Assembly (NCBI GenBank): GCA_964505415.1
Contig: CAZDHW010000003.1
Location: 7,438-71,437, forward strand
Origin: an uncultured bacterium
GTDB lineage: Bacteria > Hydrothermota > Tepidihabitantia > Tepidihabitantales > DTDR01
Direction: 5' to 3'
Length of the DNA: 64,000 nucleotides
The position numbers were made by a program, and so were the translations under genes. Shown here in pieces: positions 1 through 64,000 of the stretch (positions are counted from its first letter, which is position 1; each line of letters opens with the position of its first letter). The notes below the pieces were generated by a model. It was not told where the DNA came from and searched no databases. It saw nothing but the letters and a program-made list of their open reading frames with translations.

Positions 1-1307
1 TAGAAGGAGTTAAATATTTAGAATTGGTAGAAATAATTGTCGGCGGCGAAGAGAAAAGATTTGGTCAAGTTTTAGAAGTTTATGAAGACAAAGCCTTAGT
101 GCAGGTGTTTGAAGGAACCAGAGGAATTGATTTGAGCGAGACCAAAGTAAGATTTCTTGGTGAGGGCATAAAAATTGGATTATCAAAAGATATCTTAGGA
201 AGGATATTTGATGGTTTAGGAAGGATAAGAGATGGTGGGCCAGAAATTATTCCCGAAATAGAAAGGGATATCAATGGGGCACCAATAAATCCTTATGCCC
301 GGGAATATCCTAAGGAATTTATTCAGACAGGAATTTCGGCAATTGATGGTTTAAATACGCTGGTAAGAGGACAGAAATTGCCGATTTTTTCTGGTGCCGG
401 TCTTCCCCATAATCTTTTGGCTGCTCAGATAGCTCGCCAAGCAAAAGTTTTAGGTAAAGAAGAAGAATTTAGTGTAGTTTTTGGAGCTATGGGGATTACT
501 TTTGAAGAAGCTAATTTTTTTATTGACAGTTTTGAAAAAAGTGGTGCCTTAGAAAGAAGTGTTCTTTTTTTAAATCTGGCCGACGAACCGGCAATTGAAA
601 GAATTGCTACTCCCCGAGCAGCCTTGACAGCTGCTGAATATCTGGCTTTTGATTTAGACATGCATGTTTTAGTGATTTTAACCGACATGACTAATTATTG
701 CGAAGCTTTGCGAGAAATCTCTGCTGCCCGGAAAGAAGTGCCGGGAAGGAGAGGTTATCCTGGTTATCTTTATACCGATTTAGCATCTATTTATGAAAGA
801 TGTGGACGAATAAAAGGAAAGCGTGGTTCAATAACTCTGATGCCCATTTTGACAATGCCCGAAGATGACAAAACCCATCCAATTCCGGATTTAACTGGTT
901 ATATTACCGAAGGTCAGATTATCCTTTCAAGAAGCTTACAAAGAAAAAAAATCTTTCCACCGATTGATGTTTTACCTTCTTTATCCCGATTAAGAGATAA
1001 AGGAATTGGCGAAGGCAAAACAAGAGAGGACCATGCTGATTTGGCAAATCAACTTTTTGCCTGCTATGCGAAAGGTAAAGAAGCCGAAGAATTAGAAGTT
1101 ATTTTGGGTGAAGCCGCCCTAACAGAATTAGACAAAATTTATTTAAAATTTGCCGAAGAGTTTGAGAAGAGGTTTGTTAGTCAAGGAGAGTATGAAGACC
1201 GAAGCATTGAAGAGACCTTAAATATTGGGTGGGAACTTTTAAAATTAATTCCTAAAGAAGAACTTAAAAGAATAAGAGAAGAATTTATCCAAAAATATTT
1301 AAAGTAA
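1..1307 (+). CDS. atpB: V/A-type ATP synthase subunit B (5' truncated by window)
   Basis: Motifs [37 protein letters not shown] and [15 protein letters not shown]; frame open from position 3 to TAA at 1307. Confidence 0.95.
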
Positions 1308-1376
1308 CCCCAAAAGAAAAATTTTTAAAAAATTGTAAGTCCTTGAAAAATATGAACATAGTCAAATAATTTTTTA

Positions 1377-1405
1377 TTGACTTTTTTTTAATATTTAGTT
1401 ATAAT
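1377..1405 (+). promoter_or_regulatory. sigma70-type promoter
   Basis: TTGACT(1377-1382)-17 nt-TATAAT(1400-1405); SD AAGGAGG at 1453-1459. Confidence 0.75.
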
Positions 1406-1464
1406 ATAACAAATTAGTTAGTCAATCAGGGGTGGGTTGACTAACTAAAATTAAGGAGGTGAAA

Positions 1465-4400
1465 ATGCGAGTAATAATATTTTTACTTTTTATCTCTCTT
1501 GCTTTCAGTCAAGTTTTAATTTGGTATGATAATATGGATAGTTTTCCTCAAAATTGGACTTGCGGAGGGGTGGGTGATACTTGGACGAAGGTTTCTAATC
1601 GTTATCATTCTTCTCCTTTTAGTGTTAAATGTAGCAAAGATAGTCTTTACCGAAATAGCACTAATATCTGGATGGAAAGGTCGGTTAATCTTGCCAATTT
1701 TTATAACGGGGCAGTAACTTTTTATATCTATCAGGATTTAGATACTAATGATTACATCTATTTTGAATATTTAGTGGGTGACAGTTGGACAACTTTTTGG
1801 CAGGCTAACGGTTCCGTTGGTGGTTTTTATCAAAGGGTTATGGCACCTATTCCTAATACCGCAACAAAGATAAGATTTCGTTTGGTTACTGATGATTCAA
1901 TAGTGAGGGAAGGAGTTTATATTGATGATGTTTCGGTTTATGGTTATCGTTACGATGTCGGTGTAACCGAAATTATTGCTCCCAAAGGGACAATTGATTC
2001 CGGAACAACCGTGACTCCCAAAGCAAAAATTAAGAATTTTGGTGATATCCTTATTCCTGTTTGTACTGTGCGAATGCGAATTGGTAGCTTTTATGATAAT
2101 ATTCAATTAGTTAGTAATCTCGCACCAGGTCAAGAAAAAACAGTTAATTTTGTTAATTGGCAAGTAAGGCAGAGAGGTACCTGGGCGGTTAATTGTTCAG
2201 CCTATCTTCGCAACGATTATAATCCTAATAATAACCGAAAAATGGAAACTATTTTTGTCCGCGTAAGAGATGTGGGTGTTGTTTCTATTTTAGCACCCAC
2301 AGGAACTGTTGATTCGGGTACAACCCATATCCCCCAAGCAAAGATAAAGAATTATGGTAATACGGTTGAGAGTTTGGGAGTGGTTTTTAAAATTGGTGGT
2401 AATTATCGTGATTCCCTTTTTCTTACTCTTTTTTCTAACAAAGAAACTACTCTTTCCTTTGTTTCTTGGTTAGCGAATCAAAGAGGAAAACATAATGTCA
2501 AATGTTCTTTGGTCATAAATGATTTTATTCCAGCTAATAATCAAAGAATAGATTCGGTTTTTGTCAGGGTTTTTGATGTTGGTATTAGAGAAATATTACA
2601 ACCGAAAGGGGTTATTGATTCTGGTTCAGCTCTCAATCCTTTGGTAAAAATAAAGAATTATGGTAATGTTGCTGCCAACTTTAAAAGTTATTTTAAAATT
2701 GGTGATTCTTATTTTGATTCTTTATCTTTAAATATTCCTGCTGATAAAGAGACGATAATCTCTTTTAACCAATGGGTGGCAAATATTAGAGGTTCCCATT
2801 TAGTTAAATGCACCTTACTAATAAATGACCGGTTTTTAGAAAACAATCAGTTAATAGATTCAGTATTTGTTAGAGTATCTGATGTTGGTGTAGTTGAAAT
2901 ATTAGCGCCTAAAGGTATTGTTGATTCTGGAAATTCTATTTTACCGCAAGCAAAAATAAAGAACTATGGTAATGTTGATAAGGAGTTTCCAGTTGTTTTT
3001 AAAATTGGCAATCACTATCAGGATTCAACTTTTTTGTATTTAACCGCCGAAAAAGAGACAACCGTTACTTTTCAAGAATGGCAGGCACTTGTTCGGGGAA
3101 ACCATTTGGTAAAATGCACTTTATTAGTAAACGACCAGCTCCCTAATAATAATTACCAAATTGATTCGGTATTCGTCCGAGTGTTGGATGTTGGGTTTAT
3201 TGAGATTATATCGCCGAAGGGTAATATTGATTCTACCGACTTTTTAATCCCTCAAGGAAAAATAAAGAATTACGGTAATTCGGCTGTTAGTCTATTAGCC
3301 AGAATAAGGATTAACGGCGATAACTATTATTGGGAGATTGATACTTTGGTTAATAATCTTTTACCTAATGAACAGCGGATAATAGATTTTCCTCTTTGGC
3401 AAGTGGCAAGAAGGGGAGAATATACTGTGAGTTGTTCTACGGCTCTTATTGGCGATCAAGTTCCTGATAATAATAAAAAAAGCGAAATATTTTATGTAAA
3501 GGTCCACGATTGCGGAATAATCACTATTTATTCGCCACCTGAAGAATGTGATTCTAATCAAGTTTATCCGGTTGCGGCTTTGGTGAAAAATTACGGAACT
3601 GAGGAAGAATATCTAAAAATTTCTTTTAAAATTGGTGATGAATATTATTCTTATCGTTACTTAAATTTAGCACCTGAGGAAACCTTAACCATAACTTTTG
3701 ATAGCTGGCAACCCCAAAGAAGGGATTATGTATGTTCTCGCTGCGTAATCGATTCTTTATTAAAAGATATTAATCCGGCTAACGATACTTTAAGAAGCAG
3801 CCATTTTGTTAAAGTTTTGGATATTGGTATTTTAAGAATAATTTCACCAAGTGATTCGATTTCCGAGGGAGAAATAATTCCTCGGGTTGAGGTGAGAAAT
3901 TTTGGTAATATTCCGAGTAGTTTTCTTTTGAAAGTGGCTATCTATAAAGGTTCTTTATTAGTTTATTCTGATTCGATTTTTGAGACTCTTTCTCCTTATG
4001 AAAATAAAATTGTCAATTTTTCTCCTTGGGAGGCAACCGAAGGCGATTTTCGGATAATAATTTCCTTAGAATTACCGGGTGATATGATATTAGAAAATAA
4101 TACTTTAATTAAAAATTTTGCTGTCCAAAATTATCAGCCTTGGCTTTTATTAAGAGATATTCCGCGCGGCAGTTATAAAGGGGTAAAAGGTGGGGCGGCT
4201 TTAGCCTTTGGAAATAATAAGGTTTTTGCCTTTAAAGGAAATAATACGCGAGAGTTTTATATTTACTCTTATGCAACTAATTCCTGGCAAGAAGGAAAAC
4301 CTTTACCAGTTGGTGAGAAAGGTAAAAATGTGAAAGATGGTGGAGCATTAGCATTTGCTGATACTTATAATCTTCTTTTTGCGATAAAAGGTAATAAAAC

Positions 4401-5256
4401 AAAAGAATTTTATGCTTATAATCCAGAATTAGACAGCTGGGAGAGGAAAAAAGATATTCCGGGTAAAAAAGGAGCTGGTGGTGGTAGCGGATTAATATAT
4501 CTTTCTCTTTCTTCTGATACCAATTATATCATCCTTTTAAAAGGAAACACCAAAGAATTTTATTGCTATTTTATTGAAAAAGATAGTTGGTTTTCTCTTA
4601 AAGAATTACCCGGTGAGAAAAAGTTTAAGAAAGGTAGTGCCCTTACTACTGATAACCGTTATGTTTACATCTTAAAAGGTAGCACTAATGAATTTTTTGT
4701 TTATGACATAAGAAAAGATTCTTTTGAAAAGAAAAAAGATTTGCCATTTATTGGTAGGAGTTTGAAGAAAAAGAAAGCAAAAGATGGCGCAGCTTTGGCT
4801 TGTGATGGTGAAAGGGTTTATGCCTTTAAAGGTGGTAATTCTGATGAATTTTGGGCATACGATATTGCCAATGATGAATGGTTTGAGTTAGAACCGATTC
4901 CTTTAGTGCCTAATAATAAAAAGGTGAAAAGTGGCGGTGCCTTATGTTATGATAAAGTAAATAAAATTGTCTATGCCTTTAAAGGTAGTAATACCTATGA
5001 ATTTTGGCGATATCTCCCTCGGAAGACCTTTTTAAACCAGGCAAAGAAAGAGATAAATTCTTCATTAAACTCAGAAAAATTAAGCACCATTTCCAAAAAG
5101 CCGAAGGAATTAAAAATCTATAACCTTTTAGGAAATCTTATTTATCAGAAAAAAGGAGATTTTAAAATACCAAAATTAAGAAAAGGAATTTATCTTCTGA
5201 AGTTAAAATATGAGGGTTATGAGATAAATAAAAAGATTTTTATTATTAAAGATTAA
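1465..5256 (+). CDS. Secreted protein: N-terminal jelly-roll-like domain, 7 CARDB-like Ig repeats, Kelch-type beta-propeller, T9SS-like C-terminal tail
   Basis: Signal peptide MRVIIFLLFISLAFSQ (ATG 1465 follows the SD; the ORF-track GTG 1459 overlaps it); repeats DVGVxEIxAPKG...KIKNYG; KxGGAL...YAFKGxNTxEF repeats; tail KIYNLLG...KGIYLLKL...KKIFIIK. Confidence 0.8.
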   Translation: MRVIIFLLFISLAFSQVLIWYDNMDSFPQNWTCGGVGDTWTKVSNRYHSSPFSVKCSKDSLYRNSTNIWMERSVNLANFYNGAVTFYIYQDLDTNDYIYFEYLVGDSWTTFWQANGSVGGFYQRVMAPIPNTATKIRFRLVTDDSIVREGVYIDDVSVYGYRYDVGVTEIIAPKGTIDSGTTVTPKAKIKNFGDILIPVCTVRMRIGSFYDNIQLVSNLAPGQEKTVNFVNWQVRQRGTWAVNCSAYLRNDYNPNNNRKMETIFVRVRDVGVVSILAPTGTVDSGTTHIPQAKIKNYGNTVESLGVVFKIGGNYRDSLFLTLFSNKETTLSFVSWLANQRGKHNVKCSLVINDFIPANNQRIDSVFVRVFDVGIREILQPKGVIDSGSALNPLVKIKNYGNVAANFKSYFKIGDSYFDSLSLNIPADKETIISFNQWVANIRGSHLVKCTLLINDRFLENNQLIDSVFVRVSDVGVVEILAPKGIVDSGNSILPQAKIKNYGNVDKEFPVVFKIGNHYQDSTFLYLTAEKETTVTFQEWQALVRGNHLVKCTLLVNDQLPNNNYQIDSVFVRVLDVGFIEIISPKGNIDSTDFLIPQGKIKNYGNSAVSLLARIRINGDNYYWEIDTLVNNLLPNEQRIIDFPLWQVARRGEYTVSCSTALIGDQVPDNNKKSEIFYVKVHDCGIITIYSPPEECDSNQVYPVAALVKNYGTEEEYLKISFKIGDEYYSYRYLNLAPEETLTITFDSWQPQRRDYVCSRCVIDSLLKDINPANDTLRSSHFVKVLDIGILRIISPSDSISEGEIIPRVEVRNFGNIPSSFLLKVAIYKGSLLVYSDSIFETLSPYENKIVNFSPWEATEGDFRIIISLELPGDMILENNTLIKNFAVQNYQPWLLLRDIPRGSYKGVKGGAALAFGNNKVFAFKGNNTREFYIYSYATNSWQEGKPLPVGEKGKNVKDGGALAFADTYNLLFAIKGNKTKEFYAYNPELDSWERKKDIPGKKGAGGGSGLIYLSLSSDTNYIILLKGNTKEFYCYFIEKDSWFSLKELPGEKKFKKGSALTTDNRYVYILKGSTNEFFVYDIRKDSFEKKKDLPFIGRSLKKKKAKDGAALACDGERVYAFKGGNSDEFWAYDIANDEWFELEPIPLVPNNKKVKSGGALCYDKVNKIVYAFKGSNTYEFWRYLPRKTFLNQAKKEINSSLNSEKLSTISKKPKELKIYNLLGNLIYQKKGDFKIPKLRKGIYLLKLKYEGYEINKKIFIIKD
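1954..4130 (+). repeat. Intragenic tandem repeats of 306-321 bp (CARDB-like units)
   Basis: Unit-start D-[VCI]-G codons at 1954, 2269, 2575, 2881, 3187, 3508, 3820; three consecutive spacings of exactly 306 bp. Confidence 0.8.
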
Positions 5257-6454
5257 TTATTTTACCCTTTTTTATTATCGTTTTTACTGGGTTTTTAAAA
5301 AAATAGTAAAAGAGTTTTTGGTATCTTTCGTATTTCAAAATAATTAAATCGGCAACTTTTCCTTTTTCAATTGAACCAACTTTATCTTGAATATTTAAAG
5401 CATAGGCATTACCCATGGTACTGTAATACAAGGCTTCTTTTTCGTTAAATCCGTAAAGAAAACATCCCAAAGAGATAATAATCGGCATTTGGTAAATAGG
5501 ACAGGTTCCAGGGTTATAATCACTGGCAATCGCTAATTTCAATCCCAATCTTTTCATAAATTCAATCGGCGGTTTTTCTTTTGTTTTTAAAAATAGCGAA
5601 GTTCCTGGTAAAAGGGTACAAACAATATCTTTTTCTTTCATCAATTTTAAATATTTCTTTTCTGGATAGATTAAATGGTCAGCGGAAATAGAGCCAACTT
5701 TGTAAGCCGCATAATCACCTTTTGATTTTGCTAATTCGTTGGCGTGGATTTTAGGAATTAATCCCAATCTTTTCCCATAAGAGAGAAGTTCCAAACTTTC
5801 TTCATAAGAAAAAGTACTTTCTCCTTTTTCACAGAAGACATCACAAAAGATCGCGAGTTTTTCTTTTTTAACAATTTCCATTGTCTTTTTCATTAAAGAA
5901 AGATATTCTTTCGTTTCAATATCTTTTGGTTTTATATGGATAAGAAAGGTTGGTAAGATAGTGATTTTTTCCTTTAGTTTTTCTTTTAACTTTTTAATAA
6001 TCCTTAAATGTCTTAACTCTTCATCGGGATAAATACCATAACCACTTTTTATTTCAATGGTTGTGGTTCCCCAGGTTAAGACTTTTAACAATTTTTGATA
6101 ATTTTCTTTTTCTAATTCTTCATCGTTTTTTTCTTTTGTCTTTTGTGCGGTGTAATAAATTCCGAATCCCCTTTTTAAAATCTCATAATAACTTTCTCCT
6201 TTTAATCTCATTTCCAATTCTTCATCCCTTTCCCCCGAAAAGAAGAGGTGGGTATGGGAATCAATAAAACCGGGCATCAGACAGCAACCATCGGCATTAA
6301 TAATCTCGTAATCCTTCTTTTTTACTTTTAAATTACTCATTTTCCCAAAATCAAAAATTTTACCATTTTTTATAATTAAATAACCATCTTCAATAATCGT
6401 AAAATCTTCTTTATCCATTAATAACAATTGGGAGATATTTTTAATCAAAATCAT
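5246..6454 (-). CDS. hutI: Imidazolonepropionase
   Basis: PGFIDSHTH, GTTTIEIKSGYG, FCDVFCE, KIHANEL, SADHL and ASDYNPGTCP motifs. Confidence 0.92.
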   Translation of the reverse strand: MILIKNISQLLLMDKEDFTIIEDGYLIIKNGKIFDFGKMSNLKVKKKDYEIINADGCCLMPGFIDSHTHLFFSGERDEELEMRLKGESYYEILKRGFGIYYTAQKTKEKNDEELEKENYQKLLKVLTWGTTTIEIKSGYGIYPDEELRHLRIIKKLKEKLKEKITILPTFLIHIKPKDIETKEYLSLMKKTMEIVKKEKLAIFCDVFCEKGESTFSYEESLELLSYGKRLGLIPKIHANELAKSKGDYAAYKVGSISADHLIYPEKKYLKLMKEKDIVCTLLPGTSLFLKTKEKPPIEFMKRLGLKLAIASDYNPGTCPIYQMPIIISLGCFLYGFNEKEALYYSTMGNAYALNIQDKVGSIEKGKVADLIILKYERYQKLFYYFFKNPVKTIIKKGKIINL

Positions 6455-7749
6455 AAACCATAAAGAAGATAAAGTAAGAAAGCACTGGCAAAAGTTCCCA
6501 TTAAGGAAAAAGGTAATCCTAACTTAAAGAAATCAAAGAAACCAACTTTTATTCCCTTTCTTTTTAAATAACCGACACCAACAATATTAGCGGAAGCACC
6601 AAAGGGAGTAATATTGCCACCGATTGTGGAGGCAATTAACGAAACAAACATAAAAAGATAAAATAATTTTCCTTGGGGATAAAAAAGTTTTATCAATTCC
6701 GAGATTAACAAAAAGAAAGGAACATTATCCATAAAAGAAGAGAATAATAAAGAAAAGAAAATGAGTAGACAATAGATAACAATTGGCTTGGAAAGAAAGA
6801 GACTTTTTAAAAACTCTTTCAAAAGTAAAAGCCCGCCACCAGCTTTAAAAATACCGATAAGAATAAAAACACCAATTAAAAAAAGCACTGTTTCGTAATC
6901 AACAATTTTTAAAAAATCAATAGGTTTTATCAATTTGAAGAGAAAAAGAAAAAGTAATGTTAAAAGAGCATAAAAAAGAGAAATGAGGGCAGCGTAAAAA
7001 AGATAATTATTTCCTTTAAAAATTCGGGGAAAGATCGCCAAACTTAAGATAAAAAGGATAAGAATAATTAAAAAAAAATACCCTTTCTTTTTTCTTTTCT
7101 CTTTTTCCTTTTCTATTCTCGACCGGCTTAACTGTTCATTCCTCAGCGGTTTAAGAATTAAATAAATAGTCAACAAAGAAAAGAGAAAGCCAAATTGAAT
7201 AATAAAGAATAAAGATGGTTTTCCTTGAAAGATAAAAAAGTCTAAAAAATCTAAATTAGCCTTTTCGGCTAAAATCATACTTGGTGGGTCACCAATCAAA
7301 GTTGCTGAACCTTGAAGATTACTAGCCAAACAGAGAGGGATGATAAAATTTAAGGGCGAAGTTCGGAAAGTTTGCGCCAAAGAGAAGGCAATAGGTGCCA
7401 AAATTAAAACTACACAGGCATTTTCTAAAAAGATTGATAAAAAACCGCTAAAAAGAGTAAAAAGAATTATTGAAGAGAATAAACTCCGGCTTTTATTGGC
7501 AAGAAAAAGGGCAATCCTTTTGGGAATTTCCGATAAAAAAAAACCTTCGGCAACAATAAAAGTACCTATAAAAAGCATAATAACATTAAAATCGATAAAA
7601 GAAAAATAGGCTGATAAAGAAAAACCAAAGAAAAGAAAAAGAATAAGAAAACTATAAAGAATATACAAGCGGAATTTAAAAAAGATAGCCATTGAAAGGT
7701 AACATAAGAAAAAAAGAATGAAGATTAATATGGTCATTCTATTCGACAA
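6451..7749 (-). CDS. ArsB/NhaD/SLC13-family ion or carboxylate permease
   Basis: Multi-TM; SNLQGSATLIGDPP, SSFMDNVP and GGNITPFGASANIV motifs. Confidence 0.8.
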   Translation of the reverse strand: MSNRMTILIFILFFLCYLSMAIFFKFRLYILYSFLILFLFFGFSLSAYFSFIDFNVIMLFIGTFIVAEGFFLSEIPKRIALFLANKSRSLFSSIILFTLFSGFLSIFLENACVVLILAPIAFSLAQTFRTSPLNFIIPLCLASNLQGSATLIGDPPSMILAEKANLDFLDFFIFQGKPSLFFIIQFGFLFSLLTIYLILKPLRNEQLSRSRIEKEKEKRKKKGYFFLIILILFILSLAIFPRIFKGNNYLFYAALISLFYALLTLLFLFLFKLIKPIDFLKIVDYETVLFLIGVFILIGIFKAGGGLLLLKEFLKSLFLSKPIVIYCLLIFFSLLFSSFMDNVPFFLLISELIKLFYPQGKLFYLFMFVSLIASTIGGNITPFGASANIVGVGYLKRKGIKVGFFDFFKLGLPFSLMGTFASAFLLYLLYGL

Positions 7750-8336
7750 AGAACTTCCGATTGATTATCATATTCCTTTTTTATTATTCCCACTTCGGGA
7801 GCTAAATAATATAAATAAATTAAAGAATCACAATTTTTACCAATAATTTCCTTTTCCTTTATCATTACCGAATAGACATCGGCAAAAGAGCCATAGGGAA
7901 TTCTTAAAGTATCTCTTTTTAACACTTTACCAGTTAAATAAAATTTGGCAGTATCTTGAATAACCGAATCTTGCCATTCCTCTCCTTCAACCAAAGGAAA
8001 AGAAAGAAAAGTAACAAGACCTTTGTATAAAGTCTCAATCTCCCCAAAAACTAACGATTCCCGACAGACAAATTTTTGAAGCCTAAATTTTTCTTTTATA
8101 AAAAATATTGGTTCAAAATTACTTTCGCAGTAAAACATGGATGTCCCGAAAAAGAAGGTGTCGCCAATAAATTTAAAAATTATTGTATCTTCTAAAGAAG
8201 AGTAATAGTAATAGGCTTTTCCTTTTTCTAAAGGAAAATAATCACCAGTTGCCCGGTTTAACAAAGTATCTTTTTGACAAAAAGAAAAGAGGATAAAAAA
8301 GAAAATCAGTTTTTTAAAATTCATAACCAACACCAA
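7734..8336 (-). CDS. Hypothetical lipoprotein
   Basis: KKLIFFFILFSFC lipobox-like signal; DYFPLEKG...YYLAPEVGIIK pattern. Confidence 0.6.
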   Translation of the reverse strand: MVLVMNFKKLIFFFILFSFCQKDTLLNRATGDYFPLEKGKAYYYYSSLEDTIIFKFIGDTFFFGTSMFYCESNFEPIFFIKEKFRLQKFVCRESLVFGEIETLYKGLVTFLSFPLVEGEEWQDSVIQDTAKFYLTGKVLKRDTLRIPYGSFADVYSVMIKEKEIIGKNCDSLIYLYYLAPEVGIIKKEYDNQSEVLCRIE

Positions 8337-8805
8337 TTTTGGGGCTTAAAAAATAATAATAATTTATTTTTTCTTGCCAATTTAATCTCTCAGGAATAAT
8401 GGTAAGGGATATCTTTAAAAGAAAAATCACTTTTTTTGACTTTTCTTTATAAGAAAAACCTAAGGAATAACCTAAATAATCTCCTTTTTCTTCTTTAAGA
8501 TTGATTTTTCTTATAAACGAAAGATAAGCAAGGGCCAATAAAAAATTTAATTTTTTATCTTTAATTTTTAAAAAATTTGGCTCCAATTCAATTTTTGGCT
8601 CTAAAAAATAGAGAGAAGAATATTGGTTGTTCAATTTTGAATAAGAAAAAGAAAGAGATAAATCAATTTTTTTTATTTCTTTTGATAAAAAAATACCAAA
8701 AGAAGGTGCTGGATAATAATATCTTTGTAATCTAAAAAGGGGAGTAATATCGCCCAATAAAAAACCAACTTCGGAATAATTAAATAAAATTAAAAGAAAA
8801 AGCAT
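8314..8805 (-). CDS. Hypothetical protein, possible small outer-membrane beta-barrel
   Basis: Amphipathic beta-strand pattern; C-terminal IGVGYEF; leaderless-type promoter just upstream. Confidence 0.5.
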   Translation of the reverse strand: MLFLLILFNYSEVGFLLGDITPLFRLQRYYYPAPSFGIFLSKEIKKIDLSLSFSYSKLNNQYSSLYFLEPKIELEPNFLKIKDKKLNFLLALAYLSFIRKINLKEEKGDYLGYSLGFSYKEKSKKVIFLLKISLTIIPERLNWQEKINYYYFLSPKIGVGYEF

Positions 8806-8842
8806 TTAAAATTATAAAACAAAAAGAAGATAAGTCAATAAC

Positions 8843-8871
8843 TTGACTTTTAATTAAAAAGGTCCTATATT
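8843..8871 (+). promoter_or_regulatory. sigma70 promoter for riboswitch-IPCT/DIPPS transcript (divergent from the 8805 promoter)
   Basis: TTGACT(8843-8848)-17 nt-TATATT(8866-8871). Confidence 0.7.
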
Positions 8872-8884
8872 AATATAGTTATAC

Positions 8885-9022
8885 CAATGCCGAATCGGCA
8901 TTTTCAAAAATGCTGAGCGGGGGATAAATATGCCTTCTAAAAAGAAGGCTTGGGGTGAAGGCGAAAGCCGGGCTACTCTTTCGGCCTAACCCGACAACTA
9001 ACCCCGTAGGCGAAAGAAAGAG
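8885..9022 (+). ncRNA. c-di-AMP riboswitch (ydaO/yuaA class)
   Basis: Conserved blocks GCCGAATC...GAGCGGGGGA...TGGGGTGAA...GGGCTACTCT...CCCGACAACTAACCCCGTAGGC; stems TCGGCATTTT/AAAATGCTGA, GCCTTCT/AGAAGGC, GGC-GAAA-GCC; pseudoknot CTCTTTC(8976-8982)/GAAAGAG(9016-9022). Confidence 0.9.
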
Positions 9023-9068
9023 GTCTTAAATTAAAGACCTCAAAATTAGAAAATAAAAAAGTTTAAAA

Positions 9069-10355
9069 ATGAAGGCAATTATTTTGGCTGCTGGAAAAGG
9101 TGAACGAATGAATTCTTCCCTTGTGAAACCTTTACATCGAGTACTCGGGCTTTCTTTAATTGAAAGGGTAATTCTTCCTTTATTAAAAGTCGGAATTAAA
9201 GAGATAATCGTCGTTTTGGGCTATAAAGGGAAAGAGATTGAAAACTATTTAAAGAAAAAATTTAAGGATATAAATTTTCAGTTTGTTTATAATAATGATT
9301 ATGAAAAAGGCAATGGTGCTTCTTTTCTTTTGGCTTTTGAAACACTTAAAGAAAATGAGCCTTTTCTTTTACTGATGGCTGATCATATTTACTCACCCAC
9401 AATTATTGAAAGACTTTTAAAAGCCGATGGTTCTTTTATTGTGGTTAACCAAAACTTTTCTTTAATAAGAGACCTAACGGCAGAAACCAAAGTAAAAATT
9501 AATAATGGTTATCTGGTTGATATTGGCAAAGATTTGAAAGATTTTGATGGTGTTGATTGTGGTATCTTTCTTTTGCGAAAAAAAGATTGTCAATTAAATA
9601 ATAATGGAAAAGAATCGGAGTTGAGTTTAGTCATTAAAGAATATCTTAAAAAAGAAAAAATAAAAGCCTTTTATTTGAAGAAGGATGAATATGTTTTTAA
9701 CATTAATGATAAAGAAAGTAAAAAATGGGCAAGTAATTATCTCTTAAATCATTGTGGCAAAAAGGAAGACGGAATAATTAGTAGGAATATCAACCGGAAA
9801 ATTTCTAAATTGTTTACTCAACTTTTAATCAATTTAAACTGCTCACCCATTGTTTTTACGATTATAAATTTTCTTTTAACGATTGTGGCAGCTTTCAGTT
9901 TTTTCTTCTCTAATATTTTGGGAGCCCTTTTGGTGCAATTAGTATCGATTCTTGATGGGGTTGATGGTGAGATTGCGCGGTTAAAATTGGCGACTACCAA
10001 ATTTGGTGCCTATTTAGATGCCGTTCTTGACCGCTACGGTGATATGATAATTATGCTTTCTTTAGCTTCAGCCCATTATCTAAAAACCAATCAGAATTTG
10101 ATCTTTTTTTGGACAATTTTAGCCCTTCTTGGTTCTAATATGTCAATGATTTTAAAAGAAAAAGAGAAACTTTTGTTTTCTTATAATTTTACTAACCCCC
10201 TCTTACCGCCTTCGCGGGACCTTCGGCTTTTTTTAATCTTTCTTTTTGGCCTTTTTAATCAGCTTTTTCCTTTAGTTATCTTTTTAGCACTTTTTACCAA
10301 TCTGGGGGTTTTAATAAGGATTCTTTTGGTAAAAAGATTCGCTAAGGAAGATTAA
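9069..10355 (+). CDS. Bifunctional IPCT/DIPPS (NTP transferase + CDP-alcohol phosphotransferase), di-myo-inositol-phosphate synthesis family
   Basis: N-term AIILAAGKGERM...KPL; C-term DGIISRNINRKIS and DGVDGEIAR...FGAYLDAVLDRYGD. Confidence 0.82.
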   Translation: MKAIILAAGKGERMNSSLVKPLHRVLGLSLIERVILPLLKVGIKEIIVVLGYKGKEIENYLKKKFKDINFQFVYNNDYEKGNGASFLLAFETLKENEPFLLLMADHIYSPTIIERLLKADGSFIVVNQNFSLIRDLTAETKVKINNGYLVDIGKDLKDFDGVDCGIFLLRKKDCQLNNNGKESELSLVIKEYLKKEKIKAFYLKKDEYVFNINDKESKKWASNYLLNHCGKKEDGIISRNINRKISKLFTQLLINLNCSPIVFTIINFLLTIVAAFSFFFSNILGALLVQLVSILDGVDGEIARLKLATTKFGAYLDAVLDRYGDMIIMLSLASAHYLKTNQNLIFFWTILALLGSNMSMILKEKEKLLFSYNFTNPLLPPSRDLRLFLIFLFGLFNQLFPLVIFLALFTNLGVLIRILLVKRFAKED

Positions 10356-11666
10356 AATAATTAAGAAGAGAGCAAAGAAAAAGGCAAATTCCTTTTTGAG
10401 TTTGATTAAGGGAAAAATCTGGGAAAAATAATGGATTAAAATGATTAGGATTTTTATTAAGAAATTTAAAGTTTGAGAAAAGATAAGGGCAAAGAAAGGG
10501 AAAAAGAAGTTAAAGAAAAGCACCAAAAGAATTAGCGGTAAAATCAAGGCAACCAATGGGAGAACAATAAGATTAGCAATAATTGGAGCAGTTGGTAAGG
10601 CTTTAAAAGAATAGATAATCACTGGTGCGGTAGCTAAATAGGCCGATAAAGAGATAAGCAAGGGTTCAAAAAGATATTTTTTTAAGAACTGATTTTTAAT
10701 TTTTAAAAAGTTTTTCGCTAAAGGGTAAAAATATAAAATTCCAAAAGTGGCTAAGAAAGAAAGTAAAAAACTGATATTAAATAAATTTAAAGGTGAAAAT
10801 AGAAAGATTAATATTCCAGCATTCAAAAGATTATTTAACGGTAAAGTTTTTCGCTTTAAAAAATAAGAAAGGGTAACAAAGAGAAACATTAAACCGGCTC
10901 TTAAAATTGAAGGGCGGAAAGAGCAGAGACCAGCATAAATAAAAAGAATAATTATTAAAAGAAAATAACGATAGGAAAAAGGAATTCTTAAAATACTTAA
11001 AAATAAAAGTGAAACAAAAGCCAGAATGTGAATATGAAGTCCAGAAACGGCTAAAAGATGATAAAGACCAGTTTTTTTAAAATCTTCTTTTATTTTGCTA
11101 TCTAATTCTTTTTTATCACCAAGAAAAATCCCTAAAACAATCGCGGCATTTTCTTTTTCTAAATATTTATAAAATATCTTTGTTATTGCTTTTTTTATTT
11201 TTTCAAAAATTTTTATTTCTTTCTTTTTCTCTTCTTTCAATAAGAAAAAATCATTAACCAAATAAAGATTTTGCTTGGTCAATTTTCCATAAAATATTAT
11301 TTCTTTGTCAATGTCGAAATTTTCTTTTGTTTTCCAAAAAGCCTTTTCGTTGATAAAATAAAAATTATCATGATGGTAATATTCGGTTAATTCCAAATAA
11401 TAACTTCCTTTATGTTTTCCCTTAATTTTCCCTTTAAAAATACCTTCTTCAATCTTTATCTTTTTGGGTAATAAAAGAGAGTGATAGAAGCTTGAAGCAA
11501 GAAAAAAAAGAAGATAATAAAGAGAGGCTTGTTTTTTAAAACAAAAATAAAGAAAGGGTAAAATTAATAAAATAAAGAAAGGCTTAAAATTTATTATCGT
11601 AGCAAAAAGAATAGAAAAAATTAATAAAAGGAAGATTTTAAAGGATGGAAAAGAAAAATTATTCAA
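10311..11666 (-). CDS. comEC: ComEC/Rec2-family competence protein (no MBL domain)
   Basis: GLYHLLAVSGLH, PSILRA and SFLLSFLAT motifs; multi-TM. Confidence 0.85.
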   Translation of the reverse strand: MNNFSFPSFKIFLLLIFSILFATIINFKPFFILLILPFLYFCFKKQASLYYLLFFLASSFYHSLLLPKKIKIEEGIFKGKIKGKHKGSYYLELTEYYHHDNFYFINEKAFWKTKENFDIDKEIIFYGKLTKQNLYLVNDFFLLKEEKKKEIKIFEKIKKAITKIFYKYLEKENAAIVLGIFLGDKKELDSKIKEDFKKTGLYHLLAVSGLHIHILAFVSLLFLSILRIPFSYRYFLLIIILFIYAGLCSFRPSILRAGLMFLFVTLSYFLKRKTLPLNNLLNAGILIFLFSPLNLFNISFLLSFLATFGILYFYPLAKNFLKIKNQFLKKYLFEPLLISLSAYLATAPVIIYSFKALPTAPIIANLIVLPLVALILPLILLVLFFNFFFPFFALIFSQTLNFLIKILIILIHYFSQIFPLIKLKKEFAFFFALFLIILIFLSESFYQKNPY

Positions 11667-11667
11667 T

Positions 11668-12579
11668 TTATAACAATTGGTGATTTTTTAAAATATTTTC
11701 TATTTTAGAAAAACTTTCTTCTAAGGAATCGTTGATTACCCAATAGGGAATATTTTCCTTTTTAAACCAGGTAAGCTGCCTCTTTGCATAATTGCGGGTA
11801 TTTTTCTTTGCCAAAGAGAGCATTGCTTCTTTAGTTAACTTCCCTTTAAGATAGGCAATTACTTCTAAATAGCCGATAGTTTTTAAACCTGGTGAATTCT
11901 CGTCGTAACCCATTTTTAAAAGCCTTTCTACCTCTTCAATGAGTCCCATTTCAATCATCTTTTCAAACCGTTCGTTTATTCTTTGATATAAAACTTTTCT
12001 TTCTAAATTAATTCCAATATAGAGGGGTTGAAATTTACTTTCTTTTTTTTGGGTAATAAAATCGGAAAAAGGTTTTTTTGTTAAATAATAAATTTCTAAA
12101 GCCCGAATAATTCGCTGTTTATCGTGGGGATGGATTCTTTCGGCACTTAATTTATCCACTTTTTTTAATTCTTCATAAAGAAGGGATAAGGGTTTCTTTT
12201 GTAGTTCTTCTCTTAAATTCCGATTAACTTCGGGAGCAGGAAAAAAGGGAGAAAATAGGGCTTTAAAATAAAGACCGCTGCCACCCACCATTAAAAATCT
12301 TTTATTTTTTTCTTTTAAATCCTCAATTATTTTGGCGGTTTCTTGAGCATATTGGTGGGCCGAATAATATTTATCCGGAGTGATAATATCAATCATATAA
12401 AACTCATATTTTTCTCTTATCTCTTTAGGTGGTTTTGCGGTGCCGATATCTAAATATTTATAAATCTGGCGAGAGTCACAGGAGATAATAGCAAAATTAT
12501 ACCTTTCAGCAAATAAAAGGGCTAAATCAGTTTTGCCAACACCGGTAGGTCCGCAAAGGCAAGGGACTAAAATTTTCAC
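11668..12579 (-). CDS. miaA: tRNA dimethylallyltransferase
   Basis: GPTGVGKT, ISCDSRQIY, GTAKP, VGGSGLY and YAKRQLTW motifs. Confidence 0.95.
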   Translation of the reverse strand: MKILVPCLCGPTGVGKTDLALLFAERYNFAIISCDSRQIYKYLDIGTAKPPKEIREKYEFYMIDIITPDKYYSAHQYAQETAKIIEDLKEKNKRFLMVGGSGLYFKALFSPFFPAPEVNRNLREELQKKPLSLLYEELKKVDKLSAERIHPHDKQRIIRALEIYYLTKKPFSDFITQKKESKFQPLYIGINLERKVLYQRINERFEKMIEMGLIEEVERLLKMGYDENSPGLKTIGYLEVIAYLKGKLTKEAMLSLAKKNTRNYAKRQLTWFKKENIPYWVINDSLEESFSKIENILKNHQLL

Positions 12580-12655
12580 GTGATAATTTTAAGAAAACTT
12601 CTAAAATTTTCAAAGTTATTTGAAAAATTTATCTAATTAGTTATAATAAATATCT

Positions 12656-13888
12656 ATGGTTATTGCTGATTTCCATATCCATTCATTATATTCCCGAGCA
12701 ACCAGTCGCGATATGGAAATAAAAAAATTGGTTGAGTATGCTAAATACAAAGGAATAAAGATTTTAGGCACCGGTGATTTTACCCATCCGGAATGGTTTA
12801 AGATTTTAAAAAAAGAGTTAAAAGAAATAGAAGAAATTGGTTTAGCCGAAAAAGAGGGGATATATTTTATCTTACAAACAGAAGTAAGTAATATTTATCA
12901 ACAGGATGGGAAGTTAAGAAGAATCCATAATTTAATTTATACCCCTTCTTTTAAAAAGGCAGAAGAAATAAGCAAGTTTTTAGCAAAATATGGTGAATTA
13001 GGAAGCGATGGGCGCCCCACCTTAAATCTTTCTTCTTATGATATGTTAAGTTTTATTAAAGAGATTGATGAGGATGCTTTTATTGTCCCAGCCCACATTT
13101 GGACGCCCCATTTTTCCCTTTTTGGCAGTGTGGCGGGTTTTGATTCTATTGAAGAATGTTTTTTAGATTTAACTAAAGAAATCTTTGCCTTAGAAACTGG
13201 TCTCTCCTCTGATCCCAAGATGAATTGGCGACTTTCTTCCTTAGATAATTTTACTTTGATCTCTAATTCTGATGCCCATTCACCCCAAAAAATTGGCAGG
13301 GAAGCCAATGTTTTTGAGATTTCAAAAATCAGTTATTACGAAATTAAAGATGTTTTGAAAAATAAAGATAAAAAAAGATTTCTATTTACGATTGAATTTT
13401 TCCCCGAAGAGGGAAAATACCATTATGATGGTCATCGTAATTGTAATTTAAGATTATCGCCAAAAGAAAGTATTTTAAATAACGACATCTGTCCTGTCTG
13501 TGGGAAAAAGGTAACAGTTGGAGTTTTACACCGGGTAGAACTTTTGGCTGACCGGGAAGAAGGTTTTGTGCCGGAAAATGCCATTCCCTTTAAAAATTTA
13601 ATTCCCCTTGATGAGATAATTGCGGAAGCCCTAAATGTTTCTAAGGAAAGCGCGGCGGTTAAAAACCTTTATTTAGAAATGGTAAAAAAGATTGCTCCGG
13701 AATTTGAAATTTTGTTGAATGTGCCGGTGGAAGAGATAAAGAAAAATTATTTAAAAATTGGCGAAGGCATTGAAAAGATGCGGAAAGGAGAAGTTAAAAT
13801 TTTGCCCGGTTATGACGGAGTTTTTGGCGAAATAAGGATTTTTGAAAAGAAAGAAGAGAAAAAAGAAGAGCAAAGAACACTTTTTTAA
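12656..13888 (+). CDS. Endonuclease Q family protein (PHP domain + Zn finger)
   Basis: DFHIHSLYSRATS, GTGDFTHPEW, PAHIWTP, ETGLSSD, SNSDAHS, GKYHYDGHRNC...CPVCG and PGYDG motifs. Confidence 0.88.
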   Translation: MVIADFHIHSLYSRATSRDMEIKKLVEYAKYKGIKILGTGDFTHPEWFKILKKELKEIEEIGLAEKEGIYFILQTEVSNIYQQDGKLRRIHNLIYTPSFKKAEEISKFLAKYGELGSDGRPTLNLSSYDMLSFIKEIDEDAFIVPAHIWTPHFSLFGSVAGFDSIEECFLDLTKEIFALETGLSSDPKMNWRLSSLDNFTLISNSDAHSPQKIGREANVFEISKISYYEIKDVLKNKDKKRFLFTIEFFPEEGKYHYDGHRNCNLRLSPKESILNNDICPVCGKKVTVGVLHRVELLADREEGFVPENAIPFKNLIPLDEIIAEALNVSKESAAVKNLYLEMVKKIAPEFEILLNVPVEEIKKNYLKIGEGIEKMRKGEVKILPGYDGVFGEIRIFEKKEEKKEEQRTLF

Positions 13889-13901
13889 AAGGGAGAAAAT
13901 T

Positions 13902-15236
13902 ATGAGAGAAAGAAAAAAAGTTATTATTATGGGAGCCGGTGGTCGGGATTTCCATAATTTTAATCTCTTTTTTAAAAATAACCCGGATTACGAAGTTGTG
14001 GCTTTTACTCAAACCCAGATTCCCGAAATTGAAGGACGGGTGTATCCGAAAGAACTTGCGGGTGAACTTTATCCGGATGGTATCCCTTTATATTCCGAAA
14101 ATGAACTTATTGATCTCATAAAAGAGAAAGATGTTTCCTTAGTAGTATTTGCCTATTCGGATGTGGATTATAAATATGTTATGGAAAGAGCGGAAAAGGT
14201 TTTGGCTGCTGGTGCTTCTTTTATGTTTCTTGGTCCTAAAGAAACAATGTTAGCAAGCCAAAAACCGGTTATTGCTATTTGTGCGGTGAGAACCGGTGCC
14301 GGTAAAAGTCCATTGACGAGAAAGATTTGTGAAATTTTAAGAAAGAAAAATATTAATTTTTGTGTCGTGAGGCATCCAATGGCTTATGGTGATTTCCAAA
14401 GGCAGGCAGTTCAAAAATTTCAGAAGTTAGAAGATTTAGATTTTTATAAGGCAACAATTGAAGAAAGAGAAGAATACGAACCCCATATCAAAATGGGTAA
14501 TACGGTCTTTGCTGGTGTGGATTATGAAGGTATTTTAAGAAAAGCCGAAGAAGAATTTTCCTTAATTGTTTGGGATGGTGGTAATAACGACTTTCCCTTT
14601 TTTAAACCCGACCTTTTATTTGTTGTTTGCGACCCTTTAAGAGCCGGTAACGAAGCAGAATCCCATCCAGGTTTTGCCTTATTCCAAATGGCCGATGTTT
14701 TGTGTATTTCCAAAGTCTCTTCGGCTACGAAAGAGGAATTAAAAATTTTAAAAGAAAATATTAAAAAATATAATAATAAAGCCGAAATAATAATGGCCGA
14801 TTTAGTTCCCCAATTAAAGGATAAAGAAATAAAAGTTAAAAAGAAAAAGAAAGCGATAGTGGTGGAAGATGGGCCGACAACTACTCATGGTGGTATGGCT
14901 TTTGGTGCCGGCTATTTGTCTGCGAAAAAATTAGGGCTTAAAATTGAAAAACCCCATAAATATGCGGTTGGTATTTATAAAAAGATTTTTAAAGAATATC
15001 CCCATTTAGAATATGTTTTACCGGCAATTGGTTATAAAGAAAATCAGATTGAAGATTTGAAAAGAACCTTAGAAAAGGCAAAAGTTGATTATATAATTTC
15101 GGCAACGCCCATTGATTTGAATAGACTTTTTAAATTAGATAAACCGATTATCCATATTGAATACTATTTTAAAGAAAAGACAAAGAAATTAGAAAAGATT
15201 ATTGATAATTTCTTAAAAGAAAAAGGTCTCTTATAA
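13902..15236 (+). CDS. Arginine synthetase (ArcE)-like P-loop protein (often annotated GTPase or cyclic 2,3-diphosphoglycerate synthetase-like)
   Basis: GAGGRDFHNFN, QIPEIEGRVYP, AVRTGAGKS, RHPM, IEEREEYEPH, WDGGNNDFPF and VEDGPTTTHGGM; ATG 13902 follows SD GGGAG. Confidence 0.75.
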   Translation: MRERKKVIIMGAGGRDFHNFNLFFKNNPDYEVVAFTQTQIPEIEGRVYPKELAGELYPDGIPLYSENELIDLIKEKDVSLVVFAYSDVDYKYVMERAEKVLAAGASFMFLGPKETMLASQKPVIAICAVRTGAGKSPLTRKICEILRKKNINFCVVRHPMAYGDFQRQAVQKFQKLEDLDFYKATIEEREEYEPHIKMGNTVFAGVDYEGILRKAEEEFSLIVWDGGNNDFPFFKPDLLFVVCDPLRAGNEAESHPGFALFQMADVLCISKVSSATKEELKILKENIKKYNNKAEIIMADLVPQLKDKEIKVKKKKKAIVVEDGPTTTHGGMAFGAGYLSAKKLGLKIEKPHKYAVGIYKKIFKEYPHLEYVLPAIGYKENQIEDLKRTLEKAKVDYIISATPIDLNRLFKLDKPIIHIEYYFKEKTKKLEKIIDNFLKEKGLL

Positions 15237-15689
15237 ATTTTTGGGGTAAGATTTTACTATTTTTATCGTTAATATATATATGATGAGGAAAAAGATAAAA
15301 AGAATAAATAATTTTAAAAATTTTACCAATTTTTCTTTTCTTACCTTAAAATAATTGAAAATCAATATCACGAAAGGGCTGTCCCCTGGAGAGTTTAGGG
15401 AAGAGTCCCCATAAAGGTCAATTAAGGTTTCAAAGGTATTGCTCCTACGCCTCCTAACCCCAATTTATTTTTGGATTTTTTTAAAACCTTTAATATTATT
15501 TATTAAAAAAATAATATAATATTTTAAAAAGGACTTTGTGAAGAGAAGAAATTGATAAATGATGTGAAAAAAGTTTTCGAATTATTATTAGAAGAAAAGA
15601 TCTTGAACTTTTTTAAAGAGATGTCAGAATCGAGTAAAGTTTTTCTATTGTGATAGTAAAGTTAGAAAGAGGATAAAAAGGAGGTTTAA

Positions 15690-15971
15690 ATGGGTTTTAA
15701 GTATTATAAAAAAGCTGTTATTTTATCCGATGAGGACGGCTCATTGGATAATTTCTTTGAGGAGTTACGTTGTGAGTATGATCGGAATTTTAATAGGTAT
15801 TTGCCAGTAAGTAAGAGAGACGAAAGAGTCGAAAAGGAATTTTTAAGAAGATTTTTAGAAGAAAATAAAGTGGATATGATCATTGTGGAGTATCGTCGAA
15901 AGCTTTATATAATAGAAGATTTTTATGATTTTAAGAAGTTTCTAGATTTCTTAGATCGGTATGAAAAATAA
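15690..15971 (+). CDS. Hypothetical protein
   Basis: 93-aa ORF with strong SD AAGGAGG; no recognisable motif. Confidence 0.55.
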   Translation: MGFKYYKKAVILSDEDGSLDNFFEELRCEYDRNFNRYLPVSKRDERVEKEFLRRFLEENKVDMIIVEYRRKLYIIEDFYDFKKFLDFLDRYEK

Positions 15972-16164
15972 AAGATAAGATTTAATTAATTTAGAAGTAT
16001 TTTAGAAAGAGAAGTCTTTAGAAAGAGGGTAAATTAAAGGAGAAGAGAAAAAAAGTAAAAGAATTTTCAAAGGAAGAATTAGAAAGATTAGATAAAGAAA
16101 TTAAGGAATTAAGAGAACTTGTATTTAAAATGATCAGACTATCTGCCGCGAGTTAAATTTATTT

Positions 16165-17325
16165 TTACTTCTTCTTAAAGGCAGTGATCGCTCTTAACCT
16201 TTTGACAACTTTTATTAAAACTTCAATGGTGTAGTCAATCTCTTCTTTGGTATTTTCTTTTCCTAAGGAGAATCTAACTGGGGAGTTGATATATTCTATC
16301 GGCACATTCATTGCCTTTAAAACATGGGAAGGTTCGGGTTCTCCCGAAGCACAGGCGCTACCACTGGCAACGGCTATCCCTTCCAAATCTAAATTAACAA
16401 GTAAAGCCTCACCTTCAATATAACCAAAAGAGATATTTGTCGTATTGGGCAGCCTTTTTTCTCTATGACCATTAATTCTTACATCTTCAATATTTTCCAA
16501 AATCTTTTCTTCTAAATAATCCCGCAATTCTTTCATTTTTTTAACATCTTTTTCCATATCCCTTTGGATAATCTCACAAGCCTTTCCCATTCCCACAATG
16601 CCGATAAGGTTTTCGGTTCCCGCTCTTTTTCCTTGTTCGTGATGACCACCATGAATTAAATTTTCAATTTTTACCCCTTCTTTAATATATAAAACCCCAA
16701 CACCTTTGGGCGCATGAATTTTATGACCCGAGATGGTTAATAAATCAACACCCAATTCTTTTACATCCAATTTAATTTTACCACAAGAAGCAACCGCATC
16801 GGTATGAAAATAGATATCATAATTTTTTAAAATCTCCGAAATTTCTTTTATCGGTTGTAAAGTTCCCACTTCATTATTAGAATGCATTACCGAAACTAAA
16901 ATGGTCTCTTTTTTTATTGCCTTTTTGAGATAATCAATATCAACAATTCCGTATTCGTCAACCGGTAAAAAAGTAATCTCAAAGCCAAAATCTTTTAAGG
17001 CTAAACAGGAATTTAAAACTGAAGAATGTTCAATTGCCGAAGTGATTATGTGGTTCCCCTTATCACGGTTGGCAAAGGCAATTCCTTTTATTGCCCAATT
17101 ACAAGATTCAGTGCCACCAGAAGTAAAGAAAATCCTATCGGGTTTTGTGTTCAAAGATTCCGCCACTTTTCTGCGCGCCTCTTCTATTGCTTCTCTTGTC
17201 TCCCGACCAAAAGAATGTAAATTAGAAGGGTTACCAAACTTTTCTTCTAAAAAGGGCATAATTGCTTTTACTACTTCTTTGTCAATAGGTGTGGTTGAAT
17301 TATAATCTAAATAAACTCTTCTCAT
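16165..17325 (-). CDS. iscS: Cysteine desulfurase (IscS/NifS type)
   Basis: YLDYNSTTP, GNPSNLH, TSGGTES, HTDAV, SGHK (PLP Lys) and SGSACASG (catalytic Cys). Confidence 0.93.
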   Translation of the reverse strand: MRRVYLDYNSTTPIDKEVVKAIMPFLEEKFGNPSNLHSFGRETREAIEEARRKVAESLNTKPDRIFFTSGGTESCNWAIKGIAFANRDKGNHIITSAIEHSSVLNSCLALKDFGFEITFLPVDEYGIVDIDYLKKAIKKETILVSVMHSNNEVGTLQPIKEISEILKNYDIYFHTDAVASCGKIKLDVKELGVDLLTISGHKIHAPKGVGVLYIKEGVKIENLIHGGHHEQGKRAGTENLIGIVGMGKACEIIQRDMEKDVKKMKELRDYLEEKILENIEDVRINGHREKRLPNTTNISFGYIEGEALLVNLDLEGIAVASGSACASGEPEPSHVLKAMNVPIEYINSPVRFSLGKENTKEEIDYTIEVLIKVVKRLRAITAFKKK

Positions 17326-17370
17326 CTTACCTCCAATTTTCTATAAAGATAATAAAAAAATAATAATTTT

Positions 17371-17826
17371 TCAATTATTTTTTTCTTTGGTGGTAAATAA
17401 AAGAATGAAGATACCGACAACAATAAAGAAATCGGCAAAATTATAAGTAGGCCAACGAAGATTTTTAATTCCCATATCAATAAAATCAGTTACTTTGCCA
17501 TAGATAATTCTTTCGCTAACATTGCCAATCGCTCCACCCAGAATAAGTCCGTAAGCCAATTGGTGGATTTTACTTTTACCTTTAAGACCAAAAAGTAAGA
17601 GTAAGATAAGCCCGATAATCGGCAAAATATAATGGAGTTTTTCTATTTTAAAAGAGATAGAAAAAATTCCGTAAGGGTTAAAAACTAAATAAAAACGGAG
17701 ATAATCACCGATAATATTTAAACCTTGGGGATAATTTACCAAATAATTTTTGGCCCAAGATTTCGTTAAATAGTCTATTAAAAAGGCAAAGATGATTGTC
17801 AGAAAAAGAATTTTTTTATTTTTCAA
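17371..17826 (-). CDS. lspA: Lipoprotein signal peptidase II
   Basis: DYLTK, NPYGIFS, GGAIGNVSER, VTDFID and WPTYNFAD motifs. Confidence 0.9.
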   Translation of the reverse strand: MKNKKILFLTIIFAFLIDYLTKSWAKNYLVNYPQGLNIIGDYLRFYLVFNPYGIFSISFKIEKLHYILPIIGLILLLLFGLKGKSKIHQLAYGLILGGAIGNVSERIIYGKVTDFIDMGIKNLRWPTYNFADFFIVVGIFILLFTTKEKNN

Positions 17827-18757
17827 TGATTTTTTCTAATTTTTCTAAATCTTCTTTTTCAAAAACCCTTATCCGATAATGTTTGGCAAAATGAAGGGCA
17901 TCTGCTGACAATTTCGGTAAAGCCACCAAGATGACATCGGCAGCATTAACATCGTAAGCCTTCGCATAAAGTTTGATAACTTCTTCCGCTGGTACCTCTT
18001 CTTCGGCAACGGCAAAACCAACGACAATTCGGTGTTCCAAAGGTCCGCTTTTTTTAGTAGCTAAAATATCAATCTCGTGTTCAGCGCCACTCCGACCATC
18101 AATTTTCACTCCTTCTTGGACTTCGTATCCCTGACTTTTGAGAAATTCAACAATTTTCTCTTTGGGTAAAGCTTTTGACTTAAGATTGCTTATTGCTTCT
18201 TCGTTTAGTTGATAAGAAAAAAGATAAATCTCTTTAAGATTTTCTTTTTCAATCTTAGCCCCACATTTTTGGCAGTGCCAAAATTCTTTCGGTTCTTTGA
18301 AATATTCTTCACAATCCTGGCATTGATAAAAGGCAGGATAAAATTTATAATCTTCTTCAATTATTTTTAATTCCTGGAGACATTTAGGACAACGCAAGTT
18401 TTTTCCGTCTTGAAAGGTTTCTAATCTCCCTAAATAACCGCAATTGTGTTCAATCGCTTTCATTTTTAAAACAAAAGCCGAACCACATTTGGGACAAAAG
18501 GTTTCGTATTTTAATTCGTCGCTATTACAGATTGGGCAGAGAAATAATTTCCCTTTAAAACTTTTTTTTAAATAACCTAAACGGGCAAGGTCTTCAATGA
18601 GATAAATAGTTGTCAATGGGGGTTTATTCAGAATCTCTTCGGCTTCCGGATAGCGATACAATTTTTCACAGGTGGGATCAAATTTCGGATTTAATTCACC
18701 ATTTTTCTTTTCTATCAGCTGCTGGAAAAGTTTCCATATCCGTTCGTCTTTAAACAT
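17816..18757 (-). CDS. TackOD1-like multi-zinc-finger protein fused to an Mrr-like PD-(D/E)xK domain
   Basis: YRYP...LEDL..LGYL helix, then CPICNS, CPKCGS, EHNCGY, CPKC, CQDC, CQKCG; C-term GRSGAEHEIDILA. Confidence 0.65.
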   Translation of the reverse strand: MFKDERIWKLFQQLIEKKNGELNPKFDPTCEKLYRYPEAEEILNKPPLTTIYLIEDLARLGYLKKSFKGKLFLCPICNSDELKYETFCPKCGSAFVLKMKAIEHNCGYLGRLETFQDGKNLRCPKCLQELKIIEEDYKFYPAFYQCQDCEEYFKEPKEFWHCQKCGAKIEKENLKEIYLFSYQLNEEAISNLKSKALPKEKIVEFLKSQGYEVQEGVKIDGRSGAEHEIDILATKKSGPLEHRIVVGFAVAEEEVPAEEVIKLYAKAYDVNAADVILVALPKLSADALHFAKHYRIRVFEKEDLEKLEKIIEK

Positions 18758-18877
18758 AAAATTCTCCGATAGATATTTTATTATAGTTTATTTTGAAGAA
18801 ATGTCAATAAGAAAAGAAAAAAATATCTTTTTGAAATAAAAGGATTTAAAAAAATAAAAATTTTGAAAAGTTTAAGG

Positions 18878-19288
18878 TTATTTAATAATTAGATTCCAGA
18901 GCCCGTTTTCAAAAAATTCTTGATAGTATTTTTTCTGGTATTCCAAATTTATCTTTTTGTATTCATCTTCGCTTAGATTTTTTAAACCTTCTTCACCGTA
19001 TTCTAAAATCATATCCCTTTCGGCTAAGCGCGTGATTAATAAATCCCAAAAAGTAATCTCGTTATATTCTTCAATTAAAGAGACGATTTCAACATCTTCT
19101 TTTAGGTTTTCGTATTCTTCTTTTAGATTTTCGTTTTTTATTAAGGTAAGAATCCGATCTTTTAACTCTTCAAATTTCTTTATTACTCTTTCTTCTTCCC
19201 GATGGGCATTAGCTAACCAGTTTCCAAGATAGAGTAGTTTTAATAGATTTTTTAGGTCTTCCTTACTTAAGTTTAACTGATACTCCAT
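18878..19288 (-). CDS. Conserved-looking hypothetical acidic protein
   Basis: SD GGAGG; LLYLGNWLANAHR and FWDLLITRLAERD motifs; directly downstream of tRNA-Glu. Confidence 0.65.
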   Translation of the reverse strand: MEYQLNLSKEDLKNLLKLLYLGNWLANAHREEERVIKKFEELKDRILTLIKNENLKEEYENLKEDVEIVSLIEEYNEITFWDLLITRLAERDMILEYGEEGLKNLSEDEYKKINLEYQKKYYQEFFENGLWNLIIK

Positions 19289-19322
19289 TTTTTCCTCCGT
19301 TTTATTTTTTTAAAAACTTCCA

Positions 19323-19397
19323 TGGCGCCACAGGGATTTGAACCCTGATCTTCAGGTTGAGAACCTGATGTCCTAAACCAGGTTAGACGATGGCGCC
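19323..19397 (-). tRNA. tRNA-Glu (anticodon CTC), CCA not encoded
   Basis: GGCGCCA/TGGCGCC acceptor stem; anticodon arm TCAGG-TTCTCAA-CCTGA; T-arm CAGGG-TTCAAAT-CCCTG. Confidence 0.95.
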
Positions 19398-19410
19398 AAA
19401 ATAAAAATAG

Positions 19411-19479
19411 GAGTCGGCGAAGGGAACAATAAAATAAAAATGGGGATATAGTCCCCGCCCTTTTCCCTTGCCGACTCTC
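19411..19479 (-). ncRNA. Structured GC-rich leader upstream of tRNA-Glu (unknown function)
   Basis: Outer stem GAGTCGGCAAGGGAA/TTCCCTTCGCCGACTC enclosing hairpin GGGGA-CTATA-TCCCC and a U-rich run; promoter TTGATT-16-TATATT at 19514-19487. Confidence 0.55.
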
Positions 19480-19522
19480 ATAATAAAATATAGTCAAAAT
19501 TTTTAAAAAATCAAGGGAAATT

Positions 19523-20242
19523 TTAAAATTCCTTTAATTTTTCTTTTGCCAATTTGGCTTCATTAGTATTCGGATATTCTTTAATTAATCTTTGAAAATA
19601 TTCCTTGGCTTTATTTTTATTTTTTTTATTTAAATAAATTATCCCCAATTTATAAAGACTGGAAGGCAGTTTATTACCATTTGGATAATTCTTTATTACT
19701 TTTTCTAATTCAATTATTGCTCTTTCCGTATCACCCATAGACGCGTAACATTCGCCAAGCCAATATTGGGCATTATCGGAAAGTTCGCTATCAGGATATT
19801 TTTGTAAAAAGTTTTTAAAAGATAATATTGCCTGTTCGTATTCACCTCTAATCATATCTTGATAAGCCAATTGATAAAGCTCTTCTGCCTTCGTTTCATC
19901 ATATTCTTTTAGCTTTAATGTCTCTTTTAAACCAATGGTCTCTTCAATCTTTTTTCTTCTTACTTTATAAATTTCTTGCTGAGTTTCTTGTAAAAGATTA
20001 TAGATTGCTTCTAAACGGTCATTAATTTTATTTAATTCTAAAAAGATATCGGCTTTTAATTCTTCTATTGCTTTTCTATTTTCTTTTTGAATTATTTTAG
20101 TCCGAATATTAAGGGTATCAATTAAAGCTTGACGGTAAAGAAATTTTTTATAGCCGGAACAAGAAAAAAAGAAAATAAAAAGAAAAAAATAAAAGCGCCA
20201 CTGGAAAAGAGAAAAAATCTCCAGTGGCGCCATCCTTTTCAT
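19523..20242 (-). CDS. cpoB: Tol-Pal system protein CpoB/YbgF (coiled coil + TPR)
   Basis: YPDSELSDNAQYWLGE TPR repeats; directly downstream of pal. Confidence 0.88.
   Translation of the reverse strand: MKRMAPLEIFSLFQWRFYFFLFIFFFSCSGYKKFLYRQALIDTLNIRTKIIQKENRKAIEELKADIFLELNKINDRLEAIYNLLQETQQEIYKVRRKKIEETIGLKETLKLKEYDETKAEELYQLAYQDMIRGEYEQAILSFKNFLQKYPDSELSDNAQYWLGECYASMGDTERAIIELEKVIKNYPNGNKLPSSLYKLGIIYLNKKNKNKAKEYFQRLIKEYPNTNEAKLAKEKLKEF
20161..20230 (-). terminator. Intrinsic terminator after pal, embedded in the cpoB 5' coding region
   Basis: Perfect 11-bp stem GCGCCACTGGA/TCCAGTGGCGC (20195-20230) followed by a long U-rich run on the minus strand. Confidence 0.7.
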
Positions 20243-20715
20243 TATTCTTTTACTTTAAATTCACAGCGCCGATTCTTCCAGTATTCTTTTGGGTCAGTAG
20301 TTACTAGTCTTTCCTCACCGTAGCTGATAGTCTCTATCCTGTCGGGTGAGATGCCCAATTTTACTAAGTATTCTTTTGCCGCATTAGCTCTTCTTTGACC
20401 AAGGCCAAGGTTATATTCATTAGTACCGATGGGACAGCAATGACCTTCAATAATAATTTTTACTTCCGGATATTGTTTTAAGACTTCAGCATTCCTTTTC
20501 AGAATTTCGGCATCCCCCGGACGAATATCATATTTATCAAAATCAAAATGAATAGTTTCTAAAACAAGCTGTGGTTTTTCTGGTGGTGCCGGTTTTTCAA
20601 CTTCTTCCTCCGGCGGTGGCGGAATTACCTCTTCTTTTACTGCCTTTTTGGGACAACCAATAAAGAGAATACCGAATAGAAAACCAATTAACATTATAGT
20701 TAATATTTTCTTCAT
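20242..20715 (-). CDS. pal: Peptidoglycan-associated lipoprotein (OmpA-like domain)
   Basis: Lipobox FIGC; IHFDFDKYDI, EYNLGLGQRRA, ISYGEE and KNRR motifs. Confidence 0.88.
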   Translation of the reverse strand: MKKILTIMLIGFLFGILFIGCPKKAVKEEVIPPPPEEEVEKPAPPEKPQLVLETIHFDFDKYDIRPGDAEILKRNAEVLKQYPEVKIIIEGHCCPIGTNEYNLGLGQRRANAAKEYLVKLGISPDRIETISYGEERLVTTDPKEYWKNRRCEFKVKE

Positions 20716-20786
20716 ACTATCCTCCTTTTTTACTCAAAAATATTTTTAAATATTTTACCATTTAATTTTTTAAAGTCAAGTGATAA

Positions 20787-21644
20787 TTACTTATATTTTT
20801 TACTTTCAAACCGCACACAAACCAATGCTAAACCTTCGGAAAAGGAATAGGCATAATCAAAAATGGGATTGATGACCAAATTTCCTTTCTTGTCAATAAA
20901 GCCCCATCTTTCCCTTTTCTCGCCACCAATATTTACCGCGGCAATCCCTTCCGAAAAATCCCAAGCATTATAAAATTGAGGATTAATAACAAATTCCCCA
21001 TTATGATTAATAAAGCCCCATTTTTCGGCTACCCTTACCAAAGCCATTCCTTCGGAAAAATGGCGCGAAGCACTAAATTGAGGTTTAATAACTGTCTCAC
21101 CAGTTTTATTAATAAAACCAACTTTGTAATTGATTTTAATGGGTGCCAAACCTTCCGAAAAGATATAGGCGTAATCAAATTGCGGTTCAATAAGAAAATT
21201 GCCTTTCTTATCAATAAATCCCCATTTTTTATTAACCTCTACTGCCGCCGCTCCTTCGTTAAAAGCCCAAGCAAAATCAAATTTTGGTTCAATAACAAAT
21301 TCTCCGCGAAAATTAATAAATCCCCATTTTTCATTCAATTTTACTGCCGCTAAAGAGTCTTTGAAATGCCAAGCCTTTTCAAACTTCGGTTCAATAACTA
21401 CCTTTCCGTTTCTATCAATAAACCCCCATTTAAAATTTATTTCAATTGCTGCGAACCCTTCGGAAAAATGCCAAGCCCGGTCAAACTGGGGATTGATAAC
21501 AAATTTTCCTTTTTCGTCAATATAACCCCATTTTTTGCCAATGCGAACACCGGCTAAACCTTCGGAGAAGCGTCCACCGTTATCAAAATTGGGATTAATA
21601 ACAAATCTCCCGGTTTTGTCAATATATCCCCATTTTTCGATCAT
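20787..21644 (-). CDS. WG-repeat (KWG-type) protein
   Basis: About six 45-aa repeats KWGxIDKxGxFVIxPxFD...FSEGLA. Confidence 0.9.
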   Translation of the reverse strand: MIEKWGYIDKTGRFVINPNFDNGGRFSEGLAGVRIGKKWGYIDEKGKFVINPQFDRAWHFSEGFAAIEINFKWGFIDRNGKVVIEPKFEKAWHFKDSLAAVKLNEKWGFINFRGEFVIEPKFDFAWAFNEGAAAVEVNKKWGFIDKKGNFLIEPQFDYAYIFSEGLAPIKINYKVGFINKTGETVIKPQFSASRHFSEGMALVRVAEKWGFINHNGEFVINPQFYNAWDFSEGIAAVNIGGEKRERWGFIDKKGNLVINPIFDYAYSFSEGLALVCVRFESKKYK

Positions 21645-21680
21645 TACTATATTCCTTTTTCATCTATTTATTAAATTATA

Positions 21681-23291
21681 CTATCTCCCAAATTTTTTGT
21701 CAATCTCAGAAATTTCAAACTTAATAATTGTCGGTCGACCGTGGGGACAGAAATAAGGGTCAGCACAAGAAAAAAGTTGGTTTACCAATTTTTCCATTTC
21801 CCTTTCGTTTAATTTTTGATTGGCTTTTATCGCTCCTTTACAAGCAATTAGTTTGGCATAAATCTCTTTTCTTTTTTCATAGGTTGACTTAGTAATCTCG
21901 CGGTGATTATAATAAATTTCTAAAAGCAATTCCTTTAAATCTTCTTTGGCAAAAAAGGTATCTGCTGGTATTGATTTTATAGCAACGGTATTTTCGCCAA
22001 AGATTTGGATATCCAATCCCAGATTTTCTAACTCTTCTTTTAGCTCTTGGATAATTAAAAATACTTCCGGTTTCAATTCAATAAGAATGGGAAAAAGTAA
22101 AGGCTGGGAAATTTTTTCTTGGCTTTCATTTTTCATTAGATTTTCAAAAAGAATTCTTTCCGAAGCTGCGTGTTGGTCAATGATACAAAAGCCACTTTTT
22201 ATTTGGGCAAAGATATATTTATTATGAAGTTGCCAAAAAAGTTTTTTCTCTTCTTCAATTAGGGGTTCTTGAAAGGTGGTTACTATTTCAGAGATTTCGC
22301 TAAATTCCACATCCTTTTCAATCTTCAATTTTTCTCTAATTCCCTGGGTGATAAAATCGTAAAGGAATTTTTCGTCAATAAATTTAACTTCTTCTTTTGT
22401 GGGGTGAATATTCACATCTAAAAACTCGGGTGGGGTTTCAATAAAAAGGATAAAATTAGGGGTTCTTCCCAAAAGTGTGCCGCCATAACCATCATAGATT
22501 GCCTTTTTTACTACGGTACTTTTTACTGGTCGGAAATTGAAAAATATCATCTGGACTTCTGCTGGTGAAAAAATCTTTTCCGGCAAAGAAATAAAACCGT
22601 AAAGAGTCAAATTGGGATTTTCAAAGAAAATTTCGGTAAGGGAAGAGAAAGCTTCGGGTGTGAGAAGCATCTCAACTCTTTCTTTAATTGAGTTTGCCGG
22701 TGGATAGTTAAAAATAATCTTATTTTCACTTTTCAATTGAAAAGAAACCGAATAATTACTTACTAAGTAATTTTTTACCACTTCGGTGATTAATCTTAAT
22801 TCTTGATAAGAACTTTTTAAAAAATTTCTTCTTACCGGATAATTATAAAAGAGTTCCTTCACATAAACGGTGGTTCCTTTTTTTCTGACTATCGTCCCTT
22901 CTTCAACAATTTTATTATCTTTTACTTCAATATAATAACCTTCACCATCACTAACACTCGACTCCAGCCTTAAAATACTGCAGGCAGCAATAGCGGCTAA
23001 GGCTTCACCGCGAAAACCGTAGGTTTTAATCCTTTTTAAATCTTCAATAGCTTTTAATTTAGAAGTGGAATATCTTTCAATGGCTAAAAATAGTTCCTCC
23101 CTCGTCATTCCTATACCATCGTCACTAACTTTAATCAATTTTTTCCCGCCGTCCTTTACCTCAATAACAATCTTTTTACTTTGGGCATCTAAGGAATTTT
23201 CAATCAATTCTTTTACACAGGAAGCGGGGCGAAAGATTACTTCACCACAAGCAATCTGGCGAATAACTTCTTCTTTTAACTTTTCAATCAT
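21681..23291 (-). CDS. mutL: DNA mismatch repair endonuclease MutL
   Basis: KELIENSLDA, GFRGEAL, DVNIHPTK, DQHAASER, ACK and CPHGRP motifs. Confidence 0.95.
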   Translation of the reverse strand: MIEKLKEEVIRQIACGEVIFRPASCVKELIENSLDAQSKKIVIEVKDGGKKLIKVSDDGIGMTREELFLAIERYSTSKLKAIEDLKRIKTYGFRGEALAAIAACSILRLESSVSDGEGYYIEVKDNKIVEEGTIVRKKGTTVYVKELFYNYPVRRNFLKSSYQELRLITEVVKNYLVSNYSVSFQLKSENKIIFNYPPANSIKERVEMLLTPEAFSSLTEIFFENPNLTLYGFISLPEKIFSPAEVQMIFFNFRPVKSTVVKKAIYDGYGGTLLGRTPNFILFIETPPEFLDVNIHPTKEEVKFIDEKFLYDFITQGIREKLKIEKDVEFSEISEIVTTFQEPLIEEEKKLFWQLHNKYIFAQIKSGFCIIDQHAASERILFENLMKNESQEKISQPLLFPILIELKPEVFLIIQELKEELENLGLDIQIFGENTVAIKSIPADTFFAKEDLKELLLEIYYNHREITKSTYEKRKEIYAKLIACKGAIKANQKLNEREMEKLVNQLFSCADPYFCPHGRPTIIKFEISEIDKKFGR

Positions 23292-24057
23292 CTTCCAAAT
23301 CGTATTTCATTCCGTCAGAAACTGCAATCACCTTAATGGTATTCTCAAATTCCTTATTCAGCTCTTCGGCAATCAGCCAAGGTTTTTTCCTGATCATCTG
23401 CATACCGAAATGAGTTAGAAAGCAGACTTTTGGTTTTATCTCTTTAATTAAAATCTTGGCATCAGCTAAACTTAAATGGTCAAGTTCTGATGGTTTTTCC
23501 CGCACCACATTTAAAATTAAAATCTCACTTTCTTTATAAGCACTAATCAAACCTTCAAAAAACTTGGTATCAGCAATATAACCAATTTTTAATTTATTGG
23601 TTTTAAAAAGAAAACCATAAGTCTCATTTCGGTGCTGATGTCTTATTGGACAAGAAAAACTTAAACCATTAAGTTGATAAATTTCTCTTTCTTTCAAAAT
23701 TACAATCTTTTCCAAATAACTCCTTAAATAACGATAAACAACCGGGTCGTCACCTTCCAAGGCATCATAAGGAGCGAAGAGAATACCCCTTTTTTCAGTT
23801 CCGCCAACAGTTATTGCTTCAATAATATTATTAATATCACCCGAATGGTCTAAATGTTTATGGGAAAGTAAAACCGCATTTAAACTGGTGGGCGAAAGTT
23901 TATGTTTAGAAGAGACAATTCTTACCAAAGAGCCGGGTCCGGGATCAATCAACAAATTTTTATTATTCACCTCTAACCAAATTCCGCCAGAGGCCCTAAT
24001 TTGTTTAAAAACAACAATTCTTGCTCCACCACTTCCCAGAAAAATAATTCTTCCCAC
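23284..24057 (-). CDS. MBL-fold metallo-hydrolase (RNase Z/PhnP-like)
   Basis: FLGSGG, IDPGPGS, SHKHLDH, ADT and THF motifs. Confidence 0.85.
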   Translation of the reverse strand: MGRIIFLGSGGARIVVFKQIRASGGIWLEVNNKNLLIDPGPGSLVRIVSSKHKLSPTSLNAVLLSHKHLDHSGDINNIIEAITVGGTEKRGILFAPYDALEGDDPVVYRYLRSYLEKIVILKEREIYQLNGLSFSCPIRHQHRNETYGFLFKTNKLKIGYIADTKFFEGLISAYKESEILILNVVREKPSELDHLSLADAKILIKEIKPKVCFLTHFGMQMIRKKPWLIAEELNKEFENTIKVIAVSDGMKYDLEDD

Positions 24058-24446
24058 AAAATATTATAAAAAAAGAATAAAAAATAATCAAATTGGTTGA
24101 ATTTTGTTATGAGAAAAGAGAGCATATTTTCTTTTTGTAAGGGGTTATCAAAGGGAAAAAGAAGAAAAAAAGGATAATAGGCTTTTTAAAGATAAGATTT
24201 ACAAATTGGAGAAAATAGAAAAAGTAGGCATTTCCTGAATTGTTTTTTCAATCACCAATTCTAAATTCTTTTTGGCATAAAATTAAAAATTTGTTATTAA
24301 ATAGATAAGAGGACAGAAAAGAAGTATAATCCCTGACATTATGGGGTGCTATATATTATTAACCCAGACGGAACGGGTAAAAGATAACTTACTTTTTCTT
24401 TCTACAAATGTTGAATTTTGGCATAAAAAATGTTAAAATGTTGCTT

Positions 24447-27410
24447 ATGAAAAAAATTAGTAGATATTTACTTTTCTTTTTATTCTCCTTTTTATCTTAT
24501 GGAAAGGATTTTATAAAAGAAGGTTATTTAATAATTGTTCCTGATGAATTTTATAATGAAATCCTTCCTTTAGTCAATTGGAAAAGAGAACTTGGTTATT
24601 ATGTTTTTTTAAAAAAGAAATCCGAGGTTGGCAATACTAATATTGCGATTAAAAATTTTATCAAAAGTTTTTATGATACTACGAGCATTCCTTTAAAATT
24701 TTTGCTTTTGTGCGGAGCGATAAATAAAATTCCGGCTTTTACCATCCAAGGAACTTCTTTAGTTACTGATAATACCTATGGTTGTATGGATAACGATTAT
24801 CTTCCAGAAATTTATGTTGGTAGACTACCAGCAAGCACCGTGCAAGAACTTTCCATAATGGTTTCTAAGATTATCTATTATGAAAAAGGGCTGCAAAGGG
24901 ATACCAATTATTATAAAAGGGGATTAGCAGTAGCCACTACTTATGTTGGTGGCGCGGGAACGAGAGCAATAAGTGCCTTAGAAACCAAAAGGTGGTGGCG
25001 GCAATTACTTTTAAATAATAGTTTTTTAGAAGTAGACACCATTTTTTATGACTTGCCACCTTACCCAACAACCGATTCAATTAAAAATGCGATTGAAAGG
25101 GGTGTTTTGTATATTAATGGTCGGGGCTGGGGAAATTATGAAGGCTGGCATTATCCACGATTTTATCGGGAAGATGTTTATAATTTACAAAATACCAATA
25201 AATTACCGGTTATCTTCTCCTTCTATTGCGGTACTGGAAATTTTAATGCCAATCCTTGTTTTGGTGAGGTCTTTTTAAGAGTAGGACAGCCAAATAATCT
25301 TGCTGGTGCTGTTTTATTTTTTGGCCCTTCTTATGCCGGAACCTCAACGCGATTTAATAATTGTTTAGATGCCGCTATTTTTAAAAATATTTTTGATAAT
25401 TCCCCAGAAGAAAAAAGAGCTGGGGAAGTGATTTTAAAAGGTAAAATTTTGTTTTTAAACTCCTTTCCCAATCTTAAGGATAGTCAGGAAAAGAGAATTC
25501 ATTTTGAAACTTATAATATTCTTGGTGATCCCAGTTTAAGATTATGGACGAAATTACCAAAAAATTTGAATGTCTCTTTAAATATTAATGCTTTAAGAAT
25601 TGGTAATAATTACTTAGCTTTAAATATAAAAGATGAAAATAATCAGCCAATAAAAGATGGCAAAGTTATTATTTTAATTGATTCTCTTCCTTTGGTTAAG
25701 AAAAGTGATGAAAATGGTAATGTCTATTTTCCTTTAAATCTTTCAGAAGAAGGAAGGGTAAAAATTACGGTAAATGTAAGGGATTATTATTTATATCAAT
25801 GTTCTTTGCCAGTTTTAAGAAACGAAAGAAATCTTTCTTATTTTTCCCATCGGGCTTTAAACAATTATTTTAATACTTCCTGTTCTCTTTATCTCTCTGT
25901 AAAAAATTATGGAAACTTTGAGGAAGAGGATGTCTCGGTTACCATCTATTCGCTTTCGGAAAATTTGGTAATTGAAGATTCAATAAAAAATTATGGTCAA
26001 ATTTTAGTTTCGGAAGTAAAAGAAGGTGGCCCATTTATTTTAAGGATTTTAAGACCAAGTGAAGAAAGTTCGTTGATTTTAGTAAGAATAAATTCTTCTT
26101 CTGGCAATTATTATTCCCTTTTTGCTTTTAATCCCAATACCCCGAATTTCTCTTATAGTGCTTTTAGGTATTTTGATGGTAATAATAATATTATTGAACC
26201 TAACGAAGAAGGAAATCTTTATATCAAAATTAAAAATATTGGCAATTTTTTAGCTAATAATATCTTGGGTATTTTATCTTCAAAAACTAATGGTTGTTTA
26301 ATGTTAGATTCGATAAGTTCCTACGGCCATTTTTCCCTTTTCGAAGAAAAAGAAAACTTGACCCCCTTTAGAATAAGGGTGCTTAACGATGTTCAAAGAA
26401 ATCGGCGCTTAGTCTTCCATTTATATCTTTATGAAAATAATAGTTTTCTCTGTTCTTTGAAATTCGATTTATATACAGGAATAATTGACTCAACTGCCTG
26501 TTCCTTTTCTAATTCTTATCGATATTATGCCTACGAAGATATTGATTATTCTTATAATGAAAGACCAGCTTTCAATTGGCAGGAAATTGACCCGAATTTC
26601 GGTGGTCGGGGAATAAAAATTAATTTAAGAAACGATGATTGTAAAGTGATAAATTTACCTCCAAATTTTAACTTCCGTTTTTGTGGCGAACCAATTAATA
26701 AAATAACTGTTTCGGATAATGGGGTTTTGATTTTAGATTCCGTAAGATTTATTGATTTTTATAACTGGTCAATCTATCACCCCTTTGTTTATCAAAAATC
26801 TTTACTTATCTTTTGGGATGATTTTCATCCCGATACTTTAAATGCCAGTGGTGTCTATTATTATTATGATACTTTAAATAATACCTTTATTGTAGAATGG
26901 TCAAGAGTAAAACATATTCATGGTTTTATTTCTCCCCAAATTGGAGAAGACCAAACCTTCCAAATTATTCTTTTTGATAGCCACCGTTATCCCACAAAAA
27001 CCGGTGACGGAGTAATAATCTTCCAATATCTAAATGTTTTTGACGATGATACCTTTCACAATTATTCAACAGTGGGTATAAGGGAAAAAGACTATTATTC
27101 TTATTCCAGTGGTCTTCAAGTAAAATTTGGTGCTGATTACGAGATTACTTTTGGAAATATAAGAAATAACAAAATAATAAAATTTACTCCTAATCCACCT
27201 GATACCTATACGGTAATAAAAGAGAAGGAAAAAGTTTCGCTGGTTTTAAAAAAGCATAAAATTTTTGATTTGATTAAAAATGAAAAAGATGTGGAAATTT
27301 ATGATATTACTGGTAAAAGATGTGATTTAAAAAAAATTAAAAATGGCATTTATTTTGTTGTTATCAGAAAGGATATTTTATTAAAGAAAAAGATTGTTTT
27401 AATTAAATAA
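24447..27410 (+). CDS. Peptidase C25 (gingipain-like) family secreted protein with T9SS-like tail
   Basis: YLIIVPD..PLVNWK, YVGRLPA, YNILGDPSL and FWDDF; tail IYDITGK...NGIYFVV...KKIVLIK; signal peptide from ATG 24447. Confidence 0.82.
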   Translation: MKKISRYLLFFLFSFLSYGKDFIKEGYLIIVPDEFYNEILPLVNWKRELGYYVFLKKKSEVGNTNIAIKNFIKSFYDTTSIPLKFLLLCGAINKIPAFTIQGTSLVTDNTYGCMDNDYLPEIYVGRLPASTVQELSIMVSKIIYYEKGLQRDTNYYKRGLAVATTYVGGAGTRAISALETKRWWRQLLLNNSFLEVDTIFYDLPPYPTTDSIKNAIERGVLYINGRGWGNYEGWHYPRFYREDVYNLQNTNKLPVIFSFYCGTGNFNANPCFGEVFLRVGQPNNLAGAVLFFGPSYAGTSTRFNNCLDAAIFKNIFDNSPEEKRAGEVILKGKILFLNSFPNLKDSQEKRIHFETYNILGDPSLRLWTKLPKNLNVSLNINALRIGNNYLALNIKDENNQPIKDGKVIILIDSLPLVKKSDENGNVYFPLNLSEEGRVKITVNVRDYYLYQCSLPVLRNERNLSYFSHRALNNYFNTSCSLYLSVKNYGNFEEEDVSVTIYSLSENLVIEDSIKNYGQILVSEVKEGGPFILRILRPSEESSLILVRINSSSGNYYSLFAFNPNTPNFSYSAFRYFDGNNNIIEPNEEGNLYIKIKNIGNFLANNILGILSSKTNGCLMLDSISSYGHFSLFEEKENLTPFRIRVLNDVQRNRRLVFHLYLYENNSFLCSLKFDLYTGIIDSTACSFSNSYRYYAYEDIDYSYNERPAFNWQEIDPNFGGRGIKINLRNDDCKVINLPPNFNFRFCGEPINKITVSDNGVLILDSVRFIDFYNWSIYHPFVYQKSLLIFWDDFHPDTLNASGVYYYYDTLNNTFIVEWSRVKHIHGFISPQIGEDQTFQIILFDSHRYPTKTGDGVIIFQYLNVFDDDTFHNYSTVGIREKDYYSYSSGLQVKFGADYEITFGNIRNNKIIKFTPNPPDTYTVIKEKEKVSLVLKKHKIFDLIKNEKDVEIYDITGKRCDLKKIKNGIYFVVIRKDILLKKKIVLIK

Positions 27411-27420
27411 AGGAGGTCTT

Positions 27421-28524
27421 ATGGTGCAATTATTGCTTTTAATTACTTTAATTAATTATCCGGTTTATCACGGTTGTGCAACTGCTAAAAATACTCCTTA
27501 TGTGTGGGTTTGCGAAAAAGAGAGTGCCTATATCTATAAATCTTTAAACTACGGTCGGAGTTTTTTAGAGCCAATAAATTTTACCTACCGCTATCTCTTT
27601 GATATCTTCGCCTTAGATTCTTTAAATCTTTGGCTTTGTGGCGAAGCTGGTTATATCTGGTATTCTTCTGATGGCGGTGAAAATTGGTTCCTTCAAAATC
27701 TTGGTGGTTCAAAATTTGTAACCCGCATTTTCTTTTTGAATGAAAATTATGGCTGGGCGGCTTGTGGTGAAGCAATTGTTTTATTAACTACTAATGGCGG
27801 TGAGGAATGGCAACAGATTATTTTACCAAATCCACCTTTTCCTGCCCGGGAGGTAGATTTTTATGGTGTCCATTTTATAAATGAAAATATTGGTTATCTT
27901 ACTGCTGGCAGATTCCCCGAAGGAGATTCTTTTCGTTTAGGGCAAGGTTACATTGCCAAAACTACTGATGGTGGTTATACCTGGCAACTACTTTTAAGAG
28001 ATAGTATCTATGACTTTTTTGATGTCTATTTTTTAGATGAAAATCGTGGTTATGTTTGTGGTGGTTGTGATACTAATTTTTCTGGCATTATTCTTTATAC
28101 CGATAATGGCGGCAGAAATTGGCAATATATAGAGGTTCCAGGAAATTATTTACGGGCAATGACAAAAATTGGCAACAAGATTTTTGCCTGCGGAATGTTT
28201 GGTACTATTGTTTATAGTGAAGATGGTATTAATTGGCAGCGGGCAGAGACACCACCTTGTTCTACCCTTTTTGATATCTCTTTTTCTGATTCTTTAAATG
28301 GCTGTGCGGTTGGCAGCCAAGCCATATTATACACCAATAACGGTGGTAGAAATTGGTACTTTTCTTCAATAGGAATTAAAGAAAATAAGGCTTCTTTTTT
28401 TAAAATTAATTTTAAAAAAGATAGAAACCTTTTTAATCCTATGGGTCAGAAAGTTAATTTTATAAAGAGAGGAATTTATTTCTATTACCAAAATAAAAAA
28501 ATTATTAGATTTATTACCCGATAA
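27421..28524 (+). CDS. YCF48/BNR(Asp-box)-repeat beta-propeller protein with short T9SS-like tail
   Basis: Repeated (S/T)xDGGxxW motifs; tail FNPMGQKV...RGIYF; SD AAGGAGG. Confidence 0.8.
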   Translation: MVQLLLLITLINYPVYHGCATAKNTPYVWVCEKESAYIYKSLNYGRSFLEPINFTYRYLFDIFALDSLNLWLCGEAGYIWYSSDGGENWFLQNLGGSKFVTRIFFLNENYGWAACGEAIVLLTTNGGEEWQQIILPNPPFPAREVDFYGVHFINENIGYLTAGRFPEGDSFRLGQGYIAKTTDGGYTWQLLLRDSIYDFFDVYFLDENRGYVCGGCDTNFSGIILYTDNGGRNWQYIEVPGNYLRAMTKIGNKIFACGMFGTIVYSEDGINWQRAETPPCSTLFDISFSDSLNGCAVGSQAILYTNNGGRNWYFSSIGIKENKASFFKINFKKDRNLFNPMGQKVNFIKRGIYFYYQNKKIIRFITR

Positions 28525-28532
28525 TAACCTTT

Positions 28533-28577
28533 AAGGAGACGGTATAGGAGGCTATTCCCTGAATACCTTCTTTTCTT
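28533..28577 (+). terminator. Possible intrinsic terminator
   Basis: Imperfect hairpin GGTAT-AGG...CCT-GA-ATACC followed by TTCTTTTCTTT. Confidence 0.35.
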
Positions 28578-28771
28578 TGGAATTCTGTTTTAAAATCTTG
28601 AATTTTTTATATTTTTATTTTTATAATATAACGAAAAGAAGATGGTTTTATTACCGCTAATTTTGATATTTGGTATAAAAATTGTAATATTATTCACTTG
28701 GTATGGAGAATGAAGATGTTGGTAAATTTGTTGCTAAATGAGAAAAAAATTATACAAAAGGAGGTTAAAAG

Positions 28772-31700
28772 ATGAAGAAATTGATATTCTTTTTATTTTT
28801 AACTATTGTTTTTGCTCAGGAAGGTGCTCGGTATCTAATTATTACCTATGACAATTTTGCGCCGGTCATAAAAGAACTTGCTGATTGGAAGACAAAAAAG
28901 GGTGTTTTGGCTAAGGTGGTGAAATTAAGTGAAATTGGTGGTAATAATGTGACTCTTATTAAAAATTATATCTTAAATGCCTATAATAATTGGCCAATAA
29001 GACCGGAATATGTTTTATTTGTTGGTTATCCAAATTTGTTAACCAGTTATTACGATCCAACTTATCGGATATATACTGATAATTGGTATTGCGATGTAAA
29101 TAATGATAATAAGGCTGATATTCCTTATGGTCGTTTTCCCGCAAGAAATATAAAAGAATGTTCATTAATGGTTAAAAAGACAATAGCTTATGAAAAATGT
29201 TTTACTTTTTCAATAGATACCTTATGGTTAAGAAAAAGTTGTGGCATTGTTAATGAAGGTGGTGATAGTGATGATACTATCTATTGGAACGATATTAGAC
29301 TTTTTGCTCAATATTGGGGTTCTTCTTTATATTTTTACGATTCATTAAGTAGATTAAGGGGTAATAATGCTAATGATGTGATAAATAGGGTAAATGAAGG
29401 AAGAGGATTTGTGGTGTATCGGGGAAGCGGTGTCGGTAATTGGTACTCACCATTTAATGTGAATCCTTATCAAACAAATAATAATCTTAAATCACCGATT
29501 ATTTTATCAATGACTTGTCAAACAATGAGTTTAAATAGTGCCTTATCAGAGACTACTTATGTGGGTCAAAGATGGTTATGGGCAGGAACTTATGATGCGC
29601 CCAAAGGTGCGGTCGCCTTTTTTGGCAATACCCATTCGGATGTGAATGTTGCCCGAGTAAGAAGTTGCGGTTTAAGGGCCTTTATAAAAGAATTATTTAT
29701 TAAAAAGAATAATATCTTAGGTAAATGTTGTCTGAAAGCCAAGGATACCATGTATCTTTGGAATTTTGCTGATGGTGTTGGTTTCAATCTTTTTGGTGAT
29801 CCAGAACTAAATATTTATACCGAAACCCCAAAAATTTTAAATGTCTCTCATCCAGCTTATATAATTAGGCAACCCCAATCTTTTTTAGTAAGGGTCTTAA
29901 GAAGCGGACAAGGCTTAGAAAGTGCTTTTGTTTGTATTAAAAAAGGCGATTCTTTACCTTTTGAAATTTATCAGTATGGTTATACTAATAATCAAGGCGA
30001 AATAACTTTTTCTCTTTCGCCACAAACAACCGGAATTATTGAAATTACTGTTACTTATAAAAACTCTTTACCTTACGAAGGTATTTGTGAAGTTATACCA
30101 GGGAGCGGTGCTTATCTCACTTTTGATACCTTACAAATTCTTGATTTTCCACCTTTAGGAAATGGTGATAACAAAATAAATCCTGGAGAAACAATTTTAA
30201 TGAGGGTAGGAATAAAAAATATTGGCAATGAAGTCGCTAATAATGTTACGGGAATTTTAAGGTCAAATTCATCAGAAGTTTTAATTTTAGATTCCTTTTC
30301 TTCTTACGGAGATATCCCACCCCAAGAAACAAGATTTAACGAAACTAATTTTCGACTCTATATTTCTCCTTATTGCCAATCTTCTTTCCTTTCTTTTTCT
30401 TTAAATCTATCTGACGAGAATAATAACAATTGGCAAATTTATTTTAATTCTCCCGTTTATAAAGGAAAGATAAGTTTTTTGAGTTATTTAATTAAAGATA
30501 CCTTTCCTTTGGGAAATAATAATCAAAGATTAGACCCTGGCGAAGGAGCAATTTTTATTATCACTTTAAAGAATGAAGGTAACGCCGAGTTGCAAAAAGT
30601 TTATTGTAAATTAAAAAGTGAAGATACCCTTTTAAGGATAAGTGATTCCTTAGGAAGTTTTGGGGAAATCCTTGTCAATCAAGTAAAAAATAATAATTCT
30701 GACCCCTTAGGTTTTTATTTATCACCAATAGTTTTTGCTGGGCGAGATTTTCGTTTAAAAGTTTATGTTTTTGGTAGTAGCCATACTTACGAAGTAAAAG
30801 ATTCTTTTTTAATTATTCTTACTTGTGGTGAAGCCACTACCACTTTACCCACTGGTCCTGATTTTTATGGCTATTATCTTTATGATAATACTGATATCTC
30901 TTCTGGTCGGGCACCAACTTATAATTGGATTGATATTAGAAGTATTGGCACTCAGATACCGGGTGTTTCCGAGGCAAACGATACCACCGTAACAATACCT
31001 TTACCTTTTAGATTCAAATTTTATGGTAATTTTTACGATTCAATATCTGTCTCTTCTAACGGTTTTCTTTCAATGGGGAGAACAAATTACCGTGCACCCG
31101 ATAATCTCCATTTGCCAAATACCGAACTTCCTCTCAACATAATTGCTCCTTTCTGGGATGATTTGAGTACTATAAGAAGGATGCAAAACGATCCAGTTAT
31201 TTATCAATACTATGATGCTAACAATCACATTTTTATAATTGAATTTTATAATCTTTACCATACGAATGCTACCAATCAAAGAGAAACTTTTGAAGTTATC
31301 TTTTATGACCCAAATTATTATCCCACACCTACGGGCGATGGGGAAATAGTTTTTCAATATAATACCGTAAGTAACGCTTTAAGCAATACAGTTGGTATTC
31401 AGAATAATAACGGTGGAATTGGGTTAACTTATCTTTTTAATGGCAATTATCATCCTACTGCCAGTCAAATTGTTGGTGGTCGGGCAATAAAGATTACTAC
31501 TAATATGCCTAATTTACCCTCTTTGCCTTTTGTTACTTTAGAAAACCTAAGTTTTAGCGATTCTTTAGGAAATAATAACGGCATTATTGAAATTGGCGAA
31601 CCAATTTTATTAAGAATTGCTTTAAAAAATTCAGGGACCCAAGGAGCTAATAACTTGATTGCTATTTTACAAAAGAGGGATAATGAGTGTTTTATTAATG

Positions 31701-32074
31701 AATCAATATTTAATATTGGTAATCTGGCAGTTGGCGAAATAAGAAACAATTATTCCCACCCTTATCTTTTTGTGGTTAGCAATAATCCCCAAGACACTGT
31801 TTTGGAATTTCTTTTAAAAATTCAAGGGGATAATTATCAAAGCGGTATCTATTTCAATTTAGGAATAGCCCAATTTTCAATAGTTTTAGAAAATAAAAAT
31901 AATCAAATTAAAATTTTGCCAACGATTTTAAGAAAAGAAAAAATAAAAGAACTTTTGGATAACAAAAACGAAGTTTTTGATTGTTTGGGAAGGAGATCAA
32001 AGTTAGCTGAGTTAAACCGCGGTATCTATTTTGTTAAGAAAAAGAACAAAAGGAAGATATTATTGATTAGATAA
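28772..32074 (+). CDS. Peptidase C25 (gingipain-like) family secreted protein with T9SS-like tail
   Basis: ARYLIIT..LADWKTKKG, YGRFPA, FNLFGDPEL, GPDFYGYY and APFWDDL; tail VFDCLGR...RGIYFVK. Confidence 0.85.
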   Translation: MKKLIFFLFLTIVFAQEGARYLIITYDNFAPVIKELADWKTKKGVLAKVVKLSEIGGNNVTLIKNYILNAYNNWPIRPEYVLFVGYPNLLTSYYDPTYRIYTDNWYCDVNNDNKADIPYGRFPARNIKECSLMVKKTIAYEKCFTFSIDTLWLRKSCGIVNEGGDSDDTIYWNDIRLFAQYWGSSLYFYDSLSRLRGNNANDVINRVNEGRGFVVYRGSGVGNWYSPFNVNPYQTNNNLKSPIILSMTCQTMSLNSALSETTYVGQRWLWAGTYDAPKGAVAFFGNTHSDVNVARVRSCGLRAFIKELFIKKNNILGKCCLKAKDTMYLWNFADGVGFNLFGDPELNIYTETPKILNVSHPAYIIRQPQSFLVRVLRSGQGLESAFVCIKKGDSLPFEIYQYGYTNNQGEITFSLSPQTTGIIEITVTYKNSLPYEGICEVIPGSGAYLTFDTLQILDFPPLGNGDNKINPGETILMRVGIKNIGNEVANNVTGILRSNSSEVLILDSFSSYGDIPPQETRFNETNFRLYISPYCQSSFLSFSLNLSDENNNNWQIYFNSPVYKGKISFLSYLIKDTFPLGNNNQRLDPGEGAIFIITLKNEGNAELQKVYCKLKSEDTLLRISDSLGSFGEILVNQVKNNNSDPLGFYLSPIVFAGRDFRLKVYVFGSSHTYEVKDSFLIILTCGEATTTLPTGPDFYGYYLYDNTDISSGRAPTYNWIDIRSIGTQIPGVSEANDTTVTIPLPFRFKFYGNFYDSISVSSNGFLSMGRTNYRAPDNLHLPNTELPLNIIAPFWDDLSTIRRMQNDPVIYQYYDANNHIFIIEFYNLYHTNATNQRETFEVIFYDPNYYPTPTGDGEIVFQYNTVSNALSNTVGIQNNNGGIGLTYLFNGNYHPTASQIVGGRAIKITTNMPNLPSLPFVTLENLSFSDSLGNNNGIIEIGEPILLRIALKNSGTQGANNLIAILQKRDNECFINESIFNIGNLAVGEIRNNYSHPYLFVVSNNPQDTVLEFLLKIQGDNYQSGIYFNLGIAQFSIVLENKNNQIKILPTILRKEKIKELLDNKNEVFDCLGRRSKLAELNRGIYFVKKKNKRKILLIR

Positions 32075-32188
32075 TTTTTTTAAAAAATTAAAATTAATCA
32101 TCCAAGATTTTGAAGAAAAAAAACAATAAATAAATTTCTATAAAAAGATAATTGTAATTTATAAAAAAATCAGCTATAATTTCCAAGA

Positions 32189-32509
32189 GTGGAAAATTTA
32201 ATACCGGAAGATTTTTATTTAACCTTTTCGCAAAAACTTTTTATCAAAGAAACTATTATTATCCTTTCTCTTTTTGACAATGATGTTGAAAATTTAATTA
32301 AAAAGAAAATTTTAGAAATAAAAGAATTGCCTAAAGATAGAATTTATAAGGGAAAAGAATTTTTTACTTATATTTTAAATTTGCGTTATCCGATTTTATC
32401 AAAAAAATGGGGGCTTTTAAAAAAATACCAACTTCCCAAAAATTTAGAATTTGATGAAGAAGAATATCCCTTTAAGGATGAAATAAGAGCAATCATTAAC
32501 ACAATTTAA
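32189..32509 (+). CDS. Hypothetical protein co-transcribed with SPL-like gene
   Basis: 106-aa ORF with near-leaderless promoter; ends 2 nt before the next gene. Confidence 0.6.
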   Translation: MENLIPEDFYLTFSQKLFIKETIIILSLFDNDVENLIKKKILEIKELPKDRIYKGKEFFTYILNLRYPILSKKWGLLKKYQLPKNLEFDEEEYPFKDEIRAIINTI

Positions 32510-32511
32510 AA

Positions 32512-33456
32512 ATGAAAAGAAAGATTGTCTTTGTAAAAAAATATGATTATGGTAAAGGGGTTTTTGATTTAGGCGATTATATTATTTCTTATGCCAGTTC
32601 CTGCCATTTTGGTTGTGAATATTGTTACTTAAAGTATGCTAAAGTTCCTAAAAAGATTGTTGTTTATGATAATTTGGAAGTATTAGAAAAAGAGATAAAG
32701 GAACTTTTTTCCACTAGTGAAGAAAAGAGATTTTATTTTAATTTAGGAGAAACTACCGATGCTTTCTTAAGTGAAAAGCACCTTTCAATAATTGATAAGA
32801 TTAGCGAAATTATTGAAAGAAACGCTTTGGTTTATAAAAAACAGGCAATTTTAGAATTGCGGACAAAAACTGAAAATATTTTCTGTTATTCTTTGAAGAA
32901 AAAAGAAAATTTAATTTATGTTTATGCCGTAAGTTTATTGCCCGAAGGAGTAATAAAAGAATTTGAAAAAAGCACTTCTTCTTTAGAAAAAAGAATAGCT
33001 ACAATAAAAAAAGCCCAAGAACTTGGTTTTTTAATTGGTTTAAGGTTTGAGCCAATAATTTTATATCCCGTTTTGGGAATTACTTATGAAGCTGTTTTAA
33101 CTTCGCTTAATAATCTTATTTCCGAATATCAAAAAATTTTTACCAAACTAAAGGAGATTTTAGATTTAAGATTTTTGTCAACAATTAGTTTGGGAACTTT
33201 GAGATTAACAAAAAGCCAATATAAAGATTTAAAAGAAAGAAAAAGCAAATTGGCTTTTTTTGAAATGGTTTTGTGCCCCGATAAAAAATATCGTTATTCC
33301 CGGCCAATCCGGGTTTTTATTTACAAAAATTTAATAAAAAAACTAAAAGAAATCTTTGATGATAAAATTATTGACAAAATTTATTTGACTACAGAATTTC
33401 CTTATATTTGGAAAGCCGTTGATTTACCTCTTAAAAAACTTATTGATTTTTATTGA
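32512..33456 (+). CDS. Spore photoproduct lyase-like radical SAM protein
   Basis: CHFGCEYCYL (CxxxCxxC), GETTD, ELRTK, RFEPII and DKKYRY motifs. Confidence 0.75.
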   Translation: MKRKIVFVKKYDYGKGVFDLGDYIISYASSCHFGCEYCYLKYAKVPKKIVVYDNLEVLEKEIKELFSTSEEKRFYFNLGETTDAFLSEKHLSIIDKISEIIERNALVYKKQAILELRTKTENIFCYSLKKKENLIYVYAVSLLPEGVIKEFEKSTSSLEKRIATIKKAQELGFLIGLRFEPIILYPVLGITYEAVLTSLNNLISEYQKIFTKLKEILDLRFLSTISLGTLRLTKSQYKDLKERKSKLAFFEMVLCPDKKYRYSRPIRVFIYKNLIKKLKEIFDDKIIDKIYLTTEFPYIWKAVDLPLKKLIDFY

Positions 33457-33543
33457 CATTTAAGAAAAAAATTTTTATAATTTTATATAAATGTTTTTAA
33501 AGATTTTTTTCTTAACAAAAAAAAATTTAAAAAGGAGGAATTA

Positions 33544-34551
33544 ATGAATATTAAAAAAATGGGGTTTCTTTTAGTATTATTTTTTTCTTTAATTTATCCC
33601 CAAAAAAATTCTAAACCTTTCTTACAAGATGGTGAGATTCTGCCTTATGAAGGGACGATGAAAAAAGCCTATATAGCCCGGGTTCATTATTTGGATGCGG
33701 ATGGTGACCGACCGGCAAAGATTTTTGTTTATATTGATGGTGTGCCTTATCCTTTGAAATTAAAAAAAGGAAGTCCGGCCAATGGTTGGTATTACAGTTC
33801 AAAATTAACTCTACCACCAGGCGAACATAAATATTATTTTTATTGTGAGGATGGTCACGGAAAATCCGACCGTTATCCGCGATACGGGGAAAAAACCGGT
33901 CCGATTGTTGGTATCCACAAAAAATTAAATAGAAAATCAAAATTACAAAAAGGTGGTGTTTATTTTGAAGAAGGAGAAGAAGGTAAAAATTTTATCTTTA
34001 AAGTAGATTATTGTGACCCTGATTTAAAGCCTCCCAAAGCGGTAATGGTAATTGTTGATGGACGAGCCTATCCAATGGAACTTCATAAAGGAGAAAAAGC
34101 AAATGGTACTTATATTAAAAGATTAAAATTGGAACCGATGAGACATGGGTATTATTTTATTGCTATTGATGATAAGGGTGAGAAGATTGCTTTACCCGAA
34201 GAAGGTTATATTTCGGGTCCAATGGTTTATGAGAAGGAAAATACTTCACCAATGTTGACTGATTGCAAATTGGTGCCGGAGTTAGGCAGTCCCAATACAA
34301 ATTTTGTTTTTTCGGCTTTTTACAAAGATGAAGATTTCGACCCTCCAGCAATTATTCAAGTCGTAATTGATAATATTCCTTATGATATGAAATTAGTAAA
34401 AGGTAAAAAATATTACGGAATTTATGAATTTAAAAAGAAATTTTTAGAAGGTAAATTTTTTAAATATTATTTTTATTGTGAAGATGGCAGAGGTGGCATC
34501 CGGCGTGTTCCCGAAAAAGGGTTCTTTTACGGACCTTTTGTAACAAAATAA
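33544..34551 (+). CDS. Secreted protein with three internal Ig-like repeats
   Basis: Signal peptide; 3x YxDxDxxxP...VxIDG...YYF...DG...GP. Confidence 0.65.
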   Translation: MNIKKMGFLLVLFFSLIYPQKNSKPFLQDGEILPYEGTMKKAYIARVHYLDADGDRPAKIFVYIDGVPYPLKLKKGSPANGWYYSSKLTLPPGEHKYYFYCEDGHGKSDRYPRYGEKTGPIVGIHKKLNRKSKLQKGGVYFEEGEEGKNFIFKVDYCDPDLKPPKAVMVIVDGRAYPMELHKGEKANGTYIKRLKLEPMRHGYYFIAIDDKGEKIALPEEGYISGPMVYEKENTSPMLTDCKLVPELGSPNTNFVFSAFYKDEDFDPPAIIQVVIDNIPYDMKLVKGKKYYGIYEFKKKFLEGKFFKYYFYCEDGRGGIRRVPEKGFFYGPFVTK

Positions 34552-34564
34552 AAAGGAGGAAGGA

Positions 34565-36364
34565 ATGGATAAAAAGAAAGCCTATCTTTCATATTTGCTT
34601 CTTTCACTCATTGTTTTTTTTAGTATCGGGTGTAAAAATAAGCCACCAAATAAGATAAAAGAAATTATTGCTCCCCAAAATGCCTATCGGTATGCGGCGG
34701 TAGAGATTCAGTTGTCAACTACTGACCCAGAAAAGAATGATATTTTCTATGTAGTTGATTGGGGAGACGGAACCATTGATACGACTGAAGAGAGTTTTGC
34801 CAGTGGGGAAACCGCAATTGTTGCCCATCGTTATATTAATGTTGGTACTTATCAAATTAAAGCGACCGCTAAAGATGATAAGGGGAATTTGCAAAAAGAA
34901 TGGTCAGCACCAAAATCAATCGAAATTTTACCTAATGAAAAACCGACAACGCCGGTAATTAGTTGTGAATATTCTTCGGCGGCTAAAAATGCCTTGTTAT
35001 ATTTTGAAGCTACTGCTACTGATCCGGATGGTGATTCCATTTCCTTTCAATTTATTTGGGAAAAGGGAAGAAAATCGAATTGGAGTCAATTCGTTCCTTC
35101 CGGTGGTAAGATATTAGATACTTACCGCTTTAAAGAACCGAAGACTTATGATGTAAAAGTAGTTGCCAAAGATAAAAAAGGAGGTCTTTCTGATACTTCT
35201 CAGCCATTTACTATTACGGTTTTAGATGAAGGGTATGTGATAAGGAAATACCAAACAGCAGAAGAAGATGGTTTCCTCTCTTCTCCCGCGGAGATTGATG
35301 TCGCTGGAGAAAAATGTCTGGGTATCGGTTGTTCTGATTATGGTTATTTATACTTCTTCAAAATACCTACCTTAAGCGTAAAAACCAAAGAAAATAATTA
35401 TGTCGGTCTTGCCGCAGATGCCTATTTCCAATGTACCGTTACTTGTGATAATTCTTTTGTTTATGCAGTTGAAGATAATGATATTGGCAATCATTTACAT
35501 ATTCTCAATAAATATGACCTTAAAAACTATTGGTATTATCCGGAACGAAATGAAACTACCCAAATAACCACAGCGGTTTGTGTCTTTGGTCAATATGCTG
35601 CTTTTGGTTGTAAAGATACTTTGGTAATTCTTGATGTTAGTAGCAAATCGGTTCATCGTAAAGTTTATATTGGTGCGGAAATTAATTCAGCGCCGGTAGA
35701 AAATAGTCAAGGAGAGATTATTTTTGGTGCCAACGACGGTAAATTATATAAAGTTACCCTTACGGGTGAAGTTAGCGTTCTTTATGATTTTGGCAATGCC
35801 AATCCTTTTGAAAATAATTCCCCCATTCTTGATAACAACAGGAATATTTATGTTGCTAATAAAAATATTATTATCTCTTTGACACCCAATGGTATTTTAA
35901 GATGGTGTGATACTTTAGAAAGTGAGATTGGGCAATTAGCCATCGGACCAGACAATTATCTCTATTTCGGTACTGATCAAGGTAAAATTTATGCCCTTTC
36001 TTTATCCGATGGAAAAATAAAAGCAAATTATCCAATAACTATCGTTGGTGCTAGTTTTCATAGTGCTCCCCTCTTTGCTCAAGATAATATTTTCTATATT
36101 TATAATAATGATGATGAAATACTCTATTCCTTAGAAGTATCTGGTAAAGTAAGATGGTATTGTGATGTTACCGAAGTAGTAGCAAAGACATTAGAAGAAC
36201 CATCCGAACTTGTTTCTCCGATTATCGGTCCTGACGGTAATATTTATATTGGCGCTTCTGATGGAGTTTATGTGGTACAAGGAAGGGCAACTGGAACACC
36301 GTTAACCAATTCACCTTGGCCAAGATGGCGCAGAAATAATTGGAATACCGGAAGTCTACGATAA
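34565..36364 (+). CDS. Lipoprotein with two PKD-like domains and a PQQ-like beta-propeller
   Basis: Lipobox SIGC; DWGDG and DPDGD; SPIIGPDGNIYIG; terminal PWPRWRRNNWNTG. Confidence 0.8.
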   Translation: MDKKKAYLSYLLLSLIVFFSIGCKNKPPNKIKEIIAPQNAYRYAAVEIQLSTTDPEKNDIFYVVDWGDGTIDTTEESFASGETAIVAHRYINVGTYQIKATAKDDKGNLQKEWSAPKSIEILPNEKPTTPVISCEYSSAAKNALLYFEATATDPDGDSISFQFIWEKGRKSNWSQFVPSGGKILDTYRFKEPKTYDVKVVAKDKKGGLSDTSQPFTITVLDEGYVIRKYQTAEEDGFLSSPAEIDVAGEKCLGIGCSDYGYLYFFKIPTLSVKTKENNYVGLAADAYFQCTVTCDNSFVYAVEDNDIGNHLHILNKYDLKNYWYYPERNETTQITTAVCVFGQYAAFGCKDTLVILDVSSKSVHRKVYIGAEINSAPVENSQGEIIFGANDGKLYKVTLTGEVSVLYDFGNANPFENNSPILDNNRNIYVANKNIIISLTPNGILRWCDTLESEIGQLAIGPDNYLYFGTDQGKIYALSLSDGKIKANYPITIVGASFHSAPLFAQDNIFYIYNNDDEILYSLEVSGKVRWYCDVTEVVAKTLEEPSELVSPIIGPDGNIYIGASDGVYVVQGRATGTPLTNSPWPRWRRNNWNTGSLR

Positions 36365-36383
36365 AAGAATTCTTTAAAAGGAC

Positions 36384-36419
36384 AGGGAGGAAGTAATTAC
36401 TTCCTCCCTTTTTCTTTTT
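36384..36419 (+). terminator. Intrinsic terminator (perfect 26-bp palindrome + U-tract)
   Basis: AGGGAGGAAGTAA/TTACTTCCTCCCT then TTTTCTTTTT. Confidence 0.8.
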
Positions 36420-37238
36420 ATGAAAATAGAAAAATTAATTAAAGAAGCTTTAAAAGAAGATATTGGTAAAAAAGATTTAACCACTTTTTATTTAAAAAAT
36501 AAGAATAAAATTGTTAAAGCGAAGGCAATTGCTAAAGAAGAGGGATTACTCTGCGGGATAAAGATTTTTAAAAAAGTCTTTTTAACTTATGATAAAAATA
36601 TAAAATTCCCCTTTTCTTTAAAGGATGGAAAGGCTTTTAAAAAAGGAGAAGTTCTTTGTGAAATTGTTGGCAAAGCCGGTTCAATTTTAACTTGTGAGAG
36701 AGTGGCTTTGAACTTTTTACAAAGATTATCCGGGATAGCTACTTTAACTAATAAATTTGTTAAAAAAATTGAAAAATATAAAGTAAAGATTCTTGATACC
36801 CGGAAAACAACCCCCCTTTTAAGAAAGTTAGAAAAATATGCGGTTAGAATTGGTGGCGGTTATAATCACCGGCTTTCTCTTGATAAAGGGATAATGATTA
36901 AAGATAATCATAAAAGAGTTGCTGGTTCATTAGAAAAGGCTATTTCCGAGATAAAAAGGATTAAAAGAAAAGTTCCTTTTATCTGTGAAGTGGAAAATTT
37001 AGAAGAATTTATTATTGCCCAAAAATTAGGTGTGAGATGGATAATGCTTGATAATTTCCCGATTGAAAAAATAAAAGAAGCCGTAAAAATAAGGAAAAAG
37101 GGAGTGAAAATAGAAGTCTCGGGAGGAGTAAATTTAGAAAATATAGAGAAGATTGCTCAAACTGGTGTTGATTATATTTCTATTGGTAGTCTTACCCATT
37201 CGCCGAAGGCAATAGATATCTCTTTAGAAATTGAATAA
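36420..37238 (+). CDS. nadC: Quinolinate phosphoribosyltransferase
   Basis: ERVALN, DTRKTTP, NHR, IKDNH, MLDN, EVSGG and SIGSLTHS motifs. Confidence 0.95.
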   Translation: MKIEKLIKEALKEDIGKKDLTTFYLKNKNKIVKAKAIAKEEGLLCGIKIFKKVFLTYDKNIKFPFSLKDGKAFKKGEVLCEIVGKAGSILTCERVALNFLQRLSGIATLTNKFVKKIEKYKVKILDTRKTTPLLRKLEKYAVRIGGGYNHRLSLDKGIMIKDNHKRVAGSLEKAISEIKRIKRKVPFICEVENLEEFIIAQKLGVRWIMLDNFPIEKIKEAVKIRKKGVKIEVSGGVNLENIEKIAQTGVDYISIGSLTHSPKAIDISLEIE

Positions 37239-38297
37239 ATGAGAAATAAAAGAATTGTTAAAATCGGTGACAAATTAATTGGCGGTGAAGAAAAAATTTT
37301 GGTTCAATCAATGACCAAATGTAAAAGTGAGGATTATTTAAGCCTTATAAGAGAATTAAAAAAATTAGAAAAAATAGGTTGTGAAATCTGTCGGATCGCA
37401 GTAAAAACTGACAAAGCAATAGAAAATCTAAAAAAGATAAAAGAAGAAAAGATTGTTAAAATACCTTTGGTGGCAGATATTCATTTTGATTATCGTTTGG
37501 CAATAAAGGCGATGAAAGCGAAAGTTGATAAAATTAGAATAAATCCTTTCAATATTAAAAAAGAGAAAGAGATAAAAGAAATTATTAAAGTAGCTAAAGA
37601 TTTTAAAATTCCAATACGAATTGGTTTAAATGCCGGCGGAATAAGGGAAAGAGATGTTGCTATTGAAGAGACTATTTTAAAAAAATTAGAAGAGACGGTT
37701 AGACTTTTTGAAAGTGAAAAATTTTATGATATTGTCCTTTCGGCAAAAGTGAGTGACCCCCAAAAATTGATAATTATTTATGAAGAAATTGACAAAAAGT
37801 ACCCTTATCCAATTCACTTAGGACTAACTGAAACTGGTTTACCCTTTGAAGGGGGAATAAGAAGCGCTGTGAGTATGGGGATTTTATTACACAAAGGAAT
37901 TGGCGATACGATAAGGGTTTCCCTTACCGGTGACAGTACTTTAGAAGTTCTTGCTGGTTATGAGATTTTATCTTCCTTAGGATTAAGGGATGATTTGCCG
38001 ATGATTATTTCTTGTCCAACCTGTGGCCGGTGTGAAGTCAATTTAGAAAAGATAGTTAAAGAGATAAAAAGGGAAATTTATAAATTAAATATAAAAAAGA
38101 AAGTAAAAATTGCGGTGATGGGTTGTGAAGTTAATGGTCCAGGTGAAGCCAGTCATGCCGATTACGGTATTGCTTTTGGGAAAAATTCCGGTATAATCTT
38201 TGTTAAAGGAAAAATTGTTAAGAAAGAAAAATTGGAAAATATTATTAAAGAATTTTTAACATTTATTTTAAAGGAGGAAAAGAATGGCAAAGATTAA
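37239..38297 (+). CDS. ispG: HMBPP synthase
   Basis: VQSMT, VADIHFD, HLGLTE, GIGDTIRVSL, SCPTCGR and MGCEVNGPGE motifs. Confidence 0.95.
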   Translation: MRNKRIVKIGDKLIGGEEKILVQSMTKCKSEDYLSLIRELKKLEKIGCEICRIAVKTDKAIENLKKIKEEKIVKIPLVADIHFDYRLAIKAMKAKVDKIRINPFNIKKEKEIKEIIKVAKDFKIPIRIGLNAGGIRERDVAIEETILKKLEETVRLFESEKFYDIVLSAKVSDPQKLIIIYEEIDKKYPYPIHLGLTETGLPFEGGIRSAVSMGILLHKGIGDTIRVSLTGDSTLEVLAGYEILSSLGLRDDLPMIISCPTCGRCEVNLEKIVKEIKREIYKLNIKKKVKIAVMGCEVNGPGEASHADYGIAFGKNSGIIFVKGKIVKKEKLENIIKEFLTFILKEEKNGKD

Positions 38298-40380
38298 AGA
38301 GGTAATTAAAAGGGATGGCAGAATAGTTCCTTTTGAATTAGAAAAGATTGAAAAAGCAATTGAGAAGGCATTAATTGCCACTAATAATTATCAAGCAGGC
38401 TTGGCAAGAAGATTAGCCGAAAAGGTTTTGGTTATTTTGGAAAAAGATTTTGAAAAAGGTCTTCCTCAGGTTGAAGATATTCAAGACCGGGTAGAAAAGG
38501 TATTGATTGAGGAAGGTTATGCTGAGACGGCTAAGGCTTATATTTTATATCGAAAGGAAAGAGAAAAATTAAGGGAGATAAAAACCTTTTTAGGCGTTAA
38601 AGATGATTTAAAATTAAAATTAAACGCCATTACTGTTTTGAGGAATCGTTATCTTTTAAAAAATGAAGAAGGGGAAATAATAGAGACACCAAAGGAACTT
38701 TTTTATCGAGTAGCAAAGGCGATTGGTGAGGTTGACAAATTATATAAAGAGGATGAGAAAAAGACAATCGACCAATTTTTTATGATGATGAGGGAGTTGA
38801 AATTTTTACCCAATTCGCCAACTTTGATGAATGCTGGAACTGAACTGGGCCAACTTTCGGCTTGTTTTGTTTTACCGATTGAAGATTCTATGTATAGTAT
38901 TTTTGAAACATTAAAAAATATGGCTTTAATCCATCAATCGGGTGGGGGAACCGGCTTTTCTTTTTCCAAGATAAGACCAAAAGGCGACATTGTAAAATCA
39001 ACAAAAGGAATTGCCAGTGGTCCAGTTTCCTTTATGAAAGTTTATGATGCGGCTACGGAAGTAGTAAAACAAGGAGGAAAACGCCGAGGTGCTAATATGG
39101 GAATTTTAATTTATAACCATCCGGATATTTTGGAATTCATTACTGCTAAAGCTAAGGAAGGAGTTTTAACTAATTTCAATATTTCGGTGGCAGTAAGTGA
39201 TGAATTTATGGAAAAGGTATTAAAAAATGAAGAATACGATTTAATCAATCCGAGAAACAACCTTGCGGTTGGTCGGCTAAAAGCTAAAAATGTTTTCGAT
39301 TTGATTGTTACCCAAGCTTGGTCAACAGGTGATCCGGGATTAATCTTTATTGACGAGATAAACCGTCATAATCCGACACCCGCTTTAGGAAAGATTGAAG
39401 CCACTAATCCTTGCGGTGAACAACCACTTCTACCTTACGAATCTTGCAATCTTGGTTCAATAAATTTGGCAAAATTGGTAAAATATAAAAATGGTGAACC
39501 TTATTTCGATTGGGAAGAATTTAGAGATTTAATCCATTTAGCGGTTCATTTTTTAGATAATGTGATTGATGCCAATAAATATCCGTTAAAAGAGATTGAA
39601 GAAGTTACTAAAGGAAATAGAAAAATTGGTTTGGGAATAATGGGTTTTGCTGATATGTTAATAAAACTAAGAATTCCTTACGATAGCGAAGAGGCAATAT
39701 TGTGGGCAGAAAAAATCGGTAAATTTTTAACTGAAGAGGCCAGAAGAAAATCGGTAGCAATCGGATTAAAAAGGGGTTCCTTTCCCAATTTTCAAAAAAG
39801 TATTTATTATAATAAATATCCTGCCTTAAGAAACGCCACGGTTACTACTATCGCTCCCACTGGTACTTTAAGCATTATTGCCGGCTGTTCCAGTGGAATT
39901 GAACCTATTTTTGCCTTGTCCTATATCCGGCAAGTTATGGGAGGCATAAGATTATTTGAAATCCAGGAAGATTTTGAAAGGATATTAAAAGAAAGAAATC
40001 TCTATTCAAACGAATTGATAAAAGAGATTTCTCAAGTTGGTTCCATAAGAGATTTTAAAAATCTGCCGGAAGATATAAAAAAAATCTTCGTTACCGCAAT
40101 GGATATTTCGCCAATTTTTCAAGTAAAAATTCAAGCTGCCTTTCAAAAGTATATTGATAATGCAGTTTCTAAGACAGTAAATTTGCCACCCCAAGCAAGC
40201 TTAGAGGATGTGCGAGAAGTTTTTTTGACTGCCTGGCAATTGAAGTGCAAAGGAATTACTGTTTTTCGTTACGGAAGCAAAAAAGAACAAGTTTTCTATA
40301 TTGCTCAACCCGAAACTGGTTTTTTAACTATTCCCGAAGATTATTCTGGTCCTTGTCCCAGCGGTGATTGTGTGAGCTAA
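38284..40380 (+). CDS. nrdJ: Class II (adenosylcobalamin-dependent) ribonucleotide reductase with ATP-cone
   Basis: VIKRDG ATP-cone; [32 protein letters not shown] and TIAPTGT; C-terminal Cys pair CPSGDC. Confidence 0.93.
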
Positions 40381-40709
40381 TTTTTGGGAAATTTTAGCAA
40401 AGCTTTTATAGCAATAATAATTGTCGTATAAAATATTGAGAAGATCAAACTGATAAGCCATTCTTTTTTTATTTCTTTCTTAGAAAAAAAATTTAAACTT
40501 CCTTTAAAAAGTAGAAGAATACCTAATAGATTTGTTAACCAATAAAAAATGATTGTTGCTAAAAAGAAAAATTTTTTATTTATTAAAGAAAACAAAAAAC
40601 CAAAGAAATAGGCAATAGGAAGATTAATGAAAGCATCATTCCAAAAAGAAAAAGGGGATAAAAGATAGCCAATAAAAGCTAATAAACTACCTTTAATTTT
40701 TCTATTCAA
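40377..40709 (-). CDS. Small conserved-looking membrane protein
   Basis: GYLLSPFSFWNDAFINLP motif; 3-4 TM; starts 12 nt after the tmRNA 3' end. Confidence 0.65.
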   Translation of the reverse strand: MNRKIKGSLLAFIGYLLSPFSFWNDAFINLPIAYFFGFLFSLINKKFFFLATIIFYWLTNLLGILLLFKGSLNFFSKKEIKKEWLISLIFSIFYTTIIIAIKALLKFPKN

Positions 40710-40720
40710 AAATTTCTTTA

Positions 40721-41074
40721 TGGAGGCGGCGGGAATCGAACCCGCGTCCGGAGTGTTTCGGGTTTAGGCTCTACATGGTTAGTCGGTTTATTTTTCTCGC
40801 AAGGTTCTTCGCCAACCGACAGGCAGAACCTTGCCAGTTGCCTTTTAAGATCCGGTCTTCCTTCGGCAACTAAAAGAAGACCTTAAGCATCCATTTTTAA
40901 CCTCAACTTAGGTCGGATGCGAACCTAAGCGAGGCTGCTGCTTTTAATTAAGCAGCAAGGGCGTAACTACCAGTGTTGGCAGTTGTTTTTTCCTCTATTT
41001 TTTACGGTAAAATAGAGGAAAACCGCCATGCTCCTAAACCCTGCCATCACCCCGTCGAAACCCATTTCGCCCCC
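40721..41074 (-). ncRNA. ssrA: tmRNA; tag ANTGSYALAA*
   Basis: 5' GGGGGCGAAATGGGTTTCGACGGG; 3' GGACGCGGGTTCGATTCCCGCCGCCTCCA; tag reading frame 40980-40948. Confidence 0.96.
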
Positions 41075-41119
41075 ATATTTATAAATATAATTAAAATTAA
41101 AAAAAATGTCAATAAAAAA

Positions 41120-41743
41120 CTATTTAATAATACCGAGCCAATCCCTTAAAAGAAAAGTGAGCCGGCCAATTAACAATGATATTCTTGCCATTACCGTATA
41201 ACCAAAAGAGGCACCAAAACCAAGCATTATAAAAATAATACCTGAATAGGCAAGATGTTTTAAAACTCCTTTTCTTTCGGTAGAAAAAAAGAAATAGATG
41301 ATGGTAGAAATAACGCCAAAAAAGATGATTATTGAAGAAATACCATTAAAGATATTAGTAAAATTACTTCTTTGTAAAATTGTGGCTTTAGCCTGTTCAA
41401 TAATAGCGGCTTCAATTGTTCGGGGAATAGCTGCTCCCGCACCATAACCAATAACAAAGGCAATAGGAATTCTTACCAACCAAGATAAGCGAGGGATAAA
41501 CCGGGTAAAATATAAGGCACCGATAAAGGCAAATATCAAAAGATATAGTTTTTCACCTTTTGATAGGGGGTTTATTAAACTGGGAACAATAATGCGATGC
41601 CAATAAAAAGTGATTGCGTAGCCATTGGTAATTCCTATAAAAAGATGTTCACAAAAGCGATAAAAAGGATTATCTTTATAAAGAAAGGAAAATATTCCCA
41701 AAGTTAATAAAGCCGCAATCCATACCCAAATATCAGTGCTCAC
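41120..41743 (-). CDS. Uncharacterised multi-TM protein (gene 4 of DUF6754 operon)
   Basis: About 6-7 TM; TLGIFSFLYKDNPFYRFCEH and MLGFGASFGYTVMAR; GTGA overlap with upstream gene. Confidence 0.8.
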   Translation of the reverse strand: MSTDIWVWIAALLTLGIFSFLYKDNPFYRFCEHLFIGITNGYAITFYWHRIIVPSLINPLSKGEKLYLLIFAFIGALYFTRFIPRLSWLVRIPIAFVIGYGAGAAIPRTIEAAIIEQAKATILQRSNFTNIFNGISSIIIFFGVISTIIYFFFSTERKGVLKHLAYSGIIFIMLGFGASFGYTVMARISLLIGRLTFLLRDWLGIIK

Positions 41744-42594
41744 TTTTTCTTTTTATAAAAATAGATAAAATTACCTAAAATGATTAATAAAATTATGGTA
41801 AGATGGGCGGTAGTCTGAGCAGACATTGCTTCGGTTGCTTTTCTTCTTCCTTTTATTTTGAAATTTTCTTCCACCAATTCTTCGTATTCAGCACCACCAC
41901 GCATACCGGCAAGCAGTCCAGTTAATTGTCCAGAATTTAAATAGGGATAATAATCAGCGGCGGAAACCGCAGTAAAGCCGGCGCCAACTTTTACCCCAAA
42001 AGTAGTTTGGGCATAAGTGACATACCACATTGGTATTGCCGAACCAGAAATAGAAACAACGATACCGACATCCCGATAGTTTTTTATTTCTTTTAATAAG
42101 GGAAGGGTATCAGTCCTATTTCCATAATAATCCACGGGAAAGACCTTAGTAATACTTTCGCCCATTCCTAATAAAGGCACTAAGGGCGGTGTTTGCCAAC
42201 CTAAAAAGACATAATCTCTTCCGTAAATAATGCTATCTTCATTATTAATTGCCTTTTCATTAAACTCTTTGGTTACTACTCTTAAGGCATCTTCCGCCAA
42301 TCCCAAACCTAATAAGGTTAATGTTAAAACCCCCACTTTTATTTTTCTACAAAAAGCATGCCTTAATAAGGCAATAGTCATTGGTTGTAATTCGGCTTCC
42401 GTATCCGGAGTATAGTCAACAGAAATTAATAAGGCTTTATCTTTTGGTATCTTATCGATATAGTCAAATAAACTTTTTACTGGTTTCATTGGCAATGGTT
42501 TTAATTTAAAAGGTTTTAAAAGGGGGATAACGATTACTAAGGTTAAAATCAGATAGATATATTTTCTACTTACCGCCAAGCCAACCCCTTTCAA
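41740..42594 (-). CDS. Uncharacterised membrane-anchored protein (gene 3 of DUF6754 operon)
   Basis: N- and C-terminal TM flanking a soluble domain; DYTPDTEAELQPM, YGRDYVFLGW and GLLAGMRGGAEYE. Confidence 0.8.
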   Translation of the reverse strand: MKGVGLAVSRKYIYLILTLVIVIPLLKPFKLKPLPMKPVKSLFDYIDKIPKDKALLISVDYTPDTEAELQPMTIALLRHAFCRKIKVGVLTLTLLGLGLAEDALRVVTKEFNEKAINNEDSIIYGRDYVFLGWQTPPLVPLLGMGESITKVFPVDYYGNRTDTLPLLKEIKNYRDVGIVVSISGSAIPMWYVTYAQTTFGVKVGAGFTAVSAADYYPYLNSGQLTGLLAGMRGGAEYEELVEENFKIKGRRKATEAMSAQTTAHLTIILLIILGNFIYFYKKKK

Positions 42595-43222
42595 TACCTA
42601 AAAGAATTTTTAACGATGTTGATAAGACACCTAAGGTAATACCGAATAACATTCCCCTTTTGGCAGCGGTATTAGGTACATCTAATATCCATTCGGAAAT
42701 ATAAAGAAGTTTTGGTAGCAGTCGGGCTATTGGTGGGACACTGGCAAGCATCACAATGAAAGCAGCTATTAATAACAAAACTGCTTCAAAATTTCTTGCC
42801 CGAAAAGCCCGAAAGGCAGCGGAGGCCATAAAATAGGCAAGCAAAGAAAACATTGTTGCTCCTAAGGGAATTGCCATATTCACATAAATTGTTTGAATAT
42901 CAAAATTGAATTTACCAATCTGCATCTTAATTAATCCCTTTCCATCAATACCTCCAAAAAGACCAATAAAAGCAGTTAAAAAAAGACTGATTAAAGTAAC
43001 ATAACTATACTTAAAAAATTCCCTTTTTCTCTTTATTTTTTCTAAATGGTGACGGATAATACTGCCAACACCTAAAGCCAAAGAGAAGGCAAAAATTATT
43101 CTCAAAGCGGTATTTCGCCATTCATTATCAAAATCTTGAATAATCTTATGGGGAACATAATAGGCAACCATTCCCATTATTCCCATTATTAAACAGATAA
43201 CCAAAGGTAGTTTTACTTTCAT
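42566..43222 (-). CDS. Uncharacterised multi-TM protein (gene 2 of DUF6754 operon)
   Basis: About 6 TM; ATMFSLLAYFMASAAFRAFRAR and WILDVPNTAAKRG; ATGA overlap. Confidence 0.8.
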   Translation of the reverse strand: MKVKLPLVICLIMGIMGMVAYYVPHKIIQDFDNEWRNTALRIIFAFSLALGVGSIIRHHLEKIKRKREFFKYSYVTLISLFLTAFIGLFGGIDGKGLIKMQIGKFNFDIQTIYVNMAIPLGATMFSLLAYFMASAAFRAFRARNFEAVLLLIAAFIVMLASVPPIARLLPKLLYISEWILDVPNTAAKRGMLFGITLGVLSTSLKILLGIERGWLGGK

Positions 43223-44292
43223 TTGATAACTAAATTAAAAATTAAGGCAAAAATAGAAGCAATAATGAGAAAGATTATTATTAAAAGTTTTCCGTAATCC
43301 TGACCTTTTAAAGAACCTAAAAGAATTGGTTCCTTAGAGAGATAAGCAGAAGCGGCGTACAATTCTTCACCAATTAAAGTATAATCACAGGCAACAATAA
43401 AAAATGGCAATTGGGTTATGGAATCGGTGGCGGCAATTTGGATTGCTTGCGTTTGGGCACCAGTTTCCGCCAAGATTAATGATTCGGCATAAAAATAACC
43501 ACAAAAAAAATTGGTTGCTGGTCTTTCTCTCACCATAATACCGTCAACACCAGCCGCATAGGCAAATTGGGAATCAGTTAAATAAAATACTGAATCTTCC
43601 TTAAAGGCATCAGGCCGCCCCACACTGGTATAGGCCTCTTTTACCACTTCCCGAGCAACCGTAAAGACAATGGGATCACTATTAGGAACAATCAATTTTA
43701 TATCATATTGGGCAATCTTTTTTGCCACTTCCCCTAAAATATTTAAAGCGGCAATTGTGGCTACATCGGACATACCACTTAAACCTGGGACAAATAAGAC
43801 TGGTTTTCCCATCTCAGTTGCTCGACCAACCGCCTCTTCAACGGCACTTAATCCGGGAATCCTGCGGATAAAAAGTTCAATTTTTCTTGATTTTTTAATA
43901 AAATACAAAATTAAAAAACCAAAGATAAAAAATGATAACAAAACAATCAACTTACTTTTATTAAACCATTGGGGATAACTTCTTGCCCAATTAGAAACAA
44001 AAGAAAAAACCTTTATTTTTCCCTTTACACTTCCTACTTGATAACAATAACTTATTCCGTCAATAGTTTTATCATCAACAAATTGATTTCTCTTCGGACC
44101 AACAAAACCAATTTTATAAAAAGTATCTTCCTTTTCGCTTCTTCTTAATATCTCATAACCATCTAAAATTGAATCCGCAGGTGATAAATCCCAAGTGATT
44201 AAAATTTTATTACCACCATCATTAGGGTTATCAACAGCTTTTACATTTTTTGGTGGCTCAATTAAAAGCGGGAAAAGAAAAAACAAAACCAT
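43219..44292 (-). CDS. FN3-like domain + DUF6754 domain membrane protein
   Basis: FN3-like N-term (DNPNDGG...ITW..GYEILR); IRRIPGLSAVEEAVGRATEMGKPV and DYTLIGEELYAASAYLS. Confidence 0.8.
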   Translation of the reverse strand: MVLFFLFPLLIEPPKNVKAVDNPNDGGNKILITWDLSPADSILDGYEILRRSEKEDTFYKIGFVGPKRNQFVDDKTIDGISYCYQVGSVKGKIKVFSFVSNWARSYPQWFNKSKLIVLLSFFIFGFLILYFIKKSRKIELFIRRIPGLSAVEEAVGRATEMGKPVLFVPGLSGMSDVATIAALNILGEVAKKIAQYDIKLIVPNSDPIVFTVAREVVKEAYTSVGRPDAFKEDSVFYLTDSQFAYAAGVDGIMVRERPATNFFCGYFYAESLILAETGAQTQAIQIAATDSITQLPFFIVACDYTLIGEELYAASAYLSKEPILLGSLKGQDYGKLLIIIFLIIASIFALIFNLVIK

Positions 44293-44394
44293 TTAAGAAT
44301 TATAAAATCTCTTAATAAAAATTCAAGTTAAAAATATTTGACTTTAACCAAATATTAAATATAATTTTTAAAAACAACATTAAAAGGAGGAAAG

Positions 44395-44817
44395 ATGAAA
44401 GCATCAAAAGAATTGTTGGAAATGTTAAATCAAGCAATTGCTCGGGAATTACAAGTATCTATTCAATATATGTGGCAACATGTCCAATGGAAAGGAGTTA
44501 AAGGTTTTAGTGTTAAAGATGAACTAAAAAAAATTGCCATTACCGAAATGAAACATGCGGAAGCTATTGCCGAGAGATTAGTTTATCTTGGTGGAGTGCC
44601 AACAACTAAACCTGAGCCAATTTTTGTTGGCAACACCTTAAAAGAGATGTTAGAACAAGATAAGAAAGATGAGGAGAACGCCATTATTCTTTACAAAAAG
44701 ATAATCGAAAAAGCCCGGGCGGAAAACGATGAGACCACAAAAAGACTGTTTGAAAGCATCTTAGCCGATGAAGAAGAACATCACGATATATTTACTTCCC
44801 TTTTAGAAGAAATTTAA
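44395..44817 (+). CDS. Ferritin-like/bacterioferritin-family protein
   Basis: E..QY, EMKHAE, EENA..Y and DEEEH diiron ligands. Confidence 0.88.
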   Translation: MKASKELLEMLNQAIARELQVSIQYMWQHVQWKGVKGFSVKDELKKIAITEMKHAEAIAERLVYLGGVPTTKPEPIFVGNTLKEMLEQDKKDEENAIILYKKIIEKARAENDETTKRLFESILADEEEHHDIFTSLLEEI

Positions 44818-44837
44818 AACTTAAAGGAGGTTAAAAA

Positions 44838-45443
44838 ATGAAAAAATTTTACTCTTTACCACCTTTACCTTATTATTTTAAAGATTTAGAACCTTATCTT
44901 TCCGAAGAACAGCTAAAAATCCATTACGAAAAACATCATCAGGCTTATGTGAATGGTGCTAATGCCATTTTAGAAAAACTGGATAAAAGTCGGGATGAAG
45001 GAAGTGAGATAGACATTAAGGCATTCCTAAAAGAACTTTCTTTCAATATTGGTGGCCATTTACTCCATTCTTTATATTGGTATAACCTTTCACCGGCCAG
45101 TAAAACTACCGAAATTCCTGAAGGGATAATCAAAGAAAAAATAGACAAAGAATTTGGCAATTTTGAAAGGTTTAAAAAAGAATTTATCAAAGCAGCACTA
45201 ACCGTTGAAGGCTCAGGTTGGGCCTGTTTAACCTATTGTAAACAGACTGACCGACCAATTATTATGCAGGTAGAAAAACATAATACCAATGTCTATCCCA
45301 TGTTTAGGATTCTTCTTGTCTGCGATGTCTTTGAACATGCCTATTATCTTGATTACAAAAACGACCGAGCAAAATATTTAGAAAACTTCTTCAAAATTAT
45401 TAATTGGGAAGCAGTAAATAAGAGACTTTTAGAAATTTTATAA
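44838..45443 (+). CDS. sod: Fe/Mn superoxide dismutase
   Basis: [24 protein letters not shown] and [11 protein letters not shown] motifs. Confidence 0.93.
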
Positions 45444-45515
45444 ATTTTTCCTTTTTAATTTATCGCTTTGCGATTAAAAACCTACTTCTTACCTATCAAA
45501 ATGGCAGAAAGAATA

Positions 45516-46463
45516 ATGAAAAATTTTCCTTTTTTAATATCTTTTTTAATTTTCACCTATGGATTTTCTGACACTATTCCTAAGGAGAAAAATTATCGGA
45601 CTTATTTTATTGTTAGCGAAGTTGCTCAAGGGATAACGGTTTATTCTTGGTTATTACCTTTCGGATTGGGATTAAAAGGTAAAGGAGCAGTTGCCTTAGG
45701 GTTATGGGCGCCCGCAATTTTTTTTATAGGCAGTTATTCAACAAAATATGTAAAAAGCGAAGGAACTCCTTTACAATGTTTTTTTGGTGGAATAGGCGGG
45801 ATGGCGAGGGGTTTTTTCCTTTATCCCAAAGACGGTAATCCTAATACTATTCCTCTCTTTTTAAGTTTAGGCGAAAATATTGGTGGGTATTTTTTAAGTG
45901 AGAAAATGAAATTTGGTTTAGCAGCTCCTTGGCGTTTTTTTAATTTTAATCTTTTAGGATATTCCCACGCGGCAATGTTTAATATTTTAACCCAAAAAAG
46001 ATGGGAGGATTTCCGTTATGTTTATCCTTTATTATCAGTAATTGAAGGTTATGGCGGTAGTATTTTTTTACATAAAGAAAATGATGTCACTTTTGGCGAT
46101 GCCTTTACCGAACTGGAATATATGAGATTGGGAATTACCACACCTTTAAGTTTTTTAAAGGGAATTCAATTGTTAAAAGAAAAATCAATAAGTGAAAAAA
46201 TTTATGCTTTCTCTTCTTTTACTGGAAGTTTGTTAGGTATTTATTTTGGCCATCAATTAAGTAAAAAAAGAGACTTAACTTTTGGGCAGGCTCTTCTTAT
46301 AAATTTTGCTCCTCGAATTATTGAAGGAATGATATTAGGGACTACGATTTTAGTGGCAAAAGATTTTACTAAAAAAGAATGGGGAATAACTTTACTCCTC
46401 ATAAGTATTTCCGATCCAATTGGAACTTTTCTTTTTGATAAATTTTTTACTTCTGGCTTATAA
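45516..46463 (+). CDS. Hypothetical membrane protein
   Basis: Signal-like MKNFPFLISFLIFTYGFSD; Gly-rich hydrophobic segments; start uncertain (45468/45501/45516). Confidence 0.55.
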   Translation: MKNFPFLISFLIFTYGFSDTIPKEKNYRTYFIVSEVAQGITVYSWLLPFGLGLKGKGAVALGLWAPAIFFIGSYSTKYVKSEGTPLQCFFGGIGGMARGFFLYPKDGNPNTIPLFLSLGENIGGYFLSEKMKFGLAAPWRFFNFNLLGYSHAAMFNILTQKRWEDFRYVYPLLSVIEGYGGSIFLHKENDVTFGDAFTELEYMRLGITTPLSFLKGIQLLKEKSISEKIYAFSSFTGSLLGIYFGHQLSKKRDLTFGQALLINFAPRIIEGMILGTTILVAKDFTKKEWGITLLLISISDPIGTFLFDKFFTSGL

Positions 46464-47406
46464 GATATTTAAAACCTTTTAAACTTGCCTTTGCCCCTTC
46501 CCCACAAGCAATAATTATCTGTTTATCTTCAATAGCGGTACAATCACCACAGGCAAAAATCCCAGGGATATTTGTCTCACAATTACAGTTAATGATTATT
46601 TCTCCTTTTTCGTTTAAATTTAAAAATCCTTTTAAAAAATCAGTATTAGGTTTCGTTCCAGCTTCAATAAACACTCCGCTAACTTTTATTTCGTATTCAT
46701 TGTTATTTAATAGATCATAAACTAAAATTCCTTCAACCTTTTCTTTTCCCAAAATACTTTTTGGTAAATGTTTTAACAGAATAATAACGTTATTAAACTT
46801 TTTTAATCTTTCCACTAAAATCGGCTCAGCTTTTATTTCACTTTTTACAAGAAGATAAACTCTTTGACAAACTTTTGCTAATTCAATAGCACTAGTTATT
46901 GCGCTGTTGGCACCGCCAATCACTGCCGTATCTTTATTTTTAAATAAAGGAGCATCGCAAGTAGCACAATAACTAACTCCTTTTCCTAAGAGCTCCTTTT
47001 CATTTTTAATATTTAAAGGCTTTGGACTCCGGCCGGTAGCAATAATTACTACTCTGCTTTTATATTCTTTATCATCAGTCGTTTTTACATAAAAAATATT
47101 TTGCTCTTTTCTAATTCCGTTTACTTCCGTCCCTAAACCTAAGGCAATGGGAAAATAACTCAAGTGGTTGGTGAATTTTTCAATCAGTTCTTTAGCGGTA
47201 ATAGATTTAAAGCCTGGATAATTTTCAATTTCACTGGTCCATAAAACTTGCCCCCCTAAATCTTTGGTTAAAAGTAAAATTTCTAAATTTTTTCTCGCCG
47301 CATAAATAGCAGCAGTAATTCCCGCAGGTCCACCGCCGACAATAATAAAATCATATAAAATATTTATATTCGGTTGTTTAAAATTGAAATTTAATAAAGA
47401 AAACAT
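46447..47406 (-). CDS. Thioredoxin reductase/AhpF-C-terminal-like flavoprotein
   Basis: GGGPAG, IENYPG, SYCATCD and GIFACGDC...KQIIIA motifs. Confidence 0.88.
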   Translation of the reverse strand: MFSLLNFNFKQPNINILYDFIIVGGGPAGITAAIYAARKNLEILLLTKDLGGQVLWTSEIENYPGFKSITAKELIEKFTNHLSYFPIALGLGTEVNGIRKEQNIFYVKTTDDKEYKSRVVIIATGRSPKPLNIKNEKELLGKGVSYCATCDAPLFKNKDTAVIGGANSAITSAIELAKVCQRVYLLVKSEIKAEPILVERLKKFNNVIILLKHLPKSILGKEKVEGILVYDLLNNNEYEIKVSGVFIEAGTKPNTDFLKGFLNLNEKGEIIINCNCETNIPGIFACGDCTAIEDKQIIIACGEGAKASLKGFKYLISQK

Positions 47407-49053
47407 TTATTTAAGACCAATGATATAATCATTTTCGTCTAAATCAATATTTAAAGCGTTAGGATTTTTGGGCAAACCAGGCATCAAAGATATTTCCCCA
47501 GCAATCGGAACAAGGAAGCCGGCGCCAGCATTAATATTAATTTGATTAATAGTAATATCAAAGTTAATTGGGGAACCTAAAAGAGTGGGATTATCCGAAA
47601 GGGAATATTGAGTTTTGGCGATGCAGATGGGTAAATTATTAAAGCCTAAGCTATTTATTCTTTCAATATCCCTTTTCGCTCGGGAAGTAAAAATAACCTG
47701 TTTTGCTCCATAGATTTCCGTAGCTACTTTTTTTATTTTTTCTTCTACCGGATCATTAAAATTATAAGTATAATTAAGATTTTCTTTCTTCTCGGTAATT
47801 TTTATCAATGTTTCAGCGAGCTCAACGGCTCCTTCGCCACCTTTTTCAAATACATCAATTACGCAGAAAGGAACCTGTTGAAATTCACAATAACCACGAA
47901 TAACCTTTATCTCTTCCTTTTTGTCGTTACTAAATTTATTTAAAACGACAACAAAGGGAATTCCGAATTTTCTTAATATTTCAATGTGACGTCCAAGATT
48001 ACTTAGACCCTTTCTTAATGCTCGGATGTCTTCACCTAAACCGTGGTGTTTTAATGCTCGAAGAGTACAGACTAGTACCGCTCCATCCACAGATAAATCA
48101 CCAACCCGGGAGACGATGTTTACAAATTTTTCTGCACCCAAATCGGCGCCGAAACCGGATTCCACAATTAAATAATCACAAATTTTTAAACCGATTTTCA
48201 TTGAGATAATACTGCAGGTACCGGTAGCAATATTAGCAAAAGGTCCAGTATGGATAAAAGCTGGTGTGTGCTCAATTGTTTGAACAATATTTGGCTTTAA
48301 AGCGTCTCTTAATAACACCGCCATTGGCCCAGCTGCTCCCAACTCACCAGCGGTAAAAGGTTTTCCATCTTTTCGAAAAGCAACTAAAATATTCGCTAAT
48401 CTTTTTTTGAGGTCTTTTAAAGAAGTTGCTAAAGATAAAATAGCCATTACTTCGGAAGCAGCGGTGATAATGAAACCATCTTCTCTAGCGGGCCCGTTAG
48501 CCTTACCTCCAAGACCGATAACAATTGTCCTTAATGTTCGGTCATTCATGTCTATTGCTCTTTTAAAAAGGATATCTCTTTCGTCAATAATCGGCTCATT
48601 ACCGAAATGGATGTGGTTGTCTAAAAGAGTGGCTAAAAGATTATGAGCACTTGTTACTGCGTGAATATCGCCAGTAAAATGTAAATTAATATCTTCCATC
48701 GGCAAAACTTGGCTATAACCACCGCCGGTAGCTCCGCCTTTAATTCCAAAAACCGGGCCTAAGGAAGGTTCTCTTAAGGCAACAATTGATTTTTTACCAA
48801 TTCGCCAAAAAGCCATAGAAAGACCAATAGCCGTTGTCGTTTTTCCTTCTCCGTAAGGTGTGGGGTTAATAGCGGTAATTAAAATTAATTTACCATTAGG
48901 ATTATTCTTAATTTTTTCATAAAATTTTAAAGATATCTTGGCTTTAAAATTGCCAGAGGGTAAAAGAAATTCATTAGAAATTCCAATTTTTTCAGCAATC
49001 TCGTAAATAGGATAAAGAGGAACAGACCGGGCAATCTCTAAATCCGAAATCAC
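47407..49053 (-). CDS. fhs: Formate-tetrahydrofolate ligase
   Basis: TPYGEGKTT, GIKGGATGGG, INLHFTGDIHA, HTGPFANIA and AKTQYSLSD motifs. Confidence 0.96.
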   Translation of the reverse strand: MISDLEIARSVPLYPIYEIAEKIGISNEFLLPSGNFKAKISLKFYEKIKNNPNGKLILITAINPTPYGEGKTTTAIGLSMAFWRIGKKSIVALREPSLGPVFGIKGGATGGGYSQVLPMEDINLHFTGDIHAVTSAHNLLATLLDNHIHFGNEPIIDERDILFKRAIDMNDRTLRTIVIGLGGKANGPAREDGFIITAASEVMAILSLATSLKDLKKRLANILVAFRKDGKPFTAGELGAAGPMAVLLRDALKPNIVQTIEHTPAFIHTGPFANIATGTCSIISMKIGLKICDYLIVESGFGADLGAEKFVNIVSRVGDLSVDGAVLVCTLRALKHHGLGEDIRALRKGLSNLGRHIEILRKFGIPFVVVLNKFSNDKKEEIKVIRGYCEFQQVPFCVIDVFEKGGEGAVELAETLIKITEKKENLNYTYNFNDPVEEKIKKVATEIYGAKQVIFTSRAKRDIERINSLGFNNLPICIAKTQYSLSDNPTLLGSPINFDITINQININAGAGFLVPIAGEISLMPGLPKNPNALNIDLDENDYIIGLK

Positions 49054-49056
49054 TTT

Positions 49057-49248
49057 TTATTCCTCTTCAATAATTATCGCACTCACTGGACAATCTTCGG
49101 CTGCCTGCCGGACACAATCTTCGGCTGCTTCGGGAACAATTTCTACCTTTGTTCCCGCAGTATCACCCTGCATTTCAAATATATCAGGACAAGTATTAAC
49201 ACAAAGTTCACAACCGGTGCATAGCTCTTTATCGATTCTTACTTTCAT
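49057..49248 (-). CDS. Single-cluster [4Fe-4S] ferredoxin
   Basis: CTGCELC...CP..CPVSAI; SD AAGGAGG. Confidence 0.92.
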   Translation of the reverse strand: MKVRIDKELCTGCELCVNTCPDIFEMQGDTAGTKVEIVPEAAEDCVRQAAEDCPVSAIIIEEE

Positions 49249-49330
49249 TTTTCCTCCTTTTTTAATTTAATTAGAAAAAAAATTATAAGTTAAACCTTGA
49301 AAAAAATCAATATTTTTTATAAAATTTCTT

Positions 49331-50137
49331 GTGAAGAGGATTGAGAAAAAAAAGATAAGAAAAAAGCTTCTTTTTGCCTCTGATTTTGACCAAACTCTTT
49401 CTTATGATGATACCGGTATTCTTATTTCTTTGGAATTAGGAATTCCGCCGGAAAAGTTTTTGAATAAGGTAAAAGAGATTAGGGAAAGAAATATTACTCA
49501 ATTAGGTGGCGAACTTGCCTATCTTTTGGCCTATGACCCCGAATATAAAAATAAAGTCTCCAAGTCTTTGCTTTTAAAAATTGGCGAAAAAGTAAGGTTA
49601 AAGGCTAATGTGGATCTTTTGTTTAAGGTATTACAAGAAGGAATAAATGGTTGTGAATTTGTTTGTTATGTAATTTCTGCCTGTCCTGATCTAGTAATTA
49701 AAAGAAGTTTGAGTAAAATTTTATCCGAAGAAAATATTTTTGGCACGGAATTTAAATATGATGAAGAGGGAAAGATTGTTGATATTTTGAAAACGGCCGC
49801 TGGTCACGGAAAAGCCAGTATCATTGATTATTTGGTAGAAAAGGAGCATATCCCCAGGGAAAATGTTATCTATATTGGTGATGGTTCTTCGGATATTCAT
49901 GTAATGCTTCATGTGAATATTTATGGCGGTTTTACCATTGCCGTTTCCCCTTCGCCTTATTTGGGTCATATTTCTAAAAGAACTGTGCTGTCGGAAAATG
50001 CCTTAGCCGTTTTGTGTCCAATTTTGGAAGATTTGTTTAATTATACCGAAGAGGAGATAAAGGATTTTTATGCCCAATTAGGTCATCCAATTTATGAATG
50101 GAACCGAGCAAAATTAGAATGGCTTACTATCGCTTAA
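49331..50137 (+). CDS. HAD-superfamily hydrolase
   Basis: SDFDQTLS (DxDxT), VISA, GK and YIGDGSSD motifs. Confidence 0.85.
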   Translation: MKRIEKKKIRKKLLFASDFDQTLSYDDTGILISLELGIPPEKFLNKVKEIRERNITQLGGELAYLLAYDPEYKNKVSKSLLLKIGEKVRLKANVDLLFKVLQEGINGCEFVCYVISACPDLVIKRSLSKILSEENIFGTEFKYDEEGKIVDILKTAAGHGKASIIDYLVEKEHIPRENVIYIGDGSSDIHVMLHVNIYGGFTIAVSPSPYLGHISKRTVLSENALAVLCPILEDLFNYTEEEIKDFYAQLGHPIYEWNRAKLEWLTIA

Positions 50138-51024
50138 TATTTTTTTCTTTGATTTTTTTCTTTTGTCAAAGAGAAATTCCTACGGAGAAAACAATAATTG
50201 CTTTTGGTAGTTATTTTAAAATAAAGATCTTTACCGAAAATAAAGAGCAAGGTAAAATTTATCTTGATTCCGTTTTTAATTTAATTAGGTATTACGATTC
50301 TTTGTTTTCTTATTTTAATGAAAATAGTGAGCTTAGTCTTATTAATAAGAAGAAGGTTGGCCAAATTTCTTCGGAATTGAAGGAGGTTATTCTTTTCGCC
50401 TCAGAAATAAATAGGAAAACTTACGGTTATTTTGATATCACCATTGCCCCTTTAATGGAACTTTGGGGATTTTATGATAAGAATTATCAAAGACCAAAGG
50501 AAATAGAAATTGCCAAGATGAAGAAGTTTGTCGGCAATAATGCTTATTTTTTGAAAAAGGATTCGCTTTTTTTAAAGGAGTTGTCAAAAATTGATTTGGG
50601 CGGTATTGCTTGTGGTTATATTTTGGATAAGTTGGTTTCTTATTTAAAAAGCCGAGGTATTAAGAAGGGAATAATTGATGCTGGTGGTGATATTATTGTT
50701 TTTGGTAATTTGAAAGCCAAGATTGGTATTAAGGACCCTAATAAAGAAGCAATAAAGAAAATAATTGAGTTGAAAGATAATGCTTGTTCGACCTCCGGTG
50801 ATTATTATAATTATTTCCAAATTGGTGATACTATTTATTCTCATATTATCAATCCTTTGACTGGTTATCCGGAAAAGACAATTAATAAACACCGACAGGT
50901 AACAGTGATTGGAAAAAAGGCGGTTATTTGTGATGCTCTTTCTACGGCTTTGCTTATTATTCCCGATTCTTTAAAAGATAAAGTTTTAGAAAATTTTAAA
51001 GATTATCAGGTGATTTTTTATTAG
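50119..51024 (+). CDS. apbE: FAD:protein FMN transferase (ApbE family) lipoprotein
   Basis: FDITIAPL, IDLGGIACGY, AGGD, TSGDY, SHIINP and DALSTA; lipobox after ATG 50119. Confidence 0.88.
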   Translation: MAYYRLIFFSLIFFFCQREIPTEKTIIAFGSYFKIKIFTENKEQGKIYLDSVFNLIRYYDSLFSYFNENSELSLINKKKVGQISSELKEVILFASEINRKTYGYFDITIAPLMELWGFYDKNYQRPKEIEIAKMKKFVGNNAYFLKKDSLFLKELSKIDLGGIACGYILDKLVSYLKSRGIKKGIIDAGGDIIVFGNLKAKIGIKDPNKEAIKKIIELKDNACSTSGDYYNYFQIGDTIYSHIINPLTGYPEKTINKHRQVTVIGKKAVICDALSTALLIIPDSLKDKVLENFKDYQVIFY

Positions 51025-52011
51025 ATGGTTGAGGCCCGTTATTATCAAAGATTAGGAGAAAATAAGGTGAAATGTGAGTTGTGTCCCAATTATTGTGTTA
51101 TTGGTGAAAATAAATACGGTCGTTGTTTGGGAAGAAAGAATATTGGCGGCCAACTTTTTGCTATTAATTATGGTGAGGTTGTTTCTTATGCTATTGATCC
51201 CATGGAAAAAAAACCTCTCTACCATTTTTATCCCGGAAGGGAAATTTTTTCAGTGGCTACCTATGGTTGTAATCTTTTGTGTCCCTTTTGTCAGAATTGG
51301 GAGATTTCTCAAAATCGGGTTTCTGCTATTCATTTAGAGCCCGAAGAATTGATAAATATTGTTTTAAAAAAAGGATGCCAATTTATTGCCTATACTTATA
51401 CTGAGCCCCTTATCTGGTTTGAATATCTTTTGGATGTGATGAAAAAAGCAAAAGAGAAGAATATCAAAAATGTTTTGGTTACTAACGGGATGATTAACGA
51501 AGAGCCCTTAAAAGAACTTTTGCCCTATGTTTCGGCGATGAATATTGACCTGAAATCAATAAAAGAAGAATTTTATAAAGATTTTATTAAAGGTTCTTTA
51601 AAGACCGTATTAAGAACAATTGAGATTAGTAAAGATTTTTGCCATATTGAAATAACCAATTTGTTAATCCCAAAAAAGAATGATAGTGAAGAGGAGATAA
51701 AGGAATTGGTTGACTTTCTTTTTCGCTTAAAAAGAAGTATTCCCCTTCATTTTTCTCGTTATTTTCCCCATTATAAACTTTCTTTGCCCGCCACGCCAGT
51801 GGAAACCTTGCTTAAAGCTTACGAGATTGGTAGGGAAAAACTTTATTATGTCTATTTAGGTAATGTTTTTGGTCTTTTGGGTTTCCAAGATACCTTTTGT
51901 CCCGATTGTAATAATTTGTTAATTAAAAGAGATTATTATCATGTTAAAATTATTGGTTTGGATGGTAAAAATTGTAATAAATGTAAAAGGGAAATTGAGA
52001 TAATTTTATAA
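51025..52011 (+). CDS. amrS: AmmeMemoRadiSam system radical SAM enzyme
   Basis: CELCPNYC, DPMEKKPLYHFYPG, GCNLLCPFCQNWEISQ, YTYTEP and YVYLGN motifs. Confidence 0.88.
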   Translation: MVEARYYQRLGENKVKCELCPNYCVIGENKYGRCLGRKNIGGQLFAINYGEVVSYAIDPMEKKPLYHFYPGREIFSVATYGCNLLCPFCQNWEISQNRVSAIHLEPEELINIVLKKGCQFIAYTYTEPLIWFEYLLDVMKKAKEKNIKNVLVTNGMINEEPLKELLPYVSAMNIDLKSIKEEFYKDFIKGSLKTVLRTIEISKDFCHIEITNLLIPKKNDSEEEIKELVDFLFRLKRSIPLHFSRYFPHYKLSLPATPVETLLKAYEIGREKLYYVYLGNVFGLLGFQDTFCPDCNNLLIKRDYYHVKIIGLDGKNCNKCKREIEIIL

Positions 52012-52021
52012 AGGAGGTAAG

Positions 52022-52282
52022 ATGCAAAAAAAGACAATTCCTTTTATAATTATTTTACTCTTGGTTGGCGGCGTTTTAGGTAGTGCCTTTTCTTTGTATC
52101 TTTCCGGGCTTTTTCCTGAAGGACAGGTAAAGAAATTCTTTTTTGAAGCGATAAAATTTGGTATTCCTCATTTTACCATAAATTTAGGTTTTTTAGAACT
52201 GACCTTTGGTTTTTCCTTAGCGATTACTGCCTTTACCGCGCTATTTATTATCTTTCTTACTTATTTAATATTAAAATTATGA
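52022..52282 (+). CDS. Small membrane protein (DUF4321-like)
   Basis: Two hydrophobic segments with INLGFLELTFG; SD AAGGAGG. Confidence 0.6.
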   Translation: MQKKTIPFIIILLLVGGVLGSAFSLYLSGLFPEGQVKKFFFEAIKFGIPHFTINLGFLELTFGFSLAITAFTALFIIFLTYLILKL

Positions 52283-52332
52283 AAAGGCTTTTAAAATTTT
52301 TGACTTTTCAAGTTATTTTTTTATACTAAAAG

Positions 52333-54936
52333 ATGGAGTTTAAAAAGATTTATGAACCAAAAGAGATCGAAAAGAAATGGTATAACTTTTGGGAAGAAAA
52401 GGAATATTATAAGGCTAATCCTTTTTCTTTGAAACCAAAATTTTCTATTGTTATTCCCCCACCAAATATTACCGGACCCCTTCATATTGGCCACGCTTTA
52501 AATAATACTATCCAAGATATCCTCTGCCGTTATAAAAGACTTGCCGGTTATGAAGTTCTTTGGCTTCCCGGTATTGATCACGCAAGTATTGCTACCCATA
52601 GTCAGATTGAAAAAGAATTAAGAAAAGAAGGTAAGAGCCGATTTGATATTGGTAAAGAAGAATTTTTAAAAAGGGCTTGGCTATGGAAAGAGAAATATCA
52701 CCACTTAATTGTTTCCCAATTGAAAAGTCTTGGTTGCCTTTGTGATTGGTCACGGTTTCGTTTTACCATGGATGATGATTATTCTTATGTGGTAAGGTAT
52801 GCCTTTGTCTATTATTATAAAAAGGGTTGGATTTATCGGGATTTAAGGATTATTAACTGGTGTCCTAATTGCCACACCGCAATTTCTGATTTAGAAGTGA
52901 AACATAAAGAGATTGATGGTTTTTTATGGTATATAAAGTATCCGTTAAAAAATGATCCCCGTTACTTGGTGGTGGCCACTACCCGACCAGAAACAATGCT
53001 TGGTGATACGGCGGTGATGGTTAATCCTACGGATGAAAGATATAAAGATTTCATTGGGAAAAAAGTGATTTTACCATTACAGGAAAGAGAAATTCCCGTA
53101 ATTGCTGATGAAATGGTTGATACCAATTTTGGTACTGGTGTGGTTAAAGTCACTCCCGCTCACGACCCTAATGATTTTATTATTGGTAAAAAATATAATT
53201 TGGAGTTTGTAAAAGTAATTGATGAAGATGGTAAGATAATACCACCAGCAAAGGAAAAATATGTTGGTCTTGACCGGTTTACTGCCCGAAAGAAAATTTT
53301 GGAAGATTTAAAAGCCCTTGGTTTATTAGCAAAAGTAGAAAATTATCAAGTACCAGTTGGTGTTTGTGCCCGTTGCGAGACGATTATTGAACCGTTAATT
53401 TCTAAACAATGGTTTTTAAAAATGAAAGAACTGGCCAAACCAGCAATTGAAGTCGTTGAGAAAGGAGAAGTTAAGTTTGTGCCTCTGCGCTGGAAAAAGG
53501 TCTATCTGGATTGGTTATCCAATGTGAAAGATTGGTGTTTATCAAGACAATTATGGTGGGGACATCCCCTTCCGGTTTATTATTGTTTAGATTGTGATGA
53601 GATAATGGTAACGATGGAAAAACCCAAAACTTGCCAGAAATGTAATAGCCAAAATATCAAAGCCGATGAAGATGTTTTAGATACCTGGTTTTCTTCAGCT
53701 TTATGGCCCTTTGCCACTATGGGATTTCCCAAAAACACAAAGGAGTTGGAAGTTTTTTATCCCACTGATGTGTTGGTTACTGACCCGGATATCATTTTTC
53801 TTTGGGTTGCCCGAATGGTCTTTTCCAGTTTAGAATTTGTTGGCAAAATTCCTTTTAAATATGTCTATATCCATTCAACCGTGCTCAACGAAAAAGGCGA
53901 AAGAATGTCAAGAACAAAAGGGATTGGTATTGACCCCCAAGAAATTATTGATGAATACGGCGCCGATGCTTTAAGATTTACTTTAACCTATTTGGAAACC
54001 CAATCCCAATCTTTCCGTTTGAGTCGTGAGCGTTTTATAATCGGCAGAAATTTTGCTAATAAAGTCTGGAATGCGGGGCGTTTACTTTTTTCTTATTATC
54101 AAGAAAAAAGCGAGTTTAATAACCTAACAGAAAAAAAGATATACGATTATTGGATTTGCGAACTTTTTAATCAGCTTTTAAGCAAATACGACTTCTTTAT
54201 GAAAAACTATTATTTTTCTTTAATCGCCCAGACGCTTTACACATTTTTCTGGAACAATTACTGTGATTGGTACTTAGAGTTTAACAAAGAAAGATTTAAA
54301 AATAAAGAACTGGTTGCTCTGGAGACAAGTTTGGAGGTCTTTTATAATTTCTTAAAAATCTTACATCCAATAATGCCTTTTATTACTGAAGAACTGTGGC
54401 ATCTTTTTAATAAAGAAGATGTTTCCCTAATGGAAAAAGGTCTTCCGGAATTATTTATTATTCCCAGTGATAAAAAGAAAGAAATTTATCTTTGTGAAGA
54501 ATTAATCGCTTTAATAAAAAATATTAGAAATATTCGGGCAAATTTTGGTATTCCGAAAAACATCGGGTTAAAAGGTTATTTAAAAACCGCTAACGAGCAA
54601 CTTTATTTGTTTTTAAAAGAAGAAAAAGAGATTCTAAAAAAAATGGTTAATACTGAGATTTTGCCTTTAGATAAAGAAGAGTTAAAAAATTTCGCAACCA
54701 TTATTTTAAAGACTGGCGATTTATATTTAGTAGTTGATAAATTTTTTGATTTATCAAAAGAGAAAAAAAGATTAGAAAAAGAAATCGCCGAATTAGAAAA
54801 GATCTGGAAGGAAACCTTAGAAAATCTTAATAACGAAGAGTTTTTAATGAAAGCCCGGAAGGAAATTATTGAAGAGGAATTGAAAAAGAAAGAGGAGATT
54901 GAAAACCGATTAAAAAGATTAAAAGAGTTGATATAA
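52333..54936 (+). CDS. valS: Valine-tRNA ligase
   Basis: PPPNITGPLHIGH, TTRPET, DWCLSRQLWWGH, DVLDTWFSS and RMSRT (KMSKS variant). Confidence 0.95.
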   Translation: MEFKKIYEPKEIEKKWYNFWEEKEYYKANPFSLKPKFSIVIPPPNITGPLHIGHALNNTIQDILCRYKRLAGYEVLWLPGIDHASIATHSQIEKELRKEGKSRFDIGKEEFLKRAWLWKEKYHHLIVSQLKSLGCLCDWSRFRFTMDDDYSYVVRYAFVYYYKKGWIYRDLRIINWCPNCHTAISDLEVKHKEIDGFLWYIKYPLKNDPRYLVVATTRPETMLGDTAVMVNPTDERYKDFIGKKVILPLQEREIPVIADEMVDTNFGTGVVKVTPAHDPNDFIIGKKYNLEFVKVIDEDGKIIPPAKEKYVGLDRFTARKKILEDLKALGLLAKVENYQVPVGVCARCETIIEPLISKQWFLKMKELAKPAIEVVEKGEVKFVPLRWKKVYLDWLSNVKDWCLSRQLWWGHPLPVYYCLDCDEIMVTMEKPKTCQKCNSQNIKADEDVLDTWFSSALWPFATMGFPKNTKELEVFYPTDVLVTDPDIIFLWVARMVFSSLEFVGKIPFKYVYIHSTVLNEKGERMSRTKGIGIDPQEIIDEYGADALRFTLTYLETQSQSFRLSRERFIIGRNFANKVWNAGRLLFSYYQEKSEFNNLTEKKIYDYWICELFNQLLSKYDFFMKNYYFSLIAQTLYTFFWNNYCDWYLEFNKERFKNKELVALETSLEVFYNFLKILHPIMPFITEELWHLFNKEDVSLMEKGLPELFIIPSDKKKEIYLCEELIALIKNIRNIRANFGIPKNIGLKGYLKTANEQLYLFLKEEKEILKKMVNTEILPLDKEELKNFATIILKTGDLYLVVDKFFDLSKEKKRLEKEIAELEKIWKETLENLNNEEFLMKARKEIIEEELKKKEEIENRLKRLKELI

Positions 54937-54990
54937 GATTTAGAAATATATTACCCTTGAAAATTTTGTTTTTATTTATATAATTTTTTG

Positions 54991-55509
54991 ATGAAATATC
55001 TATTCCTTATTCTTTTTTTAATCACGTTAGGTGGTTTTTTTCTTTTTTACAATTTTAAATATCTTCCCTTAGAAGAGAAAATTATAAAAATTAGTGATGA
55101 AAATCTTTTATGGCAGAAAGAAGTGGTGGAGTTAAGACAAAAATTAAGTGAATACGAAAATAAAAATAAAGGGAACTTCACCTATACTTTTGAATTTAAA
55201 GAACTTTTTTTAAACGAATATTCTGATACCCTGAATCCGGTTGGCGAAGCAAGATTGAAATCAATAATTCCTTCTTTAAAAGAGGATAATAATAAAGTGG
55301 CAATTATTTTTTATGGTGAAGATTTAGAACTACCAACAAATTTAAAAAAGAAGTTTTCTACTCCTTATCATTTTGGTTTAGATCGGGCATTAATCGTTTT
55401 TAATTATTTAATAAAAATGGGTTTTCCCAAAGAAAGACTTTTAATAGTTAATGATTGCGAGAAGAAAAATAAGAAAAATGTTTTGGAAATTCAGGTTCTT
55501 AATTATTAG
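54991..55509 (+). CDS. Degenerate MotB/OmpA-like membrane-anchored protein
   Basis: N-term TM, coiled coil, C-term LDRALIVFNYLIKMGFPKERL. Confidence 0.55.
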   Translation: MKYLFLILFLITLGGFFLFYNFKYLPLEEKIIKISDENLLWQKEVVELRQKLSEYENKNKGNFTYTFEFKELFLNEYSDTLNPVGEARLKSIIPSLKEDNNKVAIIFYGEDLELPTNLKKKFSTPYHFGLDRALIVFNYLIKMGFPKERLLIVNDCEKKNKKNVLEIQVLNY

Positions 55510-55834
55510 TTTTTTTATTTTTTCTTTTTTAATTGCTGAGGATAAAAAAAATTACAAATCGCCCAGCAAAGCATTATGGTGTTCCACATTTTTCCCTGGT
55601 TTAGGGCAGTTTTATACTGAGAATTATTTAAAAGGAACTATCTTTTTTTTAGGGGAAGCAACATTAACCTATTTTATTATCAAATCTTATAAAGAAAATA
55701 AAAAAGAAAAGGTTTCTGATTTACTTTGGATTTTAGCCGGTTTTCATATTTTCAATATGGCTGATGCTTATGCTTCTGCCCATTTTTATAAATTTAAAGA
55801 AGAAACAAAATTAACTTTGAATTATGGTTTCTAA
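55478..55834 (+). CDS. DUF5683-like small membrane protein
   Basis: KSPSKALWCSTFFPGLGQFY...DAYASAH motif; start uncertain. Confidence 0.7.
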   Translation: MFWKFRFLIISFFIFSFLIAEDKKNYKSPSKALWCSTFFPGLGQFYTENYLKGTIFFLGEATLTYFIIKSYKENKKEKVSDLLWILAGFHIFNMADAYASAHFYKFKEETKLTLNYGF

Positions 55835-56411
55835 GGTTTTGGTATTTAAGAAAACTAACGAAAAAGTAAAAGATTTAATTTTAATTTTTGTTTTTGCTTA
55901 CTTAACCGCTATTGGTAGTAAGATAAAAATTGAAATAGGGATTGTGCCAATTACCTTCCAAACATTTTTTGTTTTCCTTTCGGGAATAGTTTTAGGAAGT
56001 AAAAAAGGAGCATTATCACAAATTGTTTATCTCTTTTTAGGTCTTTTAGGTTTTCCCTTTTTTGCTCGCGGTGGCGGTCTTTTTTATATTTTTTCACCAA
56101 CCTTTGGTTATATTATTGGGTTTATTTTTGCCGGTTTTATAAGTGGTTTTTTGAAAGAAAAAAATTATAGTTATTTGAAAAGTCTTTTAATTCTCATTTT
56201 TGCTAATATCACTATTTATCTTTTTGGCTTAATCTATCTTGCCAATTTTCTTCCTAAAGAGCAATTATTAAAAGTTGGTTTATATCCATTTATTTTAGGT
56301 GATTTATTAAAAATTCATCTACTTCTTCTTTTACCCACCGCCCTTCCGCAAGTCCAGGTATTTAATATAATTAAAAATTTTTTATGCCAAAATATAAGAA
56401 AAATTACTTAA
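55824..56411 (+). CDS. bioY: Biotin transporter BioY
   Basis: VPITFQT, GLLGFPFFA..GG, PTFGYIIGF and PFILGDLLK motifs. Confidence 0.9.
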   Translation: MVSKVLVFKKTNEKVKDLILIFVFAYLTAIGSKIKIEIGIVPITFQTFFVFLSGIVLGSKKGALSQIVYLFLGLLGFPFFARGGGLFYIFSPTFGYIIGFIFAGFISGFLKEKNYSYLKSLLILIFANITIYLFGLIYLANFLPKEQLLKVGLYPFILGDLLKIHLLLLLPTALPQVQVFNIIKNFLCQNIRKIT

Positions 56412-56567
56412 TAAAGTTTTTTATTTTCAAAGAGTTAAAAAAAGAAAATTTTAAAATCTTTGGTAAAAATAGAATCGTAATTGCGACAAAAATTTATACC
56501 TTTTGTTTAAGTTTATGAAAAATAAAAATTTCTTTTAAAATGCGACTTTTTGGTAAAAGGAGGGGTA

Positions 56568-57539
56568 ATGCGGAAGATTATCTTTTATTTTCTTTTGATT
56601 AATCTTTTATTGGCAATTGATTTTCAAAATGATAAAGGCAAATTTATTCTAAACTCATCATTTTTTTTCACTTATGATTATGCCCAGAAAAAAATGGGCA
56701 ATATTCTTTTAACTACCAACTCCTTTTATTTTCCCCGGGTAATTTTGGATGTGAAAAATCAATATCAAGATATGTTTTTTTTGAAGTTTTATTTAGATCT
56801 TGCTGATAGAGGCAATATTTCGATCTATGAATTATACGGAGGAATAAAACCTAAAAAAGAGCTGGAAATCATTTTTGGAAGATTTAAACAATTGCTGAGT
56901 TACGAATTAATTATTTATCCTTTAGCCGCTTATTTTGTTGAACCTTCACTGCTTTATTATTTAAAAGCACCCTCTATTTGGGATATGGGAATTGGGGTTT
57001 TTTATAGCTTTAAAAAAGGAGAAGCAAATATTAATTTAGTAAACGGTAGTGGTTGGACAGCTGTTTTTGATAATAATGAATGGAAAGATATTTCGGGGAG
57101 ATTTTTATTCACTCCCTTTAATAATCTATCTTTTGGTACTTCTTTCTATTATGGAAAAATTGGCTACGGGAAAATAAAAGATTTATTACCCTTTCTTTCC
57201 TGCGGTTTTGAGTTTAATTATAAAGATTCTTTTAATATTATTATTTTTGAATATCTTTATCGAAGCGAAAAAGACATTGCTTATTATAATTACAAAAAAC
57301 ATGGTTTTTGTTTTATTTTAGGCTGGCAGTTGGAAAAGCTTTATCCCTTTTTGCGTTTTGAGTTTAAAGAAGAAAAAAAAGAAATAAAAGAAATAAATAA
57401 AGAATTTGGTTTTTCTTTTTCCTTAAATTATTTTTTAAAAAATAAAAGGTTTAAAATAACACCCAATTTTGGTTACTATTACTATGGTAAGGACCGTCAT
57501 CTTTTAAAATCCATTTTCCAATTTCAAGCCAATATTTGA
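56568..57539 (+). CDS. Porin (OprO/OprP-like outer-membrane barrel)
   Basis: Signal peptide after SD AAGGAGG; GRFKQL, DMG, NGSG...DNNEWKDISGR; terminal FQFQANI. Confidence 0.65.
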   Translation: MRKIIFYFLLINLLLAIDFQNDKGKFILNSSFFFTYDYAQKKMGNILLTTNSFYFPRVILDVKNQYQDMFFLKFYLDLADRGNISIYELYGGIKPKKELEIIFGRFKQLLSYELIIYPLAAYFVEPSLLYYLKAPSIWDMGIGVFYSFKKGEANINLVNGSGWTAVFDNNEWKDISGRFLFTPFNNLSFGTSFYYGKIGYGKIKDLLPFLSCGFEFNYKDSFNIIIFEYLYRSEKDIAYYNYKKHGFCFILGWQLEKLYPFLRFEFKEEKKEIKEINKEFGFSFSLNYFLKNKRFKITPNFGYYYYGKDRHLLKSIFQFQANI

Positions 57540-57609
57540 TTTATTGACAAAATAAAAATTTTTATTTAAATTTTTTTATCCCAGTGAAAGAGCTGGGAAA
57601 GGAGGAGAG

Positions 57610-58038
57610 ATGCATATTAGTAAAGTAAAAACAATTAGTGAAATTGGTGATAAAATTTGGTTAGATATGGTTATTAAATTAGAGTATTCACCAGCGGAAC
57701 AATTGATTATCCAGGAAGCCTTGAAGAATTTACCGGAGAAGATTGCGAAAAACGGCTCTTTAGAAATAATAACTAATGAAAATCAAGCCCAATTGAAATT
57801 TTCGGTTGATACCCAAGAAATTTCCGAAAAAGAGATTACTGAGATAATTAATCGGTGGCTAAACGAAATTAATTTTACTTTAGAGGAAAATAAACATCTT
57901 TTGCCATTAATGGACGAAATTTTAAAATTGAAAAAAGAGATTAAGGAACTTAATTATCGAGTGAAAGCTTTAGAAAATGAAAATACTTTAATAAAGGAGG
58001 CATTAATAAAGAAAAAGATTATAAAAGAGGAATTTTAA
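57610..58038 (+). CDS. Hypothetical protein with C-terminal coiled coil
   Basis: Promoter TTGACA-17-TAAATT, 5' hairpin TCCCAG/CTGGGA, strong SD. Confidence 0.65.
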   Translation: MHISKVKTISEIGDKIWLDMVIKLEYSPAEQLIIQEALKNLPEKIAKNGSLEIITNENQAQLKFSVDTQEISEKEITEIINRWLNEINFTLEENKHLLPLMDEILKLKKEIKELNYRVKALENENTLIKEALIKKKIIKEEF

Positions 58039-58081
58039 TTCTTATATTTGACTTATCCCAAAAGAAATAATATAATAATTG

Positions 58082-58669
58082 GTGATTAATATTTTTTTAA
58101 ATTTAGGACTTTTTGCCAAAATTATTATCGTTATTCTTCTCTTTTTTTCCATTATTTCCTGGGGAATAATCTTTGCTAAATGGCGGCTTTTTAGGAGGTT
58201 AAAGAAAGAGAACGAACAGTTAAAAAGAAGATTGTATTATTTTCGCAATTTTGAAGAATTGAAAGAATATTATAATTTTAAAGAGAAAAATTACTTTTCA
58301 TCTTTATTCTCAGTTATTAAAGATGAAAAGGATTTATCTTTGAAAGAAGTTGTTGATGATCTGGTGGATAAAACAGGTAAAAATCTACCTTTTTTAGCAA
58401 CCGCCAGCAGCGTTTCTCCCTTTTTAGGTTTATTAGGTACCGTGTGGGGAATTACTAAAGTTTTTTTTGATGTAAAAGATTTACCGATGATTACTCTTCA
58501 GGCGATCGCCCCGGGAATGGCGGATGCTTTAATTACTACGATTGCTGGTCTTTTAGTTGCCATCCCTGCGGTTATTGCCTATAATTATTTTATAATAAAA
58601 TTAGAAGAATTTAGAAAAGATATGGAAAAATTAGTAAATCATTTATTAGTTTTGAAAAACAAAAAATGA
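58082..58669 (+). CDS. TolQ/ExbB proton-channel protein
   Basis: SPFLGLLGTVWGI and IAPGMADALITTIAGLLVAIPA motifs. Confidence 0.9.
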   Translation: MINIFLNLGLFAKIIIVILLFFSIISWGIIFAKWRLFRRLKKENEQLKRRLYYFRNFEELKEYYNFKEKNYFSSLFSVIKDEKDLSLKEVVDDLVDKTGKNLPFLATASSVSPFLGLLGTVWGITKVFFDVKDLPMITLQAIAPGMADALITTIAGLLVAIPAVIAYNYFIIKLEEFRKDMEKLVNHLLVLKNKK

Positions 58670-59076
58670 AAAATGTTTACCAGAGGTTGATTGCTTTTAT
58701 TAATATTACTTCTTTAGCGGACATCTCAATTACGCTAATGGTAATTTTTCTTATTGCGGGAATAACAGCGGCTTTTTCTCGGGCAGGACTTTCGGTAAAA
58801 TTACCCCAGAGTGCTTATTTGCGACCCCAGGTAGAAGAGGGGATTCTAATAACTATTGACGAAAAAGAAAAAATTTTTGTGGAAGAAGAAGAAGTTAGTA
58901 AAAAAGATTTGATTAAAAACATTTATAAATATCTAGAAAAAAAGGGAAGCAATAAAGTCTATTTGCAAGCCGATAAAAATTTACCTTACGGAAAAATAAT
59001 TGAAATTTTAGGTGAGATTAAAAATGCTGGCATTATTGATGTTGGGCTTTTGGCAACTTCAATAAAGAAAAAATAA
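58666..59076 (+). CDS. TolR/ExbD protein
   Basis: INITSLADISITLMVIFLI and LQADKNLPYG motifs. Confidence 0.88.
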   Translation: MKNVYQRLIAFINITSLADISITLMVIFLIAGITAAFSRAGLSVKLPQSAYLRPQVEEGILITIDEKEKIFVEEEEVSKKDLIKNIYKYLEKKGSNKVYLQADKNLPYGKIIEILGEIKNAGIIDVGLLATSIKKK

Positions 59077-59078
59077 AA

Positions 59079-59648
59079 ATGGATATTCCTAAATCAATTC
59101 TTTTCCATCTCTTCTTTTTCTTGTTTTTTAGTTTTTTACCCTTATTTAAAAAAGCAAAAAATATTGAATATCCAGTGGTTTTGGAAGTTAGCATTGCTCC
59201 TAATATTAGGGAAGAAAGGGAAGAAAAAAAGAGCGATGTAGCTATTCAAAAGGAAGGGATAAGAGAAAAAAGAAAGGAAATAAAAAAAGATAGTTTAAAA
59301 GAAAGAAAAAGTACCAAAGAGACCATATTGAAGTCAAAAGGTTTTAGTTTGCAAGCCGAAGGCGGTATTGTCTCTTCTTTTTATTTAAACATTGTGTTAA
59401 ATAAGATTGCAGAAAATTGGTATAACCCTTATCAAAATACTAATTTAAATCTAAAGGCTACTATCTATTTTAAAATTACCCGTGACGGAAAGATTGAAGA
59501 AGTAAAAATTGAAAAAACTTCAGGAAAAGATGATTATGATGAATATTGTAAAAGAGCAGTTTTATTGACTAAAAATCTACCGCCCTTACCCGATGATTTT
59601 CAGGCAGATGCTTTAAAAATCCATTTAGAATTTGAATATCAACCTTAA
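59079..59648 (+). CDS. TolA/TonB C-terminal-domain protein
   Basis: N-term SxxxH TM (SILFHL); C-term KIAENWYNP...ITRDG...TSG...LPPLP. Confidence 0.8.
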   Translation: MDIPKSILFHLFFFLFFSFLPLFKKAKNIEYPVVLEVSIAPNIREEREEKKSDVAIQKEGIREKRKEIKKDSLKERKSTKETILKSKGFSLQAEGGIVSSFYLNIVLNKIAENWYNPYQNTNLNLKATIYFKITRDGKIEEVKIEKTSGKDDYDEYCKRAVLLTKNLPPLPDDFQADALKIHLEFEYQP

Positions 59649-59653
59649 AATTT

Positions 59654-62600
59654 ATGGAATTTGTTCATCTTCATAATCATACTGAATATAGTTTGTTAGA
59701 TGGTGTCAATAAAATACCCCACTTAGTTTTGAAAGCGAAAAAAGAAAACATGAAAGCTTTAGCGATTACTGATCACGGCAATCTTTTTGGTGCTATTGAG
59801 TTTTACAATGAATGTTTAAAGGAGGGAATAAAACCAATTATTGGCATGGAAACTTACATTGCGGTGGGTAAAAGAAATGAACGAAAGCCTCATCCTACTA
59901 TATCGGAATCAAGTTTCCATCTTACTTTATTGGCAATGGATTTAACCGGTTATCACAATCTTTTAAAATTAGCTTCTTATGCCTATTTGGAAGGCTTTTA
60001 TTACCGACCTAGAATTGATAAAGAACTTCTCGATAAATATAATAAAGGTTTAGTTGTTCTTTCTGGATGCCAAAAAGGCGAAATAAATTATTATTTAAAA
60101 ATTGGTGATTTCGAAAGTGCTAAAAAGGCTTTGTTTGAATATTTAGATATCCTTGGTAAAGAAAATTTTTTTTTAGAAATAATGAAAATTGGTTTAGAAA
60201 ATGAAGACAAAATAAATTCGCAAATTATTAAATTGGCAAAAGATAACGGAATAAAATTAGTGGCTACTAATGATTGCCATTATCTATCAAAAGAAGATTA
60301 TTACCTTCATGACATATTATTATGTATCCAGACTAACAAAAAGATTACCGATCCTAAAAGATTAAAGTTCGAATCTAAAGAGCTTTATTTTAAATCTAAG
60401 GAAGAAATGTTTAGTCTTTTTAGAGAAATAAAAGAAGCGCTTAAAAATACTTGGGAAATAGCTGAAAGGGCTACTCTCTATTTGGATACCTCAGGGAAAA
60501 ATTTTCATTTGCCAAAGTTTCAGAAGCCCAAAGAATTTGATTCTAATCATCAATATTTAGTATACTTAGCTAAAGAAGGTTTAAAAAATTTAAAAGAAAA
60601 AAATTGGGAAATTAAAAATAAATGGGAAAATTATCTAACACGTTTAGAATATGAACTTTCTTTAATTGAAAAAATAGGTTTTACTGATTATTTTTTAATT
60701 GTCAAAGATATTATTGATTTCGCTAAAAAAGAAAAAATTCCGGTCGGTCCTGGCCGTGGAAGTGCGGTTGGTAGTTTGGTTTTATACAGTTTAGGAATTA
60801 CCAATATTGATCCTTTAAAATACGGACTAATGTTTGAAAGATTTATTAATCCCGAAAGAGTTACTATGCCTGATATTGATATTGATTTTTCCGATGAAGA
60901 GCGGGATAAGGTAATTGATTATATAAAAAAGAAATACGGTGAAGAAAATGTGGCTCAAATAATTACTTTTGGTCGAATGATGGCTCGAGCAGCAATTCGT
61001 GATATTGGTCGGGTAATGGGTATTCCTTTGGCGGAAGTTGATACTATCGCTAAAACCTTAACAATAAATATTCCTTTAGCCGAAGCTTATGAGAAAATTA
61101 GCGAATTCCGAGAATTAATTGATAGTAAACCGGAATATAAAAAACTTTACGAAAATGCTTTACGTTTAGAAGGAGTAGCGCGTCATGCTTCTATCCATGC
61201 TTCAGGAATTGTTATTGCTCCCGGGAATTTGATGGATTACGTACCTTTATACAAAACCACCGAAAACGATATCTGTACCCAATATGACATGGATTCCTTA
61301 GCCGCTGTTGGTCTTTTAAAAATGGATATTTTGGGTTTAAAAACTTTAAGGGTTATTGAAGAAACATATCGCTTAGCTATCGAAAGTGGTAAAAAAATTC
61401 CCCAAGAAATTCCATTAAATGATAAAAAAACCTATCACTTATTGAGCGAAGGCAAAACATTGGGAGTATTTCAATTAGAAAGTGAAGGGATGAGAGAGAT
61501 TTTAAAAAAGTTAAATCCCACAGTTATTGAAGATTTGATTGCCGTTCTGGCGCTTTATCGTCCTGGCCCCCTTCTCAGTGGTGATGTCGATCGATTTATA
61601 AAAAGAAAAAAAGGAAAAGAAAAAATTACCTATCCCCATCCATTATTAGCCGATATTTTACAAGAAACCTACGGAATGATTTTGTATCAAGAACAGGTAA
61701 TGCAAATTGCAGCTAAAATTGCTGATTTTACCTTGGGAGAAGCCGATATTTTAAGAAGGGCAATGAGTAAGAAAATTCCGGAATTAATGACGGAAATGAA
61801 AGAAAAATTTATTCTTAAAGCAAAGAATAAAGGAATTAAGGAAGAAGAAGCTAGTCAGATATTTGAACTTTTAATTCCCTTTGCTGGTTATGGGTTTAAT
61901 AAGTCTCATGCTGCTGGTTATGCTTATTTAAGTTATTTAACTGCCTATCTGAAAGCCAATTATCCAAAAGAGTTTCTTTGCGCTACCTTAACCAGTGAAA
62001 TGAATGATGCTGAAAAAATTGAGGAGTTGATAAAAGAAGCAAAGTTATTAGGAATTGAAATTTTACCACCCGAAATTAATAAGAGTTATTATCAATTTGT
62101 AATCGAGGCCGAAGGAATTCGTTACGGTTTAGGAGCCTTGAAGGGCATTGGTAAAAGTTTTTCCGATTCTTTAGTAAAAGAACGGCAGCGACGAGAATTT
62201 ACTTCTTTTGAAGATTTTCTTTTTCGAACAAAAGCTTTTGGTAACAAAAAAGCTTATGAAGTATTAATTAAAGCTGGTTGTTTTGATTGTTTTAATAACA
62301 ATCGGGAGTATTTATTAAAAAAATTACTAGAATATCAAAAAGGAACAAAAGAAGGGAGCAGCGGTTTGCAATTTTCTTTATTTGAAGAAGGTCAGGAAAA
62401 TAAAAAGAAAATATTGGAAAAATTTATCCAAAAAGAAAAATCTAACTTTGAATATGAAAAAGAAGTTTTTGGATTTTATTTTTCTGACCATCCTTTAAAA
62501 GAATATCAAGAGCTTTATAAGATAATCGATTTGGAAACTTTTGATCACATAGAAATATTAGATAACCAAAGGGATTACCTTTTTTTGGCCGTTTTAACCG

Positions 62601-63058
62601 AAAGGAAAACTAAATACGACCGCAATGGAAAAAATTACGCAATTTTGGGTTTAGAAGATTTAACCGCTAAAACAGTAGGTTATCTTTTTAATGAGATTTA
62701 CCAAGAAAAGTATAACCAATTGAAGAAAGAGCAAGTATACTTTTTAAAGGCAAGGGTAAGAAATAATAAAGACATTGTGGTAAAAGATATTTTGCCGATC
62801 GATAAATTATGGGAAAAGATAAAAAGGATTAATATTGAATTAAAAGAAAATATTGAATTGAAGAATATTCCAATTTTAAAAGAAATTTTGCAAGAATTTT
62901 TAGGAGAAAGCGAAGTGATTATAACTTATTACGACCCAGAAGAAAAAAAGAAAAAAATGGGCAGATTAACTACCATAAAAGTAAAACCTAATTTAGAATT
63001 ATTAAAAAGATTAAAAAATAACCCAATTATTAAAGAAGTTAAATTTTATTTAGTTTGA
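59654..63058 (+). CDS. dnaE: DNA polymerase III alpha subunit
   Basis: HLHNHTEYSLLDG, GPGRGSA, FERFINPER..PDIDIDF, KMDILGL and YGFNKSHA motifs. Confidence 0.97.
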   Translation: MEFVHLHNHTEYSLLDGVNKIPHLVLKAKKENMKALAITDHGNLFGAIEFYNECLKEGIKPIIGMETYIAVGKRNERKPHPTISESSFHLTLLAMDLTGYHNLLKLASYAYLEGFYYRPRIDKELLDKYNKGLVVLSGCQKGEINYYLKIGDFESAKKALFEYLDILGKENFFLEIMKIGLENEDKINSQIIKLAKDNGIKLVATNDCHYLSKEDYYLHDILLCIQTNKKITDPKRLKFESKELYFKSKEEMFSLFREIKEALKNTWEIAERATLYLDTSGKNFHLPKFQKPKEFDSNHQYLVYLAKEGLKNLKEKNWEIKNKWENYLTRLEYELSLIEKIGFTDYFLIVKDIIDFAKKEKIPVGPGRGSAVGSLVLYSLGITNIDPLKYGLMFERFINPERVTMPDIDIDFSDEERDKVIDYIKKKYGEENVAQIITFGRMMARAAIRDIGRVMGIPLAEVDTIAKTLTINIPLAEAYEKISEFRELIDSKPEYKKLYENALRLEGVARHASIHASGIVIAPGNLMDYVPLYKTTENDICTQYDMDSLAAVGLLKMDILGLKTLRVIEETYRLAIESGKKIPQEIPLNDKKTYHLLSEGKTLGVFQLESEGMREILKKLNPTVIEDLIAVLALYRPGPLLSGDVDRFIKRKKGKEKITYPHPLLADILQETYGMILYQEQVMQIAAKIADFTLGEADILRRAMSKKIPELMTEMKEKFILKAKNKGIKEEEASQIFELLIPFAGYGFNKSHAAGYAYLSYLTAYLKANYPKEFLCATLTSEMNDAEKIEELIKEAKLLGIEILPPEINKSYYQFVIEAEGIRYGLGALKGIGKSFSDSLVKERQRREFTSFEDFLFRTKAFGNKKAYEVLIKAGCFDCFNNNREYLLKKLLEYQKGTKEGSSGLQFSLFEEGQENKKKILEKFIQKEKSNFEYEKEVFGFYFSDHPLKEYQELYKIIDLETFDHIEILDNQRDYLFLAVLTERKTKYDRNGKNYAILGLEDLTAKTVGYLFNEIYQEKYNQLKKEQVYFLKARVRNNKDIVVKDILPIDKLWEKIKRINIELKENIELKNIPILKEILQEFLGESEVIITYYDPEEKKKKMGRLTTIKVKPNLELLKRLKNNPIIKEVKFYLV

Positions 63059-63135
63059 TAAATTCCTCTTGACAAAAAGGTAATTTTTGACTATATTTAT
63101 ATAGTTATTAATGGGGAAAATTATGGATAAAGAAG

Positions 63136-63507
63136 ATGGCCGATGTGTATATAAGACCAAAAAAGACGGTCCATATTGTGGCCGATTTTTATGGAGTAAA
63201 GAGGGATATTATTTCCGAAGTGAAGAAAGTGAAAAAAATTTTGAGAGAAGCAATAGAAAAAGCCAAACTTTCAATTGTCGGAAGTCGGTTTTTTCAGTTT
63301 AATCCTCACGGTGTGACGGGGATATTTTTATTAAAGGAGTCTCATATTAGTATTCACACTTGGCCTGAATATGGATATTGTGCAATAGATATTTTCACTT
63401 GTAAAGATGATAAAAGTGCCTTAGTTGCTTATGATTATCTATTGAAAAAATTAAACCCTAAAAAAGTTAAAAAAAGGATAATGATTAGGGAAATATGGAA
63501 AAAATAA
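63136..63507 (+). CDS. speD: S-adenosylmethionine decarboxylase proenzyme
   Basis: FQFNPHGVT, LKESHISIHTWPE (E-S cleavage) and DIFTC motifs. Confidence 0.9.
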   Translation: MADVYIRPKKTVHIVADFYGVKRDIISEVKKVKKILREAIEKAKLSIVGSRFFQFNPHGVTGIFLLKESHISIHTWPEYGYCAIDIFTCKDDKSALVAYDYLLKKLNPKKVKKRIMIREIWKK

Positions 63508-64000
63508 TTTTTCAAATAATAAATTTAATTGGTGAGAGAGAGAAAATTTTATTTCCAGAAATTTTAGAAAATTTGGCTGATTATTATCCTTTAAAAGAAG
63601 TGGTAAAAGCTCTTAACAAGTTGACTAAAAATAAACTCATTGCTAATGAGGATTCTTATTTGATTTTGACGGAAAAAGGAAAAGATATTTATCTTAAAAA
63701 TAAAACTCTCTTTAAAGCAAAGCTTTGTGAATATTGTTTAGGTAAGCGAATAGCAATTAGTGAAGAATTTAGATCAATATTAGAAAAATTTTCGGTTATT
63801 GTTAAAGAAAGACCAGCACCAATTGTGGAATATATTCAAGGTTATATGAGAGAAGAGGATGTTATTCGACGAGTAATATTTATGCATTATTATAATGATT
63901 TGAAAGATAAAAATATTATTATTATTGGTGACGATGATTTATTAAGTATTGCTTTGGCGTTGACTAAATTACCAAAAAGAATTGTTGTTTTAGATATTGA
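63495..64000 (+). CDS. bpsA: Branched-chain polyamine synthase BpsA (3' truncated; not in ORF track)
   Basis: Hand translation from ATG 63495: ...LTEKG...CEYCLGK...RPAPIVEYIQGY...IIGDDDLLSIALALTKLPKRIVVLDI; open to window end. Confidence 0.85.
   Translation, partial: MEKIIFQIINLIGEREKILFPEILENLADYYPLKEVVKALNKLTKNKLIANEDSYLILTEKGKDIYLKNKTLFKAKLCEYCLGKRIAISEEFRSILEKFSVIVKERPAPIVEYIQGYMREEDVIRRVIFMHYYNDLKDKNIIIIGDDDLLSIALALTKLPKRIVVLDI

Follow-up and report, generated by a model that had tools for sequence, protein, structure and literature searches.

We report here a candidate c-di-AMP riboswitch in the leader of a gene for a fused IPCT/DIPPS-family enzyme, predicted to combine a CTP:inositol-1-phosphate cytidylyltransferase with a CDP-inositol phosphotransferase, found in the 1.5-Mb, 97%-complete genome of an uncultured hot-spring bacterium of the WOR-3 group. 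In the reading that we prefer, and to which we give about an even chance, the riboswitch would couple synthesis of a CDP-inositol-derived product to c-di-AMP, acting as an OFF switch on translation or mRNA fate. The level of c-di-AMP would represent the potassium and turgor state of the cell, and synthesis of the product would be tied to that level.

A conserved RF00379 aptamer ahead of an IPCT/DIPPS-family gene

A cmscan search of the whole window (the entire 64,000-nucleotide stretch of DNA analyzed) gave a match to RF00379 of 60.3 bits (E 1.7e-11), above the gathering score of 38 bits; the match spans the complete model, from position 1 to 134 of 134, without truncation (Table 1). The genome contains a single copy. 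The aptamer lies in cis and on the same strand as the gene, with a promoter-like site 7 nt upstream and the gene start 42 nt past the match. The promoter-like site agrees with the consensus at 10 of 12 positions. Taken by itself, the consensus scan is not above chance (7 sites versus 6.4 expected from shuffles), but in each of the 9 distinct homologous leaders a TTGAYW/TAnnnT pair, read by eye, stands at the same position ahead of the aptamer. An earlier note on this DNA had described a complete ydaO-class aptamer between a promoter and an IPCT/DIPPS-family gene; the covariance-model search it had suggested and the positionally kept promoter pair bear out this arrangement, and the assignment of the gene agrees with both Pfam domains and with two end-to-end alignments described below.

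Table 1. Features of the leader and the downstream gene (positions in the window)
Feature	Position	Strand	Details
Sigma-70-like promoter	8843..8871	+	-35 TTGACT 8843-8848; 17-nt spacer; -10 TATATT 8866-8871
c-di-AMP riboswitch aptamer RF00379	8878..9027	+	Covariance-model match; P1, 8888-8891 with 9009-9012
Hairpin loop CUCUUUC, pseudoknot 5' partner	8976..8982	+	Complementary to 9016-9022
Pseudoknot 3' strand GAAAGAG	9016..9022	+	Sequence complementarity; shares 9020-9022 with the 5' arm of hairpin H
Hairpin H	9020..9041	+	GAGGUCUU / AAAUUA / AAGACCUC; shares GAG 9020-9022 with pseudoknot strand
A-rich unstructured leader	9042..9068	+	Direct reading; without Shine-Dalgarno motif
IPCT/DIPPS-family ORF	9069..10355	+	428 aa
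N-terminal cytidylyltransferase (IPCT-like) domain	9069..9743	+	NTP_transf_3, residues 3-121, 69 bits
C-terminal membrane CDP-alcohol phosphotransferase (DIPPS-like) domain, including stop	9765..10355	+	CDP-OH_P_transf, residues 260-362, 46.3 bits

Alignment of 9 homologues showed that 17 of the 40 consensus pairs are changed on both sides in at least one sequence with pairing retained; examples are a C-G to U-A change in P1 and, in the CGGGGG/CCCCG helix, the replacement of G-C by A-U. This compensation spans lineages whose proteins are approximately 45% identical, and aptamers in 8 genomes of relatives score between 57.9 and 87.1 bits. We predict that the aptamer functions as a c-di-AMP riboswitch. 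That it is instead a decaying or ligand-blind relic without a regulatory role appears highly improbable. The leader has no recognizable terminator or Shine-Dalgarno sequestration, and the relative G015 retains an aptamer (76 bits) ahead of a copy of the gene that is interrupted by an in-frame stop, as might be expected of a relic, but the scores across the 8 genomes, the compensatory helix changes, the conserved promoter position and the strict co-distribution of aptamer and gene argue against this explanation.

The co-distribution was examined in 41 genomes of one WOR-3 order, of which 7 contain both aptamer and gene, 1 the aptamer only, 1 the gene only and 32 neither. In the aptamer-only genome the aptamer is located at a contig end, and the copy in the gene-only genome, 35% identical, has a separate origin. 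The gene is directly downstream at 7 of the 8 riboswitch loci in the order, the contig of the eighth stopping at the aptamer, and it is present on all four metagenome contigs retrieved by a conserved aptamer word. The pair occurs in two families of the order, with protein identity down to 44-47%. The gene is thus accessory (8/41 genomes), as opposed to a diadenylate cyclase (DAC; 39/41) and inositol-1-phosphate synthase (MIPS; 41/41). At IPCT/DIPPS loci of other lineages, the aptamer was found in 1 of 80 cases. Elsewhere in the WOR-3 phylum it precedes KdpA and an APC-family permease, and its position before these classic targets indicates routine use of the ligand system in the phylum. Two ORFs upstream, 163 and 200 aa long, were considered as pathway partners and rejected, given that their synteny is confined to the genus and absent in family f4 and that they match no Pfam or NCBIfam family.

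The host looks like a thermophile. Its genome encodes a reverse gyrase that scores above the model cut-off, a model that among the control genomes gave matches in four thermophiles only; the IVYWREL fraction is 0.436; and the sequencing runs containing this DNA are labeled as hot-springs metagenome. No RNA run is listed among those that contain the locus. An Omp85/BamA-like protein (136 bits) is also encoded, and relatives of the host carry the name candidate division WOR-3. The description of the host in the earlier note as a diderm thermophile of a candidate phylum is supported by these observations. By contrast, reverse gyrase was found in none of 4 genomes of family f4, a family that has the aptamer-gene pair, which we count against the preferred reading.

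The genome contains the components of c-di-AMP and inositol phosphate synthesis for which the earlier note had proposed to look. A DAC match of 131.7 bits together with a CdaA_N domain on contig C25 identifies a CdaA-type diadenylate cyclase, and a 362-aa ORF on contig C20 matches the MIPS domain PF01658 with 129.7 bits, with no match to the N-terminal MIPS domain PF07994 in the genome. The lack of a significant covariance-model match and the lack of a diadenylate cyclase, two outcomes that the earlier note named as refuting, thus did not occur. There was no match to PgpH-type phosphodiesterase (PF07698) in the genome. The MIPS gene sits between genes for a thymidylate kinase and a metallo-beta-lactamase-fold protein, on a contig other than that of the IPCT/DIPPS-family gene.

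The fused enzyme and its probable product

The 428-aa protein aligns end to end with the NCBIfam model for bifunctional IPCT/DIPPS, NF041135 (residues 1-423 on model positions 1-418 of 419), at 298.6 bits, below the cut-off of 580. This shortfall says little because the model is specific to Thermococcales and is not reached at its cut-off by any of 14 control genomes, that of T. maritima included. The best solved relative is Archaeoglobus fulgidus IPCT/DIPPS (4mnd_A; E 3.9e-56, residues 1-418). For the N-terminal domain alone, the best solved match is the IPCT 2xme_A; the C-terminal domain alone scores 98.3 bits with AF2299, the function of which is unknown, and 85.7 bits with AfDIPPS. Like A. 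fulgidus AF0263 (4MND) and the Thermococcales IPCT/DIPPS proteins, the enzyme is fused, of the same length and alignable from end to end, with the motif and the basic residues of the putative acceptor site preserved and a MIPS in the genome. It differs from these known enzymes in its identity of approximately 35-38%, its placement in a separate clade, its score below the equivalog cut-off and the lack of an IMPase-type DIPP phosphatase match in the genome.

CDP-alcohol phosphotransferases share the signature D-x2-D-G-x2-A-R...G-x3-D-x3-D (PMC4634129). In the 428-aa protein the corresponding motif, D296-G-x2-D299-G-x2-A-R304-x8-G313-x3-D317-x3-D321, is intact, and D296, D299, G300, A303, R304, G313, D317 and D321 are invariant among 21 sequences. 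Also invariant is R383-x-x-R386, and R417 reaches at least 90% conservation; the same residues are found in the alignments with AfDIPPS and AF2299. Two acceptor-site arginines of RsPIPS have been assigned to the phosphate of inositol phosphate (PMC4634129), and by sequence context, as distinct from structure, we tentatively equate R383/R386 and R417 with these. The length of the protein equals that of six-helix enzymes with soluble acceptors (comparison, PMC4634129), and there are no extra C-terminal helices. The most likely product is di-myo-inositol phosphate phosphate (DIPP), from which the anionic solute di-myo-inositol phosphate (DIP) would be formed. The model of the IMPase-family phosphatases (PF00459) has a match in each of the 14 control genomes and none in this 97%-complete genome, so that another phosphatase would be needed for the final step to DIP.

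In an alternative reading, a working riboswitch would control an enzyme that has no part in DIP synthesis and may instead use CDP-inositol for an inositol lipid head group (BEPIS-like) or form another polyol phosphodiester, for example, glycero-phospho-inositol. The target of regulation would in that case be the composition of the envelope or some other solute. In the IPCT and BEPIS lipid pathway of Rhodothermus marinus, also proposed for a Bacteroides vulgatus-type cluster in Bacteroidetes, a nucleotidyltransferase likewise forms CDP-inositol for a CDP-alcohol phosphotransferase (excerpts of PMC9246714 and PMC4587543). Cell-envelope genes are often under c-di-AMP riboswitches. The enzyme has more than 555 relatives over many lineages, many of them not known as thermophiles, which counts against our preferred reading. 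Its clade is separate from that of Archaeoglobus, Thermococcus and Aquificota and adjoins thermophilic Bacillota, its C-terminal domain is no more distant from AF2299 than from AfDIPPS, and the lack of an IMPase-family match points in the same direction. As thermophilic Bacillota have the nearest enzymes, we considered whether riboswitch and gene had been acquired together from this group; the idea was rejected, since RF00379 is at none of the loci of these relatives.

Against this alternative, the lipid route is described in the excerpts of PMC4587543 and PMC9246714 as separate genes clustered in an operon with MIPS, plus a HAD hydrolase in Bacteroidetes, whereas here a single fused gene is unlinked to MIPS. 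Moreover, the source genome already has a separate PIP-synthase-like gene, as do 40 of the 41 genomes of the order, and together with the order-core MIPS this gene would provide a lipid route independently of the accessory IPCT/DIPPS-family gene. The conserved arginines that we equate with the acceptor-phosphate site, and the lack of the C-terminal helices linked to lipid acceptors, also speak against it. We consider a product other than DIP unlikely and favor the DIP reading, given that MIPS and the PIP-synthase-like gene appear to cover inositol lipids.

A hairpin that competes with the pseudoknot

The pseudoknot of this riboswitch class joins a hairpin loop to the 3' tail (excerpts of PMC11963983). 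In the window the corresponding duplex has a predicted energy of -6.7 kcal/mol at 37 °C, and the pairing is invariant in the 9 homologues of families f1 and f4. In family f19, a loop CUUCC faces a tail GGAAG/GGGAG, so that the pairing is kept with other letters. At the 3' end of the aptamer match, hairpin H shares 3 nt with the pseudoknot strand, and the two structures compete for GAG 9020-9022. H folds in all 7 leaders long enough to include it, takes the form GAGGCAC/GUGCCUC in family f4 and contains an alifold pair (columns 170-183), with UA in 5 of the sequences and CG in the other 4. Its predicted stability at 65 °C changes from -4.9 to 0.0 kcal/mol once the pseudoknot strand is removed. 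The proposed expression platform is not a terminator but this conserved hairpin, which has part of the pseudoknot strand in its 5' arm.

Intrinsic termination as the read-out was rejected: no U-tract follows H on the plus strand in any of the 9 leaders, and H is flagged as terminator-like on the minus strand only, where the T-run is the complement of a conserved purine linker. Neither of the canonical expression platforms, a terminator or a Shine-Dalgarno sequence within the pseudoknot, is present in the leader, in which no Shine-Dalgarno motif was found in or near the pseudoknot strand, 46 nt upstream of the start codon. Membership of the aptamer family is not defined by such a platform. In the genome, GGAG or GAGG precedes 22% of 945 crude ORFs, compared with a 5% background. 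We also rejected a leader peptide initiated downstream of the GAGG in the pseudoknot strand, as frames and lengths differ among the four f4-type leaders that have a GUG or UUG and there is no such codon in f1. A weak AU hairpin across the start codon in f1 is built from protein-fixed codons and is predicted to be gone at 65 °C.

We propose that, in the ligand-free state, the GAAAGAG(G) strand would be locked in H and the A-rich initiation region would be open, so that the gene is translated. Upon supply of c-di-AMP by the CdaA-type cyclase, the aptamer would capture the strand into the pseudoknot, H would collapse, and its freed arms may form weak pairs with the initiation region or reduce expression in some other way. 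The switch would thereby turn off translation or alter mRNA fate, as distinct from causing intrinsic termination. The natural c-di-AMP riboswitches described in the excerpts of PMC9337991 and PMC11963983 are all OFF switches, which counts for this direction. Further support comes from the leader of a presumed K+ importer of family f19, which has the same layout: there the pseudoknot strand pairs with a competitor that is the exact 9-nt complement of the region immediately before the start codon. This third pairing is also found, in weaker form, at L008, L009 and L119.

Besides the lack of a canonical platform, other observations count against this mechanism. Predicted accessibility of the start region of the window's leader at 37 °C is unchanged by removal of the pseudoknot strand (0.66 with it and 0.64 without), a convincing sequestering partner for the start region is present in some relatives only, and in f4 leaders the Shine-Dalgarno motif abuts H and is unable to pair with the H 3' arm.

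A switch of opposite direction has to be weighed as well, in which H would lock the pseudoknot strand at low c-di-AMP or lower temperature and ligand-driven pseudoknot formation would raise expression; the anion DIP would then be made as a counter-ion when K+, and hence c-di-AMP, is high. The strong conservation of H, together with its 3-nt overlap with the pseudoknot strand, fits this scheme, as does the lack of a predicted repressing structure in the ligand-bound leader of the window, and a pseudoknot-competing stem-loop has converted a natural OFF c-di-AMP riboswitch into an engineered ON sensor. In that engineered switch, however, the stem-loop hides the Shine-Dalgarno sequence, whereas H hides no initiation signal, and the f19 K+ importer leader combines the same pseudoknot-strand hairpin with a clear OFF-type third pairing. 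A natural ON-type c-di-AMP riboswitch is absent from the cited accounts, including the excerpts of PMC9337991, in which high c-di-AMP is taken to mean that the cell is not in osmotic distress. On balance an ON switch seems improbable. The marginal predicted stability of H at 65 °C could add temperature dependence to it, and in a compound form H would be both competitor and thermometer, with a response to c-di-AMP only once heat loosens H and the ligand then turning expression on. This combination we regard as quite doubtful; if true, it would couple the anionic thermoprotectant DIP to heat and K+ load. No c-di-AMP riboswitch of the ON type would have been known from nature before it, and no regulator of DIP synthesis from bacteria.

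Relation to known systems and significance

[quoted passage not shown] It further shares with the ydaO/yuaA class the long-range pseudoknot between a loop and a purine-rich 3' tail and a host with a CdaA-type cyclase, but differs from known examples in its WOR-3 host and its new target gene. Unlike in B. subtilis, the leader lacks an intrinsic terminator. In Thermoanaerobacter the pseudoknot strand is the Shine-Dalgarno sequence of the gene (excerpts of PMC11963983), which is not the case here, where a conserved hairpin overlaps the strand instead.

We found no description of a riboswitch-IPCT/DIPPS pairing in the full-text literature, a search to which the gene lists of Nelson 2013 and Block 2010 did not belong. 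The claim of novelty in the earlier note holds in this respect, but must be trimmed because a c-di-AMP riboswitch for osmolyte biosynthesis has been published for Dehalobacter sp., where, according to excerpts of PMC9337991, tandem Na+ and c-di-AMP riboswitches control N-epsilon-acetyl-beta-lysine biosynthesis. As at the locus reported here, the c-di-AMP riboswitch is associated in that organism with a gene for compatible-solute biosynthesis and not with a transporter, and high c-di-AMP, taken as the lack of osmotic distress, would switch synthesis off. The Dehalobacter system, as far as described in the same excerpts, is transcriptional, with terminators, in tandem with a Na+ sensor, and serves a zwitterionic solute in a mesophilic Firmicute. 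The window's locus, by comparison, has a single aptamer and no terminator, probably serves synthesis of an anionic inositol phosphodiester and belongs to a thermophile.

DIP, which protects against heat and salt, is a hallmark solute of high-temperature life. The Thermococcales IPCT/DIPPS gene is under the control of a heat-shock repressor and not of an RNA switch, and to our knowledge the regulation of DIP in bacteria is not known. The findings widen the range of c-di-AMP riboswitches, which now takes in the uncultured WOR-3 phylum and a thermophile, and the compact leader with its unusual hairpin-versus-pseudoknot platform could serve as a heat-stable sensor scaffold. For the biology of the host, the locus is a concrete candidate regulator that would tie DIP to the messenger governing potassium and turgor. 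Since the DIP anion needs K+ as a counter-ion, a single signal governing both the uptake of K+ and the synthesis of DIP would be tidy physiology.

The riboswitch locus and its host genome

The earlier note had described a c-di-AMP aptamer lying between a sigma-70 promoter and a gene of the bifunctional IPCT/DIPPS family (inositol-1-phosphate cytidylyltransferase fused to the enzyme that makes DIPP, di-myo-inositol phosphate phosphate, the precursor of the solute DIP). All three elements were located where it had placed them, and its covariance-model check with the Rfam aptamer gave a score above the gathering score. The match, one of three in an Rfam scan of the whole window, spans 134 of 134 model positions and is not truncated; the aptamer is a regular RF00379 member. 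The promoter scan of the window found 7 sites against 6.4 expected, so that in this AT-rich stretch a single site is not above chance; by eye, a TTGAYW/TAnnnT pair stands directly 5' of the aptamer in all nine distinct leaders.

Features of the riboswitch locus and other Rfam matches (window positions)
Feature	Position	Strand	Remarks
Promoter-like site, TTGACT-17-TATATT	8843-8871	+	10/12 consensus; ends 7 bases 5' of aptamer
c-di-AMP riboswitch aptamer, RF00379	8878-9027	+	60.3 bits, gathering score 38, E 1.7e-11
Hairpin H, GAGGUCUU-AAAUUA-AAGACCUC	9020-9041	+	directly 3' of aptamer
Hairpin H followed by TTTCTTTC	9020-9041	-	resembles an intrinsic terminator
428-aa ORF, IPCT/DIPPS family	9069-10355	+	begins 42 bases 3' of aptamer
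ComEC-like gene	10311-11666	-	Competence domain, 183 bits
163-aa ORF	8314-8805	-	divergent from riboswitch
200-aa ORF	7734-8336	-	divergent from riboswitch
tRNA	19323-19397	-	65.8 bits
tmRNA	40718-41074	-	192.2 bits, full length

Besides the aptamer, only the tRNA and the tmRNA matched Rfam in the window. The IPCT/DIPPS-family gene and the convergent ComEC-like gene overlap by 45 bases at their 3' ends (10311-10355). No Pfam or NCBIfam family matched the two divergent ORFs, which have a strong promoter-like site of their own (TTGACT-16-TATAAT, 11/12) and whose synteny is confined to the genus. The C terminus of the 163-aa protein (...GVGYEF) recalls an outer-membrane beta-barrel signal, and the 200-aa protein looks lipoprotein-like, having an N-terminal hydrophobic stretch that ends in Cys.

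The assembly (1.50 Mb, 97% complete, 31.9% G+C), whose close protein relatives are named candidate division WOR-3, contains exactly one RF00379 match, the window's own. The diadenylate cyclase and the inositol-1-phosphate synthase for which the earlier note had proposed to look are both encoded: the former is a single CdaA-type enzyme (DAC 131.7 bits, with a CdaA_N domain), and the latter lies on another contig (C20), flanked by a thymidylate kinase and a metallo-beta-lactamase-fold gene. A TrkA_C/RCK_C protein and an Omp85/BamA-like protein are also present. Reverse gyrase scores over its cut-off, and among the named controls only four thermophiles match at the same stringency. The IVYWREL fraction over 945 crude ORFs is 0.436, which we take, from the Zeldovich relation, to correspond to about 74 C. 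The locus DNA is present in sequencing runs labelled hot-springs metagenome, two of which may be its source; in a third such run, from a different study, 0.28 of the sampled words were present. The sequencing-run search found no RNA run containing the locus.

Distribution and conservation of the pairing

Among 41 genomes of the order, including the window's own, RF00379 is present as a single copy in eight, namely four of six in the window's genus (family f1) and all four of a second family, f4. In seven of these the aptamer is closely followed by a homologue of the 428-aa protein (68-70% identity in the genus, 44-46% in f4), and the eighth contig ends at the aptamer. By protein search the gene itself occurs in eight of the 41, that is, the seven aptamer-linked copies and one in genome G032, in which no RF00379 aptamer was found; this last copy is 35% identical to the 428-aa protein and groups in the tree with Dadabacteria and Terriglobia, not with the WOR-3 clade. 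The remaining 32 genomes have neither aptamer nor gene, a DAC domain occurs in 39/41 and the synthase in 41/41. When metagenomes were scanned for a conserved 32-nt word of the aptamer, four contigs were found, each with the gene downstream; two look identical to known leaders and one is a new f4-like variant. In one f4 genome (G015; loci L005, L017 and L019), a 76-bit aptamer is kept before an interrupted gene copy found in two pieces, with a stop directly after the ATG and a further in-frame TAA; this reflects either gene decay or faulty assembly of the bin, which has 250 contigs.

An alignment of nine distinct leaders recovers the aptamer helices; L007 was excluded because it stops short of the pseudoknot strand, and L118 and L120 as duplicates of L008 and L006. 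Pairing is retained despite changes on both sides at 17 of 40 consensus pairs, for example C-G to U-A in P1 of L121, and G-C to A-U in the CGGGGG/CCCCG helix of L009 and L010. The loop CUCUUUC (8976-8982) is complementary to the tail GAAAGAG (9016-9022), and both are invariant in the nine leaders. In f19, a further family of the phylum, the counterparts are CUUCC and GGAAG or GGGAG, so that the pairing is preserved with different letters. Loop-to-tail pairing of this kind is described in PMC11963983 as a pseudoknot capping one ligand site.

In a wider sample, RF00379 was found at one of the best 80 of at least 555 IPCT/DIPPS-like loci (L028-L107, on one-genome-per-species contigs), and that sole carrier is a WOR-3 genome of the window's genus. 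The 80 loci span Archaeoglobus, Thermococcus, Aquificota, Thermotogae, thermophilic Bacillota and many lineages not known as thermophiles; at least 1000 bases of upstream sequence were available in 70 and fewer than 500 in 10. Across the phylum, nine of 151 sampled genomes carry the aptamer, all in f1, f4 and f19. The six f19 copies precede KdpA, a periplasmic binding protein and APC-family permeases (AA_permease_2, the family to which B. subtilis YdaO/KimA belongs). These are classic K+ targets, so that the phylum makes ordinary use of c-di-AMP riboswitches; the sole copy in f1 and f4 genomes is placed on the IPCT/DIPPS-family gene. Genome G053 bears three aptamers within 12 kb. Fused IPCT/DIPPS-like genes themselves occur in at least 555 species-level genomes, including Scalindua, Nitrospina, Acidobacteriota, Zixibacteria, Desulfobacterales and Asgard archaea, a spread far wider than the "above 55 C" rule cited in PMC8397731.

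The enzyme and its product

The 428-aa protein joins a nucleotidyltransferase domain at its N terminus to a CDP-alcohol phosphotransferase domain at its C terminus. At 298.6 bits it scores below the cut-off (580) of the NCBIfam bifunctional IPCT/DIPPS model, which says little because that model was built for Thermococcales and none of 14 control genomes, including Thermotoga maritima, reaches the cut-off. Its best solved relative is A. fulgidus IPCT/DIPPS (4mnd_A, E 3.9e-56, residues 1-418), and the N-terminal half is nearest to A. fulgidus IPCT (2xme_A, E 2.5e-25). The catalytic signature D-x2-DG-x2-AR-x8-G-x3-D-x3-D is intact. Across 21 diverse homologues, R383-x-x-R386 is invariant and R417 nearly so, and printed alignments have these residues in AfDIPPS and AF2299 as well. 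In PMC4634129, two conserved arginines, one in an RxxR motif, are described as binding the phosphate of the inositol-phosphate acceptor, and extra C-terminal helices are tied to lipid acceptors. Mapped by sequence context, the 428-aa protein appears to have these acceptor-phosphate arginines; it has no extra C-terminal length. The C-terminal domain alone scores slightly higher with AF2299 (98.3 bits) than with AfDIPPS (85.7 bits).

In a tree of 84 of 86 proteins (two fragments below 380 aa dropped; quick search, branch support by SH-aLRT alone), the WOR-3 clade linked to the riboswitch (support 100) adjoins thermophilic Bacillota (98), apart from a clade of Archaeoglobus, Thermococcus and Aquificota (100), with a Thermotogae sequence placed deeper in the large sister group. 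Characterised DIPP synthases presumably come from both sides of this tree.

The main rival to a solute-making enzyme is a role in building inositol lipids by way of CDP-inositol, a pathway that Rhodothermus marinus has and that has been proposed for Bacteroidetes (PMC4587543, PMC9246714). In those accounts the genes are separate and clustered with the synthase, unlike the window gene, which is fused and unlinked to it. Moreover, the order already has a core lipid route, consisting of the synthase (41/41) and a 189-aa transferase (40/41), whereas the fused gene is accessory (8/41). Given a functional enzyme, we consider a solute product probable (about 0.7).

The transferase matches archaetidylinositol-phosphate synthase best (153 bits), followed by phosphatidylinositol-phosphate synthase (119.8 bits), with neither score reaching the cut-off. 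The synthase is 78-98% identical across the 41 genomes; the window's genome has synthase and transferase on contigs C20 and C7 (loci L003 and L026). The core synthase and PIP-synthase-like transferase suggest that inositol phospholipids may occur throughout the order; PMC9246714 describes the production of inositol lipids as relatively rare in bacteria. We found no IMPase-family protein, a candidate for the last, DIPP-to-DIP phosphatase step, in the 97%-complete genome.

Expression platform and direction of regulation

Hairpin H is present in all leaders long enough to contain it, and it opens with three bases that also close the pseudoknot strand. Its form in f4 is GAGGCAC/GUGCCUC or GAGGCA/UGCCUC, with inner pairs changed on both sides (alignment columns 170-183 are UA in five sequences and CG in four). 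Its predicted stability at 65 C goes from -4.9 to 0.0 kcal/mol once the pseudoknot strand is withheld. The shared strand and this loss of stability make hairpin and pseudoknot alternatives, and hairpin H should, by this folding model, exist only without ligand. No leader has a U-tract after the hairpin. A terminator-like element was called on the minus strand only; its T-run is the complement of the riboswitch's conserved purine linker, and it may be a by-product or a stop for antisense transcription through the gene.

The expression platform is atypical. The f4 leaders have a Shine-Dalgarno motif (AGGAG) immediately 3' of hairpin H, and those of f1 continue from the hairpin with 27-36 A-rich bases; the window's own leader contains no such motif. 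This is a common situation in the genome, since GGAG or GAGG lies upstream of 22% of its crude ORFs against a background of 5%. In the Thermoanaerobacter riboswitch described in PMC11963983, the tail strand is itself the Shine-Dalgarno motif, giving a translational OFF switch. In L109, an f19 leader before an APC-family permease (genome G075, about 1620-1700), the pseudoknot strand again supplies a hairpin's 5' arm. [quoted passage not shown]

The third pairing is much weaker in the IPCT/DIPPS leaders (CUCUU with AAGAG in L008 and L009; AGACCU with AGGGUU plus GUCUU with AAGGC in L119). At 37 C the start region is predicted to become less accessible in L008 (0.69 to 0.51) and L009 (0.82 to 0.57), with no change in the window's own leader (0.66 versus 0.64). 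The natural c-di-AMP riboswitches described in the relevant parts of PMC11963983 and PMC9337991 are all OFF, and high c-di-AMP is read in the latter as "not in osmotic distress". On balance we favour an OFF switch for the window. An ON switch is distinctly less probable, and is consistent with a published engineered ON sensor that used the same kind of pseudoknot-competing stem-loop (PMC11963983).

Control of osmolyte biosynthesis by this riboswitch class has a published precedent in Dehalobacter, in which a Na+ riboswitch and a c-di-AMP riboswitch lie in tandem ahead of a gene for the N-epsilon-acetyl-beta-lysine precursor (PMC9337991). The class targets named in the review PMC7266159 are K+ and amino-acid transporters, cell-wall remodelling and osmotic-shock genes. 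By full-text search we found no relevant description of a c-di-AMP riboswitch or ydaO with inositol or di-myo-inositol, a pairing that the supplementary lists of Nelson 2013 and Block 2010 may include, and no report of c-di-AMP in WOR-3. The feature is real, conserved and specific to one lineage. Judged from its sequence, it represents the apparent recruitment of a c-di-AMP riboswitch to an IPCT/DIPPS-family gene in thermophilic WOR-3 bacteria.

Follow-up and report, generated by a model that had tools for sequence, protein, structure and literature searches.

The four genes and their products

In the window, the 64,000-nucleotide stretch of DNA that was analysed, four overlapping open reading frames lie on the minus strand behind a promoter-like sequence. 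Their products, here A to D, are a two-helix protein with soluble domains on both sides of the membrane, two polytopic membrane proteins, and a second anchored protein.

44299..44326, minus strand: promoter-like TTGAAT-16-TATAAT (consensus scan only, 10 of 12 matches)
43219..44292, minus strand: gene A, 357 aa; short N-terminal hydrophobic leader, exported Fn3 domain, transmembrane (TM) helix, cytoplasmic DUF6754 domain, C-terminal TM helix (ORF, Pfam, AlphaFold model)
43978..44256, minus strand: Fn3 ectodomain of A, residues 13–105 (AlphaFold model, fold match, profile)
43333..43875, minus strand: DUF6754 alpha/beta domain of A, residues 140–320 (alignment, fold matches)
42566..43222, minus strand: gene B, 218 aa; six TM segments, N-in/C-in (ORF, hydropathy, charges)
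41740..42579, minus strand: gene C, 279 aa (284 aa for the reading frame from 42594); N-terminal TM, outward domain of alpha/beta type and ∼220 aa, C-terminal TM, KKKK (ORF, hydropathy, charges)
41120..41743, minus strand: gene D, 207 aa; ∼6 TM segments (ORF, hydropathy)

As listed, the reading frames overlap by 4 nt (A/B), 29 nt (B/C, with the long form of gene C), and 4 nt (C/D), which agrees with the earlier note on this DNA. The 29-nt overlap holds for the long reading frame but probably not for the gene, because translation of C probably starts at the second TTG, at 42579, giving a 14-nt overlap. This start is suggested by the two closest relatives, in which codon 6 of the long form is a stop, by an ESM Atlas record that begins at residue 6, and by an AAAGGGG located 5 nt upstream (read by eye). 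The single promoter that had been proposed is present as the TTGAAT-16-TATAAT sequence, but as a consensus match only, in a region with 22 such matches against 14.5 ± 4.0 in shuffled sequence. With 6 nt between the end of its −10 hexamer and the ATG of gene A, a leaderless mRNA is possible.

The product of gene A matches the Pfam family DUF6754 (PF20539) with an E value of 1.5e-117 and 391.7 bits (cut-off 27), residues 107–351 aligning with positions 3–248 of the 257-position model. In the AlphaFold model (pLDDT 93.5), a beta domain (residues 15–96) is followed by a helix (112–137), a six-stranded alpha/beta domain (146–319), and a second helix (322–352). By fold, the N-terminal domain is Fn3 (2nzi_B; Z 14.0, 94 residues aligned, rmsd 2.1), and its profile matches the Fn3 domains of titin, the only solved-structure relatives found by sequence profile for any of the four proteins; PF00041 (Fn3) was not reported in the Pfam search. 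The succession of Fn3, TM, DUF6754 domain, and TM is the common layout of PF20539 proteins, from which A does not differ, and NCBI annotates its relatives as ‘DUF6754 domain-containing’ or ‘fibronectin type III domain-containing’ protein. A literature search on DUF6754 and PF20539 returned no paper, consistent with the description of the domain as uncharacterised; the Pfam family is catalogued without a described function.

The earlier layout of the other products, with about six TM segments each in B and D and a soluble domain between two TM segments in C, is likewise borne out, the TM counts of B and D and the terminal TMs of C being taken from hydropathy only. Net charge in A averages +3.4 after TM1 and +0.15 before it (93 relatives); in C it is +1.8 before TM1 and +3.6 after TM2, compared with +0.7 and +0.9 on the domain side (83 relatives). 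These flanking charges, in 83–93 relatives, place the DUF6754 domain of A on the cytoplasmic side and the soluble domain of C on the outer side of the membrane, which makes the two domains non-equivalent. A further proposal, a 2 + 2 complex with A as the counterpart of C and B of D, is not supported by this topology or by homology: profile–profile comparison gives probabilities of 2.4% (A vs C) and 0.9% (B vs D), and neither pair is detectably related.

A regular-expression scan of the four proteins found no Walker A, CxxC, CxxCH, or GxGxxG pattern, and A–D carry no ATPase, Fe–S, heme, or flavin-attachment motif, in keeping with what had been read from the sequence; A contains no His residue at all. 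The acidic, motif-like segments singled out previously, GRATE (A, 156), IGEELYAA (A, 307), GGAEYE (C, 233), and DNPFYRFCEH (D, 24), all coincide with alignment columns that are invariant or nearly so. In D, the DNPFY..EH segment follows TM1 and contains the invariant N25 and E32, and the last TM carries the conserved FGASFGYTVMAR. Loops 2–3 and 4–5 of B are positively charged and conserved (AYRAFRAR). The alignment consensus lines of B and D show no conserved buried acidic residue of the kind typical of ion or substrate sites.

Conservation of the unit

The order A-B-C-D recurs in loci of many phyla, and the four genes form a conserved unit, as had been predicted. Downstream DNA of 2300 nt or more is available for 68 gene A relatives; in 61 of them a strict filter finds B, C, and D behind A in this order, the median gaps between genes being 10, −1, and 2 nt. 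Six of the seven exceptions are explained by the filter, the genes being present, and the seventh (L029) is a lone A; in this and two further solo loci (L009 and L041), profile search detected no B, C, or D at E ≤ 1e-3. Of the matched stretches in species genomes, 611 of 624 encode a gene A relative. In WOR-3, the phylum of the window, 135 of 151 genomes, representing 75 of 76 genera, match PF20539, and 115 of those 135 have two to six matches.

The window comes from a genome of 1.5 Mb that holds three A-B-C-D cassettes, this locus being one. Across the three paralogs, the DUF6754 domain is the best-kept part of A (61–79% identity, and an average of 68.5% against 90 rows taken from other genomes of several phyla) and Fn3 the most variable (27–30%); B (41–56%), D (47–58%), and the domain of C (40–47%) were compared in the same way. 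A quick tree places each of the three copies in a clade of its own that also contains sequences from other genomes; judged from sequence, the paralogs are old and anciently diverged. The ectodomain of A is a swappable element: one relative (P0066) carries an OmpA-like insert there, and others carry extra Fn3 domains or PQQ-type beta-propellers (828 long forms, E ≤ 0.001).

Comparison with known folds and families

The DUF6754 domain is best described, from its model, as a generic six-stranded Rossmann-like domain without a family-level match. Fold matches are flat, with VIA-align Z values running from 11.2 to 8.9 across the best 50 rows. The Foldseek comparison called for previously was run with the domain and likewise returned a generic Rossmann-like result, with one match at E ≤ 0.001, the Moco carrier protein 2iz5_D (E 7.3e-4, TM 0.43/0.51, rmsd 8.3); LOG/Moco-carrier chains lie outside the best 50 rows of VIA-align. 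Those rows include Sir2Af2 (1yc2_D; Z 11.2, 144 residues aligned, rmsd 3.5), KtrC (6i8v_A; Z 10.6, 114 residues, rmsd 2.6), and the MthK RCK domain (2aej_A; Z 10.4), and 11 of the 50 are RCK/KTN domains. Transhydrogenase domain III stands low in this flat list (2fsv_C, Z 9.1, 142 residues, rmsd 3.4; 1d4o, Z 9.0; 4j16_C, Z 8.8).

Several known systems share part of this architecture. The RCK/KTN potassium systems KtrAB, TrkAH, and MthK also join a Rossmann-like cytoplasmic domain to a membrane component, but the DUF6754 domain, although alike in fold, has no GxGxxG and no Pfam TrkA_N match, and B and D match no Pfam family of K+ transporters. Domain III of transhydrogenase PntB is likewise a membrane-tethered six-stranded Rossmann-like domain, but A has no Pfam PNTB match and its domain lies between two single helices. 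B and D match RnfA and RnfE in size and TM count; A–D nevertheless show no Pfam match at E ≤ 1 to the Rnf/Nqr membrane subunits (PF02508), and hhalign against 46 RnfA/E sequences gives probabilities of 0.7% (B) and 0.5% (D). Separate RnfA/E genes are present elsewhere in the window genome. Searches of Pfam and NCBIfam with A–D returned nothing below E 0.001 besides DUF6754, with no family match for B or D and none to known transporter families (ABC, ECF, TRAP, PTS, MFS, and others). The earlier view that the unit falls outside known transporter families thus stands.

Partner genes and a proposed ATP-driven machine

Three further genes accompany the unit across genomes. One encodes a GlmL-like protein (615 aa in the window genome) that matches Pfam MutL/GlmL (PF13941) over the whole model with 444 bits in a Pfam scan only, and that retains the segments DCGSTTTK, DIGGATTD, and GSGG, which we take to be the nucleotide-binding motifs of the actin/Hsp70/sugar-kinase fold. 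It adjoins c4, a small protein of 101 aa. The third, c1 (375 aa), comprises barrel-sandwich, alpha/beta, and KOW-like domains, the barrel-sandwich being RnfC_N-like in 24 of 28 members and NqrA_N-like in 8 of 28 (best E 1.3e-6), which adds to the likeness with Rnf/Nqr. In the window genome, the GlmL-like gene and c1 have a single match each, both outside the window and apart from the unit, with 67% and 56% identity, respectively, to the Scalindua query proteins. PADLOC anti-phage defence profiles identified no family among the seven proteins (A–D, c1, GlmL-like, and c4).

The distribution of these genes follows that of the unit, with the reservation that the genomes counted are kin and not independent samples. 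Of 151 WOR-3 genomes, 131 have both unit and c1, 15 neither, 4 the unit only, and 1 c1 only; of the 132 genomes with c1, 118 have a single match. All 15 genomes with neither belong to one genus that keeps Rnf (G011 and G025); four of them, 94–95% complete, lack the GlmL-like gene as well, and in a sister genus this gene adjoins c1. The absence is a single loss event, and a whole genus in which unit and c1 are not found offers a natural comparison for function. Among 121 Planctomycetota genomes, 32 have the unit, 30 c1, and 30 the GlmL-like gene; the latter two sets are identical and lie inside the first (both unit and c1 in 30, unit only in 2, c1 only in none, neither in 89), and the 89 unit-negative genomes have neither c1 nor the GlmL-like gene. 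The window genome's GlmL-like protein is 59–69% identical to the best match in each of the 30 carriers. A unit without a c1 match occurs in WOR-3 genomes G060, G103, and G150 (94% complete) and G115 (75%) and in Planctomycetota genomes G214 and G240.

In other phyla, the partners also lie next to the unit. Among 77 loci, c1 clusters with it in 16 (14 directly upstream on the same strand and 2 divergent), the GlmL-like gene in 13, and c4 in 7; represented among these loci are Zixiibacteriota, Latescibacterota, Scalindua, Acidobacteriota, Gemmatimonas, Eisenbacteria, and a Desulfuromonadaceae bin. None of the 77 contains a B12 mutase gene. GlmL, EutA, and DdrAB are chaperone-like accessory proteins or reactivases of B12 enzymes, and the GlmL-like partner resembles GlmL in its PF13941 match, its actin-fold-type nucleotide motifs, and its small adjoining protein, but it is ∼150 aa longer and is linked to membrane proteins. 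Assignment to the GlmL equivalog NF040745 was rejected for copies from two other phyla, which reach 229.8 and 229.2 bits where the cut-off is 475; against other NCBI GlmL-type cut-offs, such copies score 216.5 versus 600 and 169 versus 204.

Because the unit co-occurs with an actin-like ATPase, it may be part of a new ATP-driven membrane machine. In the reading we prefer, to which we assign a probability of about 0.4, A–D would be exchangeable membrane modules of a translocator driven by an actin-fold ATPase. The engine would consist of the GlmL-like protein, c4, and c1, encoded elsewhere in the window genome, and would dock on the nearly invariant cytoplasmic DUF6754 domain of A. ATP binding and hydrolysis would then shift the two TM helices of A against the polytopic B and D, and substrate caught outside by the Fn3 domain of A and the outward domain of C would be driven across the membrane, with paralogous modules serving different substrates. 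The ECF systems, and PTS with several EII, resemble this arrangement in logic only, one cytoplasmic engine serving several divergent membrane modules per genome; A–D have no sequence or fold relation to them, no P-loop ATPase, and no phosphotransfer motif. We know of no transporter driven by an actin-fold ATPase. A broader proposal, possible but on balance doubtful, is a new class of primary active machine in which the GlmL-like ATPase with c1 and c4 replaces a P-loop, P-type, or rotary ATPase and powers interchangeable A–D modules for translocation or force transmission; it would be near-universal in WOR-3 and present in many uncultured bacterial phyla and possibly archaea.

The earlier note favoured an importer of peptides or amino acids driven by an ion gradient and built from A–D alone. 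In such a system, which we consider very improbable, the Rossmann-like domain would be a regulator only, as RCK domains are in K+ transporters, and the place of RCK/KTN among the best fold matches, the separation of the unit from the GlmL-like and c1 genes in the window genome, and the six genomes with a unit and no c1 match would all be consistent with it. That A–D themselves are free of ATPase motifs stands; the ion-driven part is weakened by the near-perfect co-occurrence and frequent adjacency with GlmL-like and c1 genes, by conservation that is highest in the cytoplasmic domain and not in the membrane core, and by the lack of relation to any Pfam or NCBIfam secondary transporter family. 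A–D are thus probably not a self-contained importer. The partner could instead be an ATP-dependent chaperone or reactivase serving a membrane-tethered enzyme or energy converter, with DUF6754 binding a nucleotide-type ligand or cofactor. The PF13941 score of the partner, its pairing with the 101-aa protein in the manner of the large and small subunits of DdrA/DdrB, the nucleotide- and cofactor-binding domains nearest in fold (2iz5_D, 1yc2_D, 6i8v_A, and transhydrogenase domain III), and the RnfC_N/NqrA_N-type barrel-sandwich of c1 all point that way. Set against this are the flatness of those fold matches and the single Foldseek match, the lack of GxGxxG, Cys cluster, or His ligand in a protein that has no His, and scores far under the GlmL equivalog cut-off in two other phyla; the presence in a genome of two to six diverged copies whose outer domains vary also suits specificity modules better than one enzyme, and we regard the chaperone reading as distinctly unlikely.

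A coupler of force or signal across the membrane, in which the ATPase, acting through A–D, would move or hold partners in the periplasm or at the surface that are bound by Fn3, OmpA-like, and beta-propeller ectodomains, is unlikely in our estimate, with analogues in FtsEX- or MacB-type mechanotransmission and in the actin-like PilM with its PilNO platform. It would account for an invariant part that is cytoplasmic and for ectodomains of protein- or wall-binding types (Fn3, the OmpA-like insert of P0066, PQQ beta-propellers). In 11 of 77 loci, FG-GAP proteins with T9SS tails are found close to the unit, and one cassette of the window genome comes after a 1722-aa ORF whose product may resemble the T9SS protein SprA. 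The T9SS-cargo neighbours, however, occur on either side and either strand of the unit, and since such proteins are common in these genomes their nearness may be due to chance. D-like ESM Atlas clusters, matched by feature similarity only, are commonest in Bacillota and Bathyarchaeota, and if these are true relatives, a role at the outer membrane or peptidoglycan would not be general. A simple anchor, moreover, needs less than two polytopic subunits and an outward alpha/beta domain.

Should the preferred translocator reading be correct, the unit would represent a widespread and strongly conserved membrane machine without a characterised relative, and an actin-fold ATPase coupled with polytopic membrane proteins would introduce a new principle of energy coupling in transport or transmembrane mechanics. 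Thousands of ‘hypothetical’ genes of WOR-3, Zixiibacteriota, Latescibacterota, anammox Planctomycetota, and other groups would also gain a role; a complex for cofactor handling or envelope tethering would be a new system all the same. The three cassettes and the engine genes together occupy ∼13 kb of the 1.5 Mb genome.

The four genes of the unit

The four genes of the DUF6754 unit, A to D, overlap on the minus strand by 4 nt (A/B), 29 nt (B/C) and 4 nt (C/D) in the ORF listing, in agreement with the small overlaps described in the earlier note.

Features of the unit
44326-44299, minus strand: promoter-like site TTGAAT-16-TATAAT, from a consensus scan
43219-44292, minus strand: gene A, ORF of 357 aa
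42566-43222, minus strand: gene B, ORF of 218 aa
41740-42594, minus strand: gene C, ORF of 284 aa in its longest reading
41120-41743, minus strand: gene D, ORF of 207 aa

The start of C is most likely the second TTG (42579), which would reduce the overlap with B to 14 nt, because codon 6 of the long form is a stop in both closest relatives, the ESM Atlas record for C begins at residue 6, and an AAAGGGG stretch lies 5 nt upstream of this TTG. The promoter-like site proves little by itself, since 22 such sites occur in the region as compared to 14.5 ± 4.0 in shuffled sequences. The A mRNA may be leaderless, because the −10 hexamer ends 6 nt upstream of the ATG and the interval (44293-44326, minus strand) shows nothing resembling a Shine-Dalgarno sequence. 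The terminator scan of the region picked up three weak sites, below the 4.1 ± 2.7 of shuffled sequences, with no site between the genes, and an Rfam scan of 40300-44500 found nothing besides the neighbouring tmRNA. The tmRNA gene (ssrA; 40718-41074, minus strand; RF00023, 192 bits) is situated 45 nt downstream of D and outside the DUF6754 unit. A separate promoter-like site for it (TTGACA-17-TATATT) lies at 41112-41084, and the scan found no terminator-like site between the tmRNA gene and D.

Protein A matches Pfam DUF6754 (E 1.5e-117), and its model (pLDDT 93.5) consists of an Fn3 domain, a TM helix (112-137), a six-stranded α/β domain (146-319) and a second TM helix (322-352). B, C and D match no family in Pfam or NCBIfam; hydropathy gives B and D about six TM segments apiece, and C a single segment at either end. 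Topology was assigned from flanking charges averaged over 83-93 relatives. The net charge around the first TM helix of A is +3.4 after and +0.15 before, on which basis the DUF6754 domain is cytoplasmic. The two ends of C carry net charges of +1.8 and +3.6, and this bias puts both in the cytoplasm, so that the C domain faces outward; by the same measure B is N-in and C-in.

A motif scan of A-D found no Walker A, CxxC, CxxCH or GxGxxG, which bears out the reported absence of ATPase, Fe-S and heme-type motifs, and A contains no histidine. All four of the previously listed motif-like acidic segments are present and fall on conserved columns. Profile searches against solved structures returned only Fn3 matches for A, one match for B (E 3.6) and a best E of 0.45 for C, neither credible, and none for D. 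The ESM Atlas gave only unnamed clusters for C and D, and PADLOC matched no defence model. The proposed 2+2 arrangement, with A homologous to C and B to D, was rejected at the profile level (hhalign probabilities of 2.4% and 0.9%, respectively). Kinship of B and D with RnfA/E was likewise rejected (probability <1%), and the genome of the window has a separate Rnf of its own.

In fold searches with full-length A, the Fn3 domain (Z 14.0 to 2nzi_B, with 94 residues aligned and rmsd 2.1) filled both lists, and the DUF6754 domain was therefore modelled separately, giving a six-stranded Rossmann-like sandwich (pLDDT 83.2, pTM 0.82). The Moco carrier protein 2iz5_D (E 7.3e-4; TM 0.43/0.51, rmsd 8.3) is the one Foldseek match that reaches E ≤ 0.001. 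The VIA-align lists are flat, and include KtrC (6i8v_A; Z 10.6, 114 residues aligned, rmsd 2.6), Sir2A (Z 10.3), LpxB (Z 10.3), many RCK/KTN domains and transhydrogenase dIII (Z 8.8). Re-examination of the Foldseek matches gave Z values from 11.2 for Sir2Af2 (144 residues aligned, rmsd 3.5) down to 8.9 at rank 50. From these models we conclude only that the domain has a nucleotide-binding-type fold; membership in any one family does not follow.

Conservation and distribution

A search with one genome per species produced at least 624 matching stretches; a relative of A is encoded in 611 of the 624 listed, and 77 loci were kept. These contain 91 A-type ORFs, of which the 68 with at least 2300 nt downstream form the testable set. 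A strict filter places B, C and D behind A, in this sequence, for 61 of the 68 (median gaps from A to D: 10, −1 and 2 nt), and six of the seven remaining ORFs do have the B-D genes, as split matches, locus ends or a duplicated C. The four genes co-occur elsewhere, and the data show A-B-C-D to be a conserved four-protein membrane unit. One locus (L029, 5938-7062) holds a true solo A, with B, C and D not found downstream by profile search; two others (L009, 2451-3569; L041, 5965-7044) also have a solo A and less downstream DNA. The genome of L029 additionally has complete cassettes (L018 and L061). Tandem double or triple cassettes are common (three in L038, 239-9243), and one cassette has a duplicated C gene (L080, 7900-9545).

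PF20539 occurs in 135 of 151 genomes sampled from WOR-3, the phylum of the window (labelled Caldifarciminota in the quick tree), and in 75 of 76 genera; by table count, 115 of the 135 positive genomes have 2-6 matches. Carriers by record title include WOR-3, Stahlbacteria, Edwardsbacteria, Latescibacterota, Eisenbacteria, Zixiibacteriota and CSSED10-310, as well as Ignavibacteriales, Acidobacteriota, Gemmatimonas, Scalindua, Brocadiaceae and Desulfuromonadaceae. Long forms of A are found in Vulcanimicrobiota, Eremiobacterota, Armatimonadetes and Dependentiae records. Atlas clusters resembling C and D, a lead resting on feature similarity only, are commonest in Chloroflexota, Planctomycetota, Bacillota and Bathyarchaeota.

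The 1.5-Mb genome of the window has three cassettes. These fall in three separate clades of the quick tree, which marks them as old paralogs; the window copy shares its clade with L006, L008 and L032 (support 99), and the contig-7 copy is on the far side of the midpoint root. The second cassette (L004, 18-5186, contig 5) follows a 1722-aa ORF that we take to resemble the T9SS protein SprA, with a 97-aa ORF between. In 11 of the 77 loci a cassette has T9SS-tailed FG-GAP proteins nearby, without a fixed side or strand.

Identity among the three own-genome paralogs
DUF6754 domain: 61-79%
D: 47-58%
B: 41-56%
C domain: 40-47%
Fn3: 27-30%

Among relatives, an OmpA-like insert (in P0066), additional Fn3 domains or PQQ-type β-propellers substitute for the ectodomain of A or lengthen it. 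Together with the identity gradient, these exchanges show a constant cytoplasmic face and variable outer faces.

Partner genes

Flanking ORFs of the 77 loci were clustered, and representatives were scanned against Pfam. Three partners emerged, here collectively termed the putative engine: a protein of ∼375 aa (c1; 16 loci, 14 immediately upstream on the same strand and two divergent), a ∼600-aa Pfam MutL/GlmL (PF13941) protein (GlmL-like; 13 loci) and a small protein of 108-137 aa (c4; seven loci). The gene order outside WOR-3 is c4, GlmL-like, c1, then A-B-C-D. In the genome of the window all three are encoded outside the window, and the GlmL-like and c1 queries from Scalindua gave a single match each (67% and 56% identity, respectively). 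The genes for c4 (101 aa) and the GlmL-like protein (615 aa; PF13941, 444 bits) stand behind gcvT-H-PA-PB on the same contig as the window, and c1 is on another contig. At this locus (L085, 4795-8316, contig 3) the c4/GlmL-like pair shares 10 nt with the end of gcvPB, and queF and a Vut_1-type transporter gene come next, again overlapping. The pair is thus embedded in a mixed operon that follows the genes for glycine cleavage.

The GlmL-like protein retains DCGSTTTK, DIGGATTD and GSGG segments, presumably the nucleotide-binding motifs of the actin/Hsp70/sugar-kinase fold; phmmer found no match among solved structures. Copies of the GlmL-like protein from two other phyla score far below the cut-off of the NCBI GlmL equivalog. 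A weak RnfC_N/NqrA_N-type barrel-sandwich match is present in 24 of 28 c1 members (best E 1.3e-6), with NQRA_N in 8 of 28, together with KOW-like traces and many invariant glycine motifs; against solved structures, the c1 profile matched nothing beyond weak stretches of the KOW (NusG, E 0.016) and RraA-like (E 0.036) types.

Unit and c1 in WOR-3 (151 genomes)
Both: 131
Neither: 15
Unit only: 4
c1 only: 1

All 15 genomes with neither belong to one genus, g33 (16 genomes in the sample; for example, G011, G025, G047 and G107). The GlmL-like gene was not found in the four g33 genomes tested (94-95% completeness), RnfA/E is still present in the genus, and a sister genus has the GlmL-like gene beside c1. 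The absence in this genus is a natural loss, from which clues to the function of the unit could be drawn. Among 121 Planctomycetota genomes, the unit is found in 32; c1 and the GlmL-like gene each occur in 30, in identical sets that lie inside the unit set, and neither was found in any of the 89 unit-negative genomes. Related genomes are not independent, and the counts for both phyla overstate the number of events; the pattern is consistent where the unit is near-universal (WOR-3) and where it is patchy (Planctomycetota). The linkage of the A-D unit to the GlmL-like, c1 and c4 genes is thereby shown.

Possible functions

The unit, the GlmL-like protein and c1 very probably belong to one larger system. 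The function we infer, at an overall probability of about 0.4, is that the engine would dock on the DUF6754 domain, and that ATP turnover would drive the translocation of substrates, which the variable outer parts would select. ECF transporters and the PTS combine one energizer with many modules, a logic that the proposed system would resemble; a genome usually has one c1 match and several unit matches.

The earlier note had tentatively read A-D as a self-contained, ion-driven importer of peptides or amino acids. Its observation stands, and by Pfam and NCBIfam the unit belongs to no known transporter family. Its interpretation is supported only in part, the partner genes being the main change, and an importer working by itself now seems improbable. 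A transmembrane force or tethering device is an unlikely reading, if less so than the importer, and between these two in probability is a complex that would handle a cofactor or ligand, with a reactivase-like chaperone to service it.

What emerges is a genuine and widespread system, as yet uncharacterised, that stands far from every known kind. Literature searches on DUF6754, PF20539, PF13941 and GlmL plus ASKHA, by search listings that exclude subscription journals and supplements, found no paper, and listings for GlmL/RnfC/membrane and for WOR-3/fibronectin type III/membrane complex held nothing relevant.

Some genomes have a second, diverged pair, in which a GlmL-like gene at 45-49% identity adjoins a c1-like stretch (G018:C118:3385-6187; also G272:C308, G179:C4, G210:C106, G166:C95 and G203:C19). 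Several of the c1-like matches contain in-frame stops (TGA, TAG or TAA), and the pairs may represent a related sister system or split genes.
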